Shown here: positions 1 through 64,000 of the stretch, one piece after another
Numbering within the stretch: the stretch's first letter is position 1
Layout of the letters: each line of letters starts with the position of its first letter
From: a virus
Direction: 5' to 3' (one strand)
Length of the DNA stretch: 64,000 bases
IMG/VR virus record: IMGVR_UViG_3300024978_000004
Coordinates: 15,941-79,940 of that record
Program-made: the position numbers and the translations under genes
Notes under the pieces: model-generated
Told to the model about the DNA's origin: nothing
What the model saw: only the letters and a program-made list of their open reading frames with translations
Database searches by the model: none

Positions 1-1528
1 GAATCCAGTGATCTGCGTAAGTGATATAACGATCGAACAGATTCTGTCCATACTCACTGTACGATTCGAGATAAGCAGTCTGGATCTCTTTACCAATGAA
101 CTCACCAAACTTTGGTGCAAGAATCGTTTTGATGAAATCAATATACTTCTCTTCGGTTTCACCATTAAACTGTTCTTGTTCAATCTGCTTCTCCAAAACA
201 TACATCAGGTGTACAGGGTTAGCAGCAACTTCGGTATTGTCGTAGTTAAACACCTTCGACAAAATTTTGTATGCAAATCGAGTCGACAGACCACTCATGC
301 CTTCATCAACGCCTGCATCATCACGATATTCCTGAAGTGGCTTGGCTTTTGGATCGGTGTCTTTTAGATTTTCACCATCATACACACGCATTTTCGAGAA
401 AATAAGCGAATTTTCAGGTTCCTTGAGTCGAGTCAGCACAGCAAACTGGGCCATCATCTCAAGAGTGCCAGGTGAGCACGGAGCATCAGCGAGCGAGCTG
501 TTACGAAGAAGCTTTTCATAAATGTTGGTTTCTTCGGTCACGCGCAAGCAATAAGGTACCTTGACAATATAAACACGATCAAGGAAGGCCTCGTTGTTCT
601 TGTTGTTGCGGAACGACTGCCATTCAGACTCGTTGCTGTGTGCAAGAACAACACCACTGAACGGAATTGCAGCACCTTCTGTACCATTGAAGTTACCTTC
701 TTGGGTAGCGGTTAGCAGCGGGTGCAACATTTTGATGGGAGCCTTAAACATTTCAACGAATTCGAGAATACCTTGGTTTGCCAAGCAAAGACCACCGCTG
801 TAGCTGTATGCATCAGGATCATCTTGCGAATAATCTTCCAACTTACGAATGTCGACTTTACCAACAAGAGCGGAAATATCTTGGTTGTTCTCATCACCCG
901 GTTCAGTTTTAGTAATGCCAACTTGATTCAAACGAGACGGCCAAACTTTAACAACCTTGAATTTGGTGATATCTCCACCAAATTCACCAAGGCGTTTTGC
1001 AGCCCACGGAGACATAACGTGATTGAGGTAGCGGTCAGGAATTCCATAGTCTCGTTCAAGAGATTTGCTGTGTTTTTCCTTACTAAACAAACCAAGCGGA
1101 GATTCGTGTACAGGAGAACCTTTAATGGCATAAAACGGAATCTGCTCCATCAACTCTTTAAGTTTTTCCGCAAGAGACGATTTGCTGGAGCCAACAGGAC
1201 CCAACAGATACAGAATTTGTTTCTTTTCTTCAAGACCTTGAGCAGCATGTTTAAAGTAGGCAACGATCTGTTCGATCACATTTTCAATACCATAAAATTC
1301 TTTAAAAGCAGGATAACGCTTGATGACACGATTCATAAAGATTCGGCTCAACCGAGGATCGTGTTTCGTATCAATAGTTTCAGGCTCACCAATCGCCATC
1401 AACATACGTTCGCCGGCACTGGCGTATGCAGTTGGGTCTTCTTTGCAGAGGTCGAGATATTCCTGAATGGTCATCTCTTCGGGTTGATGAGATTTGTATT
1501 GCTCTTGGTACTCGGTAAAAATACTCAT
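1..1528 (-). CDS. prkA: PrkA/YeaG-family serine protein kinase (AAA+), truncated by the left window edge
   Basis: Manual minus-strand translation from ATG 1528 (RBS AAGGAG upstream): MSIFTEYQEQY...MTIQEYLDLCKEDPTAYASAGERMLMAIGEP...EFYGIENVIEQIVAYFKHAAQGLEEKKQILYLLGPVGSSKSSLAE. Absent from the ORF track, presumably because it has no stop inside the window. Confidence 0.93.
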   Translation of the reverse strand, partial: MSIFTEYQEQYKSHQPEEMTIQEYLDLCKEDPTAYASAGERMLMAIGEPETIDTKHDPRLSRIFMNRVIKRYPAFKEFYGIENVIEQIVAYFKHAAQGLEEKKQILYLLGPVGSSKSSLAEKLKELMEQIPFYAIKGSPVHESPLGLFSKEKHSKSLERDYGIPDRYLNHVMSPWAAKRLGEFGGDITKFKVVKVWPSRLNQVGITKTEPGDENNQDISALVGKVDIRKLEDYSQDDPDAYSYSGGLCLANQGILEFVEMFKAPIKMLHPLLTATQEGNFNGTEGAAIPFSGVVLAHSNESEWQSFRNNKNNEAFLDRVYIVKVPYCLRVTEETNIYEKLLRNSSLADAPCSPGTLEMMAQFAVLTRLKEPENSLIFSKMRVYDGENLKDTDPKAKPLQEYRDDAGVDEGMSGLSTRFAYKILSKVFNYDNTEVAANPVHLMYVLEKQIEQEQFNGETEEKYIDFIKTILAPKFGEFIGKEIQTAYLESYSEYGQNLFDRYITYADHWI

Positions 1529-1614
1529 TATTTACATCTCCTTTGATATTTGTTTTGAACTTCTGACATTAATCTTCTTACAATTTTAATAATACGTCAA
1601 CCAATTTTACCAAA

Positions 1615-1929
1615 TCACTTTGTAAAATTGCTTACACTTCCTACAGAATATACTTTGGTAAAACCCATTTGTTCTGCGTAGTTTTCGAACTGGCGAAGAT
1701 CAGAATCATCATCCGTTAATCCAAACAAAACAAGTGTATCAGTCGGTTTGTATTTTACACGAAGTGTTGATACATTGCGTAGCACAATATTAGCTGCCCC
1801 ACCAACCGTACCCTTTGCGTAGTCAACTGGAGGACGAACATCAATTAGTTTTGCGCCCTTATCAATCAACTTTTGTGCTTTTTGTGCTGAAATTTTCATA
1901 ATTTCCTCCATCGTTGTAAAATCAACCAA
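1615..1929 (-). CDS. Rhodanese-like domain protein
   Basis: LIDVRPPVDYAKGTVGGAANI matches the rhodanese N-terminal motif; no obvious catalytic Cys. Confidence 0.75.
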   Translation of the reverse strand: MVDFTTMEEIMKISAQKAQKLIDKGAKLIDVRPPVDYAKGTVGGAANIVLRNVSTLRVKYKPTDTLVLFGLTDDDSDLRQFENYAEQMGFTKVYSVGSVSNFTK

Positions 1930-2197
1930 ATATTCTTGTTGCCACTTCCGAACAACCTACAATAAAACAATCGTGCGTATCCCAATATTCCGCTACTTCG
2001 TGTACATAAAAAATATACGACATTGTTCCAATAATACGACCAGTATTGGGGTCAAACGTCCTAAAATAGTCTCCTATACGCAAATCAACTACTCTACAAC
2101 TCTTCCAGTTGAGTGAATCGTGTTTGACCATTTCCTCACCTTCGGGTTCGATTGTTTGGAAAATCTGATCCGTCCAGTCAGCAACCATCATATTCAT
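1922..2197 (-). CDS. Hypothetical protein
   Basis: 91 aa ORF overlapping both neighbours in an operon-like arrangement. Confidence 0.6.
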   Translation of the reverse strand: MNMMVADWTDQIFQTIEPEGEEMVKHDSLNWKSCRVVDLRIGDYFRTFDPNTGRIIGTMSYIFYVHEVAEYWDTHDCFIVGCSEVATRIFG

Positions 2198-2790
2198 TTT
2201 TTATCGAATCCTTGTTCTAGAATCTCTCGTTCACCCACCAAGTCTCTGTTGATAGCATTTTCGTTAGTGTATTTTTCTGGGTAGCGCTTCCGCAATTTTG
2301 CAATTACAGTATATAACCCATCTTCGGGGTTAATTCCAAGCTCATCCCATGCAATTGCTTGATACCAAGCTGTGTCAAATGTTTCTTCGCCGAAATTAAC
2401 GCGATCAACAGGTTCACCATTTCTTGTAGCGGAATCAATTGCTTGAAGCATCTCAACAGATTCAGTATACATACCAATTGCAGCATGGAACAAACGAGTG
2501 TTTTCAATGCCAACATCGCCTTTTTGACCTTCTTTTAACCAGTTGGGTGAGCCCGAACGTTGAACGACAGCAATATTGTACTGAATTTGCTCAATATACT
2601 TATTCCAAGCTTCAACATTGATATCACGTTTGTAAAATACGGTTTTTTTAACAATATCCATCACTTCACCCAATGCGATAGCAGCATTCATGAGTGCCCA
2701 AAATTGTTCTTGGTTGAAGTTTATGGTAGGTACCACACTTTCTGTGCGGATGGCGTTTGGAACGAATTCGTTAAGAGTCATTGTTGTCAT
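2194..2790 (-). CDS. MazG-like NTP pyrophosphohydrolase
   Basis: Two MazG-like helical repeats (LGEVMDIVKKTVFY; GMYTESVEML...NFGEETFDTAWY...VIAKLRKRYPEKY). Confidence 0.8.
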   Translation of the reverse strand: MTTMTLNEFVPNAIRTESVVPTINFNQEQFWALMNAAIALGEVMDIVKKTVFYKRDINVEAWNKYIEQIQYNIAVVQRSGSPNWLKEGQKGDVGIENTRLFHAAIGMYTESVEMLQAIDSATRNGEPVDRVNFGEETFDTAWYQAIAWDELGINPEDGLYTVIAKLRKRYPEKYTNENAINRDLVGEREILEQGFDKK

Positions 2791-2846
2791 TATTATATCC
2801 TTTGTGTGTTATATGTTATATGTTATATGAACAGACGAATGTTATT

Positions 2847-2875
2847 ATTGTATGGTATATCCTTCATAAAGTCAA
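2847..2875 (-). promoter_or_regulatory. sigma70-type early promoter
   Basis: TTGACT (2875-2870), 17-nt spacer, TACAAT (2852-2847); upstream of the mazG-rhodanese-prkA run. Confidence 0.75.
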
Positions 2876-2887
2876 CACATAAAAACA

Positions 2888-2911
2888 AAAAGGAGACCGA
2901 AGTCTCCTTTT
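2888..2911 (-). terminator. Rho-independent terminator
   Basis: AAAAGGAGAC-TTCG-GTCTCCTTTT. Confidence 0.85.
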
Positions 2912-2928
2912 AATAGTGCAAAGTGGTA

Positions 2929-3381
2929 TTAAAGTGTGCCGTAAGGAACGTAAGTACCAGTTGGTTGTGGAGTCGATGAAGCGTGTGGAGTCATCGAGAT
3001 TGGAAGACCAAAACCATCTTTAGGATTTACAACACCACCACAGAAATCGAGCTTGCCATCAGCAGGAGTCGTATCTACCGTTGGGGCAACAAAGTGTTGA
3101 TCCATAGGCAAACCAAAACCTGTGTGGTTTGGATCAAATGTAGCTGCTGCAACAACTTCTGGCCAAGCTTCTGCAAGTGTATCACTAACAACATATGTGG
3201 TACCTGGATGAGCTGCAACGAAAGCTGCATCAACCGTATCACCTAATGCATAAGCAGCGCAACCAGGGTGAGCTGGAACAACTGCCACCACTGCAACTGG
3301 AGCAGGTTGTGTTCCTGCCGAACCACCAAATGGGGTAGGAACTGTTTCTGTTAAACCAAAACCATCTTTAAATGTAGCCAT
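2929..3381 (-). CDS. Hypothetical Pro/Ala/Thr-rich protein
   Basis: 150 aa; KDGFGL motif near both termini; RBS GGAG. Confidence 0.7.
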   Translation of the reverse strand: MATFKDGFGLTETVPTPFGGSAGTQPAPVAVVAVVPAHPGCAAYALGDTVDAAFVAAHPGTTYVVSDTLAEAWPEVVAAATFDPNHTGFGLPMDQHFVAPTVDTTPADGKLDFCGGVVNPKDGFGLPISMTPHASSTPQPTGTYVPYGTL

Positions 3382-3462
3382 TATAAATCTCCTTAAAATA
3401 GAAAACGGGTATGTCGTACTTCATAGAGAGTATTTGTGTAATTGGGTAATTTAAATGAACTT

Positions 3463-3813
3463 TTACATAGTAATGTATTGTGACTGCGCTTTTTTTGTTT
3501 GAAGCACGCCAATACACTTACCTGTAATGAAACCATTAATCCAATCGGGTGATTTTTCTTTAAATGCAGTTGTCGCCATTATGGCTTCTGCAACCACCAC
3601 ATCGGGAATATTGGGGTATTTGGCTTTTAAAGAGCTTATAATTTCAGGTACTCCCTTACCACTATCTCGAAGATGTGCTGCAAAGGCAACAAACTCTCCA
3701 TATTCAACACACATCGTTGCTTCCTGGGGGGTAATTTTTGTGGAGTTGGGTTGTACAGCGAAAGTTGCTGTTGGTAGTATGACTAATAGTAAAACAGCAA
3801 ATAGTTTTTTCAT
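3463..3813 (-). CDS. Exported protein (signal peptide)
   Basis: MKKLFAVLLLVILPTATFA signal peptide. Confidence 0.7.
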   Translation of the reverse strand: MKKLFAVLLLVILPTATFAVQPNSTKITPQEATMCVEYGEFVAFAAHLRDSGKGVPEIISSLKAKYPNIPDVVVAEAIMATTAFKEKSPDWINGFITGKCIGVLQTKKAQSQYITM

Positions 3814-3892
3814 AATTATTCTCCTGCGTGAGTGTGATATTCTTATATATTACTCAACCGAGAGACGATTTGCATTAATTAAGATACAAAAC

Positions 3893-3921
3893 AAAAGGGG
3901 CCATTTAGCGGCCCCCTTTTT
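3893..3921 (-). terminator. Rho-independent terminator
   Basis: GGGGCC/GGCCCC stem flanked by A/T tracts. Confidence 0.7.
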
Positions 3922-4399
3922 ATACTAACGTTGCAGATAAGGTGTAATACAGATCAGATAACGTGGAATCGGCACTACCTGGCGCATCCAACGACAAAAC
4001 ATCGCCGGGGGCGAACGACGTTGCAGAGGCAAATGTAAAGGTAGCTGTAGCACTTGCTGCCGCAAAATTTACTGTACCAATAGAAGATCCATTCTTCTTA
4101 ATAGTGAAACTGCTTAAAGCGGTGGCTGCTGCATTAGCTTTGCAGAAACTACCCGTCAATCCCACAGGAAGCGTGAACGCTCTTGGGGCAACAAAACGAA
4201 GAATGGTGGCACCAGCGCCCGGCTTTCCAACCGTTCCGCTTGCAAGGTCATATATCTTGCTTCGTGTATCAGCAGTATTTGCTGTTGTTTGTGCTGTAGT
4301 AACCGAAACACCAATACCACCCGGTGTGCTATCTGCTGCAAGATTAACGGTAACGGATGGGGTATCCAAAACGGTTGGATTAACTTTTGTGAGTGACAT
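3920..4399 (-). CDS. Virion structural protein with a beta-rich C-terminal domain
   Basis: C-terminal ~110 aa (YDLASGTVGKP...RFVAPRAFTLP...KKNGSSIGT...F.AGDVL...APG.AD.TLSD) is paralogous to 27327-28397 and 29911-30294; late promoter CATAAATA at 4439-4432. Confidence 0.7.
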   Translation of the reverse strand: MSLTKVNPTVLDTPSVTVNLAADSTPGGIGVSVTTAQTTANTADTRSKIYDLASGTVGKPGAGATILRFVAPRAFTLPVGLTGSFCKANAAATALSSFTIKKNGSSIGTVNFAAASATATFTFASATSFAPGDVLSLDAPGSADSTLSDLYYTLSATLV

Positions 4400-4439
4400 A
4401 TTACATTCTCCTAATTAACACTTTGTATCTATATTTATG

Positions 4440-4937
4440 TTATAGAGGGGTAATACCAAGTTTTTGTAGTTGGTTTAATGTTTTGGGCCAGGTGCGATGT
4501 AAAATGCCGATGCCTCCTTGTGCCTTCCATTGAGCGATATTGTCATTACGATCATCTATTAGAATAGCATTTGGCTCTGCATATCGTTGTTTATCTGCTG
4601 ATCTGCACACAATTACAGGAACGTTTCTACCGAGATGTTCAGCACACCATAATTGTTTCTGTTGTGCTCCATTTTCGGATGCTGGTAACCCTGTCAAAAT
4701 CGTAGGATTCCAACCCTTAATGTAATTCCACAAATTTCTGCCTTCTGGGATCCAATCAAGAGTTTGAAAAAAGTTGGGAATGCTATAAATGGCATTCCAC
4801 ATATCCTTTTTGGACTGTTCATGGGGATATTTGCCTGTTAATTTCTTAACACCCCTTTCAAAATCAGCAAGAACACCATCCAAGTCACAATATATTTTGT
4901 ATTGTGAATTTTCAAACAACTCACGCAATTTCATCAC
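4440..4937 (-). CDS. HAD-family 5'(3')-deoxyribonucleotidase-like phosphatase
   Basis: DLDGVLADF (DxD) and ILIDDRNDNI motifs; begins MMKLRELFEN. Confidence 0.85.
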   Translation of the reverse strand: MMKLRELFENSQYKIYCDLDGVLADFERGVKKLTGKYPHEQSKKDMWNAIYSIPNFFQTLDWIPEGRNLWNYIKGWNPTILTGLPASENGAQQKQLWCAEHLGRNVPVIVCRSADKQRYAEPNAILIDDRNDNIAQWKAQGGIGILHRTWPKTLNQLQKLGITPL

Positions 4938-5215
4938 TTACTTCCTGCTTGCACTAACAACGCTTTGATTTCTTTTGCTCGTGCGCGAGTAGCACCTGTA
5001 CCCAAATCTGCTGTTACTCCAACGCTATCTCCCACAACACGAATTTCGTATTTGGCTTTACGTTCTTCGATGACGTAGACGAGTCTGTCATCTCCCGAAA
5101 GTTTATCATCATACACATAGAAATGTTTGTTGATGTATGTTTCTACTTTACGCGAAAATGTTTTAGGAGCCGAGGCCTCGGTAACCACCTTTTGCAGTAT
5201 ATCTTGTAATTTCAT
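4934..5215 (-). CDS. Hypothetical protein with MKLxDIL..E N-terminus
   Basis: 93 aa, MKLQDILQKVVTEA. Confidence 0.65.
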   Translation of the reverse strand: MKLQDILQKVVTEASAPKTFSRKVETYINKHFYVYDDKLSGDDRLVYVIEERKAKYEIRVVGDSVGVTADLGTGATRARAKEIKALLVQAGSK

Positions 5216-5216
5216 C

Positions 5217-5851
5217 TTAATTTCCTGTCCAACTTACAATAATTGCACCTGTTGTTCCTGGGCAACCGGAATTGTCACCACAGTTAAAGTTATAACATCC
5301 GGTAGTGCCGCCGCCACCTGATCCATTTCCTGTTGGTAAAATTGATGTTGATGTACCACCAACACCATAAATGTTTCCAGGGCCGCAGCCGCCGCCATGG
5401 CCGCCTGTACCATTTGTTCCTGGTTGGCCATTCGGAACACCACCAGGGCCGCCGGTCCCCCTTCATATCTTACAGATTTTCCTGGCCCACCGCCTGTTGA
5501 TGTAAAGCCTGCAAATGTAGTGTCACCGCCCGTGCGGGCAGGATAATCTGTTCCAATTGGTCGGTAATGTCCACCTTCCCCACGTTTTCCAATAGTGTAT
5601 GGAATTACTTGGCCGGGTGTTACACTAATTGTTTCAACACGCCAGCCACCACCTCCACCACCTGCTCCACCTGTACAACCATCCTGTTCACCTCCACCAC
5701 CTCCACCTCCACCAATAATAGTTACTGTAATCGTGTATACGCCGGCAGGCACCGTAAAGGTGCTCGAATAATCTACTGTTGGGGTGGGATTGGTTAAGTT
5801 AACCGAGCCTGGTAATACTTGTAGTTTGTACGGTTCGATGTATACTAGCAT
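5217..5851 (-). CDS. Glycine-rich virion/tail-associated protein, apparently frameshifted at a G5 run
   Basis: FTVPAGVYTITVTIIGGGGGGG glycine-rich domain. One extra G at 5457-5461 restores a Gly-rich C-terminus (GGPGGVPNGQPGTNG...GTTGAIIVSW) ending TAA 5219-5217, 1 nt before the next ATG. Confidence 0.75.
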
Positions 5852-5866
5852 AATTAATTCCTATTC

Positions 5867-6484
5867 TTATGTTAAGCTACTTGGTTTCCACGACACAATA
5901 GCCAAATTTTGCCCATAATACTGTGATACGGGACCAGCCGAAACACCCTGTGTAACATCAGCCGTCGGAAGCAGGTGTGCTCCATAATACGATGGGTTGC
6001 TGATTTGATAGTCAGCAACGAAAAGTGCTGATATATATGGTCCACCATTAAAAGTGCCGTATCCAGCAATGGCCAATCCCTTATCATATACAGGGATGGA
6101 AGTATTTAGTGATGGGTAGTGGGCTTGTGCGGTATTGTCAGGAGGGCCCAATAATTTATCGACCGCATATACCCCAACTACCCCAGGGGCATATGGAGAA
6201 TATCCACCAAAATTTGCTACTCCTGCCACATTATTGATATAAAAAATTGAAATATCCTGATCGTATTCTAGAGGTGTAATTGATCGTATAGCAAGTGTAG
6301 CGGGCACACCATTAACCGTCATGGTGTTAGTGCCGTGTTGTTGATATCCGTTAGTGAGCAATTCTGTTACTATAATAAGCGACTTGTATCCCACCGGAAC
6401 GGTGAGACCACTGCTGTTTCCCAGAAAAAGCAAACTCGGCGCAACTATCGTTTTTTGATATGGTGGCACATAAACAAGTGGCAT
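5867..6484 (-). CDS. Probable virion/tail-associated protein
   Basis: 205 aa, beta-rich, low charge; N-terminus MPLVYVPPY resembles those of 5851 and 49647. Confidence 0.55.
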   Translation of the reverse strand: MPLVYVPPYQKTIVAPSLLFLGNSSGLTVPVGYKSLIIVTELLTNGYQQHGTNTMTVNGVPATLAIRSITPLEYDQDISIFYINNVAGVANFGGYSPYAPGVVGVYAVDKLLGPPDNTAQAHYPSLNTSIPVYDKGLAIAGYGTFNGGPYISALFVADYQISNPSYYGAHLLPTADVTQGVSAGPVSQYYGQNLAIVSWKPSSLT

Positions 6485-6492
6485 ATGTGCTC

Positions 6493-6891
6493 CTATTTCA
6501 ACAATTCGACGTTGGTGTGTATGGTTATTGGATCAACTTTTGTATAACCCGATTGTACCAAGGATTTTGATTGTACTGGCTTCCTTCCAAGTGACCTATC
6601 AAGTGACCACGTAATGTGATAAATACTACCGTCCGGCCTTTGTATTCTTCCGTTTACTTCAACTACAAGTGCTTCCAACCCCTTACCATCGTCCGCATAT
6701 CCAACAACTTTAATACTTTTTGCATTTGCTGGTAATTGGACATCTGGGGAAACGCCAAAATTTAGAGTTATGTGATGACCAACAAACTCTGGATATTTAG
6801 GTGGGAATTTTTCCGCAAGTAGTTTTCTCGACTTTTTGTCAAGCACATATGCAATATACATTTCGTTTAGTAAAAATCCTATAAAGTTCAT
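6493..6891 (-). CDS. 2H phosphoesterase-family protein
   Basis: Two HxT motifs (GHHITLNFG, IYHITWSL) in 132 aa. Confidence 0.7.
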   Translation of the reverse strand: MNFIGFLLNEMYIAYVLDKKSRKLLAEKFPPKYPEFVGHHITLNFGVSPDVQLPANAKSIKVVGYADDGKGLEALVVEVNGRIQRPDGSIYHITWSLDRSLGRKPVQSKSLVQSGYTKVDPITIHTNVELLK

Positions 6892-8153
6892 TTTGATAAT
6901 TGCTTAATTTGTTCTTCTGCAGTATCTATGTTACTTTCCAAATCATGTATAACACACTCATCAAGATTTGGGGACTTTTTTGCGGCAGATAATTTTACTT
7001 TCATTGCTGCAATTTTTGCTTTCAGTTTCTTGATCTCTTCTGTGTTTTCTTTAGTTTCTACACCTTCATGATAAGAACTGCGGCGACCCGAACTTTGTTT
7101 TTCATGCCAATCGTCGGACGCTGTTCTATCAGCAGTTCCTTCTCTATAACCTAAGTTATAGTATGCTGCGTTATCATACCCAAACGATTTGACGGGATCA
7201 ATTTTATCAACACCTGACACACCATGCGACTTTCCCATTTTGTATGCAGCGCGTTGTCCACCGTTCATCTCCATTAGCTCATCTTCTTTAACAATCTTAA
7301 AATCAGCACGTTTGCGTTCGGCTTTAAGATCACGAAGCTTTTTATTAAGTGGGTCAGTTTCTGGAACAGTACCACCTTTGCGCCAAATATCGTGTATTTT
7401 TAATTCCACAGCATTGATATCTTGATTAATTTCTTTTTTAGAACGACCTGCTTCCGTTACTACATTATACCCTTCATTGTGGGAGATTGCATAACCTTCC
7501 ACATATTCGGCTCCATGTACTTTGTAACCTTTGTTTTTAAAATGTTTTTTGGCTTTTTCAACAGCATCAGCTTTATCACCTTTCACCCTAACAAACTTCT
7601 GCACTTGTTCCTTGCGTTTGGTAACTGCTGGATGATCAGGTTCGGATACAGTAACGGCAACACGATGATATGGAGCATCAGCCTCCGCAACAACACCTTC
7701 AATAATGTGAGCATCAACATAATCATTTACAGCTTTTGTTGCTGCCTTATGGTCCATATTATGCATGCGTCCAAGTTGAGTAGCGGCATGACCAACTTTG
7801 TTAGCAAACCATTCAGCCCCACCACGTTTGTTATACTCAGCAATGTGCTTATCCAACAGATTTTTAATATCTGCAGTAATACTCCCTGCTGATTCATGAA
7901 GCATACCAGGCATTTTTGATTGGGATAGATTATCAAAGTGTCCCTTATCATTGCCTTCACTATCCTTTGCTGTCCAATAGTTATTATCGGAACCATCTTT
8001 TGGATGAACGGCTGAACGAACAACAAATCCTCTATCTTTAGCGGCAGCTTTCCAATCCGATAAACTGCTATATTTGCCACCAATAGCTTCATCAAGACGA
8101 GTTACTTTATATTTTGGATGAGGTAACATTGATTCTAAAACTTTTTTTAACAT
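6888..8153 (-). CDS. Charged modular protein, probable internal head protein
   Basis: 421 aa; short modules separated by (L/V/I)xE|S/A/G motifs (LHESA, VVTEAG, YHEG) that resemble prohead-protease sites. Confidence 0.55.
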   Translation of the reverse strand: MLKKVLESMLPHPKYKVTRLDEAIGGKYSSLSDWKAAAKDRGFVVRSAVHPKDGSDNNYWTAKDSEGNDKGHFDNLSQSKMPGMLHESAGSITADIKNLLDKHIAEYNKRGGAEWFANKVGHAATQLGRMHNMDHKAATKAVNDYVDAHIIEGVVAEADAPYHRVAVTVSEPDHPAVTKRKEQVQKFVRVKGDKADAVEKAKKHFKNKGYKVHGAEYVEGYAISHNEGYNVVTEAGRSKKEINQDINAVELKIHDIWRKGGTVPETDPLNKKLRDLKAERKRADFKIVKEDELMEMNGGQRAAYKMGKSHGVSGVDKIDPVKSFGYDNAAYYNLGYREGTADRTASDDWHEKQSSGRRSSYHEGVETKENTEEIKKLKAKIAAMKVKLSAAKKSPNLDECVIHDLESNIDTAEEQIKQLSK

Positions 8154-8154
8154 A

Positions 8155-8514
8155 TTATTCTCCGGATGGAAGCGAATTTTGCAATCTCGTGCTTGCGTTT
8201 AAACGCTTATCGATTGAATCGAGTTCACGCTTATAACGCTCTATTAGAGCTTTATCAAGTTGTGTTTTTTGTTCTTTAAATTCTAACGCAAACAAGTTGT
8301 CTTCAATTTGTTTCTTGCGCAACCCGTCAATCATAAGACGTTGCTCAACACGCAGTTGTTTCAGTTGCGTAGTTTGATTAAGTTGTTCTTTATTAAAGTC
8401 ATCAGCATGAACATACCTACCATCTATTGCAAACGCAGTCGTGATAATGACTGCGAGAGCTGAAATAGTAGATACTCCAATTTTAACAGGATTGTTCTTG
8501 ATGATGTCCATCAT
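8155..8514 (-). CDS. Membrane-anchored coiled-coil protein
   Basis: N-terminal hydrophobic helix IGVSTISALAVIITTAFAI followed by a coiled coil. Confidence 0.6.
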   Translation of the reverse strand: MMDIIKNNPVKIGVSTISALAVIITTAFAIDGRYVHADDFNKEQLNQTTQLKQLRVEQRLMIDGLRKKQIEDNLFALEFKEQKTQLDKALIERYKRELDSIDKRLNASTRLQNSLPSGE

Positions 8515-8516
8515 TC

Positions 8517-10193
8517 TTAGTCCTTTGTTTTAGTAGCGTGTGCTTTAACTTCCCTAAATTTGTCCATTAAGTTGGATTTTGAAACGGGATTAGCGTAATC
8601 AAACGACATAAACTTCCACACTTCCTTTGGTATCAACACCTTTTGGGGACCTTCGAGTGAGGTCAATAGAATACCAATCTTCTTCATAGAATATTCACAC
8701 CCCTTGTCCATCAACTCAAGAATATTAGCCATTACTTGAATCGCCCCATTCATGTTAATGATTTCTTGCTCCTGACTTGGGAGATGAGATGTATATTTGA
8801 TTTCGGCTTCCAATTCTTTAATTTTGTCTTTAAGAGATTTTGTAACGGCGGCGGGAATCTTGGCAGTTTCTACCTTCTCTTCCTTTTCATCCTTAACAGC
8901 ATCACCAAAATCAACAACTTTAATTTCTGATTCATCCAGTTTTTCAAACTGGTCTTTTGAAATCTCTTTAACAGACACAGAAATCATTCTATCATGAAGT
9001 GTTTTAACTTTAGCCTCTGCTTCTTCATTGGACGGAGCCTTAATAACACCCTTTTCAAAATGTTCTTGAGTATCGTCACTTTTATCTTCCCATGAGTATT
9101 CATAGGAGAAATATTTAGACTCAGACATTGAGGAATAATCATCAACACTCTCTTTGACACCACTGTCTTTAGCAGCTTTGCCAAGTTTGACGCTATTTTT
9201 CAACCGATCAACCAAACGCTTCTGTTTCGCAACTTCATAACGCATATCATCAACAGCATCATTTTCTTTTTCGGTACGGGCAGCACTCATCATGGAACTC
9301 AAATCTTCCTCCATCTCTTTGAATTTGGCTACTTCAGCTTTCAGTTCTGCTTCTTTATCTGCAGATTCTTTAACGGTTTGTGCAGCGTAAACGGATCCAA
9401 CTGCACCATCCCATTCACCCACATCTTTACCATCAACAACACAGGCACCAATATCTATATCACCACGGAACGAACAACCGGGATGTGCCTTCTTACAAGC
9501 AGCTTTCCAGCTACCATAGGATTGATATTCGCGGTCACCCATGTGATTCTTGGCTTCCTGCATACCTTCGTCGCCTTCTTCCTCTTCGTCAGACTCTTCT
9601 TCATTGTCCTTTTCTTGAGCAGCAGCAAGTTCTTTTACAGCACTCTCGACCTTTTTGATCTTTGCTGTAACCGTTGTATCGTTTGCATCTTTTGTTCCCT
9701 CGTCAGCATCGTCCTTCTCTTGATCCTTCTTGATTTGGGCAACATCCTTTTTAAGCTGTTCAATATCCTTGTCCACAGCGACATCATTTTCATCAGCATC
9801 GTCATCACCTTCTCTTAACAAGGTTGTTCCGAAATAAGCAGCGATGATCTTACGTGCTTCTTTATCGGTGGTAACTTCGAACACTACGTCACGGCAAGCC
9901 GTATCCATATGCGCCCATGCTTTTGCTGCAGCGGCTTGACGACCGCTTGCAACAAGTCCTAAAATTGAATCATAATCTTCAGCATCACGTTCATATGTTT
10001 TGCGGAGATTGGGGCTTTTAACTTCAGAAGCATCCTTCTCGCACTGACGAACTGCTTTACGAACAGCCAATTTAACAGTAGCTACTTCTGGTGAATTTTT
10101 TGCAAAATCAACAGCCGCTTTTTCTTCCGCCTCAACCACGTTTGCCGACTCGGTTAAACCAGCAAGTTTCAAGAATTCTTGTTTGACGTTCAT
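8517..10193 (-). CDS. Large acidic modular protein, probable internal head protein
   Basis: 558 aa; LTES, LLRE, MQEA, VKES (x2), LDES motifs; late promoter TATAAATA at 10233-10226. Confidence 0.6.
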   Translation of the reverse strand: MNVKQEFLKLAGLTESANVVEAEEKAAVDFAKNSPEVATVKLAVRKAVRQCEKDASEVKSPNLRKTYERDAEDYDSILGLVASGRQAAAAKAWAHMDTACRDVVFEVTTDKEARKIIAAYFGTTLLREGDDDADENDVAVDKDIEQLKKDVAQIKKDQEKDDADEGTKDANDTTVTAKIKKVESAVKELAAAQEKDNEEESDEEEEGDEGMQEAKNHMGDREYQSYGSWKAACKKAHPGCSFRGDIDIGACVVDGKDVGEWDGAVGSVYAAQTVKESADKEAELKAEVAKFKEMEEDLSSMMSAARTEKENDAVDDMRYEVAKQKRLVDRLKNSVKLGKAAKDSGVKESVDDYSSMSESKYFSYEYSWEDKSDDTQEHFEKGVIKAPSNEEAEAKVKTLHDRMISVSVKEISKDQFEKLDESEIKVVDFGDAVKDEKEEKVETAKIPAAVTKSLKDKIKELEAEIKYTSHLPSQEQEIINMNGAIQVMANILELMDKGCEYSMKKIGILLTSLEGPQKVLIPKEVWKFMSFDYANPVSKSNLMDKFREVKAHATKTKD

Positions 10194-10264
10194 GTATTTC
10201 TCCTAAATTATGAATCTTTATCAACTATTTATAACAGAACGCATTATGCAAACACTTTTAATAG

Positions 10265-10292
10265 AAAAAGGCTAACCGAAGTTAGCCTTTTT
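10265..10292 (-). terminator. Rho-independent terminator (cUUCGg)
   Basis: AAAAAGGCTAAC-TTCG-GTTAGCCTTTTT. Confidence 0.9.
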
Positions 10293-10307
10293 GTGTGGTG
10301 GAACAGA

Positions 10308-11444
10308 TTACTCGATTTCTTGTGCGGGCTCTTCGTCTTTAATACCAAACATTTCGAGGTTTTTGATTGCGAATGCTTTGTAATCATTTGCCTTTTCGAG
10401 AAATAGATTCATTTTCAACGAAAACAGTCCATCATTCACACTCTGACCTTTGATTGCATAATCTTTACGAGACAGGTCCTTGTTTTCAGCATGGAAAGCT
10501 TCAACAGTCTTGATCATCGCATCAAACTTATGCACAACCTTGTTCTCCATTGCAGTAATCATCCCAAGAGCAACAGGATCGTCAGCAAACAACGAACGCA
10601 GGTCATCCGACGTCTCGTTGATAACACACTCAAACAACCGGCGAGGAGTGTTGATCGAGTCTTTGGTGTGATGAAGCACGAGGTATTTGTTAGTCTTGCG
10701 CTTGAATGCGAGACCACTCTTCATCAAAAATACAAACCCTTCAATATCTTCTACCATCGTGGGTACGGCATCAACGAATGCTATGGGATCATCAGTTTGG
10801 ATCTTTTCAATAACACGATCTGCCTCAAACTCACTGACCACTTCGTCATACTGCATAAACCCACCCGTCATATAGCTACGGCAATTCAAAACCTTTAGAT
10901 GGGGGTTCGCATATCCGATCACAATTCTGTGAACCGGGCTGCACCACTCCAAATTAACTGTATATCCACGCAAGGTGAGTAATTTCAAATCTTCACGAAA
11001 TGTGTCATTTACCGATTTTTTCAGCCAATCCATAGCAGCAATGCACTGCTCGGAAGATATGGAACCTTTTGATTTCAACTTTAGCTCATCATCTTCCATA
11101 TAAGTTGACATGAGACTGCCGTCTGCTTTCAGCAAAATCTGATCAACTTGAGTCAAGTCAAGATTCATTGTAAATGGGTTTTCACAAAAATTGAAAAATT
11201 TGGGCATTGGTAACGCCTTGATTTCAATAGGATTCCCATCCATATCTACTTCAAACATCACTCCCCGCGCCTCGAGTGCGCCTGGCTGTAGGAAGTCGGT
11301 GTATGATGCAAGTCGATAGTTAAAAATCCGCAGCGTGCGCGCCCCAGAGTAGAAGTCTTTAAAATAAAAGGCATCGTTTATTGCGACAAGCCCCATTAAT
11401 TCATTAAAGAGAGAACTTTGAAAAGTATTCATAAATAATATCAA
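10308..11444 (-). CDS. rnlA: RNA ligase 1 (T4 RnlA-like)
   Basis: FNYRLASYTDF, EARGVMFE, PMPKFFN, KADGSL (KxDGS adenylation motif), NLEW, EGFV; start may be 11432. Confidence 0.9.
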   Translation of the reverse strand: MILFMNTFQSSLFNELMGLVAINDAFYFKDFYSGARTLRIFNYRLASYTDFLQPGALEARGVMFEVDMDGNPIEIKALPMPKFFNFCENPFTMNLDLTQVDQILLKADGSLMSTYMEDDELKLKSKGSISSEQCIAAMDWLKKSVNDTFREDLKLLTLRGYTVNLEWCSPVHRIVIGYANPHLKVLNCRSYMTGGFMQYDEVVSEFEADRVIEKIQTDDPIAFVDAVPTMVEDIEGFVFLMKSGLAFKRKTNKYLVLHHTKDSINTPRRLFECVINETSDDLRSLFADDPVALGMITAMENKVVHKFDAMIKTVEAFHAENKDLSRKDYAIKGQSVNDGLFSLKMNLFLEKANDYKAFAIKNLEMFGIKDEEPAQEIE

Positions 11445-11467
11445 TCCGATTAGAAGGAGTAGTATTC

Positions 11468-12331
11468 ATGATACATCACATATACAAAATAGTCAACAAT
11501 GTTAATAATAAGGTTTACATAGGTTACACGTCAAGAAAAAGACCAATTGATAGGTGGAAGGCACATATCAGAGATTCGGTTAAATTGGATAGGCCGTTAT
11601 ATAGAGCTATGCGTAAATATGGTGTAGATAACTTTTCGTTCGTGTTAATATATTGCTCGAAGGATGGGGAACATGCACTAAAAACTATGGAAACATTGTT
11701 TATTACCACGTTCCATTCCTTTATAACAGATCATGGGTATAATCTCACGCTAGGTGGCGAGTCTAATTATGGTTGGGTGCCATCATACGAACTAAAGCAG
11801 CTGTGGTCACGCCAAAGATCGGGCAGAAAATTAACAGAAGGGCACAAGAAAAAAATAAGTGTGAGTGGAAGGAAAAGGTATGAAGATAATCCGGGGTTGA
11901 AACTTTTTTATAGAGACCTTGCGTTGGCCAACGGAACACGCCCCCCAGCACCCACTCCAGAATCGTGGGCAAAAAGCGCACTTTCACGAACTGGGAAGCA
12001 TATTCATACACAAGAACATCGCAATAAATTATCAACTGCTTTTTTGGATACGGACCACCCCTTCAAGCAGCCAGAAATTATAGAAAAACGTAAACAGGTG
12101 TGGATGGAGACGGGGAGAGGTGTAGGAGCTAAAAACGGAAATGCAGTATTTGCTCAGGTAGTTGACCCCGATGGTTTGACTGTGGGCGAGGGGTTTTTGA
12201 AAGATGTGTGTGAAAAAATCAACGCACCATTCAACAAATTTTTAGCAGCCTCCAGACACCAGAAACCGTTAGAACGCGGTCTATGGAAAGGTTGGAAAAT
12301 TCGCCGAATTAACAAACACGAAGTATCTTGA
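11468..12331 (+). mobile_element. Free-standing GIY-YIG homing endonuclease
   Basis: HIYKIVNNVNNKVYIGYT, then HGYNLTLGGE and a NUMOD3-like region; antisense to neighbours; late promoter CATAAATA at 11430-11437. Confidence 0.85.
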
Positions 12332-12332
12332 T

Positions 12333-12650
12333 TTACTTCGCGGCTTCTTGCTCCAACTTAGATGATTCAGACTTCCAATCATCGTTACGAATGCCTTTAT
12401 CAGTTGCTTTTTGAAGCTCTTTAACTGCGTACTCAATAGCTTCCTCGTACTGTGCCCACGCATCTTCCATGGAGGGGGTAGGACGCTGTACATCGGCAAC
12501 TTCGTATGCTCTATGAACCAAGTCCAAAGCGTTTGCCCAATTGTGATCTTCGTCTTGGGCACCCTTCTTAATTAATTTTTTGACTTGTGTCATTTGCTTA
12601 TATGGAACAGCATCAGACATTTCTTGTTCAAATAATTCTTGCAGTTTCAT
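12333..12650 (-). CDS. Hypothetical protein with MKLxELFE N-terminus
   Basis: 105 aa, MKLQELFEQE. Confidence 0.7.
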   Translation of the reverse strand: MKLQELFEQEMSDAVPYKQMTQVKKLIKKGAQDEDHNWANALDLVHRAYEVADVQRPTPSMEDAWAQYEEAIEYAVKELQKATDKGIRNDDWKSESSKLEQEAAK

Positions 12651-12847
12651 TTTACAGTTCTCGCAAATTTGATAGCATTCTTTTTTTCTTCAACTTTATC
12701 AGCGGCGTCTCGCGGTGTAAAGAAAAATTGATTCATCTTCTTATCACCTTTGAACACCTGCCAGGACGACTCATCCGTATTTAAACGGATTTCACAATTG
12801 TTAACAATCATGGGTGCCGACTCGTTTACAAATTCAGTAAATGTCAT
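12647..12847 (-). CDS. Small hypothetical protein with T4 internal-protein-like N-terminus
   Basis: Start re-called to ATG 12847 (ATGA overlap with the upstream stop): MTFTEFVNES. Confidence 0.65.
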   Translation of the reverse strand: MTFTEFVNESAPMIVNNCEIRLNTDESSWQVFKGDKKMNQFFFTPRDAADKVEEKKNAIKFARTVK

Positions 12848-13236
12848 GTATGTGTATGAACTCCATACTGTGCACGAGCCCACGCAGCCGCTTCCTTCTT
12901 CGCCGCAGGTTTACCATCAGCGTTTTTGAATTTAACAGAATGAACCTTGTTATCATCAAGGTAAACATCGTAGGACCAATCCTTGTTATTGAGGAAGATG
13001 TCGTAAGCGCCGCGCTTAATGTGGGATTCTGTAACGTCTCCTCCCTCTAATTCAGAAATTTCTTTTTTAATTGCGCGAAGATCATTTTCCGCATCAGCAA
13101 TATCGTCTTCGTCTCCGTCGATGAGTGCAGCATTTAATGCCTTTTTTGCTGCATCACGTTCGATGTAGAGATTGCGAAGTCTGTTGGATTTTTGGTGCTC
13201 GTCTTGACGGGATTCAAACAAATCAGCAAGTTTCAT
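12844..13236 (-). CDS. Hypothetical protein with MKLxDLFE N-terminus
   Basis: 130 aa, MKLADLFES; internal VTES module boundary. Confidence 0.7.
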   Translation of the reverse strand: MKLADLFESRQDEHQKSNRLRNLYIERDAAKKALNAALIDGDEDDIADAENDLRAIKKEISELEGGDVTESHIKRGAYDIFLNNKDWSYDVYLDDNKVHSVKFKNADGKPAAKKEAAAWARAQYGVHTHT

Positions 13237-13239
13237 TGT

Positions 13240-13791
13240 TTAAACTCCTGTTAAGTATTTTGCTTTGAATTCAGGATACATCATCCTATTCAAATCGTTT
13301 GTTAGGTCTTTCTTCAACTTGGCATTACCACCCACAATATTTTGTAATGTGGCATAATCAAATGCGCCGGCAGCATAGGCATCTTTGGCGGTCATATTGT
13401 TTTGATCACGATCCATCTTCCAACGAGCTGCGTGTTCTGGATAATCTTTTAACGCACGTTGATATACTTGACCAGGGAAGCGGGATGGTCCCGTAATTGA
13501 AGCGCTGTCACGAGCCCGAAGATCATTACGTTCTACAAACGCCTCGATTTCGTTTGCGAACACGTCAATCATATCAAATTTCAAGTTTTCTTCCCCGCCA
13601 GCAATGTTAACCATGCGAACATCACCACGATCGGGATTGTCTTGCCGGTTTGCGCCCACCATGAACGCCTTTTTAATATCATCACCCATACTATATCCGT
13701 AGTATACCTGTTCGGTTGTTGGTGCTGATACTTTGTACACGACAAAATCGGTATAATTTTCTGTTAAAGTTACAATTTCAGCAAGTTTCAT
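13240..13791 (-). CDS. Hypothetical protein, possible degenerate GIY-YIG-like fold
   Basis: MKLAEIVTLTEN, then VVYKV...VYYGYS. Confidence 0.55.
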   Translation of the reverse strand: MKLAEIVTLTENYTDFVVYKVSAPTTEQVYYGYSMGDDIKKAFMVGANRQDNPDRGDVRMVNIAGGEENLKFDMIDVFANEIEAFVERNDLRARDSASITGPSRFPGQVYQRALKDYPEHAARWKMDRDQNNMTAKDAYAAGAFDYATLQNIVGGNAKLKKDLTNDLNRMMYPEFKAKYLTGV

Positions 13792-13818
13792 ATTAAATCC
13801 TTCTACTATTTTAAATAT

Positions 13819-14112
13819 TTATGCCGTAGACTTGATAAAATTGTGAAAACGACTAATAGCACCCTTTAAAGTTGGCGCAGTATCATACGCTCTGTGTGTA
13901 TTGGTAATATATGTAACTTTTCCACTATCATCAACACTTTTCCAGACAGCAGGGGAAGCACCGTGACCGTTGTTCATGTGCCAAACTGCCTTTCTGTCCA
14001 TACATTCAGCACGTTCTTCTGGCGTTAGAGGAACTTTATTTTTCTTGAGTTTCTTGAAGTGACTCATCTTTTCAATAAGAAACTCTTCTGTCAAAATTTC
14101 ACTTAACTTCAT
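13819..14112 (-). CDS. Hypothetical protein with MKLxEIL.E N-terminus
   Basis: Start re-called to MKLSEILTEE (14112). Confidence 0.65.
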   Translation of the reverse strand: MKLSEILTEEFLIEKMSHFKKLKKNKVPLTPEERAECMDRKAVWHMNNGHGASPAVWKSVDDSGKVTYITNTHRAYDTAPTLKGAISRFHNFIKSTA

Positions 14113-14410
14113 TGTCCTTTTTCCTGTAACCGTCGATGATTGCATCACGTTCTCTAACTGCTCCTTGGAGCTGTTTAACGGTAGCTTTCCAGTATTGAAC
14201 TACTTTGCCAGGGTCTTTCTTATCAGCATCTGTTAGCTTGTTGAAATACAGATCTGGGTCTTCAACTGCAGCAGGGGCAGGACATTCTTTGGTAATGATT
14301 TTATCCACATAAACAACTTCTGTTTTTGGGGGTAAAGTGCCTGCGCACCCAGCCAAAGCTGCTGTGAACAGTATTAGTAGCGCAACATTTTTCATTTTTT
14401 GTCTCCCCAC
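14099..14410 (-). CDS. Outer-membrane spanin (Rz1-like lipoprotein)
   Basis: Lipobox LAGC, Pro-rich linker, overlaps the upstream i-spanin. Confidence 0.8.
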   Translation of the reverse strand: MGRQKMKNVALLILFTAALAGCAGTLPPKTEVVYVDKIITKECPAPAAVEDPDLYFNKLTDADKKDPGKVVQYWKATVKQLQGAVRERDAIIDGYRKKDNEVK

Positions 14411-14820
14411 TGTAAATCTTTGACGCCATCTACAAGATAATCAATGGCAGACTGGCAATCCTTGGGCTTTGGACCATGAATAATTGTAAGAACGCCTGAA
14501 TTGTACATACGACGATATTCAGCCAACTTATCTGCTGCCGCTTTCATTCGCGCATCCTGTTCATCAGATTTCTTCTTAAAGTCTTCAATTTCCGCATTTT
14601 GTTTAGCAATAGTATCTTTAAATGTTGATGATTGAGTATTAAGTTGCACACGCAAATTGACGATCGTATCCGCTTGTGTTTTAATGGTGTGTGTACGATC
14701 TGCCCAGTACAAATATATTAAAACTAGTGCAATAGCAACAACTATTTGTTTCCAGTAGGCCTGAAGAAATCCAACCACCGGACCTCCCGCCATTCCCGCC
14801 ATTTTAAATAAGGCTCCCAT
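14392..14820 (-). CDS. Inner-membrane spanin (Rz-like)
   Basis: N-terminal TM helix plus coiled coil, C-terminal Cys, adjacent to the o-spanin. Confidence 0.8.
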   Translation of the reverse strand: MGALFKMAGMAGGPVVGFLQAYWKQIVVAIALVLIYLYWADRTHTIKTQADTIVNLRVQLNTQSSTFKDTIAKQNAEIEDFKKKSDEQDARMKAAADKLAEYRRMYNSGVLTIIHGPKPKDCQSAIDYLVDGVKDLQWGDKK

Positions 14821-14821
14821 A

Positions 14822-14995
14822 TTATTCTCCGTTCTGATTCATGCGTTTTTTAAGATTAAACAGCTCATGTTCCAACCGAATCGTTTTTCGCTTTTCTTCA
14901 CGAAGGTTGAGCTCTAACCGCTTGATATAACGTTGTAAACGATCAATGAATGCTCGCAACTTTTTGTTATCTAGTTCGGTATTAGGTTTAATCAT
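14822..14995 (-). CDS. Small coiled-coil protein (57 aa, below ORF-track cutoff)
   Basis: Manual translation MIKPNTELDNKKLRAFIDRLQRYIKRLELNLREEKRK...; late promoter CATAAATA immediately upstream. Confidence 0.6.
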   Translation of the reverse strand: MIKPNTELDNKKLRAFIDRLQRYIKRLELNLREEKRKTIRLEHELFNLKKRMNQNGE

Positions 14996-15026
14996 TATGT
15001 TATTTATGAACGAGTGATAAAGACTG

Positions 15027-15263
15027 TCAAAGCCAAAACTGTTGACACATCCGCAATATAGGAACTATTACATGCTGCCACGAATATACAATAATAGGAA
15101 CACCAAAATATACATATACTATGATGGACGGTATAATACCAGCATACATGAGTGGTACAGCCACACGTTCAAAGGTTTCATAACCAAAAATCTTTGAGGT
15201 AAAATACATTAAAATGAATCCGACAAAATTTATATAACTACTCAACAAAATTAATTCAAACAT
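15027..15263 (-). CDS. Small membrane protein
   Basis: Two hydrophobic segments. Confidence 0.55.
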   Translation of the reverse strand: MFELILLSSYINFVGFILMYFTSKIFGYETFERVAVPLMYAGIIPSIIVYVYFGVPIIVYSWQHVIVPILRMCQQFWL

Positions 15264-15554
15264 TTATCGCCTCCGTTTATTCTTGCGGTCATTTGTGTCT
15301 TTTGACTTGATGTAAAAATCAATAGGTTTGTTTTGTAACCACTTAACGAAGGCAACAATATCTGCATTCTCGAGCAAGCGTTCTATAGTATGATAGTAAT
15401 TCAGCAACTCTCGCTCACTAAACACAGTATGAATTTTTCGGTGACACACTTTGTGTAACCAAACTGTTTCTTTACCCTTGAAGGTTTTAGGAATTAGGTG
15501 ATGTTCATCTGCAGTATCATCCAACTCACGTTTACATAGTGGACATAAACTCAT
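15264..15554 (-). CDS. Small HNH endonuclease-like protein
   Basis: Start re-called to MSLCPLCKR; CPLC...EHHLIP...LHKVCHRKIH. Confidence 0.75.
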   Translation of the reverse strand: MSLCPLCKRELDDTADEHHLIPKTFKGKETVWLHKVCHRKIHTVFSERELLNYYHTIERLLENADIVAFVKWLQNKPIDFYIKSKDTNDRKNKRRR

Positions 15555-15555
15555 T

Positions 15556-15882
15556 TTATTCACTCTCAATAGCAAAGTGACCATCAGAACCCACACGAAT
15601 TGTTTCAGGAGCAATTTTGCAGCACGCTGCTTTGCGCTCAAGTACTCTCGCCTCATGCAACACAAGGGCCATGCGTAGATGGTGGATAATTCCTGCATTA
15701 CCGTCCCAATGAAGCTTGTTTTCAAGGTACTGAACTCTGTTGATTAGAGCACGTAACACTTCTTGGTTTTGTGTGCCTTCATGACTGCAATTGCCTTCAC
15801 GATTCACAAAAGTTAGTTGCTGGGTGCCGTCTCCATCTATATGAGCTAATTCATAAATGTGACCTTCTTCAATTATTTTCAT
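15556..15882 (-). CDS. Putative Tad1/Acb2-like helical-hairpin protein (candidate signal sponge)
   Basis: GTQNQEVLRALINRV...GNAGIIHHLRMALVLHEAR..ER resembles my recollection of the Tad1 C-terminal hairpin; start uncertain (15882 or 15894). Confidence 0.45.
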   Translation of the reverse strand: MKIIEEGHIYELAHIDGDGTQQLTFVNREGNCSHEGTQNQEVLRALINRVQYLENKLHWDGNAGIIHHLRMALVLHEARVLERKAACCKIAPETIRVGSDGHFAIESE

Positions 15883-15953
15883 AATGTTTTCCATAAAAAT
15901 GAGTCCACAATTACTTATGGACTCATAAAGTATAACCAAATTACAAATTTAAA

Positions 15954-16253
15954 TCAACCACGAAACAAACTGTGCTTTTTTAGGGGCAATCGTTCTTCCC
16001 CGTACAGGGGTTTGGTAGCAATTGCAGTATATCCTGTATTATAGTCTGGTTCGTAAAATATTTGACTTTCAATACCACAGTTCCCCAGTCTTTTACGAAT
16101 TTTTAACAGTTCTTCCTGATTTTTTGCACCCATTAAAACGATGTGCGTGCTTCCCTCCGGTTTGTTGTAAGCAAACCCAGCCTCAAGGGCTGCGTGTGAT
16201 GCTTGCACGATTTTTTGTGGTGTTGTTAAATCTTCACGCACAAAAATGTACAT
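15954..16253 (-). CDS. Peptidyl-tRNA hydrolase 2 (PTH2)-like protein
   Basis: MYIFVREDL...KIVQASHAALE...IVLM...FYEPD...TAIATKP. Confidence 0.75.
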   Translation of the reverse strand: MYIFVREDLTTPQKIVQASHAALEAGFAYNKPEGSTHIVLMGAKNQEELLKIRKRLGNCGIESQIFYEPDYNTGYTAIATKPLYGEERLPLKKHSLFRG

Positions 16254-16266
16254 ATATGGTTTCTCT

Positions 16267-16602
16267 TCAATCTAAATCATTGTTAATCCTTTCTAACCAC
16301 GCTTCAGCCAAATATCGACTGTCACATTCGTTGTACATTGCAGCAATATCTCTGTTTAAACTAATGCGTAAGGCAAAATTCTTTTCCACTGACATGATGG
16401 CGTATAAGCCACTTCTGCTACGTTGACCACTCTCCAATGGTTGACCAGTTGTGTAAACGAATCGTTCTGCCTTATAGTCACCACCCAACGTGGCTGCTAT
16501 CATTTCGCACAGGCTCTTACTAAAAGTAAGTCGGTGTAATTTGTTGGTTTTGGTGTTGATAAGCCCCCAGATTTTATTCTGTTGTTTACAACCACCGCCC
16601 AA
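16267..16602 (-). CDS. Hypothetical protein
   Basis: ORF in a co-oriented gene run. Confidence 0.55.
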   Translation of the reverse strand: MGGGCKQQNKIWGLINTKTNKLHRLTFSKSLCEMIAATLGGDYKAERFVYTTGQPLESGQRSRSGLYAIMSVEKNFALRISLNRDIAAMYNECDSRYLAEAWLERINNDLD

Positions 16603-16640
16603 ATAACACGCATTTTCGATATTGTCAATCTATTTCATTT

Positions 16641-16967
16641 TCATTTCCTTTCAATATTAACTGCAAAATTTTTAATAACTTCATCCTGAATCGTTTGTTT
16701 AACAACCCCTTGCACATAATCAACAAATGACGAAGTGTGATATCTATCCACTTTAACACCATGTTCGATAAAATCAAGCACCACCTTTTTAATAGTACGT
16801 TCTAACAAATTGGTGTTCAATTCACGTAGATATTCTTGCGTTACGCTCGATATTTTTTCTTCGATCAGTTGTTGTGCATACTCTTTGGTAATACCATATT
16901 CGTTATTGACCAAATTTCGAATAGCTTTGTGAGCCTGTGTACCCGTCATGTGTTGCATAGTATCCAT
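16641..16967 (-). CDS. Hypothetical protein
   Basis: 108 aa, RBS GGAG. Confidence 0.65.
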   Translation of the reverse strand: MDTMQHMTGTQAHKAIRNLVNNEYGITKEYAQQLIEEKISSVTQEYLRELNTNLLERTIKKVVLDFIEHGVKVDRYHTSSFVDYVQGVVKQTIQDEVIKNFAVNIERK

Positions 16968-16969
16968 GT

Positions 16970-17506
16970 TTATTCTCCCTTCTTGTGGTAGTCAACTTCT
17001 TCGAGGTTGGCTAGGTGATCAACTGTAACAGTTCCGGCGAACGGTGCCAAAAATTTACTCACGGTGGCAATGCGATCGATTTGAAGTTTGACCAAGTATT
17101 CCTTCGATTGCTTTAATGTCCAGGGCGAATCCACATCTTTGCCAACAATAAGTCTTGCCTGTTTGCATACAGAATTGATAGTATGAACTGCACAATTAAG
17201 CGCATTATACGGATCGTTTAGATTGCTGGTGATTTTATTGGCACCCTTGATCGGCGAAAACCCCACCGAGGCGTCCTTACCACGGATAATATTAAACAGC
17301 ACGTGGTGTTCGGCACAAATCCATCCTTTAACAAGACGCCGTCCAGTTCCTTTGGACAAAGTCCATTTGTATGACGTTCTGTCAACGAGGTATTCATCAC
17401 AAGGTTCAAGAATTGGTTTAATACGAATATCGTTCACTGCTAATTTCCATGCGGAACGAAAATTGAGGTATTGCTCTTTTGTTTCAAAAAAATTGGTTTT
17501 CATGGT
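16970..17506 (-). CDS. Hypothetical protein
   Basis: Likely start MKTNFFETKEQYLNFR after an AAGGAG RBS. Confidence 0.6.
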   Translation of the reverse strand, partial: TMKTNFFETKEQYLNFRSAWKLAVNDIRIKPILEPCDEYLVDRTSYKWTLSKGTGRRLVKGWICAEHHVLFNIIRGKDASVGFSPIKGANKITSNLNDPYNALNCAVHTINSVCKQARLIVGKDVDSPWTLKQSKEYLVKLQIDRIATVSKFLAPFAGTVTVDHLANLEEVDYHKKGE

Positions 17507-17598
17507 ATTTCTCCTTAAATTAAAATATAGTTGTTCAAAACATTGCATCTTGATAAATCTACACTACTTTTACGGAGGACCGTTATTCAAAATCTACA

Positions 17599-17826
17599 TC
17601 ATGATTTTTTCTCCTGTTTAATGTCATACACTTTGGGCCAAACGACATCGGTTATATCACTCGACGTCAAATCCTTTAAAATCTCACGCTCTTTATCTGA
17701 AAGAGCTAAAATAGCATCACCTGGCTTATATTTTATTGATTCAATCCAACGTGCAAATTCGTATTTATCTGCAAGGTTGGCCATCAACTGCCGTTGGCGA
17801 TTACAGATTCTCTCACTCATAATCAT
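17599..17826 (-). CDS. Hypothetical protein
   Basis: 75 aa, tightly packed. Confidence 0.55.
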   Translation of the reverse strand: MIMSERICNRQRQLMANLADKYEFARWIESIKYKPGDAILALSDKEREILKDLTSSDITDVVWPKVYDIKQEKKS

Positions 17827-18018
17827 ACCAATTTGGATGAAGCTCTTTGAGAGCTGCTAAAACATATTTATCATCAAGTTCACAAAGATTGTCGCAATCA
17901 GCATCTTCAAAGATGGTAACCAATTTTTTACAAACAGTCAACTTTTTGCTTTCTGGAATATTTTTTTAACAACATCCCACACATCATCAAAAACATTTAC
18001 GCCGCTGCTCCAACCCAT
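17813..18018 (-). pseudogene. Small protein (MGWSSGVNVFDDVWDVVKK...) broken by a 1-nt deficit in an A7 run
   Basis: One extra A at 17961-17967 gives a 68 aa ORF (...IPESKKLTVCKKLVTIFEDADCDNLCE...) that fills the gap exactly. Confidence 0.55.
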
Positions 18019-18019
18019 A

Positions 18020-18226
18020 TCAATGCACCTTTTTTTCAACTGCGGCCGAAATGGCCGTCGCAATAATACCAAAGTTTCCATTTATACAATGTTGAGCAAG
18101 TTTTGTTAAATCTTCTGCAGTCAATTTTTCAAAAACTTTAACCAACTCTACGTTTGGTTCATTCTTTGTAATATACGACATAATGTAAACTCCAACAAGT
18201 GATATATTATATATCTGTACGATCAA
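18020..18226 (-). CDS. Hypothetical protein
   Basis: 68 aa; start may be the internal MSYITK. Confidence 0.5.
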   Translation of the reverse strand: MIVQIYNISLVGVYIMSYITKNEPNVELVKVFEKLTAEDLTKLAQHCINGNFGIIATAISAAVEKKVH

Positions 18227-18231
18227 AGAGG

Positions 18232-18450
18232 TTATTTACCCCTTTGGTTTTTATTTCTTTCGTCCCATTCTTTTGCTTCGATTGCATAATCAATAACAGC
18301 TTCTATATCATTGAGTGTGTCAACATCATTTTCGGAAAACTGAAAAAACAAAGGTTTCAGCTCCAAGAGTCCATCACCTTCCCAAAAGTCAACATGGACA
18401 ACTTTAAGATATTTTATTAGAAATGCGTATCGTTCTTCAATTGTCTTCAT
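18232..18450 (-). CDS. Hypothetical protein
   Basis: Start re-called to MKTIEERY (ATGA overlap with the upstream small ORF). Confidence 0.6.
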   Translation of the reverse strand: MKTIEERYAFLIKYLKVVHVDFWEGDGLLELKPLFFQFSENDVDTLNDIEAVIDYAIEAKEWDERNKNQRGK

Positions 18451-18602
18451 TCTAACATACAAAATAAACAAATTACAGCGCTCATAACGGTCGATAACCC
18501 AAGAGCAAGTTGTGTGTGGTGCAAATTGAGATCGCCCGCAACGCCTGTAGCAATACCGAGAGTGATTCCCACCATAGCCCAAAAATTCCAAGTTTTTGTC
18601 AT
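18447..18602 (-). CDS. Small two-TM membrane protein (51 aa)
   Basis: Manual translation MTKTWNFWAMVGITLGIATGVAGDLNLHHTQLALGLSTVMSAVICLFCMLE; RBS GGAG 7 nt upstream. Confidence 0.6.
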   Translation of the reverse strand: MTKTWNFWAMVGITLGIATGVAGDLNLHHTQLALGLSTVMSAVICLFCMLE

Positions 18603-18631
18603 TTCTTTGCTCCAATGTCCTTAAAATAAGA

Positions 18632-18788
18632 TGATGTAAACATTCAGCTTCAATTTCCTGCAGTTCTCATACCCCAGCCCATAAATGAACTGTTGCGTTC
18701 TCAACATTTATCTCTCCGGAAACTCAAATCCCGATTGCCTACTATATCCAGGGTTTTTATGAACCAGTTACGGATACTGTTTACATCA
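18632..18788 (-). ncRNA. Candidate structured RNA immediately 3' of the tRNA
   Basis: Non-coding 157 nt closed by a perfect 11-bp inverted repeat (TGATGTAAACA/TGTTTACATCA), with internal hairpins. Confidence 0.35.
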
Positions 18789-18791
18789 ATC

Positions 18792-18867
18792 TGGTGCGCT
18801 CGGGGAGGATCGAACTCCCACCAAATCGGGTTTAGAAGCCGTTGCTCTACCATTGAGCTACGAGCGC
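18792..18867 (-). tRNA. tRNA with CUA anticodon (putative amber suppressor), encoded CCA
   Basis: 76-nt cloverleaf: acceptor GCGCTCG/CGAGCGC, D arm GCTC/GAGC, loop TT-CTA-AA, T arm GGGAG-TTCGATC-CTCCC, ACCA end. Anticodon stem has only 3 Watson-Crick pairs. Confidence 0.8.
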
Positions 18868-18872
18868 AAAAA

Positions 18873-19175
18873 TCATTTCCACAGTTTATACTTTTTAACT
18901 TGTGGAGGAAAAACGTGTCTTGGCATAAGCACAAGAGCAACTTCTTTATTATCTAACGAACTTTCAGTAATTACAACACATCGTTCTATTTGTTTCGATT
19001 CTTCGAATTCTTCGCGGGTTACTTGTACTACCACTTTCTTAAAAGATTTTGTTACCCACTCAATAGTGTCTGGATCGTTTACAAACCGCAAATAAGCAGA
19101 CAGGCTGGCGTGTGCAGTAACCAACGGCACGATTCCAGTTGGCACGTCATCGGGAATAAGAATATACATTTTCAT
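18873..19175 (-). CDS. Peptidyl-tRNA hydrolase 2 (PTH2)-like protein
   Basis: MKMYILIPDDVP...VTAHASL...W...SFKKVV...ITES...VALVLMPR; ends 5 nt before the tRNA. Confidence 0.7.
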   Translation of the reverse strand: MKMYILIPDDVPTGIVPLVTAHASLSAYLRFVNDPDTIEWVTKSFKKVVVQVTREEFEESKQIERCVVITESSLDNKEVALVLMPRHVFPPQVKKYKLWK

Positions 19176-19181
19176 GGTACT

Positions 19182-19436
19182 TTACCGTATTTTTCCGTTA
19201 TGAAAATTTACTAAAAACTCTGCTTCTAATGCATATACAAAAAACTGTTGGTGGTTCACCAAATCAACCCCACCATTATTGCTTGTTCGTTGTATAGACT
19301 GCACCAAACACGGATAACTCACCGGAGGGTTACCAACTATATTATGGCACTCACCTCTGCTCTTTGTAACAACCAAATGTGTTTGGTAATGTTCCCAATC
19401 TTCAGTTCCCCGCAATAATTTCCATGGTGAATACAT
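19182..19436 (-). CDS. Hypothetical protein
   Basis: 84 aa ORF in the run. Confidence 0.55.
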   Translation of the reverse strand: MYSPWKLLRGTEDWEHYQTHLVVTKSRGECHNIVGNPPVSYPCLVQSIQRTSNNGGVDLVNHQQFFVYALEAEFLVNFHNGKIR

Positions 19437-19480
19437 TGTTTAGTCTTTCTTTGATTATGAATAATTATATATCAAAAAGA

Positions 19481-19503
19481 AAAACCGGTCAACGACCGGT
19501 TTT
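19481..19503 (-). terminator. Rho-independent terminator
   Basis: AAAACCGGTC-GTT-GACCGGTTTT. Confidence 0.75.
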
Positions 19504-19524
19504 ATATTACTTATTAGACAGGAG

Positions 19525-19686
19525 TTATTCCTGGTCTGTACGATACTTTTTCTTTTTTGTACGAACGTAGTCCCGGTGATAAACCTTCTGTGCGAGTGTC
19601 TTTGCAACCTTAGGAGCGCCTTCCTTTTTCTTTTCTTCCTCTTCTTTTAAGAGGTTATCCATTTCTTGTAACAGCTTGAATTCCAT
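19525..19686 (-). CDS. Small basic protein
   Basis: Start re-called to MEFKLLQEM (RBS GGAG); Lys/Arg-rich C-terminus. Confidence 0.6.
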   Translation of the reverse strand: MEFKLLQEMDNLLKEEEEKKKEGAPKVAKTLAQKVYHRDYVRTKKKKYRTDQE

Positions 19687-19697
19687 TTGTATACTCC

Positions 19698-20366
19698 TTA
19701 TGAACACTTAGCTGCATCAACCGATACAACTTTTCCCTTTGATGATCCATCAACGATGCGAGTGGTATAAAACTTCTTACCAGCATCATTTTTACCTATA
19801 CGAGCGATCTTGCCTTCAACCTTCTCGCCATCGTGATCAAATTTCACAAAATCCCCAACACCAGGATTATCAGCAGCTTCATTAATTAAAAACTCCATGA
19901 AAGTGGATGCTTTCAGTGCCTTCAGTTTCTTTTGAACCTTAGCTTCTTGGACAAGAATAACAGCTTTTGCAACCTTATCTCTTGCTGACTCATTTGTGTT
20001 GTGATATGCCTTGTATCCATCCATAAATTCTGCACTAGCTTCTTTATCACCAGCATATGGATTGTTGGATAACGAAAATGGTCCTGATTTTGGACTATGA
20101 AATGTATCCCCTTTAGCCTTACTATCTGCCTCTAACCTAGCAGACGACATCCCCGCCTTCCAATAAGTGGAGCGAACTGGTTTATTCTTATTTGGGGTGG
20201 GTGCACCCTCCCCCATCATTTTTTTGAAAATTCCAGTCACATAAGCAAAATCTTCTTCGTGCCCTTCCTTAGCAGCAGATTTTTTAGCAGCACTCCAGTG
20301 TTTCTCAGCGGCGGCTACTGTCATTTTGTGCTTTTTAGCTAATTTTTCAACATATGCTTGTGGCAT
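19698..20366 (-). CDS. Late protein, probably head-associated
   Basis: 222 aa, modular; late promoter CATAAATA at 20403-20396. Confidence 0.6.
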   Translation of the reverse strand: MPQAYVEKLAKKHKMTVAAAEKHWSAAKKSAAKEGHEEDFAYVTGIFKKMMGEGAPTPNKNKPVRSTYWKAGMSSARLEADSKAKGDTFHSPKSGPFSLSNNPYAGDKEASAEFMDGYKAYHNTNESARDKVAKAVILVQEAKVQKKLKALKASTFMEFLINEAADNPGVGDFVKFDHDGEKVEGKIARIGKNDAGKKFYTTRIVDGSSKGKVVSVDAAKCS

Positions 20367-20404
20367 TCTATTTCTCCTAACAACAAGTTTAAAAGTATTT
20401 ATGG

Positions 20405-20821
20405 TTAAACCACAATAACAATATCATTTTGCGCCGTTTTAAAGTTGGCTTTATTCATTATGGTCTTAACAACAAATTTAAACTTATTTCTTCCAATCGG
20501 TTCTATAACACATGGTATATTAATGACACCACCATCCATTGTGTGTTTAATAGTAATCTGTACTGGAGTTCCTTGAGCAGCTTGTGTAAACGCATCCACC
20601 ACGGCAGGGTGTTTATTATCGAAGGCTTTTAAAAATAACTGGAGGGTTTCCATAACATGCGCTTCTTCTACAGAATCACCTCTACCAACTTCGGTGGCAC
20701 GGTCAAAAGAGTGAGTGGGTAGCAATAGGGATAACCCCCTACGGGCAAAATTACTAGAGTGAACCATCTTCACGGTAGTAAATGATTGAGCAGCCATTTC
20801 AATTATATCGCGTATTTTCAT
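20405..20821 (-). CDS. Hypothetical protein with MKIxDIIE N-terminus
   Basis: 138 aa, MKIRDIIEM. Confidence 0.65.
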   Translation of the reverse strand: MKIRDIIEMAAQSFTTVKMVHSSNFARRGLSLLLPTHSFDRATEVGRGDSVEEAHVMETLQLFLKAFDNKHPAVVDAFTQAAQGTPVQITIKHTMDGGVINIPCVIEPIGRNKFKFVVKTIMNKANFKTAQNDIVIVV

Positions 20822-20832
20822 TATGGATCCTA

Positions 20833-21711
20833 TTACAAGACTGGCACTCTCATCTGATGTGCGACAGTTTTAGTTTTTTCATTTGTTCTGTCAAATATAA
20901 CACGTTGGACCGCTGGTGGGAATCTATCCTTAATCAATTGGATGATCTGTTCCGCTGTTTCAACATCTTCTATATTTATACCACCACCAAACATTACTTC
21001 CAATGCTTCTTGAGGATCATCGATTACGATCGAATCACCAACAAAATCCAAATCTGGATGTGCCCTTTTGATATCATCTGGAGTCACGGATTTCATGGTG
21101 GATAGATAACCATCCCCACGAACCTTTTTTGGTCGCATTTGAAAGATTCTCTTGAGACCTAAGTTCATATCCATTGAACGACCCACGCGAACGATTAGGT
21201 CACCCGTCTTATCATCATAAACGAATTTATCAACACCTTTTTGATCCAAAACAGAAGCAACAGCCTGTAACAACATTCTGCGAATTGCCCCTTTGTAAAT
21301 ACTCTTATCTCCTGCTGATGCATATGCAAATTGTGCCCATTTAGTATTGGGCACATACATGAAGTCTACCTGTACTAAGCCGTTATTTGGATCTCCAGCA
21401 ATCGGGACCGCATAAGAACCCACCTTTGTTCCTGGATTGTATGCGGTGTAGTCATCACCCAATACACCAACCATTTTTTCGTGTATATCTTGTGGGTTAT
21501 GAGTAGTAATGTTGACTGCGATATCAATATCACCACTTGTTGCTGTTTTTCCAGTTGACCCCAATGGAAACATATCAGCAACAGAAATCCCTGAAATTTT
21601 ACTCACATATTGTAGAGTGGAAGGAATGTCGCCCCTATTGATGCGAATAACGCCTGCATTTTTTAGTGCATACCCACCTTCTTTGATAAGCTTGATTTCA
21701 CGAATCTTCAT
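20833..21711 (-). CDS. Pol-beta superfamily nucleotidyltransferase
   Basis: LGSTGK...SGDIDIAV (hGS...DxD) plus VQVDFM third acidic residue; N-terminus MKIREIKLIKEGG. Confidence 0.75.
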   Translation of the reverse strand: MKIREIKLIKEGGYALKNAGVIRINRGDIPSTLQYVSKISGISVADMFPLGSTGKTATSGDIDIAVNITTHNPQDIHEKMVGVLGDDYTAYNPGTKVGSYAVPIAGDPNNGLVQVDFMYVPNTKWAQFAYASAGDKSIYKGAIRRMLLQAVASVLDQKGVDKFVYDDKTGDLIVRVGRSMDMNLGLKRIFQMRPKKVRGDGYLSTMKSVTPDDIKRAHPDLDFVGDSIVIDDPQEALEVMFGGGINIEDVETAEQIIQLIKDRFPPAVQRVIFDRTNEKTKTVAHQMRVPVL

Positions 21712-21719
21712 ATAAAAAA

Positions 21720-21890
21720 TTATTCATCCGCCAATGTTTCCAACTCGTCTCTCAATTCTCTTGCAAGCTCGATTGCGTTTTCAAATATATCAATATCCAA
21801 ATCAAGGCCAGCGCCGTCGCTCATCTCGGCAATCATGTTATTAATGCGATCGACCAAATCAATGACAAAATCCGTTTTGCTTTCAAACAT
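21720..21890 (-). CDS. Small acidic protein (56 aa)
   Basis: Manual translation MFESKTDFVIDLVDRINNMIAEMSDG...; RBS AGGAG. Confidence 0.6.
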   Translation of the reverse strand: MFESKTDFVIDLVDRINNMIAEMSDGAGLDLDIDIFENAIELARELRDELETLADE

Positions 21891-21985
21891 ACTACTATCT
21901 CCTGTGGATGGGTTTCGTAGTATTTAGAAATATAATGCGTTTTTACAAAGATTTTACGACAATATGTGGTCGTTGAGTACTAATT

Positions 21986-22180
21986 TTAGCCGAACAAAAT
22001 ATCCTGTCCCGATTCGGTTTTTTCAAGAATGTTATTAGGAACTCCAGGGGTTTGAGGAATCTGGCCCATGGCAATAGCCATTTCAACGAGATTTCTCGAA
22101 GGATATGGTCCAAAAGTACCGTTAGCATTTTTTACATAAAATACCGTTTTCGTTGGGTTATCGTTAGTAAGCATAAACAT
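21986..22180 (-). CDS. Hypothetical protein
   Basis: 64 aa ORF in the run. Confidence 0.55.
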   Translation of the reverse strand: MFMLTNDNPTKTVFYVKNANGTFGPYPSRNLVEMAIAMGQIPQTPGVPNNILEKTESGQDILFG

Positions 22181-22604
22181 CTCCAGTTGAAATTAGTCTT
22201 GGCTCGAGCCATTCTTTCAAGTGAGGCTCGTATTGTTCTACATAGTTATCAGGCATGTCAAGAAAATAATTATACAACCGAATGCCGACACAACGACGAT
22301 TGTTTAAAATATCACCTATCGTTACAAATATAAAGCGTTGGCCGTTTGGCACAACATACAATTCTGTGGTCGACATCAGATTGTGTTTAATATGTTCTTC
22401 TACCAAAACATCGCTGAAAATACGCATTAGTTGTTTGGCCCATGTATCAGTATGAGTCACAATCATGGTTTCAGCATAAGCGTTACCAACTTGAGCAATG
22501 CCCAAAAGTTGTGTTAACATAGCAGTGGTTTTCCCCACTCCCCTTCCTACCAGTTTTCCTTCTATAACAGCGTGTAGTCTTTCAGTATCAAGTGTATCAA
22601 TCAT
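22164..22604 (-). CDS. Small P-loop-containing protein
   Basis: GRGVGKTT Walker A-like motif. Confidence 0.6.
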   Translation of the reverse strand: MIDTLDTERLHAVIEGKLVGRGVGKTTAMLTQLLGIAQVGNAYAETMIVTHTDTWAKQLMRIFSDVLVEEHIKHNLMSTTELYVVPNGQRFIFVTIGDILNNRRCVGIRLYNYFLDMPDNYVEQYEPHLKEWLEPRLISTGDVYAY

Positions 22605-22650
22605 TATAAATCCTTTTTGTAATATTTACTGTAACTTTTTGGGGGGATTC

Positions 22651-23118
22651 CTATTGTTCACACACAAACACTGCTGTACCATATTGTTTCGACAACGTTT
22701 TCATAACAGGTTCAACTTCAGTTGACCATGACAGGCCACCCAAACCGCACCCAATTTTTGGCATATAAAATGGTAAACCTAATGCATCCGCCAGGTCAAG
22801 TGCATTGTGAACGGACTCCTCAACAGCTTCAAGTTTTGCAAATTTGGCACCGGTTCTTCCATAATACTCTTGGGTAAAACAATTTGCAATTATTAATTCT
22901 GAATTAATAGTAGCAAAATCAACAATACCCAACAAGTATCCCGCATTATTTTTTCGTTTATATATTTCACACAGCTCGTGATATTTTGTAAAAATAGACG
23001 GATGTTTATCACGAAGACATTTTGCTACGCCGGAACCCATTACACCTTGACAATTTACACCATGTGCCACAACTCCACGAGTAACAGTAGCAATGTCCTT
23101 TTTAATATATGTTAACAT
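22651..23118 (-). CDS. Macrodomain (ADP-ribose processing, Appr-1''-p-like)
   Basis: DIATV...VAHGVNCQGVMGSGVA...IANCFTQ...MPKIGCGLGG. Confidence 0.9.
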   Translation of the reverse strand: MLTYIKKDIATVTRGVVAHGVNCQGVMGSGVAKCLRDKHPSIFTKYHELCEIYKRKNNAGYLLGIVDFATINSELIIANCFTQEYYGRTGAKFAKLEAVEESVHNALDLADALGLPFYMPKIGCGLGGLSWSTEVEPVMKTLSKQYGTAVFVCEQ

Positions 23119-23415
23119 TCAAACGCTTCCATTTTCAAATTCTTTTTGGTTTTCGTATGGTGCTACATATTTGCGGTAGTATTCTTGTTTGCAGGATTCC
23201 AACATTCCCATTACTTCATTATATCCATGATAATTTTGTTTTGAGTCGGGATACACAGACAAAATTAGTTTAGTAATGGCATAATTCATCAATCCCGCAC
23301 GTTCACTTACACCAAGTTCATACATCTCATTGATTCCACCTGCAAGCAATCCAATTTCATTATCAATGTTATCTCTATATTCTACTTTAATGTATGGCAT
23401 AATTCTTCTCCTCAA
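23119..23415 (-). CDS. Hypothetical protein
   Basis: MPYIK...GLMNYAITKL...YNEVMGMLESCKQEYYRKYVAPYE. Confidence 0.65.
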   Translation of the reverse strand: MRRRIMPYIKVEYRDNIDNEIGLLAGGINEMYELGVSERAGLMNYAITKLILSVYPDSKQNYHGYNEVMGMLESCKQEYYRKYVAPYENQKEFENGSV

Positions 23416-23726
23416 TAATGTGCGTTAATTACAAATACTTCTTCTTCAGGATGTTTATATGCACTAAATGCCGCTATATAATCAGACATATCTCTCATAT
23501 ATAACACCCCATCGATTATTTCTGTGTTGGCTTGCTCTTCTGTTGTTAATTCATTTTCATAACCAGCAGGTACGTGGTGTCTTTCCCACAACAAAACTTT
23601 TGGTGACCACCCATGTTTTTGAAAATAAACATCTTCAATTCGTTGATATAACACAGGCATATCATCGGGTAGGTTTTCCATGGCCTTTTTTAGCCCGCCC
23701 ACAGTTAAACAAAATGAATCTATCAC
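23412..23726 (-). CDS. Hypothetical protein
   Basis: 104 aa, overlaps both neighbours. Confidence 0.6.
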   Translation of the reverse strand: MIDSFCLTVGGLKKAMENLPDDMPVLYQRIEDVYFQKHGWSPKVLLWERHHVPAGYENELTTEEQANTEIIDGVLYMRDMSDYIAAFSAYKHPEEEVFVINAHY

Positions 23727-24457
23727 GTTTTATTTTCCTTTATTTCGTTGTCGCGTTCTGTTTCAAGATGTGAAACAAAAAAGTCGTATCTGTCCACATG
23801 ATCTTCGTGTGTTTCTTTGACTAAATCAACACATCCCTTACAATACAAGGGAGAAACCTTTGACACATAATGTGTTTTATTTTTCTTGAATGGATTACCA
23901 CACAATGAGCACAAATAGTGGTCACCTATGTGTCTATTACCAAACACATCACGCCGCAGTAATTGTGGTGGTAGCCTATCAAGATATTCGTACAACTCGT
24001 CAAAGGTGTCGAAAATTTTTGTGCTTAATCCAAAAAGCCACCCACTAATTTTTTCCGTTTTTGGTAATGAATTAACCACAAAAACAGGAATATCATGGTT
24101 GTAAGCATATTGACATTCACTAATAGTACCAGCACCTTTTCTTACACCTTCATCGAGTAATACCACTAACGCATCACTATCATTAAGAATTAATTGCAAA
24201 TCAGTATAAATGAAATGCTTTCTAATGTGCATTTTACGCTGCAGTGGGTCAGTCGTATCAATTTCACGAAAGATGTTGCCATGTTTGGAAGAATAGGCAA
24301 CATCCAGTGCTGTAATATCGAGTGGATAATAACCCATCTCCTTCAACTTATTGGAGCATTCGCTTCGCCACGTCCCACCAAGTTTTCCATCTGGTGCAAA
24401 CTCCATTGACCCCGAAAGGTACAAATTACCACGTTTATATTTTGGGTGGTTAATCAT
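23723..24457 (-). CDS. Nucleoside 2-deoxyribosyltransferase-like protein with C-terminal Zn finger
   Basis: LYLSGSM...DLQLI..SDALVVLL...GAGTISE..YA; CxxC...CxxC tail. Confidence 0.75.
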   Translation of the reverse strand: MINHPKYKRGNLYLSGSMEFAPDGKLGGTWRSECSNKLKEMGYYPLDITALDVAYSSKHGNIFREIDTTDPLQRKMHIRKHFIYTDLQLILNDSDALVVLLDEGVRKGAGTISECQYAYNHDIPVFVVNSLPKTEKISGWLFGLSTKIFDTFDELYEYLDRLPPQLLRRDVFGNRHIGDHYLCSLCGNPFKKNKTHYVSKVSPLYCKGCVDLVKETHEDHVDRYDFFVSHLETERDNEIKENKT

Positions 24458-24813
24458 AGTTTTGCAATATCTCCAGTAAGTAATTCAATTTCAGCTTTAT
24501 GTTTAGCAATTTGCTCTTGCAGCGAATATCTAACACGTTCCTTAGCTAAAATAACCTCAGCTTGGTGTTTGAGTTCATCGATTGATAATAGTGGTGAGTC
24601 TATAAAAATGCGTTTGACGTTATCACTTACAATAATGAGAGGTCCTTCTCTCCACCGATTTTTTATTTCCTGACCCGTTGCAAGATTTACAATAAAGTTG
24701 GCGGAATATCCTATCCGTAACGGCAAAACCTGGAAGGGTTCTCGCTCATGTTTGTTGTCATACCCCACACGAAACACATCTCCCGTAAAATAGATTATAC
24801 CAAGTTCCGTCAT
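24454..24813 (-). CDS. Hypothetical protein
   Basis: 119 aa, overlaps neighbours. Confidence 0.6.
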   Translation of the reverse strand: MTELGIIYFTGDVFRVGYDNKHEREPFQVLPLRIGYSANFIVNLATGQEIKNRWREGPLIIVSDNVKRIFIDSPLLSIDELKHQAEVILAKERVRYSLQEQIAKHKAEIELLTGDIAKL

Positions 24814-25262
24814 TTAAACTTCTCTCTCATTTCGGTCCGAACTCGCATTAAAATTAATCCGAGATTGTTTTGACCAACGCCGTCGCACACTCCCCACACC
24901 ACATCACCCCAATTATTGCCCTCTTCGAGGTGGCAATCACCAGTAGCAATCAGTTTTTCGCGTAGATGAGGATTTTGGTTGAATTTTTGATACACGATTT
25001 CGTACATGGTAGCAATCTTAATATCCGCAAATCCCTCACGAAGAGTTAAAGTTTTGCCCAACCGTTTGGTGTCGCTTGGATTTTTAATCTTTGAAATAGC
25101 AATCCGCCCTTCACGGTCATCAATTTTTGCTGCTTGATATGCGTGCTCTGAAGAGGGCCATAGTATTCCATCCCACACAAACTCTGCTGGATAAAAATTT
25201 GATAAGTATCGATACTCGCCAAAAAATGTTAAAATAGGTTCATTATTCATAATATTCTTCAA
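24810..25262 (-). CDS. NADAR (YbiA-like) family protein
   Basis: YLSNFY...WPSSEHAYQAAK...KFNQNPHLREKLIATG...WGDVVWG...GQNNLGLILMRVR. Confidence 0.9.
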   Translation of the reverse strand: MKNIMNNEPILTFFGEYRYLSNFYPAEFVWDGILWPSSEHAYQAAKIDDREGRIAISKIKNPSDTKRLGKTLTLREGFADIKIATMYEIVYQKFNQNPHLREKLIATGDCHLEEGNNWGDVVWGVCDGVGQNNLGLILMRVRTEMREKFK

Positions 25263-25498
25263 TAGATATTGTCACATGATGTTTCATCTTCAACAACATA
25301 AAAAGTTATTACCTTTACGTCATTATAACACCCACCCCGCTTTGCAATCGACTTCGCAAGGCTCAAAGCTACTCCGTGTTTTGAGTATAGATAAGCTGAT
25401 TGAAATTTTTCTGTATGACCACCATTGGCCGATAACCACATGTGTTGTCCATCATATACTGTATATCTAACAGCCCAACGCTTAAATTTGTTTTCCAT
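25259..25498 (-). CDS. Hypothetical protein
   Basis: 79 aa in the run. Confidence 0.55.
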   Translation of the reverse strand: MENKFKRWAVRYTVYDGQHMWLSANGGHTEKFQSAYLYSKHGVALSLAKSIAKRGGCYNDVKVITFYVVEDETSCDNIY

Positions 25499-25501
25499 AT
25501 A

Positions 25502-25729
25502 TTATTTCCACCTCGGAAAGTTGCACTGCATCAAAAGTGGACGAGGAGGCTCATTTTGTTTCATCCTGATGATTGTGTCGGTTAATGTTTTATTTTCCTT
25601 AACAAAATGATCAACAGCAAGCATCATTGCTTCTTCCCACGTAAGAAACCCGTGCCTTGCTTGATACACACACATACTCAAGGCACTATTATCGTGGGAC
25701 AAGTTAATTATCTGTTCTCTTGTGACCAT
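25502..25729 (-). CDS. Hypothetical protein
   Basis: 75 aa in the run. Confidence 0.55.
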   Translation of the reverse strand: MVTREQIINLSHDNSALSMCVYQARHGFLTWEEAMMLAVDHFVKENKTLTDTIIRMKQNEPPRPLLMQCNFPRWK

Positions 25730-26316
25730 AGCTTCTTATCTCCTTCACAAAAATATCCTTTGCTGCGATGCAACGCTTCCAGCTGTACAAATTCCCACGA
25801 CATGTTTGAACGAGCACGAGCCTCAAACTCACGGCGAAAATGTTCTGTATGAAAAATATAGTCTCTGTTACAAAATGAAACTATCCAATTCATTCTACCT
25901 TCTAACCACTCTTGTTCAGTTAGGTGTGCAAACTCAGCACGAACATTATCTGTGTTCTGTTTGAATTCTTCCCACGCCGACCCCAATCCCATCAAATCAA
26001 GGTCTAATACCACTTTCGATTCGTCCAAAGACGAAATGTGTGTTTTCGTATCAAGAATGATTTGTCGAGCGACGTGCATATCGAGACGGTTGTTATGCTC
26101 CAACCATTCCATCATTTTGTTTGCACTATCCTCTTCGTTGGTTTTCGATTGGGGATTATATACAAAATCATGCCACCAAATAGCAGTTACTTGTGCATTT
26201 GATAAAGTAATACCTTCTTTTGTGGCATATTTAAACATGCTGGTAATGTGATCTAATGTGTGGTAATACCGATGGGATTCAGTATAAGCATTTGTTAATT
26301 GTACAATATCAAACAT
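25708..26316 (-). CDS. HD-superfamily metal-dependent phosphohydrolase
   Basis: RYYHTLDHI...AIWWHDFVY...LDLDL. Confidence 0.8.
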   Translation of the reverse strand: MFDIVQLTNAYTESHRYYHTLDHITSMFKYATKEGITLSNAQVTAIWWHDFVYNPQSKTNEEDSANKMMEWLEHNNRLDMHVARQIILDTKTHISSLDESKVVLDLDLMGLGSAWEEFKQNTDNVRAEFAHLTEQEWLEGRMNWIVSFCNRDYIFHTEHFRREFEARARSNMSWEFVQLEALHRSKGYFCEGDKKLWSQENR

Positions 26317-26319
26317 AAA

Positions 26320-27219
26320 TCAACTCCATCCCAACTTTGTGGTCAACACTTCAAAGAAGTTCCAAGCGGGTGTGTGTAACAACCGCACTTTATTTGGTTG
26401 TGTGTTGATTGTAAAGGTAGCAGCCTCACCACTATTATGAGTATCAAACGAACCGAACAATTGCCCATCACCACGAATTGATACCGTTCCACCATCACGG
26501 ATTCGTGCAGATACCTTAATAACGGCATCACCACCTACAATAATAGGACGAGAGGCCATCGTCATGGGTGCAACTGGTGTGATTTCTAATACATTTAATG
26601 AAGGATAAATAATCGCGCCGCCCGCGGATAAAGCGTAGGCGGTAGAACCGGTAGGAGTGGAAATAACAACACTATTGGCACGGTGAGAACCAGCGCTCAT
26701 ATTGTCAACCCAAACTTCATATTCGATAGCCGAATCGGAATTGCTGTTAGCAATGGAGATCTCGTTCATTGTCGAAAACTCATAGCCTTCCGGGGTGGTT
26801 GTGAACAACATAATTCTATCTTCACGTGGAAACAAAGACGTTTTCCCCACATCAAGGATGCTGCCAAGATAACTGTTTTTTTGCAAATCCTCAAAGGAAA
26901 AGTCAGTCAAAAATCCCACTCGTCCTGTATTAATGCCCATTACCGTTGCACCAGTTGATACCGCAATGTCACTAGCATACAACATTGTACCATCGCCACC
27001 AATGGCCACGATAAGGGTATCCTGCGTAATGTCGCATTGGTCGGAGATGATGATCACTTGGTTTGTCGGCGACAACAACTGATTAACACTTCTGAGCTGC
27101 TTGCGGATTTCCTTTTCCGCTTCATCGACACGTTCAACATCCTGCCCGTTTACTTTACGGACGATATATACAGATTGAAATGCGGGCTTATTCATAATTA
27201 CCTCAATTCTTACATTCAT
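26320..27219 (-). CDS. nadK: NAD kinase
   Basis: IGGDGTML, GINTGRVGFL, NE, STPTGSTAYALSAGG signature motifs. Confidence 0.92.
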   Translation of the reverse strand: MNVRIEVIMNKPAFQSVYIVRKVNGQDVERVDEAEKEIRKQLRSVNQLLSPTNQVIIISDQCDITQDTLIVAIGGDGTMLYASDIAVSTGATVMGINTGRVGFLTDFSFEDLQKNSYLGSILDVGKTSLFPREDRIMLFTTTPEGYEFSTMNEISIANSNSDSAIEYEVWVDNMSAGSHRANSVVISTPTGSTAYALSAGGAIIYPSLNVLEITPVAPMTMASRPIIVGGDAVIKVSARIRDGGTVSIRGDGQLFGSFDTHNSGEAATFTINTQPNKVRLLHTPAWNFFEVLTTKLGWS

Positions 27220-27326
27220 TAATTATGGGGTTATTGTCCAACATTTGTTTATAAAACACAACAACCATAAATATATTAAACAAGTTGCATCTCACTATCA
27301 CAACGTTCATAAAAAGGATTATAATT

Positions 27327-28397
27327 ATGTTACTCGACGGCATTACACTTACAAGCACTTCGGAAGTTCAAAACGTTCATGTTGAATCCGGCACGACTTT
27401 CCCTTTATCTCCAACTATCGGGCGTGCGTTTTATCTCACTGCCTCAGGTGGTGGTTATGATATTGGTTTTTACATTTACAATGGCACAGATTGGATCACT
27501 GGTGATGTAACAGGGGTTTCTGTTGGTACTGGTTTAACTGGTGGCGGCGTTTCCGGCAACATCACGTTAAACATCGACACCACCGTTATGGCAACAAAGG
27601 ACTATGTAAACACTCTCGTTACAACTGGTGCTGTTTGGGTTGAGCCAATTGCAGCTAACGGTTTGGTTGGTGATAACCTTTCTACACCTCCTGGTTCTCC
27701 AGCAGTGCGCGATTCGTATATTGTTTTAGCTACCGGAACCGGTGCATGGACAGGACTTGACGGACATTTGGTAGAGTGGAACGGTTCCGCTTGGGTGGAT
27801 TTGGGACTTGTTACAATTGGTATGAGAATTGGTTTATCTATGGAGTCTGTTACTACTTGTACAGGTTCCTTTGTCGGACACGATAACGAAATTGTTACTA
27901 TTACAGGTGTCGGCCCTCTTACGTATTCATACACAGCACCCACAGATGGTATGTCTGTTTTGGTGAACACTGCTGCATCCTATGATGCGTATCATGCTTA
28001 CTTCTACCAGGGGGCTACCTCGTCTTGGGTTGAGTTCGTTGGTCCACCAGTCGTCCAAACAATTCCATACGATATCAGTGGTTCTATTCTCGGTAAACCA
28101 GCTGGCGGTGCTGTTGTAACACGATTTGTTGCCGTTCGTGGTTTCAGTATTCCTGCAAACTGCACAGGTAGTGTTGGTAAAGCAGCAACAGCCGCAACCA
28201 ATTCGACCACCTTATCCCTTCAAAAGAATGGTGTTCAGTTTGGTACAATGGTATTTGCTGCAAGCGGAACCGTCGCTACATTTACTGCATCCAGCACATC
28301 GTTCATCGCCGGTGACATCTTTACTGTTGTTGCGCCAGGTACCGCAGATACAACATTTGGTGATGCTGAATACACATTCGTGTGCACATTAGCTTAA
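27327..28397 (+). CDS. Virion tail-fibre-type protein (DUF2793-like domain plus shared C-terminal domain)
   Basis: Start re-called to MLLDG (27327); PPGSP...YIV...GAWTG.DG....WNG.AW; late promoter CATAAATA at 27266-27273. Confidence 0.75.
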   Translation: MLLDGITLTSTSEVQNVHVESGTTFPLSPTIGRAFYLTASGGGYDIGFYIYNGTDWITGDVTGVSVGTGLTGGGVSGNITLNIDTTVMATKDYVNTLVTTGAVWVEPIAANGLVGDNLSTPPGSPAVRDSYIVLATGTGAWTGLDGHLVEWNGSAWVDLGLVTIGMRIGLSMESVTTCTGSFVGHDNEIVTITGVGPLTYSYTAPTDGMSVLVNTAASYDAYHAYFYQGATSSWVEFVGPPVVQTIPYDISGSILGKPAGGAVVTRFVAVRGFSIPANCTGSVGKAATAATNSTTLSLQKNGVQFGTMVFAASGTVATFTASSTSFIAGDIFTVVAPGTADTTFGDAEYTFVCTLA

Positions 28398-28425
28398 TCA
28401 TCACACATTTTCAAGGAGCAGTAAT

Positions 28426-29895
28426 ATGTTATTAGATGGTGTAACTCTCGTAGCCGGTTCGGAAATACAGAACGTTCATGTAGAATCAGGCACTACATTC
28501 CCTGTTGGACCAGCTCAAGGTAGGATGTTCTATTTAACGACCGCGAGTGGTGGTAATTCTATCGGTCTTTATGTGTTTGATGGAACCTCGTGGATTACGG
28601 GGGACATTACAAGCTTGACAGCCGGAAGTGGTTTGACTGGAGGTGGTGTCGCGGGGGACATCAGCTTTGCTGTAGACACTTCTGTTATTGCAACCAACAC
28701 GTCTGTTTCTACAGCCGTAGGTGTTGTTAGTGGTGATCTTGCTACTCACACTGCGGATGCAACAGTGCACTTGACATCTGCTCAAAACACTTTGCTAGAT
28801 GGACTAAATGGTTCTTTGACGTCTGCCGAAGTTAATTATTTGGTGGGCGTAACGGGTGCTGTTCAAACACAAATCGATTCCAAAGTTGCAAAAGCTGGTG
28901 ATACAATGACTGGTAATTTGGTCATGCAAGCCGAACAAACAATTACGGTACCAACACCAACTGGTGGTTTTACTGCTTCAAATGCTGTTAATAGAGCTTA
29001 TGTTGATGCTCTTGCATCAGGATTAACGTGGTTAAACCCAATCCTTGATCCAGATTTGATGGATGATAGTTTGAGTGCACCTCCTGTATCTCCTGTTGTA
29101 AATGCCGTGTATTTAATTGGCGCCACTGCATCCGGTGCTTGGACGGGTCTTGAAGGACACGCTGTATATTGGTCGGGTACTGCATGGGTTGATATTTTGG
29201 GCCGGGTTGTTGCTGTTGGTGATCGTTTTGGTGTCACTATGGAGCATGGTTCGGGTACTGAGGGTGGTAATATGGCTACACACCATAACGACATTGCCCA
29301 AGTTACTAATGCAACCCCAGGTTCATATGCTTATACATTTACAACACCACTTTCCGGTCAAGCTACCTTTGTAAATAACGCATCATCACAACACTTCGGA
29401 CACTCATACGTATACGATTCAGCTTCAATAGCGTGGATAGAATTTGGTGGTCCTAATGCAACCCCAGCAGGTGTTGGCTTGGGTTATACTGGTAATGTAC
29501 TGAACGTTAATTTGGGTGCAGGTGTTGCTGAGTTACCAACTGATGAAGTTGGTTTAGATTTATATTCCGCCTCCGGGTTAATGTTAACAGTGGATGGTAC
29601 AACTCCATCATCTGCAACTGCCGCACAACTTGCTGTAAAAGTGGATGGTACAACGTTAACTCGTTCAGCAAATGGATTGAAGGTTGCAGATGTTGGATAT
29701 AATGTTTTCACAGCAACTGCTTCACAAACCGTATTCACATTCTCCGGATTTACCAATGTGGTTGGTTCACATCGCTTGATGGTATTTGTGAGTGGTATCA
29801 AACAATTGGAAAGTGCTTACACAGAGACTACTACAGATATTACACTATCTACTGGTCTTACTGCCGGTACATCTGTAGAAATCTACTTTAGATAA
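28426..29895 (+). CDS. Virion tail-fibre-type protein, paralogue of the preceding gene
   Basis: Shares the MLLDG..L...SE.QNVHVESGTTFP N-terminus and the DUF2793-like segment; different C-terminus. Confidence 0.75.
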   Translation: MLLDGVTLVAGSEIQNVHVESGTTFPVGPAQGRMFYLTTASGGNSIGLYVFDGTSWITGDITSLTAGSGLTGGGVAGDISFAVDTSVIATNTSVSTAVGVVSGDLATHTADATVHLTSAQNTLLDGLNGSLTSAEVNYLVGVTGAVQTQIDSKVAKAGDTMTGNLVMQAEQTITVPTPTGGFTASNAVNRAYVDALASGLTWLNPILDPDLMDDSLSAPPVSPVVNAVYLIGATASGAWTGLEGHAVYWSGTAWVDILGRVVAVGDRFGVTMEHGSGTEGGNMATHHNDIAQVTNATPGSYAYTFTTPLSGQATFVNNASSQHFGHSYVYDSASIAWIEFGGPNATPAGVGLGYTGNVLNVNLGAGVAELPTDEVGLDLYSASGLMLTVDGTTPSSATAAQLAVKVDGTTLTRSANGLKVADVGYNVFTATASQTVFTFSGFTNVVGSHRLMVFVSGIKQLESAYTETTTDITLSTGLTAGTSVEIYFR

Positions 29896-29910
29896 TAGGA
29901 GAGTTTAATT

Positions 29911-30294
29911 ATGTCGTTAACAACAATTTCATTAGATGTGGTACCAGCAGCACTAAAGGCATATGATATTGCTGGCAGTACTATTGGAAAACCAGCAAAT
30001 GCAGCAACCATTGCAAGGTTTGTTGCAGTCCGTCCTTTCACTTTACCAGCCAACTTAACGGGTAGCTATGCAAAAGCTGGTGTAGCATCAACAGCCGCCG
30101 CATTATTCACTATCAATAAGAACGGTTCTTCCGTTGGCAATTTTACATATGGTATTGGTTCTGCAATCGGTGCATTTACGTTTGCATCTGATGTTTCGTT
30201 TGCAGCAGGTGATGTGTTAACCGTTGTTGGTCCAGGAACTGCTGATAGTACATTGTCCGATCTTCAGTTCACGTTTGCTGGTGTATTGGTATAA
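29911..30294 (+). CDS. Stand-alone copy of the shared beta-rich C-terminal domain
   Basis: YDIAGSTIGKP...RFVAVRPFTLP...KNGSSVG...F.AGDVLTVVGPGTADSTLSD. Confidence 0.7.
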   Translation: MSLTTISLDVVPAALKAYDIAGSTIGKPANAATIARFVAVRPFTLPANLTGSYAKAGVASTAAALFTINKNGSSVGNFTYGIGSAIGAFTFASDVSFAAGDVLTVVGPGTADSTLSDLQFTFAGVLV

Positions 30295-30341
30295 AGAATT
30301 CACGCTTAGGACCGTGATATCAGTAGAGGGATACTACTGAG

Positions 30342-30367
30342 AAAATCCCCACGAAAGTGGGGATTTT
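30342..30367 (+). terminator. Rho-independent (probably bidirectional) terminator
   Basis: AAAATCCCCAC-GAAA-GTGGGGATTTT between convergent genes. Confidence 0.85.
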
Positions 30368-30370
30368 TGT

Positions 30371-30811
30371 TTATTGAGGTTGTACCTTACGAATAACTTT
30401 ACGTGTTTTGTGATACTTTTTAACCACATGACGTTTTTTCTGTTGTTTTTCGATTTTGGGTGGCGGTTTAAGACTGTTTATACGGTCCTCTTCCATTCGT
30501 TTCATATCTTCCAGTAAGTTGTTGTAGCCCACAGTTGTACATTGATTATAAAAATTTGTATATGTGTCGGCAGGATTTTTTGTTTTAAGGTAAAAAGCTT
30601 CCTGTTTAATACGTTGAAATGGAAATGTGACCGCTACAGGTTCACCTGTAAAAGAATCAATATCCGGCAAGGTTACACCCATGTCGCGTAGAGTTGCTAC
30701 ACTACGTGCATATGCACCTACCTTATCACATTGAGTATCGATGTGTTGTTGTGGGAACCCAGCACATCCTGTTAGTAACACTACGATTCCAATCGATAGT
30801 AATTTTAACAT
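30371..30811 (-). CDS. Lipoprotein
   Basis: Lipobox LTGC; basic C-terminus. Confidence 0.7.
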   Translation of the reverse strand: MLKLLSIGIVVLLTGCAGFPQQHIDTQCDKVGAYARSVATLRDMGVTLPDIDSFTGEPVAVTFPFQRIKQEAFYLKTKNPADTYTNFYNQCTTVGYNNLLEDMKRMEEDRINSLKPPPKIEKQQKKRHVVKKYHKTRKVIRKVQPQ

Positions 30812-30820
30812 ACAGTTCTC

Positions 30821-31162
30821 CTATTTAATTAATAATGTGTCGTTTGAGCAACACGATTTTAATTTTTCATACACATCAGGCATGACGTTGATGCATCCAT
30901 TCGTTATGGTTCTATCTCCAACATTTCCTGACATCAACCGGTCCATTCGGTGCTGCGTTGGATTTAACAAATAAACACGATGGATTGCATACCATTCTGT
31001 GGATGTTTCTTTAAATTGTAACACATCACCACCATAACCTCGTTGTTCTGTAATAAGTTGATGAATTTGAAATTCACCTTTTGGTGTATGTGTACCAATT
31101 AATGCTGGATAGCACGAATTAGCAAAACAAATTGTTGCTGTGATTAGATTAACTATAACCAT
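30821..31162 (-). CDS. YkuD-like L,D-transpeptidase domain protein
   Basis: YAIHRV...TNGCINV catalytic-type motif; start re-called to ATG 31162. Confidence 0.65.
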   Translation of the reverse strand: MVIVNLITATICFANSCYPALIGTHTPKGEFQIHQLITEQRGYGGDVLQFKETSTEWYAIHRVYLLNPTQHRMDRLMSGNVGDRTITNGCINVMPDVYEKLKSCCSNDTLLIK

Positions 31163-31170
31163 AATACGAT

Positions 31171-31193
31171 AAAAAGGGGGCAACCCCCCTTTT
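31171..31193 (-). terminator. Rho-independent terminator ending the riboswitch-led transcript
   Basis: Minus strand GGGGG..TTG..CCCCC followed by TTTTT, immediately after the 31192 stop. Confidence 0.7.
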
Positions 31194-31587
31194 ATTCTTT
31201 ACCCTTCTTTACTGGAACCTCTTTATAAATCACAATTGGTACCGCCGGAACAGGCTTTTCCGTGACATGTGGTCGAATATACAAATATTCCCCCCGTCCA
31301 AGTTTTGGAGCCCAGTTGTAACTGTCACACTTCAACGTTGTTGACTCTTTCGCGCAATCAACATCGACAACACGAGGCCAAATTGTTGCAGCAGTAGGAA
31401 ATCCAGGCATGTATTGTGGAGCATGGTACATACCATCCATCACTGGTGGGGCTTGTTCTACCCCAACTTCACCAGGAGTTCCCGAACCAAGCGGTGTGCG
31501 GACGATGCTAACATCTGTTGCTAATGCCACTTGAGAACATGCCAATGCAGCTAACAACGTCACTACCCTAATATCTTTTGTATTCAT
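31192..31587 (-). CDS. Exported protein (signal peptide)
   Basis: MNTKDIRVVTLLAALACSQVALA signal; ...YHAPQYMPGFPTAATIWPRVV.VDC...C; RBS AAGGAG. Confidence 0.75.
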   Translation of the reverse strand: MNTKDIRVVTLLAALACSQVALATDVSIVRTPLGSGTPGEVGVEQAPPVMDGMYHAPQYMPGFPTAATIWPRVVDVDCAKESTTLKCDSYNWAPKLGRGEYLYIRPHVTEKPVPAVPIVIYKEVPVKKGKE

Positions 31588-31615
31588 GTGCTTCTCCTTT
31601 TAGAAATAAGTCAAA

Positions 31616-32362
31616 TCACTTATCGTCTTTGGTTGGGCACTTAAAACCAGTTTCTTCAAGAGCTTCTTTGTTGAGATCATCCATACACATACGGGCCATA
31701 GCCGCAGCCTTGAATCCCATATTCCACATTTCACGGGAGTTCTTCAACATTACACAGTTTTTGTCAGACCACGTAGAGCCGAGATTGATTCCGAATCCAG
31801 GAACTGAAATACCGCCACTAGACGAACCCATACAGGTATCATTGGAACTAGTTAATGCAGAGGCACTAACATCAGGTGTATTACGAATCGTTACTTTGCT
31901 GGGACTCGTAAAAGTGACATTTTGTGAGGCATTGTTGGAATTAGCGTTTGCGCCGGCGCCTACGGAACCGCCACTAACGTCACCAACTGTTGCATTGACG
32001 TCACCCACTTTGGCGGATGGAGAAAAGTTTCCGCCGCCATTACCAACAGAGGAATTTCCACTATCTTTAACGGACGAATTACCACCCGCGACGTTACCTA
32101 CCGATCCACCTGCTCCACCAATACCAACTCCCACCCCAACTCCAAAGCCGGTTGCGGTCGAACTTGAACTCGATGATGAACTTGAACTCGACGATGAACC
32201 ATTGGAACCGCCATTACAACTATTGCCTTGACAATAGTGAGTGTTGGTATGAGTGTTGGTTTTGGTATCACCATGTTTGCCGTTACCGAGGGGTTGGGTT
32301 GCGAAAGCCGAGCCGGAGACAAGCATAGCAGCTAATGCAACTGCAAGTAATGTTTTATTCAT
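31616..32362 (-). CDS. Exported Ser/Gly-rich protein with Cys-containing C-terminal domain
   Basis: Start re-called to MNKTLLAVALAAMLVSGSAFA (AAGGAG RBS); poly-Ser/Gly linker; C-terminal domain with 4 Cys. Confidence 0.8.
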   Translation of the reverse strand: MNKTLLAVALAAMLVSGSAFATQPLGNGKHGDTKTNTHTNTHYCQGNSCNGGSNGSSSSSSSSSSSSSTATGFGVGVGVGIGGAGGSVGNVAGGNSSVKDSGNSSVGNGGGNFSPSAKVGDVNATVGDVSGGSVGAGANANSNNASQNVTFTSPSKVTIRNTPDVSASALTSSNDTCMGSSSGGISVPGFGINLGSTWSDKNCVMLKNSREMWNMGFKAAAMARMCMDDLNKEALEETGFKCPTKDDK

Positions 32363-32398
32363 TTGTAAATCTCCTTTAATTGAAATTAATGGAAGACT

Positions 32399-32486
32399 CA
32401 CGGTAATTCCCGCTGCCATTGAAGTTACTCTTTAGGCCGGTGAACTTTGTGCCCCAGTCTTTCGAACTGGTATACCCTTTACATGT
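32399..32486 (-). promoter_or_regulatory. c-di-GMP-I (GEMM-I) riboswitch aptamer
   Basis: CATGTAAAAGGGTATACCAGTTC-GAAA-GACTGGGGCACAAAGTTCACCGGCCTAAAGAGTAACTTCAATGGCAGCGGGAATTACCGTG: GAAA tetraloop in P2, CCUAA...AUGG receptor in P3, and G20/A47/C92 equivalents intact relative to Vibrio Vc2. Confidence 0.88.
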
Positions 32487-32538
32487 ATTCTTCTTGTTTT
32501 ACTTACCCTTTCGCGGAATGCAAAAGGACAATATTAAT

Positions 32539-32567
32539 ATTGTATTTCCAATATCTTAAAAAGTCAA
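32539..32567 (-). promoter_or_regulatory. sigma70-type promoter driving the riboswitch leader
   Basis: TTGACT (32567-32562), 17-nt spacer, TACAAT (32544-32539). Confidence 0.8.
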
Positions 32568-33124
32568 CAGTCTATAATTGACCACATCTCACTGCTAATA
32601 TAACTCAACAATTGCTGGAATCTGTTTTCTTTTTGTAGATTAAAAACAGGAATTTTGTAGTCGTCAGCAATTCGTATTGCTTGTCCAGTCCCACCCGTAC
32701 CAACAGTTGTTTGTGATCCTTGTTCCACACCATCTTGTGTCCAACACACAACTAGTTTAACAGGGTCATTGAGATTGGGACCCAGTACTTGATACCCATT
32801 GCGTGCCATAAGTTTTCGTGCAAATGGTGGCAATATTTTCCAAGTGGGGTGATATTTTTCAGCTAAATCAAACGCTTCATCTGTAAGGTTATATAAAGAA
32901 GAGGTACTATTGTTAAATCCTCTTGATGGCAGATATATTTCTTTATTCCCACCAAATTGGTCATATGCAATCTCAAACGCCAGGTCGGCGCCGTCGGCGC
33001 CACCTGATCGCAACACCCAATTTCTTTTTGCTAACAAAGAAGAAATAGCAATAATCTGTTTAGTTGCGTGTGGAGGTGTAGAACGACTACCTATTCCAGC
33101 AAAACTTATAACACCGTTACTCAT
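32564..33124 (-). CDS. SLOG-superfamily (DprA/Smf-like) protein
   Basis: FAGIGSRSTP...LRSGGADGADLAFE...GGTGQAIRIA. Confidence 0.8.
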   Translation of the reverse strand: MSNGVISFAGIGSRSTPPHATKQIIAISSLLAKRNWVLRSGGADGADLAFEIAYDQFGGNKEIYLPSRGFNNSTSSLYNLTDEAFDLAEKYHPTWKILPPFARKLMARNGYQVLGPNLNDPVKLVVCWTQDGVEQGSQTTVGTGGTGQAIRIADDYKIPVFNLQKENRFQQLLSYISSEMWSIIDC

Positions 33125-33321
33125 TTTACTACCCTTACGCCAATATCAAAATCACATTCTGTGCAATAAACGTGACCTTTCGTTCTCACGAGAGAATCAT
33201 ATCCATGAATAGGACAACAAAACAGGTCATGCCGCAGGTTTTCGTCCAATGGATATTGTGCTTCAGAGTATGGATACCCACAATCAGGACACTCCATGCG
33301 CATGCTTATTCTGTTACACAT
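33121..33321 (-). CDS. Small Zn-finger protein
   Basis: CPDC, CCPIH and CTEC motifs; start re-called to 33321. Confidence 0.55.
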   Translation of the reverse strand: MCNRISMRMECPDCGYPYSEAQYPLDENLRHDLFCCPIHGYDSLVRTKGHVYCTECDFDIGVRVVK

Positions 33322-33323
33322 AA

Positions 33324-34295
33324 TTAATCTTCGATATAAACGTGATCGATGTGGTGTAGAACAAACAACAACATAATACTCGATACCAACATCAACAGAG
33401 GATTGAACAGCCAACACACAAACGGAATAGAAAGATAATAGCTCCTCATACCAAGACTATAATAAGCACCGCCCCTATTAAGAACTCGTGACACATAATC
33501 ACTGTCGATATACGGCGATTTACAGTTGACCAAATAACCTACGTGGTTGAACATTCGTACGGACAAAGTGAACATAAAGAAGGCGGTAAATAACGTGAAC
33601 AACAACGGCCCAACCTTGAAAGCATGTAACGCTGAATGTTGAGACGAAACTGCAATTGCATCTGATACTGTGCCAAAGTGTGAAATGTTCAACACTCCAA
33701 TTATCAACAAGATTGCTGTAGATGCTAAAAATGTCGCAGCCATTGTTGAATTTCGTAGTGTTTGCACTGCCAACACCTCAAAGTTATCGTGTGACATAAT
33801 GGACCGAACCCACGCGGAACGGGCTTGAGTGGTAATAGTTTGGAAAGTTGAATATGATGGGTCTTTACGAGTTCGGACATAAACCACTATATGATATCCA
33901 GCTAACAAAACAATACTAATGGAAAATAAAATTAGGTTACGATAGTGTCCCCACACTACATCAATAACTGTTTTCTGATGCCGCTCAAACGTAATGACGG
34001 GTGGGGGCTGATTTTTACTTTTCATTAGAGTTTGAGCATATTCGCTGCCATTTTTAGCAGCAAGGCCAATCCATTTATCCGCCATCACAGCGTCGGGTTT
34101 GAGACCATATTCACCACTTTGATATGCCAAACCAAGCATTAACTGTCCTTTTCGATCGCCACTATCCGCAAGATTTTGCAAAACTGCCAGGTCAGATTTG
34201 TTAATATCAGCTTGATTTCTAGGTTCGAAAATATAAGCGGCTGTAATTACAGCAATCATTACAGCAATGAATGATAGAGTTTTAAGATGTTTCAT
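33324..34295 (-). CDS. Sel1-repeat plus DUF599 membrane protein
   Basis: N-terminal TM; Sel1-like LADSGDRKGQLMLGLAYQSG...KWIGLAAKNG; DUF599-like AR.AWVRSIM...LAVQTLRNSTMAATFLAST. Confidence 0.75.
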   Translation of the reverse strand: MKHLKTLSFIAVMIAVITAAYIFEPRNQADINKSDLAVLQNLADSGDRKGQLMLGLAYQSGEYGLKPDAVMADKWIGLAAKNGSEYAQTLMKSKNQPPPVITFERHQKTVIDVVWGHYRNLILFSISIVLLAGYHIVVYVRTRKDPSYSTFQTITTQARSAWVRSIMSHDNFEVLAVQTLRNSTMAATFLASTAILLIIGVLNISHFGTVSDAIAVSSQHSALHAFKVGPLLFTLFTAFFMFTLSVRMFNHVGYLVNCKSPYIDSDYVSRVLNRGGAYYSLGMRSYYLSIPFVCWLFNPLLMLVSSIMLLFVLHHIDHVYIED

Positions 34296-34322
34296 TTTTT
34301 ATCCTTTGTGTGTTTATTTTGG

Positions 34323-34628
34323 TTATTTTAAATCGTTCCAATTAACACGCACAAGCACGATGTGTAAATCCGGGCGAAATTGTGATGCCATTTTCATTAA
34401 TGGTTCGTCGTTAATGAAATACAATGTTACTGGTGAGTGTGATGGGAATTTTGTAAGAACACACACAAAATCTACGGTATCCGCAATCACCACTCTCTTA
34501 GCGTCGTGTAACTCCAACATGGATGTATTTTCCATAGTGTCGAACACAACTTTTGGTCCATCTGTCCACTGTTTAAATGTGGATGGAGTGTAATCAATTG
34601 TTTTAATAATCGTAAGCAGTTCATCCAT
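34323..34628 (-). CDS. Hypothetical protein
   Basis: 101 aa in the run. Confidence 0.6.
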   Translation of the reverse strand: MDELLTIIKTIDYTPSTFKQWTDGPKVVFDTMENTSMLELHDAKRVVIADTVDFVCVLTKFPSHSPVTLYFINDEPLMKMASQFRPDLHIVLVRVNWNDLK

Positions 34629-35050
34629 TATTTTTCACCTTTAGTCCAATATGAGTATGGAATGTAATCGATATTTTGGTAATTGTAGTGGCCTCTGATA
34701 TATTGTCGGTTGTACTCATTTACAGTTTCTTGGTCTAACCGCGGATCATTAATGTGAGTGTTCAGTAGCTCCGCAATATGTATTCGTATTTGACGCAATT
34801 CGCGCATTTTGCGGGTATACTTGGGATTACCGTGTTCTTGTGTACCTCTATTCCGAGCATCCGCCAACTTTTTACGATAAATTTTATGCTCACGCAATTG
34901 TTCCTCTGTCATTCCCGATTTTTGCATCAAACGCCGCAATTCCTTAGCCTCTTCCTTATTCGGAATATGTTTACCTGTTACAGTTGCAGCATAAAACTTT
35001 TTTGCGGTAAGAAAACTGTCTTGTTCATCCATTTTAGTACTCCTTAACAT
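34628..35050 (-). CDS. Hypothetical basic protein
   Basis: About 133-140 aa. Confidence 0.6.
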   Translation of the reverse strand: MLRSTKMDEQDSFLTAKKFYAATVTGKHIPNKEEAKELRRLMQKSGMTEEQLREHKIYRKKLADARNRGTQEHGNPKYTRKMRELRQIRIHIAELLNTHINDPRLDQETVNEYNRQYIRGHYNYQNIDYIPYSYWTKGEK

Positions 35051-35077
35051 GCAACAGCATATGCTGTCTGTGTTCTC

Positions 35078-35305
35078 TCACAAAATTCCCCAATATGTGT
35101 CAATTTTTTCAATAATATCACGAGCCTTATCAACATTAGAGTTGTGCATCAAATCGATTGTGACTCGTCGAGGATTGGTTCCTCCACCCACTCTATAACC
35201 ATTCTCCGACAAAGCTTTGGTGGCCCGCATCGCCTGGAACTCATCTTTCACAAGGAAATCGTGCTCACCCCAGCCACTTTCGTGTACTTCTTCAAATATT
35301 ATCAT
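35078..35305 (-). CDS. Hypothetical protein
   Basis: Start re-called to MIIFEE. Confidence 0.55.
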   Translation of the reverse strand: MIIFEEVHESGWGEHDFLVKDEFQAMRATKALSENGYRVGGGTNPRRVTIDLMHNSNVDKARDIIEKIDTYWGIL

Positions 35306-35315
35306 TAAGTTATCC

Positions 35316-35549
35316 TCACCACGCAACAGCATATGCCGTCCACGACCCATCAGCATTTTGTTCAGTTTCCCAACCCACTCGACGATTGCCACAATCACAA
35401 CGCCTATCATCACCATCCCATCCTTGACAGTCATTGCCACCGTCCCAAACATCAGCACAGTTCCAACCAGAAAATTCAATGTATACTTCTTCTGCACATG
35501 CTTGCATACCAGCAGCAATTGCCTCTTCTTCAGTTAAACCATGATACAT
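35316..35549 (-). CDS. Small Cys/Trp-rich protein
   Basis: C...C.GWDG.DRRCDCGNRRV.W. Confidence 0.65.
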   Translation of the reverse strand: MYHGLTEEEAIAAGMQACAEEVYIEFSGWNCADVWDGGNDCQGWDGDDRRCDCGNRRVGWETEQNADGSWTAYAVAW

Positions 35550-35560
35550 GTTAACATCCT

Positions 35561-35743
35561 TTATAAATAAACATCAGACACAGATTCACTTATAACTTCA
35601 TCATCTAACAGCACCTTTACGGTTGTTTCGATACGCTGTGTATCAAAATAAAGGTCTGCAGACCCGCGCATCACGCTGTTAATCTCAATTTTCAGGTTGT
35701 TGCGAAGATATTCTATTACCTCGATAGCTTCAGAACTCAACAT
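35561..35743 (-). CDS. Hypothetical protein
   Basis: 60 aa. Confidence 0.55.
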   Translation of the reverse strand: MLSSEAIEVIEYLRNNLKIEINSVMRGSADLYFDTQRIETTVKVLLDDEVISESVSDVYL

Positions 35744-35805
35744 AACTAATTCCTCACATTTGATTTATGAAATCAATTATACCCACATTCACACTCATAG
35801 GCAAC

Positions 35806-35831
35806 AAAAAACCACCCGAAGGTGGTTTTTT
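35806..35831 (-). terminator. Rho-independent terminator (cUUCGg)
   Basis: AAAAACCACC-TTCG-GGTGGTTTTT after nampt. Confidence 0.9.
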
Positions 35832-35845
35832 GATGGTTTAGTTAA

Positions 35846-37219
35846 TTACATAGTGCTGTTTGCTCGCACTTCATCGAACGTATATTCCCTAACAATTTTT
35901 CCATTAACGAATACAGTTTCAAGTGCATCAACCACTCCAGGTGTTTCAATGTCAGAAAAATACCCACCATCTTCACTCTTATACAGAGTAACACGCCCCT
36001 TCTTCGACCGCTTGCCAACATCGGTAACAGGATCCTTATACACATCAACCCAGTTTCCATCAATGCACGCTGCAGACGTTTTCATCGCAAATTTCAAAGT
36101 GTCGCGGTTTACCTGTTGAAGCAGTGCTCCACCCATACCAAAAGCAACGTTGTCAGCACTATATCCAGCAAACTTCAATGTACGAAGAATCGATTTAATG
36201 CTACCCTCATTGATTCCATCGCCCTGAATAACACGTACTACCGGATTAAGAACTTTATATCCCTTCTCATTCACTGTTGATCCAAATGCAGCATCAAGTG
36301 CTCGGACAACCTCACACACGACCGAAGCAGGATCACCACTATCGGGGCGAATAACAACAGTAGCACCACTATCAAGCACTTCTTGTTTCAGTTCTTTACC
36401 CCACAGATTTGTGACGGCATTGAGAATGTCGTACGAATCACTAACAGCCGCAAACATCTTGCCTTTGCCACCAAACTGTTTAATCATGTTGCGGTAAGCA
36501 TCAACCTCGTTTTTACGACCCCACGACGTGTAGGAGCTGTGTTCACCAGCCGGAATCGAGTAACCAGGCATACCAATTGCATTGTAATATTTCTGTGCAA
36601 AACGAATACCCGATACAGTGTCCGACCCCATAAAGTTGACCAAGTGGGCAGCGCCGCCAATACCAGCACTTTCAAAGGAACTAACGCCACGGGCGCCAAA
36701 ATCATGCAGTTTGAACGACAGACCTGCAGGATCACCAGTCTCTTCTAATGCTGCACGAATCACTTGCTTGATGCTCCAACTATTGGTAGCAACAGTCGTA
36801 CCATACCATACAGCACGAAGAATTGCAGGCTCGATATACGACGTCAGCCAGAAACATTTGTCGTCAGTGTTTTCAACGGTAACAAGTACGTTTTTTGTAC
36901 CGAGGACCATACCTTCAGGAACGGCACGGACAACAAGAGGTAGATAACCAGCGTATTTGTCCACAATATACTGCCATCCGGCTCGGTTAAACGGTTCACC
37001 GTGAGCAGCGAAGAATTCATCAGCTTCTTCAATCATCTCTTGAGTGACGGGCTTTGTCAGATATTCCTTTAAGAAAATTTGAAGACCGAACATAACGGTT
37101 TTGTCATATTCGCCGCCTCGAGACTCAATGTAAGAGAACACTTTGGTGGTATTGGGTGGATATTGAAGAAAGTGTGATGCTTTGTATGAATCAGTATTAA
37201 GAATAATGTTTGTTTCCAT
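35846..37219 (-). CDS. nadV: Nicotinamide phosphoribosyltransferase (Nampt)
   Basis: NTDSYKASHFLQYP, KLHDFGARG, GEHSSYTSWG, VSDSYD, VIRPDSGDP, VIQGDGI, AFGMGGALLQ. Confidence 0.93.
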   Translation of the reverse strand: METNIILNTDSYKASHFLQYPPNTTKVFSYIESRGGEYDKTVMFGLQIFLKEYLTKPVTQEMIEEADEFFAAHGEPFNRAGWQYIVDKYAGYLPLVVRAVPEGMVLGTKNVLVTVENTDDKCFWLTSYIEPAILRAVWYGTTVATNSWSIKQVIRAALEETGDPAGLSFKLHDFGARGVSSFESAGIGGAAHLVNFMGSDTVSGIRFAQKYYNAIGMPGYSIPAGEHSSYTSWGRKNEVDAYRNMIKQFGGKGKMFAAVSDSYDILNAVTNLWGKELKQEVLDSGATVVIRPDSGDPASVVCEVVRALDAAFGSTVNEKGYKVLNPVVRVIQGDGINEGSIKSILRTLKFAGYSADNVAFGMGGALLQQVNRDTLKFAMKTSAACIDGNWVDVYKDPVTDVGKRSKKGRVTLYKSEDGGYFSDIETPGVVDALETVFVNGKIVREYTFDEVRANSTM

Positions 37220-37245
37220 GATAAAACTCCTTTATCAAAAATTAT

Positions 37246-37266
37246 ACAAACCGTCTATCAGTTTGT
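37246..37266 (-). promoter_or_regulatory. GATAGAC-loop hairpin, copy 1 (nampt leader)
   Basis: ACAAACT-GATAGAC-GGTTTGT, followed by RBS hairpin GATAAA-GGAGT-TTTATC (37236-37220) abutting the ATG. Confidence 0.7.
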
Positions 37267-37281
37267 TTGGTACTACAAAAA

Positions 37282-37527
37282 TTAACGAGAACGGTCCACC
37301 GGACTCGCTTGTTTAATTGTTGCTGTGATTCCACTGAACGTCGGATCGCCAGGGCCACGATCATACATATCGTACGAACGCATTGTTGCGTTAAATTTGA
37401 TGTCAATATCAGACAGGCTTACGTCGATATTATATTTGTCGCGAAGTAAATTGAAGACAGCTTCTTGGACGAGCTTGTGTGCATCAGCCTCCGAGAAATC
37501 AAACGTCATCTTGGTATTAATATTCAT
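37282..37527 (-). CDS. Hypothetical protein
   Basis: 81 aa; GATAGAC hairpin and RBS hairpin upstream. Confidence 0.65.
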   Translation of the reverse strand: MNINTKMTFDFSEADAHKLVQEAVFNLLRDKYNIDVSLSDIDIKFNATMRSYDMYDRGPGDPTFSGITATIKQASPVDRSR

Positions 37528-37553
37528 GTTAAGCTCCTTAACAAGTTATGAAG

Positions 37554-37574
37554 GTGAAGGGTCTATCCCTCCAC
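37554..37574 (-). promoter_or_regulatory. GATAGAC-loop hairpin, copy 2
   Basis: GTGGAGG-GATAGAC-CCTTCAC; RBS hairpin GTTAA-GGAGC-TTAAC (37542-37528). Confidence 0.7.
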
Positions 37575-37586
37575 ATGTTATTTAAT

Positions 37587-37614
37587 ATTATAACTAATAA
37601 AATATATAAGTCAA
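37587..37614 (-). promoter_or_regulatory. sigma70-type promoter
   Basis: TTGACT, 16-nt spacer, TATAAT. Confidence 0.7.
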
Positions 37615-37622
37615 CACTTATT

Positions 37623-37829
37623 TTAAGCGTAAGTATCAATTCGACCTTTTGGTACTGGTTTCTTCTTCACATCAGGATCATTTTCTGTCTTAACAATTCG
37701 TTTAACTGGCTGAACCTTTGTTGTTGACGATTTGTCTAACAACTTTGTGATGGGTGAAACAAATATTTCTCTTAACAACATATAATTCCTTTGCGATTGT
37801 GTATCTTTATATTTACACAAATAGATCAA
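37623..37829 (-). CDS. Small basic protein
   Basis: Up to 68 aa; start uncertain. Confidence 0.5.
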   Translation of the reverse strand: MIYLCKYKDTQSQRNYMLLREIFVSPITKLLDKSSTTKVQPVKRIVKTENDPDVKKKPVPKGRIDTYA

Positions 37830-38179
37830 AGTTCACTTAACTGACGGTCAATATCAGCGATTTGTTCGAGCAAATCTCGTTTTTGTTTTTCAAGTTTGGT
37901 ACGTTCCCAAACTTCATCAGGCTTCGAAATTTTAATCAGTTCAAAATCTCCGCCTGCCCCCCATTGCCAAAAACGTTCCATTTCTACGGCCATATCGATA
38001 ATGTCGCCTAGACGACCTTCAAAATAGCCAAGTGATGGTTGATAGTGCGGTCCGTGAAGATCACAATTGGGATCTTCCCCCTTAACATGCCACAATCCAT
38101 AGTCATCAAGATCATATTTTTGCAGCAACTGCCGATAATTCCACGAAACAATATATTTGTCTTTTGCTTTTGAGTCCAT
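37826..38179 (-). CDS. Hypothetical protein
   Basis: 117 aa, W.VKGEDPNCDL.GPH.QP.LGYFEG; GATAGAC hairpin upstream. Confidence 0.7.
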   Translation of the reverse strand: MDSKAKDKYIVSWNYRQLLQKYDLDDYGLWHVKGEDPNCDLHGPHYQPSLGYFEGRLGDIIDMAVEMERFWQWGAGGDFELIKISKPDEVWERTKLEKQKRDLLEQIADIDRQLSEL

Positions 38180-38203
38180 AAGGAAATCCTCCTAATGATT
38201 TGA

Positions 38204-38228
38204 ATGATTAACGTCTATCGTTAATCAT
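38204..38228 (-). promoter_or_regulatory. GATAGAC-loop hairpin, copy 3
   Basis: ATGATTAAC-GATAGAC-GTTAATCAT (9 bp); RBS hairpin AGGA-GGATT-TCCT before ATG 38179. Confidence 0.7.
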
Positions 38229-38253
38229 AATAATACACTAATACTTATTTATG

Positions 38254-38778
38254 TCAACTATTTTTGAAACTTCCTATTAACATTTGTGTTTTAACAACAC
38301 CTGGGGACACTTCCCTCGTGTAGTGGAATCCGTCTGGATCCAATTCCAATATTTTTTGGCCGAGAATTCGTTCCGCTTGAGTGTTAGGTATTGGTTTGCC
38401 ACCTAAATTCAACATCACCTTTTCCAAATTGCCACTAAACTCACCCCACGATTTGTTTCCTGTGATATCATCCGAAAGAATAGCCTTCAGCGCATTTTTT
38501 CCATCTCTTGTATCGTTATGAAAAACTAATCGAACTTTATGACCACTGCTATTACGATAGATTACTCCAGCAACGATTTTACCATCAATAAACGACACCT
38601 TCCATACTCCAGGTGTATTGATTAAATTGTCTAAATTTGCACCACTTAATCCCATTCCTGAACCATATTTGTCGTATGTATTTTGCAATAACTGCCATAC
38701 ATAACTGGCATAACGCTTTCGTTGGGTAGGTGTTACAAGATTTACAAAGTTCTCACACAGAATTTCGTATATTTTCAT
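38254..38778 (-). CDS. Hypothetical protein with MKIxEIL.E N-terminus
   Basis: 174 aa, MKIYEILCEN. Confidence 0.65.
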   Translation of the reverse strand: MKIYEILCENFVNLVTPTQRKRYASYVWQLLQNTYDKYGSGMGLSGANLDNLINTPGVWKVSFIDGKIVAGVIYRNSSGHKVRLVFHNDTRDGKNALKAILSDDITGNKSWGEFSGNLEKVMLNLGGKPIPNTQAERILGQKILELDPDGFHYTREVSPGVVKTQMLIGSFKNS

Positions 38779-38813
38779 GTGGCATTTACCTAATATTGAT
38801 TTAATATCAATAT

Positions 38814-39020
38814 TTATGACATCATGTCTGTCAAATCTCGTCCGTTTAAATAAGTAATCAAAAAATCGTGAAGATTGTATGTGACACCATCATACCCAAG
38901 GATAATATCAGGTGGTATGACCGATTCAACTACCACCATACCTGTGTTTAACATCCAAAATGCAGGGTCTCTGGGTGCAAGTTTGATTATATCTCCAGCA
39001 TTAATAATAACTTCATACAT
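38814..39020 (-). CDS. Hypothetical protein
   Basis: 68 aa. Confidence 0.5.
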   Translation of the reverse strand: MYEVIINAGDIIKLAPRDPAFWMLNTGMVVVESVIPPDIILGYDGVTYNLHDFLITYLNGRDLTDMMS

Positions 39021-39573
39021 TTTTATAAACTAAATCATTCATAATGTGATGTACAGTGTCCACATTTTTTCCGTATACATTATCAACTTCGAAGAAAGGT
39101 ACACCTGTATCGATTAATAATGCTCTCAAATCCTTATCAATTTGAATGGCCTCATTCTCATCTTGATTTCTGCCAACCGTTTCATACGGAACCCCGCGTC
39201 GAATAAGAACGTTGATGTTGTTGTACGAATTGTATGTGTCCATCACATAATCAAAAAATGATGGGGGGAAATCTTTTGGCATATACATAAACCCTAACAA
39301 CAACGATGTATCGGCAACAATATAATCTACCTGACCCACCAAACGTCGAAAACGGTTATTTTGTTTACTGAAGATGTAATCCTGTTCTGTCAACATGTGG
39401 TGACGACCTTCAAAGGTATAATCCTTTGCGACTTCAGGCACATACTCAACCTTCCCTTTTTGGGCGAGTGACATATAGTAAGCAAGACCAAGTGCAGTAG
39501 TGGATTTACCAACGCCTGGTCCACCCAACATATTGATTATAGTAACGTCTTTGTTATTCGAATATGGTAACAT
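39013..39573 (-). CDS. AAA_28/NadR-like P-loop kinase or ATPase
   Basis: INMLGGPGVGKST, EYVPEVAK, IVADTSLL. Confidence 0.75.
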   Translation of the reverse strand: MLPYSNNKDVTIINMLGGPGVGKSTTALGLAYYMSLAQKGKVEYVPEVAKDYTFEGRHHMLTEQDYIFSKQNNRFRRLVGQVDYIVADTSLLLGFMYMPKDFPPSFFDYVMDTYNSYNNINVLIRRGVPYETVGRNQDENEAIQIDKDLRALLIDTGVPFFEVDNVYGKNVDTVHHIMNDLVYKNV

Positions 39574-39584
39574 TTCATCTTCCT

Positions 39585-39794
39585 TTATAAGTTGTGCATT
39601 TGCTTGTCGTAATAATATCGTGCAAAATCACAAATCTCTGCTGCTTGTTGTTTTGTACATATGATAACACGTGTACACGGATCGGTAATTAGTTGTCGAT
39701 CCATCAACCATTTAATCATTCCGGAATTAGGATCCGCACATATACCAATATGCACAGACTCCAAATCGTTTGGTTCGGTGAGGGAGTTGTTCAT
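39585..39794 (-). CDS. Hypothetical protein
   Basis: 69 aa. Confidence 0.5.
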   Translation of the reverse strand: MNNSLTEPNDLESVHIGICADPNSGMIKWLMDRQLITDPCTRVIICTKQQAAEICDFARYYYDKQMHNL

Positions 39795-40207
39795 GGCATC
39801 ACAGGCGAAGGTATTTCACCTCTCGTAACACACGGCAAGTTAGAAACATCAGGGGTTACGCTTGTAAACACTTCTTCCCCGTCTTTGGCTGCAAACAATG
39901 CGGTATTGTTATCAAGACTGTATATGGTCCAGCCACCTGAAACCATTTGCCAACCAGTCAGTTTATCTTCGGGTCCAACATCAGGAAATTTAACCAACAA
40001 AACATATTTGTCTCCAGATGATGGATTGTGAATACCCCAGCACGCCTTTTCAGAGCGCTTGTAATAGTCCAGTGCTGCTTTTGCGTATATTAATCCTTCA
40101 GTAAAAGGATCGGCCTTTGTTGTGCTCCGTGACGCTGTGTCTTCTTTTTTCGTACAACCCAACACCAAAAATACTATTAGTGCAGAAACCATCACATGTT
40201 TTTTCAC
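39791..40207 (-). CDS. Lipoprotein
   Basis: Lipobox VLGC. Confidence 0.65.
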   Translation of the reverse strand: MKKHVMVSALIVFLVLGCTKKEDTASRSTTKADPFTEGLIYAKAALDYYKRSEKACWGIHNPSSGDKYVLLVKFPDVGPEDKLTGWQMVSGGWTIYSLDNNTALFAAKDGEEVFTSVTPDVSNLPCVTRGEIPSPVMP

Positions 40208-40221
40208 AACAAACTCCTCAA

Positions 40222-40632
40222 TTAGTGATTAATAACATAACAGCGCGACAACAAAGCCATGATAACTTTGTTGTTATAATCTCCACAACGACCATTAACT
40301 AATTCGGTTGGGGTAACCCATTGAACGTTAATATCTCGTTCCATTTGAGAGGCTGCTTCCGATTCGACGGTATGAACGTATCTAAATGTTGTTACGTGAT
40401 AGCCTCCATCATCAACACCTTCATACAACTGAATCAATTGTCCACGTTGTGTAACCAATCCAGTTTCTTCCTGTAATTCTCGTATTGCTGCATCAATGGG
40501 TGTTTCACCGTCTTCAAGCTTTCCACCAGGGAGACCAAAAACATCATATTCGCCCCTAACAGATGCAGCGAGAATCTTACCCTCTCTGTTAAAGACTACT
40601 ACACATGCAGCATTACGAGTTTCACCATTCAT
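40222..40632 (-). CDS. Nudix hydrolase
   Basis: Nudix box GGKLEDGETPIDAAIRELQEETG. Confidence 0.9.
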   Translation of the reverse strand: MNGETRNAACVVVFNREGKILAASVRGEYDVFGLPGGKLEDGETPIDAAIRELQEETGLVTQRGQLIQLYEGVDDGGYHVTTFRYVHTVESEAASQMERDINVQWVTPTELVNGRCGDYNNKVIMALLSRCYVINH

Positions 40633-41660
40633 TAAATTTGCCCAAGAAAATATTGAATTATGTGATAATGATCCTCAAAACATTTCGATTCGTCAAGCTC
40701 ATTTAGAGGAATCCATTTTGCCTTTTCGGCATCATCACTACCTTTAACTTTTGGGAGGTCACCGGGCGGTAGTTCTATGAGATACGCATGTGTGATTGTG
40801 CGCCCACGAAGAGACCTGTTGGGTGTATCAAACACATGAGATGTTTTGACACTACCACGGAGAACTGCCTCCGGTACTTTAATTTTAGTTTCCTCGCGAA
40901 GTTCACGAATTGCCGCGTCAAGCAGCCGTTCGTTTTGATTAACAAATCCACCCGGCAATGCACCAAGTCCACGACCTGGGGCGGCTCGACGTTTAATCAT
41001 CAGTACATGTCCGGACTGAACAACAACAGCATCAGCAGTAACAAAAGTTGGAGCATACGGTGCCCTATCCCATGAGTTTTTGTAGGCTTGAATATAAAAA
41101 TATTCTTCCTCGAGTACATAAAATCCTGGCGTTTTCATCCAATCAACGATATAGCTCTCGACAGCTTTTGAAACGGTTGGGTACACATGTTGTTTAACAG
41201 CAAACATTTCTTCGCGAATTTGTGTGGCATTTATACCTTGAAAATTAGGTACTTCAACAACACTCCATTGTGGAAACAGCTTTAGATAAAAGCTACTTTC
41301 GTCTTTACTGTGACCAATAATACCTATTTTGTGAGGGTTGGGTACGGCTATATAATCATCTTCTGCAATAACACTATCAATAGTGTTTTGAATATCACGA
41401 ACCCACTTTTGGTCATTGTATGGTTTATCTTTAGCCGCGACAACAACATAATTGGTATGTGAGGACCCCATCGCAGCAAGAATCATTTGCTTGCGCTCGA
41501 CAAAATTCCATGGGTTTTTAATGGTTCGTGGTTGGTTAGTAGAACCAACCACGACAATGACTTTTTCGGCCATTTCACACGCCTGTTTGAGCACTGCTTC
41601 GTGACCATTGTGAAACGGTGAAAAACGACCGATATAAATTAGATAATCAAACTTTTTCAT
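40632..41660 (-). CDS. nadM: Bifunctional NMN adenylyltransferase / ADP-ribose pyrophosphatase (NadM-Nudix)
   Basis: IGRFSPFHNGH (HxGH); C-terminal Nudix LPGGFV...AAIRELREET; FEDHYHII. Confidence 0.93.
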   Translation of the reverse strand: MKKFDYLIYIGRFSPFHNGHEAVLKQACEMAEKVIVVVGSTNQPRTIKNPWNFVERKQMILAAMGSSHTNYVVVAAKDKPYNDQKWVRDIQNTIDSVIAEDDYIAVPNPHKIGIIGHSKDESSFYLKLFPQWSVVEVPNFQGINATQIREEMFAVKQHVYPTVSKAVESYIVDWMKTPGFYVLEEEYFYIQAYKNSWDRAPYAPTFVTADAVVVQSGHVLMIKRRAAPGRGLGALPGGFVNQNERLLDAAIRELREETKIKVPEAVLRGSVKTSHVFDTPNRSLRGRTITHAYLIELPPGDLPKVKGSDDAEKAKWIPLNELDESKCFEDHYHIIQYFLGQI

Positions 41661-41685
41661 AATAGAGCTCCTCTATCAAAATTGT

Positions 41686-41708
41686 AATACGAAGTCTATC
41701 TTCGTATT
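41686..41708 (-). promoter_or_regulatory. GATAGAC-loop hairpin, copy 4 (nadM leader)
   Basis: AATACGAA-GATAGAC-TTCGTATT; RBS hairpin GATAGA-GGAGC-TCTATT (41677-41661) abutting the ATG. Confidence 0.75.
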
Positions 41709-41764
41709 TTATTACTACAAATATTACATCATAATTATATTACACTAAACCATTAATGTCAACT

Positions 41765-42151
41765 TCAGTGTTCAAGCCACTGCCAGTCTGTTGTGTTATG
41801 AAAATTACCATCAAAACAATGTTTAACTTCGTGACCAAGCGTCATCATACTTTCGGGTGTGTCGTCAGAATATACATAACACACATTATCTTTCCACCCA
41901 TAACACCCCAAGGCTCCTGGAATGGGAAAGATAAAACCAATAACTCTTGAACACACAATTGGAATATCATCCTCTTTAACGCGAATCCACCGTATTATAA
42001 CGGGTGCATTTTTGTCCATTTGTTCTGGTGTTTGTTTACTACCTCTTATAATAAGGTACTTGGAATCAAAAGAGTCGCAGTCACCTTTACCTGCAAAGAT
42101 GATTGCGACTATGATGAATACTGTTAGTAATGTTACTTTTACATAATCCAT
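41765..42151 (-). CDS. Exported protein, possible HExxH metalloprotease-like
   Basis: N-terminal TM/signal; LGHEVKHCF. Confidence 0.55.
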   Translation of the reverse strand: MDYVKVTLLTVFIIVAIIFAGKGDCDSFDSKYLIIRGSKQTPEQMDKNAPVIIRWIRVKEDDIPIVCSRVIGFIFPIPGALGCYGWKDNVCYVYSDDTPESMMTLGHEVKHCFDGNFHNTTDWQWLEH

Positions 42152-42204
42152 GTTGTTCTCCCCACCCCAAATACGTATTTAGGGTAAGGGAGAACGATTA
42201 TGGA

Positions 42205-42765
42205 TTATCGTAGTTTTACGGGACTCGACTCTTTACCAGTTTTGAATGCGTTGTCAGCATAATCGTTGGTAATAGCCTTGTACTTTTCGAGGTCAATACG
42301 AGGATATCCAGCAAGATGCATCCACATACCCTTCCACACATAACCAAGATTGGTGCTGTATGCACGTTTGGCATCAATCAAGCGAGTTTGAGACATTTTA
42401 AATTCATCGCGACCAGCTTCAACAATTTGTTGAATTTTGCGATAAAGTTGTGGATCAACAGTAGGGTTCTGTTCTTTTAACCACTGAAACGTTGCCTTGC
42501 TACCATCAGCACCATAACGACCACTCAATGCTGCTGTGACCACTTCCTTCAAGTCATCTTTCATCATGGTGGGGACTTGGGCTGCTTCTTGCACCTTTTG
42601 GGTGTATTGAGCAAGGATGTTCTGGTTGTTTTCCCAAATTGCCTTGATCTCATTTTCTGCGGTGTTACCGTAATTGGCACTGCTAATATATGACGCAACT
42701 GCTATAAATATAATTGAGACGATTACACCAACAATCGACATAGTTGTTACGGTTTTTGAATTCAT
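42205..42765 (-). CDS. LemA-like membrane-anchored protein
   Basis: N-terminal TM, then helical domain (N...AE.EI.A.W.N.QN). Confidence 0.55.
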   Translation of the reverse strand: MNSKTVTTMSIVGVIVSIIFIAVASYISSANYGNTAENEIKAIWENNQNILAQYTQKVQEAAQVPTMMKDDLKEVVTAALSGRYGADGSKATFQWLKEQNPTVDPQLYRKIQQIVEAGRDEFKMSQTRLIDAKRAYSTNLGYVWKGMWMHLAGYPRIDLEKYKAITNDYADNAFKTGKESSPVKLR

Positions 42766-42836
42766 TATAAATCTCCAAGAGGTTGAAATTAACTACACAA
42801 TAACTATACAATAACAAAAACAAAGAGTCAACAATC

Positions 42837-43601
42837 GTGCCAAGAAAAAATACAATAAACGATATTCAAAGTAAGTTAGACACTAAATGGGGTAAGAACA
42901 ATTATGTGTGTCGCACATACACAAATCTCGATGTTGAGGCATTGTTTTATTGTACGTTACACAATGAAGAATTTTTATGTATCCCAAAAAATGCTTTTTG
43001 GGGTAAAAACATTTCTCCTGGTTGTAACAAATGTAATCTAAAGAACAAACGACAATCACACGCATTTACAACACAGGAGTTTATCTTTCAGGCCAATAAG
43101 GTACATTCAAACAAGTACAATTATTCCGACGTTGTTTATATAAATGCGCACACAAAAGTAAAGATTGGTTGTGAGAAACATGGTCCCTTTTTCCAATTAC
43201 CAAATAACCACACGTCACACAAGCAAGGATGTCCGGTTTGTAAGTGTTCTAAAGGAGAGACAATCATTGAAAGTTGGTTGTCGTTGAATAATATTCCATA
43301 TATCCGTCAAAAAACTTTTAATGGATGTGTCAATAAACGACAATTAAAATTTGATTTCTATATACCATCTCACAATCTCTGTATTGAGTTTGATGGTGAG
43401 CAACATAGTATAGTTGGCAAATTCACCAAACACAAAGACAAAGCCCAACAACTATTTGATTATATACAAAGTAATGATCGCACCAAAAATGATTACTGTA
43501 ATCAAAATAATATTGGAATGTTACGAATTCCATATACAGAAATTCGTAACATATTCAAAATTCTTGACGATCACTTCAATATCTTCCGTAACGACCTCTG
43601 A
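42837..43601 (+). mobile_element. Putative homing endonuclease (Zn-ribbon repeats plus Vsr/DUF559-like nuclease)
   Basis: C..H..F and GCPVC repeats; LKFDFYIP..NLCIEFDGEQH; antisense insertion between two membrane genes. Confidence 0.8.
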
Positions 43602-44682
43602 AACGACTGCGTTGCGAGATGATGCTGTTACTCGTTAAATCAACATCATAAAACTTAAAGAATACTGATAAACCAATACTACCAAAAATAGCAATTGCAA
43701 TAGCAATGTAGAGTACCCAATCAGGTGGCATAATCTCTTCATCAAGATACTTGAAATCCCGCATATGTTTCCGCGCAAAAGATTTGGCTACATTACTACC
43801 AATAACACTCAATACTTGTTGTTCATTAACTGTTTTCAAGTCCAATAACGCATCACGAAGTTGTACTTTAAACAACTGATTGTCTGTCCAACTAACAACA
43901 CGAACCCATTCAATATTAGGATAATTTGGGGTACCAAGAATTACAACAACATCATTCTTTTTAGCACCTTGCCATTTACCTTGTAAAGCATACTCGTAGG
44001 TTGGGTCATTAACGTTAGTGATTACCACAATAACATTCACTTGTTTTGCCGGACCAAGTTCACGTAACATCAACGCAAGATCATAATTCCAACGCTTGAG
44101 GTCAGGAACATTTACACCAACAGGTAATACACGGTCGAGGTATTGGTAATCATACACTCCAGTTGGATAAGGAGGAACAGATGATCCCCACTTACTCAAC
44201 GCCTGTTGGTTGTGATTAAACAGACTTTCAGGAACAGCCTTCACATAGTTAGTAAAGGAGTGTTCGAGAGCTACTGGCTGGCCAGGCTTAACCGCAGTCC
44301 AACGAGGAGGTTCATCAGAACCACGGCGGTCAATACGATTAATGGTAAAATCACCAGCTGTGCTATGTACGTCCCAATCCCAATCATTGGTGTGTTCGTA
44401 ACAAATATCACAACTCGTTCCGTTTTTTGTTGAGCGACAGTGACAGGAATAGGAATGTGAGCAAGGAACGCTGTTTTGTTCTTTACTTGTAACTTGACCA
44501 TTCCATATTTCCGTATCAGCTGTTTGCGAATTCTTTCCAAGAAACCAAATTGCTGACACAATAATAACAATAAGAAACACGTTGAGGAACATTTCCTGCC
44601 ACGTGACATCAGAGTTCCACAAACGTTTAGCAATCCACGGCCAGATAAGAGGGAAAGCAAGAAGAATTAAAAAGTTTTCCAT
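43576..44682 (-). CDS. Multi-TM membrane protein with a periplasmic (TPM-like) domain
   Basis: Start re-called to MENFLILL (44682); two N-terminal TMs, Cys cluster, KKNDVVVILG, C-terminal TM. Confidence 0.7.
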   Translation of the reverse strand: MENFLILLAFPLIWPWIAKRLWNSDVTWQEMFLNVFLIVIIVSAIWFLGKNSQTADTEIWNGQVTSKEQNSVPCSHSYSCHCRSTKNGTSCDICYEHTNDWDWDVHSTAGDFTINRIDRRGSDEPPRWTAVKPGQPVALEHSFTNYVKAVPESLFNHNQQALSKWGSSVPPYPTGVYDYQYLDRVLPVGVNVPDLKRWNYDLALMLRELGPAKQVNVIVVITNVNDPTYEYALQGKWQGAKKNDVVVILGTPNYPNIEWVRVVSWTDNQLFKVQLRDALLDLKTVNEQQVLSVIGSNVAKSFARKHMRDFKYLDEEIMPPDWVLYIAIAIAIFGSIGLSVFFKFYDVDLTSNSIISQRSRFRGRYGRY

Positions 44683-44855
44683 AAGGGGACCTTTAAGTTT
44701 AATGAATTCACATTCTACATTATTCTTAATAAAGGTCAACAAATTTGTGTGTTGACATATTTGTAGTTTTGGTGTAATTATATCAAATATTGTCAATCTC
44801 GAAACATTTAAAATGTTCCCATAAATACATACAAAAATTGAGAGGAACATGTAAA

Positions 44856-45572
44856 ATGACGAAACCAATTATTGTGGGTGAACGAAGAAACAATCTTGAA
44901 TTTGTTCACAAATTCAAAGATGGTTCTTACACAAAATATAAATGTTTGTGTTTGGATTGTGGTAGAGATACAATAATACATGCTAATAATTTTGGTAAAA
45001 ACAAAAATTGTGGTTGTACGAAAAAAAACCGTAGCAGAAAGGTGGGTGATGTTAAGAACGGACTTACTATTATAGAAAAGTTGTATAAAGGGAACGTTGT
45101 TACCAAACTAAAGTGTTATTGTTCACATTGTGGTAACAACGCGGCAATTATTCCATATACTATGTTTGGAAGACAACAGAGTTGTGGTTGTTTTGATGTA
45201 AGAACACATAAAAATCATCCAAACTTTAAAGGATATGAAGGTATCTATAGTGAAATGTGGAAACAGTTACATTCCAATGCAACGAAACGAAATTTGGAAT
45301 TTACCATAACGATCGAATATGCGTGGCAGTTGTTTATAATGCAAAACAAAAAATGTGCATTGAGTGGGATAGAAATACAAATGTGGCCTGGTTCACATTA
45401 TTTAGAACGTAGTAAGGGTACCGCCAGCCTGGATAGAATAGATAATAAATTAGGATATGTTGTTGGCAATGTTCAGTGGGTACACAAAGATGTAAATAGG
45501 ATGAAATCGGACTTCTTGCAAAGTGAGTTCATAACATGGTGTATAAGGATAGCAAAAAATGAGAATAATTGA
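44856..45572 (+). mobile_element. HNH homing endonuclease-like protein
   Basis: Start MTKPII (44856); C.C.C..CG repeats; ASLDRIDN..GY..GNVQWVHKDVN.MK; late promoter CATAAATA at 44820-44827. Confidence 0.8.
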
Positions 45573-46809
45573 AGATGTAAAATTAGATTTTTCAGATGTG
45601 TTGTTGTTACCAAAAAGATCCTCTTTAACTTCTCGTAATGAAGTTAATCTGGAACGTGTTTTTAAATTTAAACATTCCAATAATATTTTATCCGCGATCG
45701 GGATTATCGCCGCCAATATGGACGGCACCGGTACGTTTAGTATGGCAAAAAAATTGGCCGAACAAAAAATGCTAACATCATTACATAAACACCACGATGT
45801 TGATGAATTGGTGCAGTTTTTTACAGCAAATGAAGCCATACTTCCTTATATATTTTATTCAATTGGTGCAAATGAGAGAGATGTGAATAAAATGAAACTC
45901 ACGTATTCAAAATTGGGGTCTACTCCCACGAACATTACCATTGATGTGGCAAACGGATATGCTGAATCCTTTATACGTTTCGTGAGCGAAATACGTGATT
46001 TGTATCCTGATGCAGTAATTATGGCGGGCAATTGTGTTACGCCGGAGCTGGCCGAACAATTAATACTGTCGGGGGCTGATATAGTAAAGACCGGTATAGG
46101 GAGTGGGGGGCAGTGCACAACACGAATTGTTGCAGGTGTAGGTTATCCACAATTATCTGCTGTTATCGAAACTTCTGATGCGGTTCATGGGCTTGGTGGA
46201 CATTTGTGTAGTGACGGTGGATGCGTTGTTCCTGGTGATGTGGCAAAGGCATTTGGTGCTGGCGCGGATTTTGTAATGTTGGGGAGTATGTTAAGTGGTC
46301 ATGATGAGTCCGAGGGTGATATTGAAGGTGTAACAATACGCTATGTTGGTACCTCTGTAAACAAGGCGGTTAATTCCCAGCAAGCAAACTATACTTATTT
46401 GGTAAAAAACAGCACATCTGGAATACTAGTGCCGGTTTCTGAGGCAGATATAGATAATCTCTCACGCTGTACCAAAACATCAGATTCACTATATCAGAAG
46501 TATAAACAGTTGTTCGAAATAACCATTCCTGCTGACCCAAAGATGGTTTTTTATGGAATGAGCTCCAAAACAGCACAAGATAAACATAATGGGGGTGTTG
46601 CTGATTACCGCGCAAGTGAGGGGCGAACAACATTAGTGCCTTATAAAGGCCCTGTACAAAACACAATGCAGCAGATTTTGGGTGGTATTAGAAGTGCTTG
46701 TACATATTGTGGGGCTAGAACGCTAAAGGAACTACCCAAACGAGCAACCTTTGTGAAAATTAACAGAACCCACAACACAGCATTTGAAAATAATACCATA
46801 TCGTATTAG
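45559..46809 (+). CDS. guaC: GMP reductase with a ~65 aa insertion
   Basis: KLDFSDVLLLPKRSSLTSR, AANMDGTG, IDVANGY, GIGSGGQCTTR, DGG, FYGMSS, YRASEGR. Confidence 0.88.
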   Translation: MRIIEDVKLDFSDVLLLPKRSSLTSRNEVNLERVFKFKHSNNILSAIGIIAANMDGTGTFSMAKKLAEQKMLTSLHKHHDVDELVQFFTANEAILPYIFYSIGANERDVNKMKLTYSKLGSTPTNITIDVANGYAESFIRFVSEIRDLYPDAVIMAGNCVTPELAEQLILSGADIVKTGIGSGGQCTTRIVAGVGYPQLSAVIETSDAVHGLGGHLCSDGGCVVPGDVAKAFGAGADFVMLGSMLSGHDESEGDIEGVTIRYVGTSVNKAVNSQQANYTYLVKNSTSGILVPVSEADIDNLSRCTKTSDSLYQKYKQLFEITIPADPKMVFYGMSSKTAQDKHNGGVADYRASEGRTTLVPYKGPVQNTMQQILGGIRSACTYCGARTLKELPKRATFVKINRTHNTAFENNTISY

Positions 46810-46820
46810 GGTGATAGCAA

Positions 46821-47021
46821 ATGAGTTTGACTCTTAAAGAAATAGTACAAAAACTGCAAGGTGCGTGTCGCACAGAGGACGAAATGATAGCATATGAGAT
46901 TGGTTTTGCTCATGGTTATGATATGAGTCCAAAAGAAACAGAACTAACACCTCATCATATACAAGAAGCGTATAATGAAGGATATGAACGAGGATACAGC
47001 AAAGGTGGTCCTCATATTTAA
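46821..47021 (+). CDS. Hypothetical protein
   Basis: 66 aa. Confidence 0.55.
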   Translation: MSLTLKEIVQKLQGACRTEDEMIAYEIGFAHGYDMSPKETELTPHHIQEAYNEGYERGYSKGGPHI

Positions 47022-47032
47022 AGGAGTGAAAT

Positions 47033-47359
47033 GTGGCGACAATAGAAAGAGTGTTGATAATTGATTTCTTGGATTTGCCAAGAGAACAACAGGAAGAAAT
47101 TCAAGGCTTTGAAGCATTTGGTAATGATAGGGTTTTGAATTATACATCAGAGATGGCACCTACAGGAAATGAATTATGGTCCGATATTCTATCCCATCAG
47201 GCGATTGAGTCGTATTGGGAAGATCAATCAGCAACTAATAACTATAAAGGCACTCTACCCGAGTTCATTGTAGATTACGGGTTAACATTTGATGTTTGGT
47301 TGTTGGCTCAAGATTTTGATCTTGCTGTAACAAAAATACTTGTACAAATTTGTTGGTAA
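47033..47359 (+). CDS. Hypothetical acidic protein
   Basis: 108 aa; AAGGAG RBS, GTG start. Confidence 0.6.
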   Translation: MATIERVLIIDFLDLPREQQEEIQGFEAFGNDRVLNYTSEMAPTGNELWSDILSHQAIESYWEDQSATNNYKGTLPEFIVDYGLTFDVWLLAQDFDLAVTKILVQICW

Positions 47360-47360
47360 T

Positions 47361-47385
47361 AAAAAGGGGCCATTGGCCCCTTTTT
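47361..47385. terminator. Bidirectional terminator
   Basis: AAAAAGGGGCC-ATT-GGCCCCTTTTT between convergent genes. Confidence 0.85.
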
Positions 47386-47851
47386 AACTTCTATACTTGA
47401 TTCCTTCTTTCTTCTTAATCAATCCATATGCAGCTTTAACAACACCCTTATGTAAGGGACGGCCGGTTGCAACATATTCATCAATGGTCATCCATTTAGT
47501 AGCACCAGTTTCAAAATGTGGATCTCCAAAATCATCAGGGTTTGCGATTTTACACACATAGAAGAAATTCTTTTTAAGAAACTCTCCCAAATACCACAAC
47601 TTCATGATGTTGCTCTCACGAAGCCCCAATTCTTCACTACCTTCACGCAATGCTGCTTCCTTTGCATTTTCACCTGGATCAATTCTTCCTTTACAGCACT
47701 GGAAATCGGCGCCGCCGAAGCGTGGGTCCGACGGCAGCATAAAGTACATTTGGACTTCACCATCCTTGATGTAGTACGGAATTATGCCTGCTCTTGATAT
47801 GCCATCTGATAAGAATCTAGATTGTTCATTTATGATATCATCTACTTTCAT
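47384..47851 (-). CDS. Nudix hydrolase with MKVxDII.E N-terminus
   Basis: KGRIDPGENAKEAALREGSEELG; late promoter TATAAATA at 47884-47877. Confidence 0.85.
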   Translation of the reverse strand: MKVDDIINEQSRFLSDGISRAGIIPYYIKDGEVQMYFMLPSDPRFGGADFQCCKGRIDPGENAKEAALREGSEELGLRESNIMKLWYLGEFLKKNFFYVCKIANPDDFGDPHFETGATKWMTIDEYVATGRPLHKGVVKAAYGLIKKKEGIKYRS

Positions 47852-47949
47852 GTTATTCTCTTATAATCGTTTAAGATATTTATACAAGTGTATCTTACAC
47901 TTTAACCGAAGTTATATCAACATGATTGTTTAGCATCGTAAAGGATACG

Positions 47950-48195
47950 TTATAAAGCCAATTCAGCCTTTCTTAAAGGGCGTCTAATTGTGTAGGTTAC
48001 ACCTTTGTTGTATTTTTCATTCCATTCACCAAATGCCTTAACAGCAGGTTTTTTCAAATCACTCGTCGCAAAGATTTTTTGTTTATCACCTGTTGTTGTG
48101 TGAGTTACAGCCCCCATAGCTTTGACGGCACGAGACCATTCACTAAAGTCATCGTATTCTTTTGCAACACCCTCAAATAGTTCGTCAAGTTTCAT
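47950..48195 (-). CDS. Hypothetical protein with MKLxELFE N-terminus
   Basis: 81 aa, MKLDELFEG. Confidence 0.65.
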   Translation of the reverse strand: MKLDELFEGVAKEYDDFSEWSRAVKAMGAVTHTTTGDKQKIFATSDLKKPAVKAFGEWNEKYNKGVTYTIRRPLRKAELAL

Positions 48196-48197
48196 AC

Positions 48198-48770
48198 TTA
48201 TGCTCCATCCAATTCGTTAGCAATGTCTAATTCATATGCACGATTCTTCCAACCACGCGCAAACACTGCAAGTTTAGGATTGTTTGCAATCAATCTTTGA
48301 TAAAAACCATATTGTTCATCACAAATGTTGTTTAACAACAACTGCTCTGTATCATCAGTACAAGCATTAAGTGTGTGAATGGAAGCAGGACCCAACACTC
48401 CATCAACCGTTAAACGTAGGCTAAAAGCCTTATTTAGTGCAGTTTGTGTGATAATATGTGCACGCTTAGCACCCATGTTAACGGACATATCAAATATTTT
48501 AGTGGCCACAGTTTGGTCGTCAATGTTTCCATAATGAAATTTATCCCACCAAAAGGTTTGGTACACCTTTTTGGCATCATCAATGGTCATGTTTTTGATA
48601 TCTTCAGCATCAACATCCCCATCCCCATCAAAATCACCAACTTCGGGATGATCTACAAGAAATCTCAAACTCACCCCGTAGTTGGTAGCACCTCCTGGAT
48701 CATTAGGATTATTAACCCAACCACCCTCATGTTTTAAAATAAATGGTATTGCTTTATCAAACGTAGCCAT
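48198..48770 (-). CDS. Endolysin, glycoside hydrolase family 108 with peptidoglycan-binding C-terminus
   Basis: HEGGWVNNPNDPGGATNYGVS; FARGWKNR; late promoter TATAAATA at 48802-48795. Confidence 0.9.
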   Translation of the reverse strand: MATFDKAIPFILKHEGGWVNNPNDPGGATNYGVSLRFLVDHPEVGDFDGDGDVDAEDIKNMTIDDAKKVYQTFWWDKFHYGNIDDQTVATKIFDMSVNMGAKRAHIITQTALNKAFSLRLTVDGVLGPASIHTLNACTDDTEQLLLNNICDEQYGFYQRLIANNPKLAVFARGWKNRAYELDIANELDGA

Positions 48771-48818
48771 AATAATATCTCCTATAATATGAACTATTTA
48801 TATGACACCAATGATTAA

Positions 48819-48844
48819 AAAAGCCATCTCGAAAGATGGCTTTT
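48819..48844 (-). terminator. Rho-independent terminator
   Basis: AAAAGCCATCT-TTCG-AGATGGCTTTT. Confidence 0.85.
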
Positions 48845-48860
48845 CTTTTCTGGGCTAATA

Positions 48861-49535
48861 TTACTTAGCTTTAACTTGAGAGAACTTTTTGCCCACTACC
48901 TTTGCAGATTTAACAGCACCTCTCATTTTTGCAACATAAGCTTTTGCAGAAATTGCATCTTTAAACACCTCGATGTTCTTAACAGGTACCTTTTCTGTGA
49001 AACATTCGGTAATAACCAAATACACATCAGCATCCTGTTCACCTTCAACAACGATTTCGTGGGAAGGAACACCAGCGATTTGACGATACTGCTCAAGAGA
49101 CTCTTCAACTTCCTTGGAAGCTTTCTTAACAGCCTTCTTCTCTTCTTTTTTGTCTTCTTTGTCAATCTTTGCTTCTTCGCTCTTGCTTAATTTAGTTCCC
49201 ATCTTAGCGAGTTCCTTTTCAGCTGGCGAAAGATCATCTTCCTCATCATAAGCCTCAACAAGAGCATCAATTTCTTCATCAGAATATTCAACTCCTTCAT
49301 GGGCTGCCTTTTTCCACATAACGGAAGCAGCTACCTTTTCGCCAGCTTCTTTAGAACCATATCGTTTTGCCGCTTTAGCTGCAATTTTTGCAAAGTTTTT
49401 GCCTTTACTACCAACGTCTTCACCTTTTTTTGCAGCTTTGACGACAGTGGATTTTTCACCTTTGGACATCCCAGCTGATGGTGCAGCTTCTTCAACCGTA
49501 ATGCCTGCAATTCTTCTAATTTCGTTCAAGTCCAT
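48861..49535 (-). CDS. Charged modular protein, probable internal head protein
   Basis: MDLNEIRRIAGITVEEA; repeated YRQIAG; Lys/Glu-rich. Confidence 0.6.
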   Translation of the reverse strand: MDLNEIRRIAGITVEEAAPSAGMSKGEKSTVVKAAKKGEDVGSKGKNFAKIAAKAAKRYGSKEAGEKVAASVMWKKAAHEGVEYSDEEIDALVEAYDEEDDLSPAEKELAKMGTKLSKSEEAKIDKEDKKEEKKAVKKASKEVEESLEQYRQIAGVPSHEIVVEGEQDADVYLVITECFTEKVPVKNIEVFKDAISAKAYVAKMRGAVKSAKVVGKKFSQVKAK

Positions 49536-49646
49536 GTTATATCTCCTTTGATAATGATGACCAATAAATGTATTTATCGTGTAGGCGACAACGAGTTGCG
49601 ATTTCGTATAAATAATTTATGAATCATTCACCAAAGGACTATAAAC

Positions 49647-51971
49647 ATGCCACCACTTATTGTATTGCAACCATATATCCAAGCACAACAAACGTACCTA
49701 TCACAACACAGCTTGCGCTTTAACAGTAATGATCTTTCTTATATGTCAAGAGCATTTGCTCCAAGCGGAACAACTGCTACGTTTTCTTTTTGGATTAAAC
49801 GGACCACCCTTGGTACTACACAATCACCCTTTGGTTGGTCAAATGGCTCAAATGTATCATTTAACATCCTATTCAGCGCGAGTGACCAATTAGACCTTGC
49901 CAGCTATTCATCTGCATACAACGCAAGAAAATTAACCAATCGAGTTTTTCGTGACGTTTCCAGTTGGTATCACATCGTTTGTGTAGTTGATACAACTAAC
50001 GCAACGGCGGCTGACCGAATGAGAGTGTATGTAAATGGTGTAAGAGAAACCTCCTTTTCCGCCTCTGTTGACCCATCACAAAATCTATCAACAGCTTTAT
50101 CATCAAATGTAACTTGGGGTATTGGTGGAACAACTGGTGTAAACATCAATTATATAAATGGATACTTGTCAGAGTTTAACTTCATCGACGGTCAAGCTTT
50201 GACGCCATCAAATTTTGGCGTAACCGATTTTGCAACTGGACAGTGGAAGCCCATAACATACACAGGTACTTACGGCACCAGTGGTTTCTATCTACCATTT
50301 AATGATGGTACGTCAACAACCACACTTGGTTACGACAGAAGTGGTAATGCTAATAATTGGACATTGACAAACTTCAGTATTGTCCCTGGCGTCAATAACG
50401 ACTGGTATCAAGACACACCAACAAATAATTTTTGTACACTGAATCCTCTGCAACAGGGAACATACGCCCCAACTATCAGCAATGGTGGTCTAAACGCTTC
50501 GGGTACATACGGCCAAGCTAATGCGACAATGGCTGTTAGTACAGGCAAGTGGTATTTTGAATATGTAGCGACAAGTATTGGAGCTCAACTCGCGGGTGTT
50601 GGTATTGAGGCAGGACCTGTAACTAGCCCAAATATTCAAAGCTCTGTTGCTTATAGCTACACGAATAACGGTAATAAGTTTGTTCGTGCTTCAAACACCA
50701 CATATGGTGCAACTTGGACAACCAACGACATCATTGGAGTTGCTTTTGATTTGGATAACCATACAATTGAGTTCTTTAAGAATGGTGTATCACAAGGCGT
50801 TGCTGCTTCCGACATTACCACCGGATTGTATTATTCACCAACAACTGGTGCTGGGGGCACCGCTGGCACTAATGTGTTCTATATAAACTTCGGTCAACGT
50901 GCATTTGTGTATACCCCACCAACAGGATTTAAACCGTTGTGTACAAGTAACCTTTCTACACCAACAATTGTACAAGGTAATATTCACTTTGATGTTAAGA
51001 CGTACGTTGGTAACGGAACATCAAATTCAGTAACTGGGTTAAACTTTCAACCGGATCTTGTATGGGGTAAGTCAAGAAGCTTTGTTCAATCTAACGGTTT
51101 GTATGATTCAGTAAGAGGTGTACAAAAAGCCTTATATTCAGATTTGAATTACGCCGAAACGACAGATGTTAATGCTTTAACAAGTTTCAATACCGATGGC
51201 TTTTCACTGGGTAGTTCAGCTAGCCTTAACCAAAACAGCTCAACATATGTTACGTGGAATTGGAAAGCTGGCGGAGCGGCAGTAACTAATACAGATGGTG
51301 CTATAACATCTCAGGTTAGCGCAAACACAACTGCGGGGTTTTCTATTGTTACATTTACAGGTAATGGTGCCACCAGTACCTCAGTCGGCCATGGCCTGGG
51401 CGCCGCACCAAAACTATATATGATCGCACCAAGAAGTACAACGGGTGGTTTTGCTATGGTACACACACTTGTGGATGGAACTGTGGATTATATGTTTTTA
51501 AACTCGCCAAAGGCCAACGGAAACGCTACACAAACTGTTCCAACATCAACAACATTCAATGTTCGTGCGGATGCTGCTGAGAATGCAACAGGTAGACTTA
51601 ACGTGGTTTACTGTTTCGCAGAAGTTGCTGGTTTTTCTAAGTTTGGTAAATACACCGGTAATGGTAATGCTAATGGACCATTTATTTACTGTGGATTTAA
51701 ACCAAAATACTTACTGGTGAAAAGAGCGGACGCGTCTGCGCACTGGTACGTAACTGATGGCGGTCGCGATACCATCAACGAAGTTCAGACATTCTTATAT
51801 CCAAGTTTGTCCAACGCTGAATCTATTGGTACGGCTGGCTCATACAGGGAAGACTTCCTATCCAATGGATTTAAAGTAAGAGGTACTGGTGCTGATATTA
51901 ACGCATCGGGGGGTACATACATCTTCATGGCCTTTGCAGAAAGCCCGTTTGTGTATAGTAATGCAAGATAA
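49647..51971 (+). CDS. Tail fibre / receptor-binding protein with LamG (ConA-like) and SPRY-like domains
   Basis: TFSFWIKR...WYHIVC..D (LamG), GKWYFE...GDIIGVAFDLD (SPRY), Y.GNG repeats; late promoter TATAAATA at 49607-49614. Confidence 0.8.
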   Translation: MPPLIVLQPYIQAQQTYLSQHSLRFNSNDLSYMSRAFAPSGTTATFSFWIKRTTLGTTQSPFGWSNGSNVSFNILFSASDQLDLASYSSAYNARKLTNRVFRDVSSWYHIVCVVDTTNATAADRMRVYVNGVRETSFSASVDPSQNLSTALSSNVTWGIGGTTGVNINYINGYLSEFNFIDGQALTPSNFGVTDFATGQWKPITYTGTYGTSGFYLPFNDGTSTTTLGYDRSGNANNWTLTNFSIVPGVNNDWYQDTPTNNFCTLNPLQQGTYAPTISNGGLNASGTYGQANATMAVSTGKWYFEYVATSIGAQLAGVGIEAGPVTSPNIQSSVAYSYTNNGNKFVRASNTTYGATWTTNDIIGVAFDLDNHTIEFFKNGVSQGVAASDITTGLYYSPTTGAGGTAGTNVFYINFGQRAFVYTPPTGFKPLCTSNLSTPTIVQGNIHFDVKTYVGNGTSNSVTGLNFQPDLVWGKSRSFVQSNGLYDSVRGVQKALYSDLNYAETTDVNALTSFNTDGFSLGSSASLNQNSSTYVTWNWKAGGAAVTNTDGAITSQVSANTTAGFSIVTFTGNGATSTSVGHGLGAAPKLYMIAPRSTTGGFAMVHTLVDGTVDYMFLNSPKANGNATQTVPTSTTFNVRADAAENATGRLNVVYCFAEVAGFSKFGKYTGNGNANGPFIYCGFKPKYLLVKRADASAHWYVTDGGRDTINEVQTFLYPSLSNAESIGTAGSYREDFLSNGFKVRGTGADINASGGTYIFMAFAESPFVYSNAR

Positions 51972-52042
51972 ATCGTTTTAAAGAAACGCGCCGCCCCTTT
52001 GTGATATATACGATATAACATATATTACAAAGGAGTGAGTAC

Positions 52043-52681
52043 ATGAATGAAATAACAGAATTAACAATCGAAGACTCGGATAATATTCTCAAGGAATTGG
52101 AGGATGCCTTCTTCGATATTCCATTCGATAATTCAGCGTTTCAGACAGAAAATTTTATTATTGCTGCCCAAATCACCCCCGAACGAGCATATCGTGCTAT
52201 TGGCCTTCGGATGAGTGAGAAATTACGAGCACTAAACGAAGCCAAATATAATCGCATGAAAGAAGACATTGATATTGAAGAACTGCGCGAAAAACTAACT
52301 TTATCTGATGTGAGTAAATGGGACAAACGGAGAGCTGAAGTCGATATTCAACAAAAGCTTGAAAATCGGCAGTTTTCGAACAAATTAATAAACGATGCAC
52401 TCGCTGAGCTATCAATATTATACAAACATTTTAAGGCATTGCCAAAATTCACAAGAGAACAGTTTGAACAGGGTGAAAAACTTCATTTTGAACAAAAATT
52501 GCAACGACAATTAATTGGTGTTAGTGGTGCAAGAGAATCTCTCGCAAACATGACAGATGATATTAGGGCGATTGTATCATACGAACACAATATTGCTGCA
52601 CTCTCATCAGCTCCCACAACCGACGAATTACGTGACTGTCTCACGGATATCAATCTCATCGTTGCCCAAGAGCAAAAATAA
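52043..52681 (+). CDS. Coiled-coil protein downstream of the tail fibre
   Basis: 212 aa helical; AAGGAG RBS. Confidence 0.65.
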   Translation: MNEITELTIEDSDNILKELEDAFFDIPFDNSAFQTENFIIAAQITPERAYRAIGLRMSEKLRALNEAKYNRMKEDIDIEELREKLTLSDVSKWDKRRAEVDIQQKLENRQFSNKLINDALAELSILYKHFKALPKFTREQFEQGEKLHFEQKLQRQLIGVSGARESLANMTDDIRAIVSYEHNIAALSSAPTTDELRDCLTDINLIVAQEQK

Positions 52682-52693
52682 TGTTGTGACGTA

Positions 52694-53614
52694 ATGGAAC
52701 AAAAACCAAAGAGAACAGGCGGGCGCCCACGAGGTGAGTTTGTTTCTTTTGAAGAAGCGCGCGAGTGGGTCAGTCGCCTCAAATTAAAAAATTATAAAGA
52801 ATGGTTAAAATACGCGAAGCGTAGGGTTCCTCGTGGTAAACGCAGAGGACTAAAATATAAACCCAAAATTATTCCTGCAAATCCCCAATGTTATTACAAA
52901 GATGAATGGATAAGTGATGCTCACTTCTTGGGTCATGTACCGTATATGTCTTATGAGAACGCTAAAAAATTCGCCACAAATATGCAATTCAGAAATGTTG
53001 TTGAGTGGCATGACTGGCATGTATCCACCAAACCCGAAAACATACCACGAGACCCAGCTGTATTCTACAAAGAGTGGGAGTCATGGGGAGTATTTTTAGG
53101 AACAGGAAATGTTAGCAGTAGTGTGCAACATAAAAATTATAGACCCTATCTTGAGGCGTTAAAATATGTGCACACACTTAATTTATCAAGTGAAATAGAA
53201 TATAAAGAATGGCACAAAACGAACAATATTACAGACTTGCCTGTTCTGCCCCAAACAACTTACAACAAAGATTGGGAAGGTTGGCCAAAGTTTCTTGGAA
53301 AGGATATTACATCAAAAGTTGAAGGGCATACTGTAGATGTGAGTGTGCTTGTTATTACTCAACATCAGGGGTTTCCAAGCAATGTATATGAAATACGTGT
53401 TGATAGGGGTGGGAAGAGTTCGGTTTTAAGTAAACAGAAAGAAAACCAGTTTAGAATCATTAAAATTTACAAGAATGAAGCGGATAAACAAGTCCAAATC
53501 CAAAGACTCATATCATTATGTGGGTCACCTTGGTGGGAAGGTAATAATATGTTTTTAATTCAAAACATTCACCAATTGTTGTTTGATTTGGACAATCTGT
53601 TGCTTTGGGCTTAA
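52694..53614 (+). CDS. Protein with three integrase-repeat-like units
   Basis: Three ~55 aa repeats (Y/F)EEA......L......EW......IP..P...Y..EW..W..FLG. Confidence 0.7.
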   Translation: MEQKPKRTGGRPRGEFVSFEEAREWVSRLKLKNYKEWLKYAKRRVPRGKRRGLKYKPKIIPANPQCYYKDEWISDAHFLGHVPYMSYENAKKFATNMQFRNVVEWHDWHVSTKPENIPRDPAVFYKEWESWGVFLGTGNVSSSVQHKNYRPYLEALKYVHTLNLSSEIEYKEWHKTNNITDLPVLPQTTYNKDWEGWPKFLGKDITSKVEGHTVDVSVLVITQHQGFPSNVYEIRVDRGGKSSVLSKQKENQFRIIKIYKNEADKQVQIQRLISLCGSPWWEGNNMFLIQNIHQLLFDLDNLLLWA

Positions 53615-54405
53615 ATAGCTTTGCTTTCGGCAATCTGTCGAGCCTTAATGGCATCAGTGATGCGTGTTTTACTGCTTTTTGAATCTAATAAAATGATGGT
53701 TAATGTGTGTGTTGCAGTTTTGACTTTCATAACAAGGCACTTGCCAGCTTCCTTTATATACCCAGTCTTTGATACAACAATATCCCACTTACCATCCTTA
53801 ACCAACTTGTTTGTGTTGTTGAACATTGAAGGTTTGTCACCAACCACCACCGCATAATGTTTGGTTGTAGTAAAATCCCGTATTACGTCGTATTTAGATG
53901 CAGCATTTACCATTTTTGCCAAATCAACCGCCGTTGATTTGTTGTGGTGGGTCAATCCTGTTGGGTCACTAAAAGTGGTGTTTTTCATTCCTAGTAGTTT
54001 GCTCTTACTATTCATTCTATCAACAAATTCAACAACACCGCCAGGATAGGTACGAGCTAATGCGTGAGCGGCACGATTATCTGAAGACATTAGAGCAAGA
54101 CGTAGAATTTCATTTCTAGGAAGAGTTGTACCCACAACCAGTCGTGAGGATGAATGTCGAAGCATATCCACATCATCTTCAGTAATTGAAATTTCTTCGT
54201 CCATCGGCAAATCCGCATCAAGAACAACCATTGCTGTCATCAACTTTGTAATCGATGCAATTGGACGAACAACATTAGCATTTTTTGCAATTAGTTGTTT
54301 GTTGTTCTCGGTTGTCACCAACACGGTTGCTGTTTGCATAGCATAGCTTGTGGTGGATATTGCTCCACACCACAAACAAATGCATACCAAAAAGAGTTTA
54401 TTCAC
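53611..54405 (-). CDS. pbpG: D-alanyl-D-alanine endopeptidase (PBP7, peptidase S11)
   Basis: Signal peptide; PIASITKLM (SxxK), SSDN (SxN), KTG. Confidence 0.88.
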   Translation of the reverse strand: MNKLFLVCICLWCGAISTTSYAMQTATVLVTTENNKQLIAKNANVVRPIASITKLMTAMVVLDADLPMDEEISITEDDVDMLRHSSSRLVVGTTLPRNEILRLALMSSDNRAAHALARTYPGGVVEFVDRMNSKSKLLGMKNTTFSDPTGLTHHNKSTAVDLAKMVNAASKYDVIRDFTTTKHYAVVVGDKPSMFNNTNKLVKDGKWDIVVSKTGYIKEAGKCLVMKVKTATHTLTIILLDSKSSKTRITDAIKARQIAESKAI

Positions 54406-54604
54406 CGGCTATAACTCGTGTCTTTTTAATACGCATGAAATGGCCAAAACCGATGCCGATAATAATGAAAAATAAAGTTTCACACACAAAACCAGCGTAC
54501 ATCAACATTAAATTTGGGTGAGCAATATAACTAGCCAGCAATATATTGTCAAGTGTTAAGCAAGCAATCGCAATTGCTAAAATCGTCTCCAGCTTCGTTA
54601 ACAT
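54398..54604 (-). CDS. Small membrane protein
   Basis: Two hydrophobic helices. Confidence 0.55.
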   Translation of the reverse strand: MLTKLETILAIAIACLTLDNILLASYIAHPNLMLMYAGFVCETLFFIIIGIGFGHFMRIKKTRVIAGE

Positions 54605-54665
54605 GTATATCTCCTATAAGTGAATACTATATGAATTATAGTGCAAAACTCTTAATGGGTCAACG

Positions 54666-55484
54666 TTACAATTTTAGTGTTAAACATTTAGCTGCACCAC
54701 CAGATTTCATAAACTCTGACAAATCAACTTCAATCACCTCGAATCCAATATTATTCAATCGATTCTTTAGATTATCAGACGCTTTATTGAGTATAATTGT
54801 GTTGCCAATGTTGACAGCATTGCATGCAAACATAGTAGCATCCTCTTCTGTTACAGGGATGGAGTGACCGTTGTAATAACTCACAATCTTGTTCTGACTC
54901 TGTTCACTAAATGCTTTCGGAAAATACAAAACAAAACCATTATTAATTGGACAGAAACATGTATCCAAATGGTAAAAACGAGCGTCTGTTAACTCCAATA
55001 AGTTGGTTGACATTTGATGTTGGTGTAGTGTACTTGTAACGAAGGTCCCAGCACCTTGTGTGCTTCTAAATCCGTGACCCACCCACGCCATGTCGTCTTC
55101 ACCCGTTAAACAATCGCCCGCACCCTCAAAAGTAAGAGGAGAGGGTGGAATAATGGTAGTGAACCCATTATCCACAAACCATTTTTCGAAGTGTACTTCT
55201 TCACCTTTACGCTGAACGTTTCTAAAAGTGGATGTGATAGCATATTTTGCGTTTTTATCATCAAACACATATGCAGCATTTGCTGTAAATACCATATCAG
55301 GCAGTCCATCTACAGGTTCAATAAGTTTTATATCTGCACGCTTCGCTATTTCTTCTGCTAAACAATTCCACTGTCTTGTTGCCAAGGACTTGTCAACTGA
55401 CCCTATATTACCCGACATCCACGGGTTGATTTCGTATGATACTGCGAAATATTTGGGTTCACACATTAGTATAGTATCTGCCAT
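54666..55484 (-). CDS. Amidinotransferase / DDAH (pentein) family hydrolase
   Basis: PDMVFTAN, R.GE, FEGAGD, FYHLDTCF, KSGGAAKCLT. Confidence 0.88.
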   Translation of the reverse strand: MADTILMCEPKYFAVSYEINPWMSGNIGSVDKSLATRQWNCLAEEIAKRADIKLIEPVDGLPDMVFTANAAYVFDDKNAKYAITSTFRNVQRKGEEVHFEKWFVDNGFTTIIPPSPLTFEGAGDCLTGEDDMAWVGHGFRSTQGAGTFVTSTLHQHQMSTNLLELTDARFYHLDTCFCPINNGFVLYFPKAFSEQSQNKIVSYYNGHSIPVTEEDATMFACNAVNIGNTIILNKASDNLKNRLNNIGFEVIEVDLSEFMKSGGAAKCLTLKL

Positions 55485-55540
55485 AATAGCTTTCCTTTAT
55501 AATGTTATTATATATCATAAAATAATAACGAGTGTTTCAA

Positions 55541-55570
55541 AATAAAACCGCAACGAATTGCGGTTTTATT
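55541..55570 (-). terminator. Rho-independent terminator
   Basis: AATAAAACCGCAA-TTCG-TTGCGGTTTTATT. Confidence 0.8.
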
Positions 55571-55592
55571 TTGTGTAATGTAATAAACAAAA

Positions 55593-56105
55593 TTACTGTC
55601 TGACGCTATGACTTTGGTGAAGTGTCCAATTATTAAAGTACATATTGTAACCTTCTGTGGAGGGACAAATCAGAGCATTCTCACCATTCCTATGTTCTGC
55701 GCTGTAAGTAAAATTGAAAGAACCCGTTTCGAATATATCACCATCAACTAAAACAACTTTGTTGTGTGCAATCGCATGTTTCGAATCCACCCAAACCGGA
55801 ATACCTGCGGCCATTACAGTCTGCATTTGTCCTCCACGTGCTGTGGGTTGGGAACGGTCCAATACAATATTAACATCAACACCACGTTGTTTCGCTGCAA
55901 TTAGAGCATTTGCAATAGGTTTAGATGTAAAGGAATATGCTAAAACATGGATTTTTGTGTGTGCACCATCGATTAATTTAACAATAGCCTTTTCTGCGCC
56001 GCCATCAGGAGAAAAATGTACTTCACACGGTCCATTAACTTGAAAATTTGCTGCATTTACAACTGAAGAAACTAAGAATGTTACTAAAAACAATACTTTA
56101 TTCAT
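55593..56105 (-). CDS. Phospholipase D-family nuclease (Nuc-like), exported
   Basis: Signal peptide; single HKD motif HNKVVLVD...GSFNFT..A..RN.EN. Confidence 0.88.
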   Translation of the reverse strand: MNKVLFLVTFLVSSVVNAANFQVNGPCEVHFSPDGGAEKAIVKLIDGAHTKIHVLAYSFTSKPIANALIAAKQRGVDVNIVLDRSQPTARGGQMQTVMAAGIPVWVDSKHAIAHNKVVLVDGDIFETGSFNFTYSAEHRNGENALICPSTEGYNMYFNNWTLHQSHSVRQ

Positions 56106-56311
56106 TGCTTATTACCTTTTGTTAAAATATCAACAGCCAACTTGTCTAAATCGGACCGCGAATTAATTTGTTCAATTTTAAAATTATACTGCTGTGTGTC
56201 TTCTTGAGACAACGATAGGACGAATTCTTTTAGAATTCTCTTTTTGGCACGAATAGACGTTTGTTGAAACACCAAATTTAACGATTTGTTGTTATGCAAG
56301 TGAACATTCAT
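56102..56311 (-). CDS. Hypothetical protein
   Basis: 69 aa. Confidence 0.5.
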   Translation of the reverse strand: MNVHLHNNKSLNLVFQQTSIRAKKRILKEFVLSLSQEDTQQYNFKIEQINSRSDLDKLAVDILTKGNKQ

Positions 56312-56380
56312 TTTTGTATCCTTTTATGTTATATAACAGTTCTATTTATGTTAACATAAATAGTTTCAAAGGAAAAAATT

Positions 56381-56596
56381 ATGAAAGTGTGCGAACTTCA
56401 CCTTATTGAGAGCGATAATAATTTTGATGCCCAGAATTCGCTGGACCATCAAGCAGCTCCTATAAAAATTTCATCCATGTATGATAAACACGATTTTGGT
56501 AAAAATGTCAAGACATCTACTGTTAAAGTTCTTGTAAAAAATACAAAGACGGGAAAAGTTTACGGAGCTAGAACTATTGTTCAACGAGATATTTAA
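56381..56596 (+). CDS. Small late protein with MKVxELxLIE N-terminus
   Basis: Late promoter CATAAATA at 56355-56362; RBS AAGGA. Confidence 0.6.
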   Translation: MKVCELHLIESDNNFDAQNSLDHQAAPIKISSMYDKHDFGKNVKTSTVKVLVKNTKTGKVYGARTIVQRDI

Positions 56597-57841
56597 TTCT
56601 GTAGTTTGCGTAGGATTAAACTAATGTCGTGCCACCAATCTGCTTCAATCTGAAACTCTATTGAGACACCATTTTCATAAGCAGTACCACCCGGATCGCC
56701 CCAGTTCTCGTCAAGTTCGTTGCAAAAATTTTGATAACTTTCTTCAATCACCATACAAAAGTTGATTAGCCCATTGATTAATTCGCGATCAGGTTCTTTT
56801 CGATTTGCTTCATCAATAGCGGTTTGTGCCAATTTCTGTATTTGTTTTAACTCGTTAATCATTTTATTATATCCTATAATACGTTTGCATCCTAATACAA
56901 CGTAACGCGTTCAAATATTTGAGATATTTTGCGTCATTTCTGTGCACAATTCTATAACGCTTCCACAAAATAACCCCGCCAATGGCTGTTAGTTGTTTTT
57001 CGGTCACTGCACCACCAACCATTCCTTTATTTGGTTAACAACATGAACCAATTCATCTTTAGCTTCTGCTTCATTCCTACCAAGACCTTCGATATAAATG
57101 TTAGCATATCCCATATTTGTAGACACCCCAAATGTAGCGGTTGCTCGCACACTTTGATATTTGTCCTTTTTATCATCTTCGTATGTAATGTTCATTATTC
57201 AATCCGATATGGGTCAGATGCAACCATATACCAATCAGGAGCGGCAGCTTCTGTGTTACTAGCATTGAACTCCTCTTGGAATTTATAAGCTTCATCCGCA
57301 CTATTAAAAATCTTAGTTTCGTCGCGCCGACTTCCCCAACCACGCTCATATTCCATGATATCTACAGCAAATCTCATTTTGTGCTCCTTTTTGGGTAATT
57401 ACAAATTGTGTTCGTTTGTGTCAATTTCAACATCATACTCACGCAACAACTTCAATTTACATCCAACAACAACTTCAATTTCTTCTATACTGAAAAAGAT
57501 ATTATTTTCATCCATCGGAAGCTTTGCAATATGTAACCAACCAGTATCCTCCTCCCAAATATATAAACCACGTTTAGGATCATCAATCCGACAGTAAACA
57601 TATGCTTTAACAAAATTCACGATAACAACCACCGCAAAATATACAAAACACCCCATGTTACCAACAAATAACCCGAAATGTTATACAATCGCGTCATCAA
57701 AGGCGAAAAAATGCGGGGATCGTTTTCAAAACGAGCATGAATTATAGCTACCATACCTACGAGGCAAGGTACCGCTAAAACCGTTACCACTAGGTGTGTT
57801 ACCGATTCCAGTAGATTTATAATTAAAGTTACGAAGTGCAT
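56593..57841 (-). CDS. Run of small hypothetical proteins (56593-56862, 57004-57195, 57195-57377, 57399-57656, 57617-57841)
   Basis: Short, tightly packed co-oriented ORFs with no recognisable motifs. Confidence 0.5.
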
Positions 57842-57850
57842 TTTTAACTT

Positions 57851-58651
57851 TCAGAGTGGATATGCGGCGTAATTATACAACGTCACAATAATTTTTTCAA
57901 CATCATGATCATAAAATCCACTCGAGTTAATTGTATTAAATTCAATTACCTTCACTTCACCATTAACAAGAGCTAAATCCATCACACAACATGGAGACGG
58001 AAGCCATTTGTTAGCAAATTCTTGAGCTTGTTTGATAACACTTGGGTTGGTCTCGTGTTCCTTTTTCAACTGGCCCATCATCCGATACATGCTACCATCA
58101 ACGATTTTACCTCCCACAATAAACCAGCGCCATTCAGCTGAAATATTTTGTGGTTCCGCAACTACTATTTGAGTATCGGGTGCAAGTTGATATGTACCCG
58201 ATGATGCGCATTCCATAGCATCTGTAAGCCAATCAGCAGCCTCACCAGCCTCAATAACTTGACCAGAAAACGTTTTCAGATCTTCAGTGGGGCGTATAAA
58301 CCACAAAGATTTCGGACTAACATTCCTGAAATTGTCAACAGCATCCTTTACTGAAAGTATCATACCTCTACCATTAAGCATATCATCACGATTGTCGTTC
58401 CACACATCAGCTCTGAATGTGTTGGGGTCAAAGTATTGACCTAACCAACCACGTTCATACGTTTCCATCGTGAACGTGGTTGAACCATACGGCAAATAAT
58501 CAACACCCGTTAGGGGGTGATCGGAAACAATTTCTCGTGTAAATGGAATAATGCTCACATATTCATGTGGAATTCCATTTTTCAACACCGCTTGATTTAT
58601 AGCTTCCAACGAGTTTTCATTTAAAAGATTCTGTTGAACAATAAGTTTCAT
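57851..58651 (-). CDS. ATP-grasp domain protein (R2K-like)
   Basis: WFIRPTEDLKTFSG, EWRWFIVGGKIV.GS.Y, VMDLA...KVIEFNTINSSGFY. Confidence 0.8.
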   Translation of the reverse strand: MKLIVQQNLLNENSLEAINQAVLKNGIPHEYVSIIPFTREIVSDHPLTGVDYLPYGSTTFTMETYERGWLGQYFDPNTFRADVWNDNRDDMLNGRGMILSVKDAVDNFRNVSPKSLWFIRPTEDLKTFSGQVIEAGEAADWLTDAMECASSGTYQLAPDTQIVVAEPQNISAEWRWFIVGGKIVDGSMYRMMGQLKKEHETNPSVIKQAQEFANKWLPSPCCVMDLALVNGEVKVIEFNTINSSGFYDHDVEKIIVTLYNYAAYPL

Positions 58652-58652
58652 A

Positions 58653-60020
58653 TCAAGTTCCTATCTTTGTTAGGTACTCCAAAAATGTCCGGACCGCAAA
58701 TCCAGTACCACCAGGACCATTAACTCCAAATCCTTTCTCAACAAACGCAGGACCAGCAATATCCAAATGTAGATACTTTTGTTTATTTTTCTTTTTGAGA
58801 GCATTAGTCAAGAACAAACCTGCTTTTTGACATCCCATATTAGAAGTTCCTGTGTTCGATAGGTCAGCGATAGAATCATCAACACCATCCATCATGTATT
58901 TGTGAAAGGCGGCATCCATGAATACTTCACCCGCCTTATCACCAAACTTTTTAATTACCTTTTTCATATTATCATTGAAACCCACCATACCACACGCTTC
59001 GTCACCAAATTGATATACGGCTGCGCCAGTTAATGTAGCTAAAGTGTAATATTCATCGGCGTGCGCATCAAGTTCTTGAGCAAGACAGATGTTATCAAAC
59101 AAAACGATACGACCTTCAGCATCGGTGTTCTTTACATGAACGGTCTTTCCATTTTTCATGGTGATGATGTCATCGGGTTTATAAGCAGAACCATCAATCA
59201 TGTTTTCTGCAATACACATATAAGCCGTGACTTTTACATCAAGTCCCAGTTCTTCAACAGCTTTAACAATTCCCCAAACGGTCATAGCACCAGCTTTGTC
59301 AGCTTTCATTGTGGTCATGCTTGTACCGGGTTTAATTGAAAGTCCACCGCTGTCATAAGTCAGCCCCTTCCCAATCAAAACAATGTGTTTATTAGCCGTT
59401 GGCGGGTTGTATGTTAAACGAATTGTTTTTGCTTCATGACGAGATGCCCGGTTAACAGCAAGGTGACCATTCATTTCCATATTTGCGAGTTCGTTCTGAC
59501 CGAAAACTTCCACTTCAACATCTGTGAATTCAAAACTTTCACGGACAGCTTCTTCAATGGTTTCAGAATGTGCATCTTCAGGTGAAGTATTAACCCAATC
59601 ACGCACCATTTTTTGTGCTTCGGTATAAACTTTTGCTGTAACAAGACATTCTGCCACTTCAGCTGACCCACTAATAACAATCTTTTTGAGGGTAATAGGT
59701 TTAACTTCAGACTTATATTTGTCAAATACATAATCACCCAGCAACATCCCCTCAAGGAATTGTCTACATTTATCAGGTAAAGTCATGACAACACTACCAG
59801 CTTTCTGTTCACGTAAATAACGAATTAGCACAAATCCAAGCGTTCTCCACCCATCCGCGTCTTTGACGCCTTTTGTCCCAACATAAACAGTTTTGTTATT
59901 CATATAAATTTGACTATCCTTCCCCTCAAATTTTGAATAAGGCGCATCTTTAAGGGGACTACCTGTAAACACAACAGTAAGTTTGGTTTTGCTTGGGTAA
60001 TTTTCGTATAAAATTCTCAT
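58653..60020 (-). CDS. pepA: Leucyl aminopeptidase (M17)
   Basis: GKGLTYDSGGLSIK, MKADKAG, NTDAEGR.VL, ATLTGA, HLDIAG. Confidence 0.9.
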   Translation of the reverse strand: MRILYENYPSKTKLTVVFTGSPLKDAPYSKFEGKDSQIYMNNKTVYVGTKGVKDADGWRTLGFVLIRYLREQKAGSVVMTLPDKCRQFLEGMLLGDYVFDKYKSEVKPITLKKIVISGSAEVAECLVTAKVYTEAQKMVRDWVNTSPEDAHSETIEEAVRESFEFTDVEVEVFGQNELANMEMNGHLAVNRASRHEAKTIRLTYNPPTANKHIVLIGKGLTYDSGGLSIKPGTSMTTMKADKAGAMTVWGIVKAVEELGLDVKVTAYMCIAENMIDGSAYKPDDIITMKNGKTVHVKNTDAEGRIVLFDNICLAQELDAHADEYYTLATLTGAAVYQFGDEACGMVGFNDNMKKVIKKFGDKAGEVFMDAAFHKYMMDGVDDSIADLSNTGTSNMGCQKAGLFLTNALKKKNKQKYLHLDIAGPAFVEKGFGVNGPGGTGFAVRTFLEYLTKIGT

Positions 60021-60034
60021 GGTTATCCTTTATT

Positions 60035-61840
60035 TTAAATAGTATGTAAGGTGCGTAGTTTTGCCTTGTTGCAGTGAACGCAGCGTTTTTCTTGATAAAG
60101 ATAATATCCAACAACTATACTATCTTGAAGTAATGAACCGTGACGTATATCTTTCCACCCACTCCAAGAGTGAATTCCTAACCAACAGAAACTGAATGTA
60201 ATACCACTATTTTCGCTCTCGTTTGTATTGAGTTGAAAATCTTCAGACATTATCGTGCTCCAACTACTGCTTCAAACTCTTTAACCAAACTGTTGTGATT
60301 TTCTATTGTAGTAACAACCCACCACTCTCTTGATGGAGATGTGTGGTCATCATTATCAAAACGATATCCAACAACAGTGCATTCATCACGTCGTTCGATG
60401 CTAAAAACATTCATTGCTCGCATATCCATTTTAACTAATGCTGCTTCAGTTTGTTTTTTGAACCGTTCTGTAAGTTTATCACACTCTTCACGTGCCACTT
60501 TCAACAACATCTCCAGCTCATCCACTCGGAACGACAATTGACGATTCGTTTGCACCGTTTCCTCGTATTGTTTTTTATTAATCCACATACACTTCTCCTT
60601 ATACTAATTTGTAAGCACCATCAACCTTATAATGAACTTCATATATCAAATCTTCTTCTGTCCGCTTCTTGTTTAAATCATCACACATCGATACAAGAGT
60701 CAATCTATCCTCAGATATTGCAATTGGTGAGCGATGTTCAGCATCAAAATCACCATAATGTACTTTCACTAAAATGTAAGCCTTGCGTGCCATGTTAATT
60801 CTCCCACGTTAAAATATTCACTCGTGCCAATATTTCCACAAATACTGCCAACGATACATCTTTTTAGTTTTCGGATAACGGTTTGAGTAGATATGATATC
60901 GACGACGTTCAGTATCCCACCCATAACCCCCCAACCACTTTCGTGGTTCAAAAATTAATGTTGCACCTTGATCATCTGCATCTTTACCGAATCCATACAC
61001 AACACCCCACGAGGGATCCACAAAACGATACATATATCGAGGTCCACGGAGGTGTTTTTTAGCCCAGGTTGCATCACGAGGTCCATGCGGGCGTTTTAAT
61101 AAATGTCTTTTTGCTTTTTGTTTAAGCGTACTACCACCATGATGTATTTTCATAATGAACTCAACTTCATATCTATTCTATGTGCTCTATTTCTATTAAT
61201 AACAAGTTTCATATATCCCTTTGGATACGTAGCGATATTCAACTCAAGTTTTTTACTAAACTCGTCACGTTTGAGAATGACAACAAACCAAAACCAATCC
61301 ACAAAACCAACCGCTCTTATTTCTCTCCACCATTTCATCTTATGATGTCCTTTTGCAAGGGCAGTCGTTTCGGTAACACTCATGGCCAAGAGGATATATG
61401 TGGCACGTGCCGCACGCAAATTGATTAGTTTCGTTTTCTGTAGTCCTCTTGTTGATAAGAGAATAATCTTCCGGACCTCGACAAGCAATGCATGTCTTGT
61501 TGGTTGGTGAATTAGGGCACTTGCAAATTGGACATATCCACCCATAATATTCTTGTGTCATAACTTAATCTCTCAATTAAATGTAATAATAACCATCAAT
61601 GATGTCATCAGCATTGGCTTTTCTGCGGTACTCAACCTTATCCTCATTTGAGGGATGAACAACTCCACTAAAGTCGTACCATTCATCACCCAATTTGGCT
61701 TCCTCACGAACACTTTGGATATATCGAACTTCCCACAACCTAACAGCAAGGTCAATTCCGAAATCACTAACATCAGCGGCATATTGTAAACTTTGTTCTT
61801 CGGTCATAATAAACTGACTCCTCCAACATTTATATGTCAT
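60035..61840 (-). CDS. Run of small hypothetical proteins (60035-60250, 60250-60588, 60599-60793, 60818-61153, 61150-61338, Zn-finger 61340-61561, 61577-61840)
   Basis: Tightly packed co-oriented ORFs; 61340-61561 carries CPIC, CIAC and CGTC motifs. Confidence 0.55.
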
Positions 61841-61873
61841 TTAAGTATACGGTATTATACAATGAAGGTAAAC

Positions 61874-61908
61874 AAAAAGAGAGGGACATTGAATGTCCCT
61901 CTCTTTTT
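61874..61908 (-). terminator. Rho-independent terminator
   Basis: 16-bp stem AAAAAGAGAGGGACAT/ATGTCCCTCTCTTTTT. Confidence 0.9.
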
Positions 61909-61923
61909 CACAATTCCTGAATA

Positions 61924-62064
61924 TTATCGAGTTGTTGAATATGCAGGTGTAGTATCAGTTATATTTCCTGTAATAACATAAACAGTTTGTGAATAAGGAG
62001 GTGTAGCATCTGCCTTATTCATTGTTAGTGTATATACAGTTTGTGAATAAGCAGGTGTATTATC
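61924..62064 (-). repeat. 54-nt coding tandem repeat (about 2.6 copies)
   Basis: Units start at 62064, 62010 and 61956 (GAT..TACACCT.C.TATTCA). Confidence 0.75.
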
Positions 62065-62127
62065 ACTTATTGTGCCAGTTACCGCATCATGTAACGATGG
62101 ATTGTAAGGTTGTGTGCATATTAACAT
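61924..62127 (-). CDS. Small repeat protein
   Basis: 67 aa; three 18-aa units D.TP.YS(Q/T)T. Confidence 0.6.
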   Translation of the reverse strand: MLICTQPYNPSLHDAVTGTISDNTPAYSQTVYTLTMNKADATPPYSQTVYVITGNITDTTPAYSTTR

Positions 62128-62129
62128 GA

Positions 62130-62618
62130 TTAGAATGTAGAGAAGTAATCCATCGAGATCAAGAAGTTTGATATCTTGAATGGCGATCCAGAAACCACAT
62201 CAACTACCCCAAGTTCAATATCACCACCCAACCCTGTTCCTGTTATTGTGCCAATAAGTTGAGACTGCACTGCAAAACTCAACGAACTAGAATCTTTTGC
62301 TCCACTATATAACCAAAACCAACTTGCTGTTCCTGATTGTGTGGCGCTTGAATATGCACCAGCGGTATCAATTTTAATATTGTTGTTTTGATATACCACA
62401 GATGCTGTTGAAGATAATGGAATGGTTACTAAAACATCAGTGCTTCTGCTAGTTGATGCTGTTAGTGTAGAAAAATCAGTAGGGATGGTTCCCTTCATGA
62501 TTTTTAAAGTACCCGAACCGTAAGTACCAGCAAGGTTCCCGTATGTAGATGATAGCCCAACAATGAGCGAGTTTGCTAGTCTATAAGTTGTAATCGAAGA
62601 TAAAATAATTGATGGCAT
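62130..62618 (-). CDS. Probable virion structural protein
   Basis: GTLKIM.GTIP...A..SGTASWF; paralogue of the next gene. Confidence 0.65.
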   Translation of the reverse strand: MPSIILSSITTYRLANSLIVGLSSTYGNLAGTYGSGTLKIMKGTIPTDFSTLTASTSRSTDVLVTIPLSSTASVVYQNNNIKIDTAGAYSSATQSGTASWFWLYSGAKDSSSLSFAVQSQLIGTITGTGLGGDIELGVVDVVSGSPFKISNFLISMDYFSTF

Positions 62619-62629
62619 GACTATTCTCT

Positions 62630-63085
62630 TTAGAATGTAATATTAAAGTTAACAGGAATAACCGACAAACCTGTTGTGATGTTAAGTGTGTTCAACTGGA
62701 GCAAACCATTACTATTAGTCAATGAGGGCACACCAATTATATACTCCGATGTTGTTCCTGTCGTAAACGATGTTGGACCATAACACATTACTACCCATGT
62801 TGCTGTTCCGGTTCCGGTAGCATTGGTTGCAGATGGAGGAGTATTACCAAAAGACACAGTATTATTTGAGCGAGACAAATTAAAACTTGTCCACCCAACT
62901 AACAACTGGCTTGCGTATGCAGATAAATCAAAGGCTGTGTTCCACACAGTAGAACTAGGCATTGTTCCCGAATACACCATTAACCTCACGCTCGTTGATG
63001 CAGATACATAGTTAGTAATTAAACCAACCGCTTTTAAATCTTTCCAGATTATATTTGTTTGAATAGCCATTATAAATTCCCTCAA
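62630..63085 (-). CDS. Probable virion structural protein
   Basis: RLMVYSGTMP...ATGTGTATW; late promoter TATAAATA at 63105-63098. Confidence 0.65.
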   Translation of the reverse strand: MREFIMAIQTNIIWKDLKAVGLITNYVSASTSVRLMVYSGTMPSSTVWNTAFDLSAYASQLLVGWTSFNLSRSNNTVSFGNTPPSATNATGTGTATWVVMCYGPTSFTTGTTSEYIIGVPSLTNSNGLLQLNTLNITTGLSVIPVNFNITF

Positions 63086-63123
63086 ATGTTATATAGATAT
63101 TTATAAAAATAAACGGTTTGTTT

Positions 63124-64000
63124 TTATAATGACCCTATTTGGGCACTTGGTGATCCACCTCTTGCTGTGCTCAATGATGTTGATAACGTCGAGGATGTTT
63201 CATTGCTAAACAACAATGCATCAACCGATGCGACGTATGATGATGTTGCATAACCACCAGCAATATATCCCGACAATGTGCTATTAACTGCACTACCGTA
63301 GGTCCGAATGGTAGATAATGTTGCGGAGATTGCTGCAAGCGTTTCTGTGTTGAACGTTAATGCGTTAATTTGAGTATATTTTGTTCCACCTGAATAACCA
63401 CCCGCACTATAACCTTTTGTGGAGCTATTAAAACCTGCTTGTTGAGATTGGTTCGATGGTAATGTTGCGGCCAATGTAGCAGTGGTTTCTCCCGCAAACG
63501 TTAAAGCAGTAATTACTGAAAATTGGAATCCTGCTGCATTCTCACCACCAAGCACGTACCCTTTTAATGAACTTTGGGCCCCCGCTGAGTACAGGCGAGC
63601 TGTTGCAACAGATGCTGCAATCCCGCGATCTGTGTCATTCGAAAAATTGATTCCGTCGATGCTACTCAAGTTACTTGTTGAATAACCACTAGCAAAATAT
63701 CCATACAATGAGCTATTCAATCCAGCACCATCTCTTCTGAATGTTGACAAAACAGCTGAAAGAACCGAATCTGTTTGTGTGTTAAAAACAAATTTATCAA
63801 TTTGTTGGAGTGAGGCAGAGGATGTTCCAACCCGACCACCAGCAAAATATCCCGCCGATGCACTATTAACTCCCATTGCACCCAATGTTGCGGTAACTGA
63901 TGCAGCAGTAATAGAAACAGTATCATTGGAGAAGTCTAACTGGTCTATTGTTCCTGTTGATGTGATTCCTGTCCAACCCGATGCAAAAAAACCTGCACTT
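63124..64000 (-). CDS. Beta-propeller (Kelch-like) repeat virion protein, truncated by the right window edge
   Basis: Repeats S...GY.AGG.......I..L.F..ET; the frame stays open from 63885 to base 64000. Confidence 0.75.
   Translation of the reverse strand, partial: SAGFFASGWTGITSTGTIDQLDFSNDTVSITAASVTATLGAMGVNSASAGYFAGGRVGTSSASLQQIDKFVFNTQTDSVLSAVLSTFRRDGAGLNSSLYGYFASGYSTSNLSSIDGINFSNDTDRGIAASVATARLYSAGAQSSLKGYVLGGENAAGFQFSVITALTFAGETTATLAATLPSNQSQQAGFNSSTKGYSAGGYSGGTKYTQINALTFNTETLAAISATLSTIRTYGSAVNSTLSGYIAGGYATSSYVASVDALLFSNETSSTLSTSLSTARGGSPSAQIGSL

Follow-up and report, generated by a model that had tools for sequence, protein, structure and literature searches.

The 64,000-nt stretch of viral DNA analyzed here (hereafter the window; positions 15,941 to 79,940 of IMG/VR virus record IMGVR_UViG_3300024978_000004) carries a GEMM-I aptamer in the 5' leader of a gene cluster on its minus strand. 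The locus is proposed to be a functional class-I c-di-GMP riboswitch of a jumbo phage, which controls an operon for envelope proteins by a translational ON mechanism, and the probability of this reading is put at about 0.6. Riboswitches are considered rare in phages. What is new in the present case is that the c-di-GMP-I class is conserved among very large phages of several lineages, in engineered as well as natural waters, and always in front of an envelope-protein operon. These phages apparently read the biofilm signal of the host. The features of the locus, all located on the minus strand, are listed below in the direction of transcription.

32539 to 32567 (-): sigma-70-type promoter, TTGACT-17 nt-TACAAT, 10 of 12 matches
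32507 to 32527 (-): 5'-proximal leader hairpin, present in the minimum-energy and centroid folds
32487 to 32497 (-): purine tract AAGAAGAAU, proposed 5' strand of an extended P1, pairing with UCUUC when the Shine-Dalgarno sequence (SD) is held free
32399 to 32486 (-): c-di-GMP-I (GEMM-I) aptamer, RF01051 at 57.5 bits, with homologues in nine other phage contigs
32367 to 32398 (-): expression platform with anti-SD UCUUC, AU-rich inner hairpin and SD GGAGA, as folded by ViennaRNA
31616 to 32362 (-): gene 1, signal-peptide protein of 248 aa, phrog_20531, with a Ser/Gly/Asn-rich middle and a four-Cys C-terminal domain
31192 to 31587 (-): gene 2, signal-peptide protein of 131 aa from a conserved uncharacterised family, AF2 pLDDT 75.6, mostly beta
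31171 to 31193 (-): GC hairpin plus five-U run after gene 2, -16 kcal/mol, candidate partial internal terminator
30821 to 31162 (-): gene 3, YkuD-like protein (L,D-transpeptidase fold) of 113 aa, phrog_38499 (PHROG E 1e-41), with a GC(I)N motif
30371 to 30811 (-): gene 4, lipoprotein of 146 aa with lipobox LLTGC, followed 3' by a strong terminator

A GEMM-I aptamer had been placed in this leader by a first-pass annotation, which suggested a covariance-model search of the minus strand as a check. This search was run with Rfam cmscan and bore out the assignment, giving a significant match to RF01051 at 32399-32486 (57.5 bits against a gathering score of 35 bits; E 1.3e-8) that covers model positions 1-87 of 87. 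Over the whole window two Rfam matches reached the gathering score, one tRNA and this RF01051 element, and the latter is the only GEMM-I match in the 135-kb record. The details that had been read from the sequence are seen in the RF01051 alignment, namely G20 (the unpaired G ahead of the G-C/U-A pairs), A47 (the A past the closing C), C92 (in the 3'-end ACC), the GAAA tetraloop that caps P2 as in the model consensus, the CCUAA...AUGG receptor and AG bulge of P3, which align to the consensus and for which tetraloop docking is predicted, and the U-A pair at position 22-45. The roles of G20, A47 and C92 in ligand contact of GEMM-I are described (PMC4744006, PMC5888326), and the interhelix position C44 is also present in the window aptamer. 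The alignment supports the view that the element is a genuine GEMM-I riboswitch carried by a phage and has G at position 20. Vc2/Vc1 of Vibrio cholerae (RF01051, PDB 3IRW numbering) is alike with respect to the GAAA-capped P2, the P3 receptor, G20/A47/C92 and C44. The window aptamer is different in being carried by a phage, in having U-A instead of the C22-G45 pair of Vc2 and a 4-bp P1 with a G-U pair, and in the proposed outer helix between purine tract and anti-SD and the regulation of signal-peptide proteins of uncharacterised families.

The nature of the ligand depends largely on a single position, since GEMM-I and GEMM-Ib are said, in work of Kellenberger and of Nelson in 2015, to differ mainly at position 20. 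The aptamer might accordingly sense another cyclic dinucleotide, for instance 3'3'-cGAMP made by CBASS, or be promiscuous, and the phage would then read a defence signal. One of the nine relatives, L007, carries UC, not GG, at the equivalents of positions 19-20, yet gives the best Rfam score, so the ligand pocket varies within the phage family. The mark of GEMM-Ib, an A at the equivalent of Vc2 G20, was not found in this set: the nucleotide is G in the window and eight of the nine relatives, and C in L007. Together with C92, which the same aptamers carry, this G forms the c-di-GMP signature; the prediction of c-di-GMP from G20 in the first-pass annotation is in agreement, and a ligand other than c-di-GMP appears improbable.

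Related phages had been recommended for a search of the same leader, and nine further contigs were found to carry the aptamer at the same position ahead of the homologous operon. The scores were 77 bits (L007), 64.2 (L028), 60.2 (L141), 59.2 (L097), 58.2 (L026 and L142), 54.6 (L009), 53.2 (L093) and 34.9 (L029), the last being slightly below the gathering score of 35. The operon proteins of these contigs are about 45-60% identical to those of the window. Among eight phage aptamers, a small sample of related sequences, compensatory changes on both sides were identified in six of the 16 predicted stem pairs, and these are located in P2, P3 and the 22-45 pair. The aptamer is absent from 30 other viral contigs in which the gene-2 family occurs, two complete genomes (350 and 385 kb) among them, indicating that it is not required for the cassette. 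Neither megablast nor blastn detected a relative of the locus or leader in 50,697 GenBank phages, and tblastn of gene 1 against GenBank phages gave only distant matches to its C-terminal domain in Pelagibacter and Ralstonia phages. A search of IMG/VR with gene 1 revealed no related locus, and an aptamer-specific DNA pattern returned only the two contigs already known from IMG/VR and none from JGI metagenome contigs. An exact-pattern scan for phage GEMM-I elements gave 32 contigs.

The aptamer is located on the sense strand of the leader, between the promoter and the SD and ATG of gene 1, with the anti-SD at most 2 nt on its 3' side. The sigma-70 promoter that had been claimed upstream was found with 10 of 12 matches, and promoter-like sites around the locus were no commoner than in shuffled sequences. 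Comparable sites with a 17-nt spacer are positioned 44-60 nt upstream of the aptamer in six of eight related leaders. The relatives also carry a hairpin at the place of the 5'-proximal hairpin, unrelated in sequence to that of the window, and its role is possibly mRNA stabilisation. The positions of promoter, 5' hairpin and start-site-masking hairpin are kept in the related leaders. The start of gene 1 at 32362 is preceded by AGGAGA 7 nt upstream, and the sequestration of this ribosome-binding site by TCTTC, as proposed in the first-pass annotation, is predicted in the minimum-energy fold of the leader, in which UCUUC pairs with GGAGA (z = -2.9). An SD-sequestering hairpin is present in all 10 leaders (the window and nine relatives) with different inner-stem sequences, and no U-run or intrinsic terminator was found 3' of the aptamer in the leader. 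Because the MAFFT alignment of the platform was too gapped for a reliable structure string, the platform helices were analyzed leader by leader with ViennaRNA. The leader is A-rich, and a purine tract is not unusual in such a sequence.

In the proposed mechanism, the leader of about 170 nt would head an early operon transcribed by the host RNA polymerase, and the riboswitch would set the translation initiation of gene 1 and, via gene 1, of the operon. In the ligand-free state, UCUUC just 3' of the aptamer would pair with the SD GGAGA to form a local hairpin, and translation would be off. Upon binding of c-di-GMP, the aptamer would close with the short P1 CAUG/CGUG, and P1 would be extended by pairing of the upstream GAAGA with UCUUC, leading to release of the SD and translation. 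The envelope proteins would be made mainly in hosts with high c-di-GMP, that is, in sessile cells within flocs or biofilms. Vc1 of V. cholerae is an ON switch. Its dose-dependent regulation of gbpA expression has been reported (PMC4744006).

The ON switch is proposed since pairing is possible between the purine tract on the 5' side of the aptamer and the anti-SD tract on its 3' side, excluding the sequestering hairpin, and this polarity is somewhat favoured. When the SD is held free, pairing of the upstream tract with the anti-SD encloses the aptamer in eight of the 10 leaders, and in L029 such an enclosing pairing is formed by an entirely different sequence. L097 shows no enclosing pairing in the SD-free fold, yet a 6-bp duplex GAAGAA/UUCUUC is available; its canonical P1 is nearly missing, and the purine-tract/anti-SD helix stands in its place. 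The purine tract varies together with the anti-SD in L009, L026/L028, L029 and L141. The helix of single leaders is matched by 2-16% of composition-preserving shuffles, which gives modest support, and the Fisher combination over five lineages is about 0.001. Without ligand, the sequestered state is more stable by 4-9 kcal/mol in eight leaders and by 5.5-10.5 kcal/mol in two further leaders, a gap within reach of the binding energy of GEMM-I.

Sterically, the sequestering hairpin can coexist with a ligand-bound aptamer that has only its 4-bp P1, and the polarity is therefore not readable with certainty. In a switch of the opposite polarity, the ligand would stabilise the aptamer, so that the neighbouring anti-SD is available for pairing with the SD and translation is turned off at high c-di-GMP, while in the ligand-free state the 3' half of the unfolded aptamer would partly compete for the anti-SD. 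Such a switch is less likely than an ON switch but has points in its favour: the sequestering hairpin begins 2 nt past P1 and can coexist with folded P2 and P3 when the upstream tract is forced free, the 3' half of the aptamer could pair weakly with the anti-SD (GGGA/UUCC), and several characterised GEMM-I switches are of the OFF type, among them Vc2/tfoY. Cd1 is likewise a GEMM-I OFF switch (PMC4744006). An OFF switch leaves no role, however, for the purine tract, which shows conservation as well as covariation with the anti-SD; the pairings that could act as anti-sequestors span only 4 bp and vary between leaders; and L097 has nearly no P1 apart from the purine-tract/anti-SD helix. Another alternative places the action of the aptamer in transcription or in the fate of the mRNA, by way of Rho-dependent termination or RNase access, with a constitutive SD hairpin. 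The SD-sequestering hairpin is indeed predicted in every state unless displaced, and long leaders commonly show Rho effects coupled to translation. Set against this, the leader is without an intrinsic terminator, and the aptamer abuts the anti-SD in all 10 leaders, the classic translational arrangement, so that control at this level has little probability beside a translational switch.

The first-pass annotation limited the controlled unit to two genes by a terminator at 31193-31171. The hairpin with its five-U run is confirmed but is probably only a partial stop, and the unit probably consists of four genes, encoding two signal-peptide proteins, a YkuD-like protein and a lipoprotein. This extent is proposed because the second gene overlaps the next one in relatives (TAATG), the relatives keep the four-gene order (signal-peptide protein(s), ORF2, YkuD-like protein, lipoprotein), and gene 3 of the window, starting 8 nt past the hairpin, has no promoter or SD of its own. 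The hairpin is present in L007, L009 and L097 and absent from L093, L026 and L028, in which the genes overlap.

As had been noticed earlier, both gene 1 and gene 2 start with typical Sec signal peptides as read from the sequence, ending in AFA/T and ALA/T, respectively. No function was found for either protein in Pfam, NCBIfam, PHROGs, a PDB sequence search or ESM Atlas. The structure prediction that had been recommended succeeded in part: the model of gene 2 (pLDDT 75.6) had no match in PDB and, in AFDB, none outside its own family, while that of the C-terminal domain of gene 1 was too poor for fold search (pLDDT 50.6). Gene 3, which keeps its position in relatives and carries an upstream His together with its GC(I)N motif, scored 16.5 bits (E 0.013) against YkuD PF03734, under the Pfam cut-off of 23.4, and a PDB sequence search gave no match for it. 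The curli genes found in Melnitz-type phages (PMC9004378) prompted the idea that the Gly/Ser/Asn-rich region of the gene 1 protein is curli-like, which was dropped since no family search supports it.

The source phage derives from bioreactor and wastewater metagenomes. An identical gene is located on a 346-kb contig, which makes it a jumbo phage. Its description as T4-like fits only loosely. The major head protein is of the T4 gp23 type and matches phrog_138, and an RnlA-type RNA ligase is present. The nearest cultured relatives of the head protein, however, belong to Rak2-like/Asteriusvirus jumbo phages, with an identity of about 28%, and for several large ORFs no PHROG match was obtained. 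It is possible, though on balance doubtful, that a probably virulent clade of jumbo phages infecting Gram-negative bacteria of wastewater and freshwater employs a captured riboswitch as the ON switch of a four-gene module for envelope remodelling or superinfection exclusion, in sessile, crowded and phage-rich cells with high c-di-GMP. If so, a lytic virus would make a state-dependent decision by an RNA that directly reads a second messenger of the host. A switch working as proposed would provide a simple, testable case of a virus fitting its programme to the biofilm/motility state of the host, a functional handle on two widespread uncharacterised protein families, and a compact natural c-di-GMP-responsive translational ON element.

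With respect to origin, no GEMM-I aptamer was detected at E <= 0.05 near the homologues of the gene pair in Janthinobacterium sp. Marseille, an Oxalobacteraceae assembly and Polaromonas; the source name of the Oxalobacteraceae assembly suggests Herminiimonas. A total of 36 carrier genomes were searched and no GEMM-I was found, while the same search applied to positive controls found it in 25 of 151 and 68 of 151 control samples. Transfer of cassette and riboswitch together from a Comamonadaceae-like host was rejected for the sampled genomes, none of which has GEMM-I there. For six high-scoring GEMM-I aptamers of Burkholderiales, the downstream genes were examined and offered no useful parallel. 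The GC content of the cassette (44-49%) is only slightly above that of the flanks (about 40%), giving no sign of recent transfer. The bacterial copies without aptamer and the conservation across phage lineages suggest that the phages themselves assembled the combination of sensor and cassette and keep it under selection. That the aptamer is instead a decaying relic of a captured host cassette, now regulating nothing, might be argued from its absence in most viral contigs with the gene-2 family and from the L029 score slightly below the gathering score. A relic is nevertheless very improbable, given the full length, the intact contact nucleotides and the stem compensation across lineages with proteins about 45% identical; in addition, the bacterial homologues of the cassette lack the aptamer, so that these clades are not a source from which both were acquired together.

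The only phage c-di-GMP-I riboswitches known to the survey of McCown et al. 2017 (PMC5473149) were two, both from Clostridioides difficile prophages, in agreement with the earlier mention of phage PhiCD119, and no unit of phage GEMM-I and exported proteins was described in the literature searched, as the first-pass annotation had supposed. PhiCD119 and phiCD630-1/-2 share with the window the location of GEMM-I aptamers on phage DNA, and the switches of the C. difficile prophages are linked to modules of the lysis, toxin-antitoxin or Abi type (PMC7699646, 10.1101/2025.04.15.648962). These prophages are temperate with a Gram-positive host, in contrast to a wastewater jumbo phage of at least 346 kb, in which an SD-sequestering platform typical of Gram-negative hosts precedes an envelope-protein operon and recurs in several phage lineages. 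The glutamine riboswitches of marine myophages (Melnitz, Mosig, cyanophages) are similar as metabolite-sensing RNAs on large virulent phages, but differ in aptamer class, ligand and regulated genes. No glutamine riboswitch was found by the authors in the host genome (PMC9004378), a situation similar to that of the cassette-bearing bacterial genomes, in which no GEMM-I was found.

A scan of the whole 64 kb with cmscan against Rfam 15 at gathering thresholds gave two matches, a tRNA and the c-di-GMP-I riboswitch class GEMM-I (RF01051). The latter occupies minus-strand positions 32399-32486 and aligns over the entire model (positions 1-87 of 87), scoring 57.5 bits (E 1.3e-8; gathering score 35); it is the only such match within the 135,483-bp IMG/VR record containing the window. 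In the RF01051 alignment, numbered after the Vibrio cholerae reference aptamer Vc2, the equivalent of G20 is an unpaired G preceding the closing pairs; G21-C46 and U22-A45 are present, the latter a compensatory replacement of the consensus C-G; P2 is capped by a GAAA tetraloop; P3 carries the CCUAA/AUGG receptor and the AG bulge; the equivalents of A47 and C44 were both found; and that of C92 lies within the 3' ACC. PMC4744006 and PMC5888326 describe what G20, A47 and C92 do in Vc2. Every property of RF01051 members that could be tested was found in the window RNA, and the A20 of cGAMP-sensing GEMM-Ib was absent. The aptamer features that the first-pass annotation had read from the sequence were recovered, and its observation is confirmed in all details. 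Judged from its sequence, the element is very probably a riboswitch (probability about 0.9).

Features of the riboswitch operon, all on the minus strand
32567-32539, promoter-like TTGACT-17-TACAAT, 10/12 matches
32362, start codon of gene 1, with AGGAGA located 7 nt upstream
31616-32362, gene 1, 248 aa, predicted Sec signal peptide, Ser/Gly/Asn-rich middle, phrog_20531
31192-31587, gene 2, 131 aa, predicted signal peptide, conserved domain that is mostly beta, two of its Cys invariant
31171-31193, GC hairpin and five U, after gene 2
30821-31162, gene 3, 113 aa, YkuD-like, phrog_38499 (E 1e-41), weak PF03734 match
30371-30811, gene 4, 146-aa lipoprotein, strong terminator after the gene

The sigma70 promoter-like site and the sequestered RBS, both claimed earlier for this leader, were also found, the latter as a pairing of UCUUC with GGAGA in the minimum-energy fold (z = -2.9). 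Some gene callers use an in-frame ATG within the aptamer (32419), giving a 267-aa reading (seen in L003), but 32362 is the credible start, since the ATG at 32419 is without a Shine-Dalgarno sequence (SD) and is not kept in relatives. No U-run terminator was found 3' of the aptamer, and the pyrimidine tract pairing with the SD (anti-SD) begins 2 nt past P1, which points to translation initiation as the most likely level of regulation.

When the contigs of the nearest relatives of genes 1 and 2 were tested with RF01051, the aptamer was identified immediately before the homologous operon in nine phage contigs, that is, in all close relatives with the upstream region to hand. The operon proteins of these contigs share only about 45-60% identity with those of the window, and the contigs therefore represent distinct lineages. 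Independent lineages are few (about six).

RF01051 score of the aptamer immediately before the homologous operon, and upstream tract/anti-SD where compared (WIN, the window's own leader)
WIN: GAAGA/UCUUC
L007: 77 bits; GAAGA/UCUUC
L028: 64.2 bits
L141: 60.2 bits; AAGAAA/UUUCUU
L097: 59.2 bits; GAAGAA/UUCUUC
L026: 58.2 bits
L142: 58.2 bits
L009: 54.6 bits; AGAUUC/GAAUCU
L093: 53.2 bits; GAAGA/UCUUC
L029: 34.9 bits (0.1 bit below cut-off); GUAAC/GUUAC

The order promoter, 5' hairpin, aptamer, SD-sequestering hairpin and ATG is kept in the relatives' leaders. Six of eight leaders have a sigma-70-type promoter (17-nt spacer) 44-60 nt 5' of the aptamer, and the 5' hairpin stands at the matching place with unrelated sequence. 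RNAalifold of eight aptamers detected double-sided compensatory changes at six stem pairs. The segment from aptamer to ATG forms a hairpin in all 10 leaders, its outer helix consisting of the pyrimidine tract and the SD, and because this hairpin persists despite inner-stem sequences that vary between lineages, SD sequestration is well supported comparatively. The aptamer with the highest Rfam score (L007:2876-2958) carries UC at the equivalents of G19-G20, where all the others, including its near relative L141, carry GG; its ligand pocket is thus altered, and its ligand preference may have changed.

Directly 5' of the window aptamer is a purine tract, AAGAAGAAU, complementary to the anti-SD. 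With the SD constrained to be free, the upstream tract pairs with the anti-SD in the minimum-energy structure of 8/10 leaders, enclosing the whole aptamer and extending P1 outward, and the two tracts change in concert across leaders; in L097 there is hardly any P1 apart from the helix of upstream tract and anti-SD. This pairing and that of the SD with the anti-SD exclude each other. In the proposed switch, c-di-GMP would close P1 and its extension, and the extension would capture the anti-SD, releasing the SD and turning expression ON. Without ligand the sequestered form is preferred by 4-9 kcal/mol in eight leaders and by 5.5-10.5 in two others; GEMM-I affinity, reported as picomolar to nanomolar, could be sufficient to offset this advantage. 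The ligand-bound aptamer with its short P1 alone could also be compatible with the sequestering hairpin. Composition-preserving shuffles of the upstream tract paired equally well in 2-16% of cases per leader, and Fisher combination over five lineages (our own calculation) gave about 0.001 for the upstream-tract/anti-SD pairing. This evidence is suggestive, not strong, and ON polarity is slightly favored.

The families of genes 1 and 2 are large, uncharacterised and found together on the same contigs, and neither gene gave a match beyond its own family in Pfam, NCBIfam, PDB or fold search. The conserved C-terminal domain of gene 1 (about 100 aa) contains four Cys, three of them invariant in the family alignment. 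Because of the hairpin after gene 2, the first-pass annotation limited the unit to two genes. The hairpin with its five U is present, but the limit probably does not hold, since the YkuD-like and lipoprotein genes follow in the same order in all relatives. L093, L026 and L028 are without the hairpin, and there the end of gene 2 overlaps the start of the YkuD-like gene (TAATG). The window YkuD-like gene starts 8 nt past the U-run, where neither an SD nor a promoter is recognisable; its start is pushed back by ORF callers to a TTG at 31183, inside the hairpin. The hairpin is thus probably a partial terminator setting stoichiometry within a four-gene module. All four products are predicted to be exported or lipid-anchored and one appears to have a peptidoglycan-enzyme fold, making envelope remodelling a reasonable guess; speculatively, they could serve superinfection exclusion in crowded flocs, or protect against lysis from without there.

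GEMM-I was absent from 30 other viral contigs with the gene-2 family, which include complete 350- and 385-kb genomes and several Comamonas proviruses. It was not detected at E <= 0.05 upstream of the chromosomal homologues in Janthinobacterium sp. Marseille, an Oxalobacteraceae assembly (L010; possibly Herminiimonas, by its source name) and Polaromonas, nor anywhere in 36 bacterial genomes that encode a gene-2 homologue (among them Variovorax, Comamonas and Polaromonas). This negative result is meaningful, because the identical search detected GEMM-I in 25/151 genomes of the class and 68/151 of the order Burkholderiales (GTDB; genomes G220-G366), the latter often with several copies above cut-off. 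With aptamers in the phage relatives against GEMM-I-free bacterial homologues, the pairing of sensor and cassette looks like a maintained feature of the phage lineage rather than a passive import. In Janthinobacterium (L005:430-3435) and L010:1-2176, a pair of gene-1C and gene-2 lies directly 3' of a large autotransporter gene and is followed by two more uncharacterised genes (about 245 aa).

The IMG/VR record is a viral contig of estimated 56% completeness, and its phage DNA was detected in bioreactor and wastewater metagenomes of nine studies; no RNA sequencing run containing the region was found. An identical copy of the gene 2 protein is encoded on contigs as long as 346 kb, and the locus is also present on 110-kb and 265-kb contigs, by which the source is a jumbo phage. 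Its genes include those for thymidylate synthase, PhoH, Nampt and an RnlA-type RNA ligase, and its major head protein is of the gp23 type (phrog_138). Of the T4-like jumbo phage claimed earlier, the size class stands, but T4-like holds only in the broadest sense, as the head protein is only about 28% identical to its nearest cultured relatives, the Rak2-like/Asteriusvirus jumbo phages.

The first-pass annotation referred to the GEMM riboswitch of C. difficile phage PhiCD119. Two C. difficile prophage elements are the sole phage examples of GEMM-I in McCown et al. 2017 (PMC5473149), according to whom riboswitches are rare in phages; the later literature found contained phage GEMM-I from C. difficile prophages only. 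The first-pass statement that no description of such a unit is known agrees with our search, in which nothing relevant was found on riboswitches in jumbo phages or viromes. The nearest parallel is the glutamine riboswitches of marine myophages (PMC9004378), where a virulent phage carries a riboswitch missing from its host. The new setting is a conserved GEMM-I family in jumbo phages of presumed Gram-negative hosts, before an envelope-protein operon and with a probable ON platform. An exact-pattern scan of 2.9 million IMG/VR contigs matched the canonical GEMM-I core in only 32 (L103-L134), one of which is 234 kb (L130, IMGVR_UViG_3300037692_000137).

The module of the relatives is flanked by Nampt and NAD kinase/NADAR genes (L007, L009, L093, L095, L096), and the window Nampt (35846-37219) lies about 3.5 kb from the operon. 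No functional link between the module and these neighbours was found; a 2025 paper (PMC12421817) ties c-di-GMP to NAD biosynthesis via NadR. The gene for a DprA-like/SLOG-type protein (32564-33124, minus strand; phrog_768, E 8e-52), with homologues in more than 1,000 GenBank phage records, ends exactly at the -35 of the riboswitch promoter. Two genes upstream of the operon is an unusual phage cargo, a 323-aa membrane protein (33324-34295, minus strand) that matches DUF599 strongly (E 1e-51) and has a Sel1-like repeat at its N terminus.

Follow-up and report, generated by a model that had tools for sequence, protein, structure and literature searches.

A conserved two-hairpin leader RNA accompanies the NAD-rebuilding genes of unrelated phages and is a candidate operator of their translation

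Phages use the NARP2 pathway, which consists of nicotinamide phosphoribosyltransferase (Nampt) and an NMN adenylyltransferase, to rebuild the NAD+ that is destroyed by Thoeris, DSR, SIR2 and other defence systems. On the regulation of NARP2 nothing was found in the literature searched. In the window analysed here, the 64,000 nucleotides from position 15,941 to 79,940 of the IMG/VR record IMGVR_UViG_3300024978_000004, a hairpin with the loop GAUAGAC precedes nampt, nadM-Nudix and two small genes, orf81 and orf117. This raises the question whether the two NAD-rebuilding enzymes share a control element, and of which kind. An earlier note, made from the letters of the window, had described these four stem-loops with identical loops and differing stems (P1), each upstream of a second hairpin (P2) with the Shine-Dalgarno (SD) sequence. 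All four P1 hairpins are found on the minus strand, and the minimum-energy folds of all four leaders contain P1 together with an SD-bearing second hairpin (z-scores −1.3 to −3.4). The features of the locus are:

35846..37219, minus strand: nampt, nicotinamide phosphoribosyltransferase, 457 aa; Pfam NAPRTase 1.4e-60, NAMPT_N 4.9e-31
37220..37236, minus strand: P2 of nampt, GAUAAA[GGAGU]UUUAUC; SD in the loop, ATG immediately 3'
37246..37266, minus strand: P1 of nampt; 7-bp stem with one U.G pair, loop GAUAGAC
37271..37279, minus strand: TTTGTAGTA box 5' of the nampt P1
37282..37527, minus strand: orf81, 81 aa, without Pfam or PHROG match
37528..37542, minus strand: P2 of orf81, GUUAA[GGAGC]UUAAC, followed by the ATG
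37554..37574, minus strand: P1 of orf81; 7-bp stem with one G.U pair, loop GAUAGAC
37587..37614, minus strand: sigma70-like promoter for orf81 and nampt; TTGACT, 16 nt, TATAAT, 11/12
37826..38179, minus strand: orf117, of the phrog_33851 family; invariant motif GEDPNCD...WG.GG
38181..38193, minus strand: P2 of orf117, AGGA[GGAUU]UCCU
38204..38228, minus strand: P1 of orf117; 9-bp stem, loop GAUAGAC, beginning 1 nt past the -10 box and thus at the extreme 5' end of the transcript
38230..38257, minus strand: sigma70-like promoter for orf117; TTGACA, 16 nt, TATTAT, 11/12
40632..41660, minus strand: nadM, bifunctional NMN adenylyltransferase and Nudix protein, 342 aa; CTP_transf_like 1.3e-13, NUDIX 1.7e-20
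41661..41677, minus strand: P2 of nadM, GAUAGA[GGAGC]UCUAUU, followed by the ATG
41686..41708, minus strand: P1 of nadM; 8-bp stem, loop GAUAGAC
41713..41721, minus strand: TTTGTAGTA box 5' of the nadM P1
41734..41762, minus strand: sigma70-like promoter for nadM; TTGACA, 17 nt, TATAAT, 12/12

The word GATAGAC occurs nine times in the 135,483-bp genome, four of them in the window, where 4.2 are expected. Because the word count is at background, the signal must lie in structure and placement. Four of the nine sites are the loops of hairpins with 7-9 bp, all on the minus strand, while at the remaining five sites of the genome the flanking stem is absent. Of 270,966 positions, ~471 have a hairpin with at least 7 stem pairs and a 7-nt loop, and among these hairpins GATAGAC is the commonest loop; by our arithmetic, the chance of four hairpins at nine sites is ~1e-9. 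The earlier note had named a background frequency of the motif as an argument against its proposal. This frequency is indeed seen for the raw 7-mer, but hairpin structure and start-codon placement are far from chance. The four stems are ACAAACU/GGUUUGU, GUGGAGG/CCUUCAC, AUGAUUAAC/GUUAAUCAU and AAUACGAA/UUCGUAUU, and since two of them require a G.U pair, these two can form completely in minus-strand RNA only. From the loop end to the ATG, all four copies have a spacing of exactly 33 nt. The region's three best sigma70-like promoter matches (12/12, 11/12, 11/12) lie directly upstream of three copies, and the nampt copy is the one without a separate promoter. The TTTGTAGTA box, noted before as common to the nampt and nadM leaders, has these two occurrences only in the whole genome.

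With Rfam 15 at gathering thresholds, only a tRNA and a c-di-GMP-I element were detected in the window, both elsewhere. At E ≤ 10, the sole overlap in positions 35500-43000 was SpF61_sRNA with 25 bits against a gathering threshold of 60, a chance match, and the NAD+-I and NAD+-II riboswitch models gave no match even at this threshold. Thus, the Rfam check proposed in the earlier note left the element without a match. A description of it was not found in the literature searched either, and the two-hairpin leader RNA is apparently undescribed so far.

The leader RNA travels with the NARP2 genes of many unrelated phages, almost exclusively. Covariance-model searches retrieved 124 distinct copies from IMG/VR contigs and six cultured phages, namely the Synechococcus phages B23 and BUCT-ZZ01 and the Rhodobacterales phages DSS3_MAL1, RpAliso, MD18 and RcXuper. 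Around 90% of the copies stand 5' of Nampt or NadM, the others 5' of NadA and small unknown proteins; 127 unique leaders comprise 61 before Nampt, 52 before NadM, one before NadA and three before members of the orf117 family. A pattern scan of IMG/VR that was blind to genes gave 43 structured matches, 39 of them before Nampt or NadM. Searches of whole genomes found exactly two copies each in B23 (244 kb) and DSS3_MAL1 (150 kb), at Nampt and NadM, and four structured copies in the genome studied here. The hosts of the carriers include Cyanobacteria and Alphaproteobacteria, and among the carriers are T4-like cyanophages, a 453-kb jumbo phage and the present wastewater phage; no RNA runs were found for the latter. 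The motif thus extends far beyond the window and is linked to the start codons of NAD genes, and the proposed regulon around the NARP2 gene pair is supported. The suggestion that the two unknown proteins belong to the pathway gained ground for orf117, whose family (phrog_33851) follows this leader motif in further phages, and lost it for orf81, which was not found behind the motif in other phages.

Across the copies, P1 is a stem of 6-10 bp with free sequence and the cap G[AUAGA]C, a pentaloop on a G-C closing pair. It is followed by a G-poor, A/U-rich, single-stranded linker of varying length and sequence and by P2, a weak A-U-rich hairpin with the SD GGAG in its loop (variants GGAGU, GGAUU and GGAAC) and the AUG at its end. 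The loop GAUAGAC is found in 111 of 124 unique copies; conservation figures are inflated in alignment A3, which was enriched by a pattern demanding GATAGAC and AAAGGAGTTTT, and less biased in alignment A2. Loop positions 1 and 7 covary from G-C to A-U (AAUAGAU, four copies). In both helices, 93% of the cells are paired compared with 57-58% in shuffles, and the covariation score of 0.86-0.87 (0.18-0.20 in shuffles) was reached by none of 500 shuffles. Sliding the partners by one column makes the pairing collapse. All four Watson-Crick pair types occur at every stem position. The covariation of P2 in alignment A2 is independent of the model, because covariance model R1 did not contain P2. A covariation test of the kind suggested in the earlier note came out in favour of both helices, and structure, conservation, strand, placement and gene association establish a conserved two-hairpin leader RNA. 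The spacing from the P1 loop to the SD is 19-25 nt (~22 nt, sd 1.9) while the stem span varies between 5 and 12, a constancy that could partly come from a low indel rate and from length penalties of the covariance model; the distance to the AUG is ~33 nt. Every cistron comes with a separate copy. For at least 25 copies, the preceding stop codon is no more than 20 nt away, so that the leader is used not only at 5' ends but also within operons.

A protein that reads GTCTATC as double-stranded DNA, with the flanking inverted repeats being incidental, would explain a constant 7-bp core near promoters at three of the four window copies. This can hardly be reconciled with arms that covary in 124 sequences, with the ~6% of P1 pairs that are G.U and would be A-C mismatches on the opposite strand, or with copies found on the gene strand without exception (49 of 49 hits), at a distance fixed to the SD and not to promoters, and we consider it highly improbable. 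The G.U pairs and the exclusive use of the gene strand indicate RNA, as the earlier note had concluded from the constant loop on variable stems. Its further idea, a competition for the 3' arm of the ribosome-binding hairpin in which the loop stands in for the 5' arm, did not generalize: only two window leaders have the complementarity, and 108 leaders showed no downstream enrichment of sequences that could pair with the loop.

Protein-binding translational operators generally display a conserved single-stranded loop that tops a covarying stem near the ribosome-binding site on the sense strand, and the leader RNA shows these features. We infer that the leader RNA regulates translation, and our preferred reading, to which we assign a probability of about 0.45, is a translational operator in which a trans-acting factor, possibly the pathway's own enzymes, reads the loop. 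On the mRNA, the leader would be an operator that controls the initiation of translation gene by gene. The recognition determinant for the factor, most likely a protein, would be the P1 loop, which lies at the 5' edge of the region covered by the 30S subunit, and the bound factor would control the access of 30S to the SD in P2, so that Nampt, NadM and the accessory genes might be switched together. When the gene neighbourhoods of loci with the motif were compared with those of loci lacking it, no co-occurring gene besides NadM was found. As the motif is not joined by a third gene in unrelated phages and hosts, the factor would, speculatively, most likely be a product of the cassette or a universal host component. 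In the former case it could be NadM-Nudix or Nampt, and NAD+, ADP-ribose, NMN or nicotinamide could modulate its binding.

The best analogy for this working mode is the E. coli thrS operator, a hairpin with a sequence-specific loop ~30 nt before the AUG that is read by the downstream-encoded ThrRS in competition with 30S. The sequences are unrelated, however. In thrS, the loop imitates a tRNA anticodon and its binder is established, whereas AUAGA is not anticodon-like (A instead of U at position 33), and the phage operator serves several genes and has candidate binders only. The iron-responsive element likewise combines a constant loop and variable stems on several mRNAs of one pathway, and its reader IRP1 is aconitase, an enzyme of metabolism that signals the state of the pathway through its RNA binding. 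This is an analogy only, as the iron-responsive element is eukaryotic, lies near the cap and has a CAGUGN loop and a bulged C. Lambdoid nut boxB resembles P1 as a short stem with a conserved pentaloop just past early phage promoters, read by a small phage protein. It differs in that a boxA is present, that it acts on RNA polymerase and that it has no fixed distance to an SD, while many copies of the phage element are promoter-less and inter-cistronic. The boxB consensus loop is GNRA-like, GAAAA or GACAA. With the loop AUAGA, and with no conserved upstream box among the copies beyond TTTGTAGTA in close relatives, we rejected a lambdoid nut site.

Alternatively, the leader could be a very small riboswitch, the third class related to NAD, in which the P1 pentaloop and P2 form a pocket or an SD-gating alternative fold for NAD+, a precursor or a breakdown product (NMN, nicotinamide, ADP-ribose or PRPP). 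We regard this as possible but doubtful. The strict tie to the NAD salvage and synthesis genes Nampt, NadM and NadA, the invariant loop on covarying stems and the SD inside the second helix would all suit a riboswitch, as would the spread through unrelated phages and host phyla without a regulator gene alongside; this portability fits an RNA-only sensor equally well. Mini-riboswitches of two hairpins with variable linkers exist, guanidine-II (mini-ykkC) being a precedent. That element is likewise tiny, with conserved loops, a variable linker and the SD in the region of the second hairpin, but its identical ACGR loops kiss upon ligand binding. In the phage element, the conserved loop without SD is confined to P1, the two loops are not complementary, and with GAUAGAC in P1 and GGAGU, GGAUU or GGAAC in P2 they are not identical ACGR loops; a guanidine-II type was hence rejected. 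NAD+-I (nadA motif) and NAD+-II (pnuC motif) are also leader RNAs of NAD biosynthesis or transport genes, but they have another architecture and are bacterial. Riboswitches are usually bacterial, and the present motif is nearly absent from bacteria (two contigs among the 120 pattern matches listed, one of them phage-like). It also lacks a match to NAD+-I, NAD+-II or other Rfam models. Judged from the alignments, a protein is favoured over a ligand: apart from the SD, only ~7 nucleotides are conserved, which would leave little sequence for a pocket, the linker is inconstant in length and sequence, and neither a pseudoknot partner nor loop-loop complementarity was found across 108 leaders. In one variant leader (L105), a 3-bp P1 is fused to the SD, GGA[GAUAGAC]UCC, directly 5' of the ATG, which ties P1 to translation and also speaks against a riboswitch. 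On the other side, NARP2 overproduces NAD+ and drains PRPP, possibly at a cost (NARP2 preprint), and feedback control would pay. A bolder form, which we hold to be unlikely, is a new, essentially phage-only riboswitch that senses NAD+ or its cleavage products ADP-ribose and nicotinamide and turns NARP2 on only when immunity destroys NAD+. This would make it the first RNA to couple metabolite sensing with an anti-defence pathway of phages.

The two hairpins could also form a constitutive module for translation or stability. P1 would then be a protective hairpin and insulator, 5'-terminal or inter-cistronic, that keeps a G-poor standby site open, its loop would be an enhancer that contacts 30S (S1, the platform or rRNA), and P2 would present the SD. 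About half of the copies begin within a few nucleotides of a predicted transcription start, the linker is G-poor and A/U-rich, the loop-to-SD distance is fixed, and the use in hosts of different phyla is what a ribosome contact would permit. Moreover, RSP15 and RsoM2USA have SD-in-loop hairpins before nampt and nadM although the GAUAGAC loop is missing. Such a module would be expected at other highly expressed genes, however, and whole genomes show it at NAD genes only. We also know of no complementarity between the P1 loop and 16S rRNA, and judge a constitutive role rather improbable.

Mobile promoter/stem-loop cassettes (PeSLs) of T4-type phages are compact, mobile units of promoter, hairpin, SD and ATG in early regions (Arbiol et al. 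2010, PMC2839356). If the element were of this type, it would be a composite of early promoter and terminator-like hairpin that mainly serves to insulate transcription and to shuffle genes by recombination. At three window copies, a strong sigma70-like promoter is joined to hairpin, SD and ATG, the cassette is evidently mobile between phages, and one PeSL subclass has its hairpin past the -10 box (PMC2839356). A PeSL origin is nevertheless very unlikely. PeSLs have a conserved stem (GGGG...CCCC), function as terminators and accompany varied ORFans in plastic regions of a single phage lineage (PMC2839356), whereas here the stem is free, with all pair types at each position, the loop is invariant, and no U-tract follows the hairpin. 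The element is bound to two specific genes across cyanobacterial, Rhodobacterales and jumbo phages. As to promoters, ~half of 122 copies have one that scores at least 9/12 within 90 nt, and many copies lack one.

The leader RNA is therefore a strong candidate for the control element of a known anti-defence pathway. Its presence before both enzymes in cyanophages, Rhodobacterales phages and jumbo phages suggests one common post-transcriptional signal, and the identity of this signal, protein or metabolite, would reveal how phages time or meter their counter-defence. It would also yield a new RNA family for databases and a compact, portable regulatory part, and by guilt by association it would point to phrog_33851, phrog_12218 and a phage NadA as new pathway candidates. 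The question is directly testable, as the motif occurs in cultured phages with tractable hosts: RpAliso infects Ruegeria pomeroyi DSS-3, MD18 Phaeobacter inhibens, RcXuper Rhodobacter capsulatus and BUCT-ZZ01 Synechococcus elongatus PCC 7942.

The minus strand of the window carries all four hairpins of the earlier note, with the common loop GAUAGAC on unlike stems (P1), and the nampt and nadM leaders have in common the upstream sequence TTTGTAGTA, also noted there.

37246-37266 (-): P1 hairpin, stem of 7 bp
37554-37574 (-): P1 hairpin, stem of 7 bp
38204-38228 (-): P1 hairpin, stem of 9 bp
41686-41708 (-): P1 hairpin, stem of 8 bp
37271-37279 (-) and 41713-41721 (-): TTTGTAGTA, 4 nt upstream of the nampt and nadM P1 stems, its only two occurrences in the 135,483-bp phage genome

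A G·U pair is present in two of the four stems, so that full closure is reached only in the minus-strand transcript. As a plain word GATAGAC is not over-represented in the window (4 occurrences vs 4.2 expected); what stands out is the hairpin structure and its placement. GATAGAC is a hairpin loop in 4/4 window copies and in 4/9 genome copies, the remaining five having no stem. Stems of 7 bp or more around a 7-nt loop are found at ~0.17% of positions, GATAGAC is the commonest loop of such hairpins, and by our own arithmetic the chance of the observed hairpin count is ~1e-9. The distance from loop end to ATG is exactly 33 nt at nampt, nadM, an 81-aa ORF (orf81) and a 117-aa ORF (orf117). The nampt product contains the Pfam domains NAPRTase and NAMPT_N, the nadM product an NMNAT and a Nudix domain.

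In the minimum-energy folds of all four leaders, P1 is closed by a G-C pair, leaving the pentaloop AUAGA, and the predicted second hairpin (P2) holds the GGAG Shine-Dalgarno sequence (SD) in its loop, as previously described, and abuts the ATG. Three copies lie directly downstream of the top three sigma70-like promoter matches in 16 kb; the nampt copy, in the 62-nt gap that follows orf81, lacks a promoter of its own. The TTGTAGTA box also precedes the nampt P1 of an 89-kb relative (L020 ~1480). Further copies with one or two loop mismatches were not convincing in this genome, and a GATACAC hairpin at 47888 was rejected because a different small hairpin is the better fold.

The covariance model R1, built from six leaders, found the four known copies and no others in this genome and matched the nampt copy of the 89-kb relative with its TTGTAGTA box. 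On 79 IMG/VR loci chosen only for encoding a Nampt homologue it gave 49 matches at E<=1, all 49 on the nampt strand and most of them ending at the ATG of nampt or a nadM-type gene. With the model R2 (P1 plus P2) and further loci, the search for stem-GATAGAC-stem in this genome and other phages that the earlier note had called for reached 127 matches, 124 of them distinct. The proposed regulon with both NAD-rebuilding genes of the NARP2 pathway is recovered in these leaders.

Genes downstream of 127 unique leaders
Nampt: 61 copies
NadM: 52 copies
105-aa family (phrog_12218): 4 copies
orf117 family (phrog_33851): 3 copies
Quinolinate synthase NadA: 1 copy (Pfam 1.6e-84)
Other unknown genes: a few copies

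With the single phage-borne NadA (L037:1092-2072), which has the same P1/P2 leader upstream, the regulon reaches beyond NAD salvage into de novo NAD synthesis. A gene-blind scan of all IMG/VR contigs for the loop, a gap of 14-30 nt and AAAGGAGTTTT returned 67 unique matches, of which 43 had at least 6/8 stem pairs; 39 of these 43 stand before Nampt or NadM and one before an orf117 homologue. Fourteen matches with neither stem nor NAD gene represent random background. The same pattern had at least 120 matches in 596 Gb of bacterial genomes; among the matches listed, true copies are found in two contigs only, each with both nadM and nampt, and one of these contigs (201 kb) is full of small phage-like ORFs. 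A bacterial origin of the element was rejected on these grounds.

The stems covary strongly. In the alignment A2 (53 sequences), 92.9% of cells are paired compared with 58.1% in shuffles, the covariation score of 0.863 (0.203 in shuffles) was reached by 0/500 shuffles, and pairing falls to ~50% when partners are slid by one column. The outer pair of P2 occurs as UA, CG, AU and GC, and since P2 is absent from R1, its covariation in A2 is not model-fitted. The alignment A3, enriched by a pattern requiring the loop and AAAGGAGTTTT, is 93.0% paired with a covariation score of 0.872 vs 0.180, and all four Watson-Crick pair types are present at every P1 position. G·U accounts for ~6% of P1 pairs, and together with the confinement of all matches at Nampt-selected loci to the gene strand this effectively rules out a double-stranded DNA site, a reading to which we give almost no weight. 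Of the RNA or ssDNA structure that the earlier note preferred to a dsDNA palindrome, the RNA is borne out by the constant loop, covarying stems, G·U pairs and strand bias.

The loop reads GAUAGAC in 111/124 unique copies, and its positions 2 and 4 are invariant in 124 aligned rows, A-to-C at position 4 being seen only in one weak match. In the variant AAUAGAU (n = 4) positions 1 and 7 change together; they are therefore paired, which leaves AUAGA as the true loop. Between P1 and P2 runs a linker poor in G and without sequence conservation. From loop to SD the distance measures 19-25 nt in 110/112 copies (mean 22, sd 1.9) with stems spanning 5 to 12, a constancy to which length penalties of the covariance model and a low indel rate may contribute. 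A variant architecture is found in the locus L105 (6819-6884 and 7976-8003), where one leader has two tandem P1 hairpins and a 3-bp P1 is twice found fused to the SD, which forms the 5' arm of the stem with the ATG directly after.

Viral contigs whose NadM is only 52-54% identical already bear the element: in L001 and L002 nadM, and in L003 the gene preceding nadM, stands behind a promoter, the same loop on a different stem, and an SD hairpin. Whole-record searches found exactly two copies, before nadM and nampt, in Synechococcus phage B23 (243,633 bp) and likewise in bacteriophage DSS3_MAL1 (149,582 bp), and one copy in a complete 452,799-bp jumbo phage. Known hosts of the carriers are Cyanobacteria and Alphaproteobacteria.

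Leader motif in named phages
Synechococcus phage B23: motif in both leaders
DSS3_MAL1: motif in both leaders
RpAliso, MD18, RcXuper: motif in both leaders; between these related phages the stems show clear compensatory changes
Synechococcus phage BUCT-ZZ01: both leaders with the variant loop GAAAGAC
Ralstonia phages RSP15 and RsoM2USA: without the loop; SD-in-loop hairpin kept before the same genes
Acidovorax phage ACP17, Vibrio phage PG216: without the loop

The hairpins with SD in the loop that directly precede nampt/nadM starts in RSP15 and RsoM2USA without GAUAGAC are located at
L109:5937-5991
L109:4860-4930
L108:5931-5982
L108:260-350
Due to these hairpins, P2 may be older than P1. In RSP15 an upstream hairpin has a different 7-nt loop.

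Each regulated cistron has its own leader copy. About half of the copies start within a few nt of a predicted transcription start and at least 25 others lie right next to the stop codon of the preceding gene, so that function appears independent of a 5' end or promoter. The fixed SD distance and the P1-SD fusion in L105 point to a role in translation initiation. The earlier note had suggested that the loop competes for the 3' arm of the ribosome-binding-site hairpin; such complementarity is confined to the window's own nampt and nadM leaders. Across 108 leaders, words that could pair with the loop (GTCTAT, TCTATC, TCTAT and others) are not more frequent within the 330 nt downstream than upstream and have no positional peak, and competition or a pseudoknot was therefore dismissed.

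Besides the SD, the conserved part is a single pentaloop, and the linker varies freely in both sequence and length. An invariant loop on a simple hairpin is typical of protein sites, as in the thrS operator, the IRE and boxB. We propose, at a probability of roughly 45%, that the element is a factor-bound translational operator. ORF clustering within +/-8 kb of 27 loci with and 52 without the motif gave only spurious antisense ORFs as co-travelling regulator genes. As no third gene accompanies the motif, the reader of the loop should be a product of the cassette or a universal host component; NadM-Nudix could act as such via its Nudix domain, the fold with which bacterial NrtR repressors sense ADP-ribose. 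Portability without a third gene suits an RNA-only sensor equally well, and a miniature riboswitch is a serious rival to the factor-bound operator, albeit an unlikely one. That the leader is a constitutive enhancer or stabiliser seems to us rather improbable.

The element matches nothing in Rfam 15 at gathering thresholds or E<=10, a comparison which the earlier note had advised, our full-text literature search on the loop, the NARP2 genes and phage riboswitches found no description of it, and the NARP2 preprint leaves it unmentioned. The promoter-early stem-loop (PeSL) cassettes of T4-type phages have a compact promoter/hairpin/SD layout like that of the three window copies with a promoter; however, in PeSLs it is the stem that is conserved, and they serve as terminators and go with varied ORFans (PMC2839356), and we therefore consider membership in this type very improbable. 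We regard the element as a new family of RNAs within a general kind already known, the cis-acting leader operator.

A tRNA-like reading of the 7-nt loop was discarded because of the A, in place of U, at position 33. A single tRNA is present in the window, at 18792-18867 (-); it has the amber-reading anticodon CUA according to ARAGORN, is labelled tRNA-Pyl and scores 59 bits with the Rfam tRNA model; that it kisses the UAG of the loop is pure speculation.

The idea that the two unknown proteins behind the leader belong to the pathway gains ground for one of them. Two motifs, G.W..GEDPNCD..G.H..P and FWQWGAGG, are invariant in the orf117 family, which recurs behind the same leader motif; its members are
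window 37826-38179 (-)
L052:5650-6021
L125:5366-5741
L003:2537-2995
L109:4113-4475
Since homologues adjoin nadM-nampt even in Ralstonia phage RSP15, the family is a credible candidate for an extra NARP2 member. The AlphaFold2 model is confident (pLDDT 89.2) and matches nothing in PDB or AFDB below E 0.1, with only weak, non-significant GIY-YIG-like rows, so a recognisable RNA-binding or NAD fold was rejected; nothing marks orf117 as the regulator. An orf117 peptide-pattern scan of IMG/VR gave no match. Several contigs carry the same leader motif with the phrog_12218 family (105-108 aa, N-terminal coiled coil, conserved LC..NHTDGCGW.YE motif):
L030:5270-5587
L049:6361-6681
L063:6362-6682
L176:~3383

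The phage stems from wastewater or bioreactor metagenomes; ten DNA runs and no RNA run were found to contain it, and megablast against phage records returned no close DNA relatives. CheckV estimates 56% completeness, and the record probably covers the phage only in part. An identical orf117 protein occurs on a 346-kb contig too, and the source may therefore be a jumbo phage. The last 40 kb of the record contain no ATG-started ORF of at least 300 aa. Further features of the window are
1-1528 (-), continuing beyond the window start: PrkA/YeaG-like serine protein kinase (639 aa), 71% identical to a protein annotated YeaG in Enterobacter phage LAU1, with relatives also in >600-kb uncultured phages
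32399-32486 (-): c-di-GMP-I riboswitch aptamer, 57.5 bits vs a gathering score of 35, E 1.3e-8
44735-44756: perfect 7-bp inverted repeat GTCAACA..TGTTGAC between divergent promoter-like sites
Each arm of this repeat includes the -35-like word TTGAC, and the repeat may be an operator.
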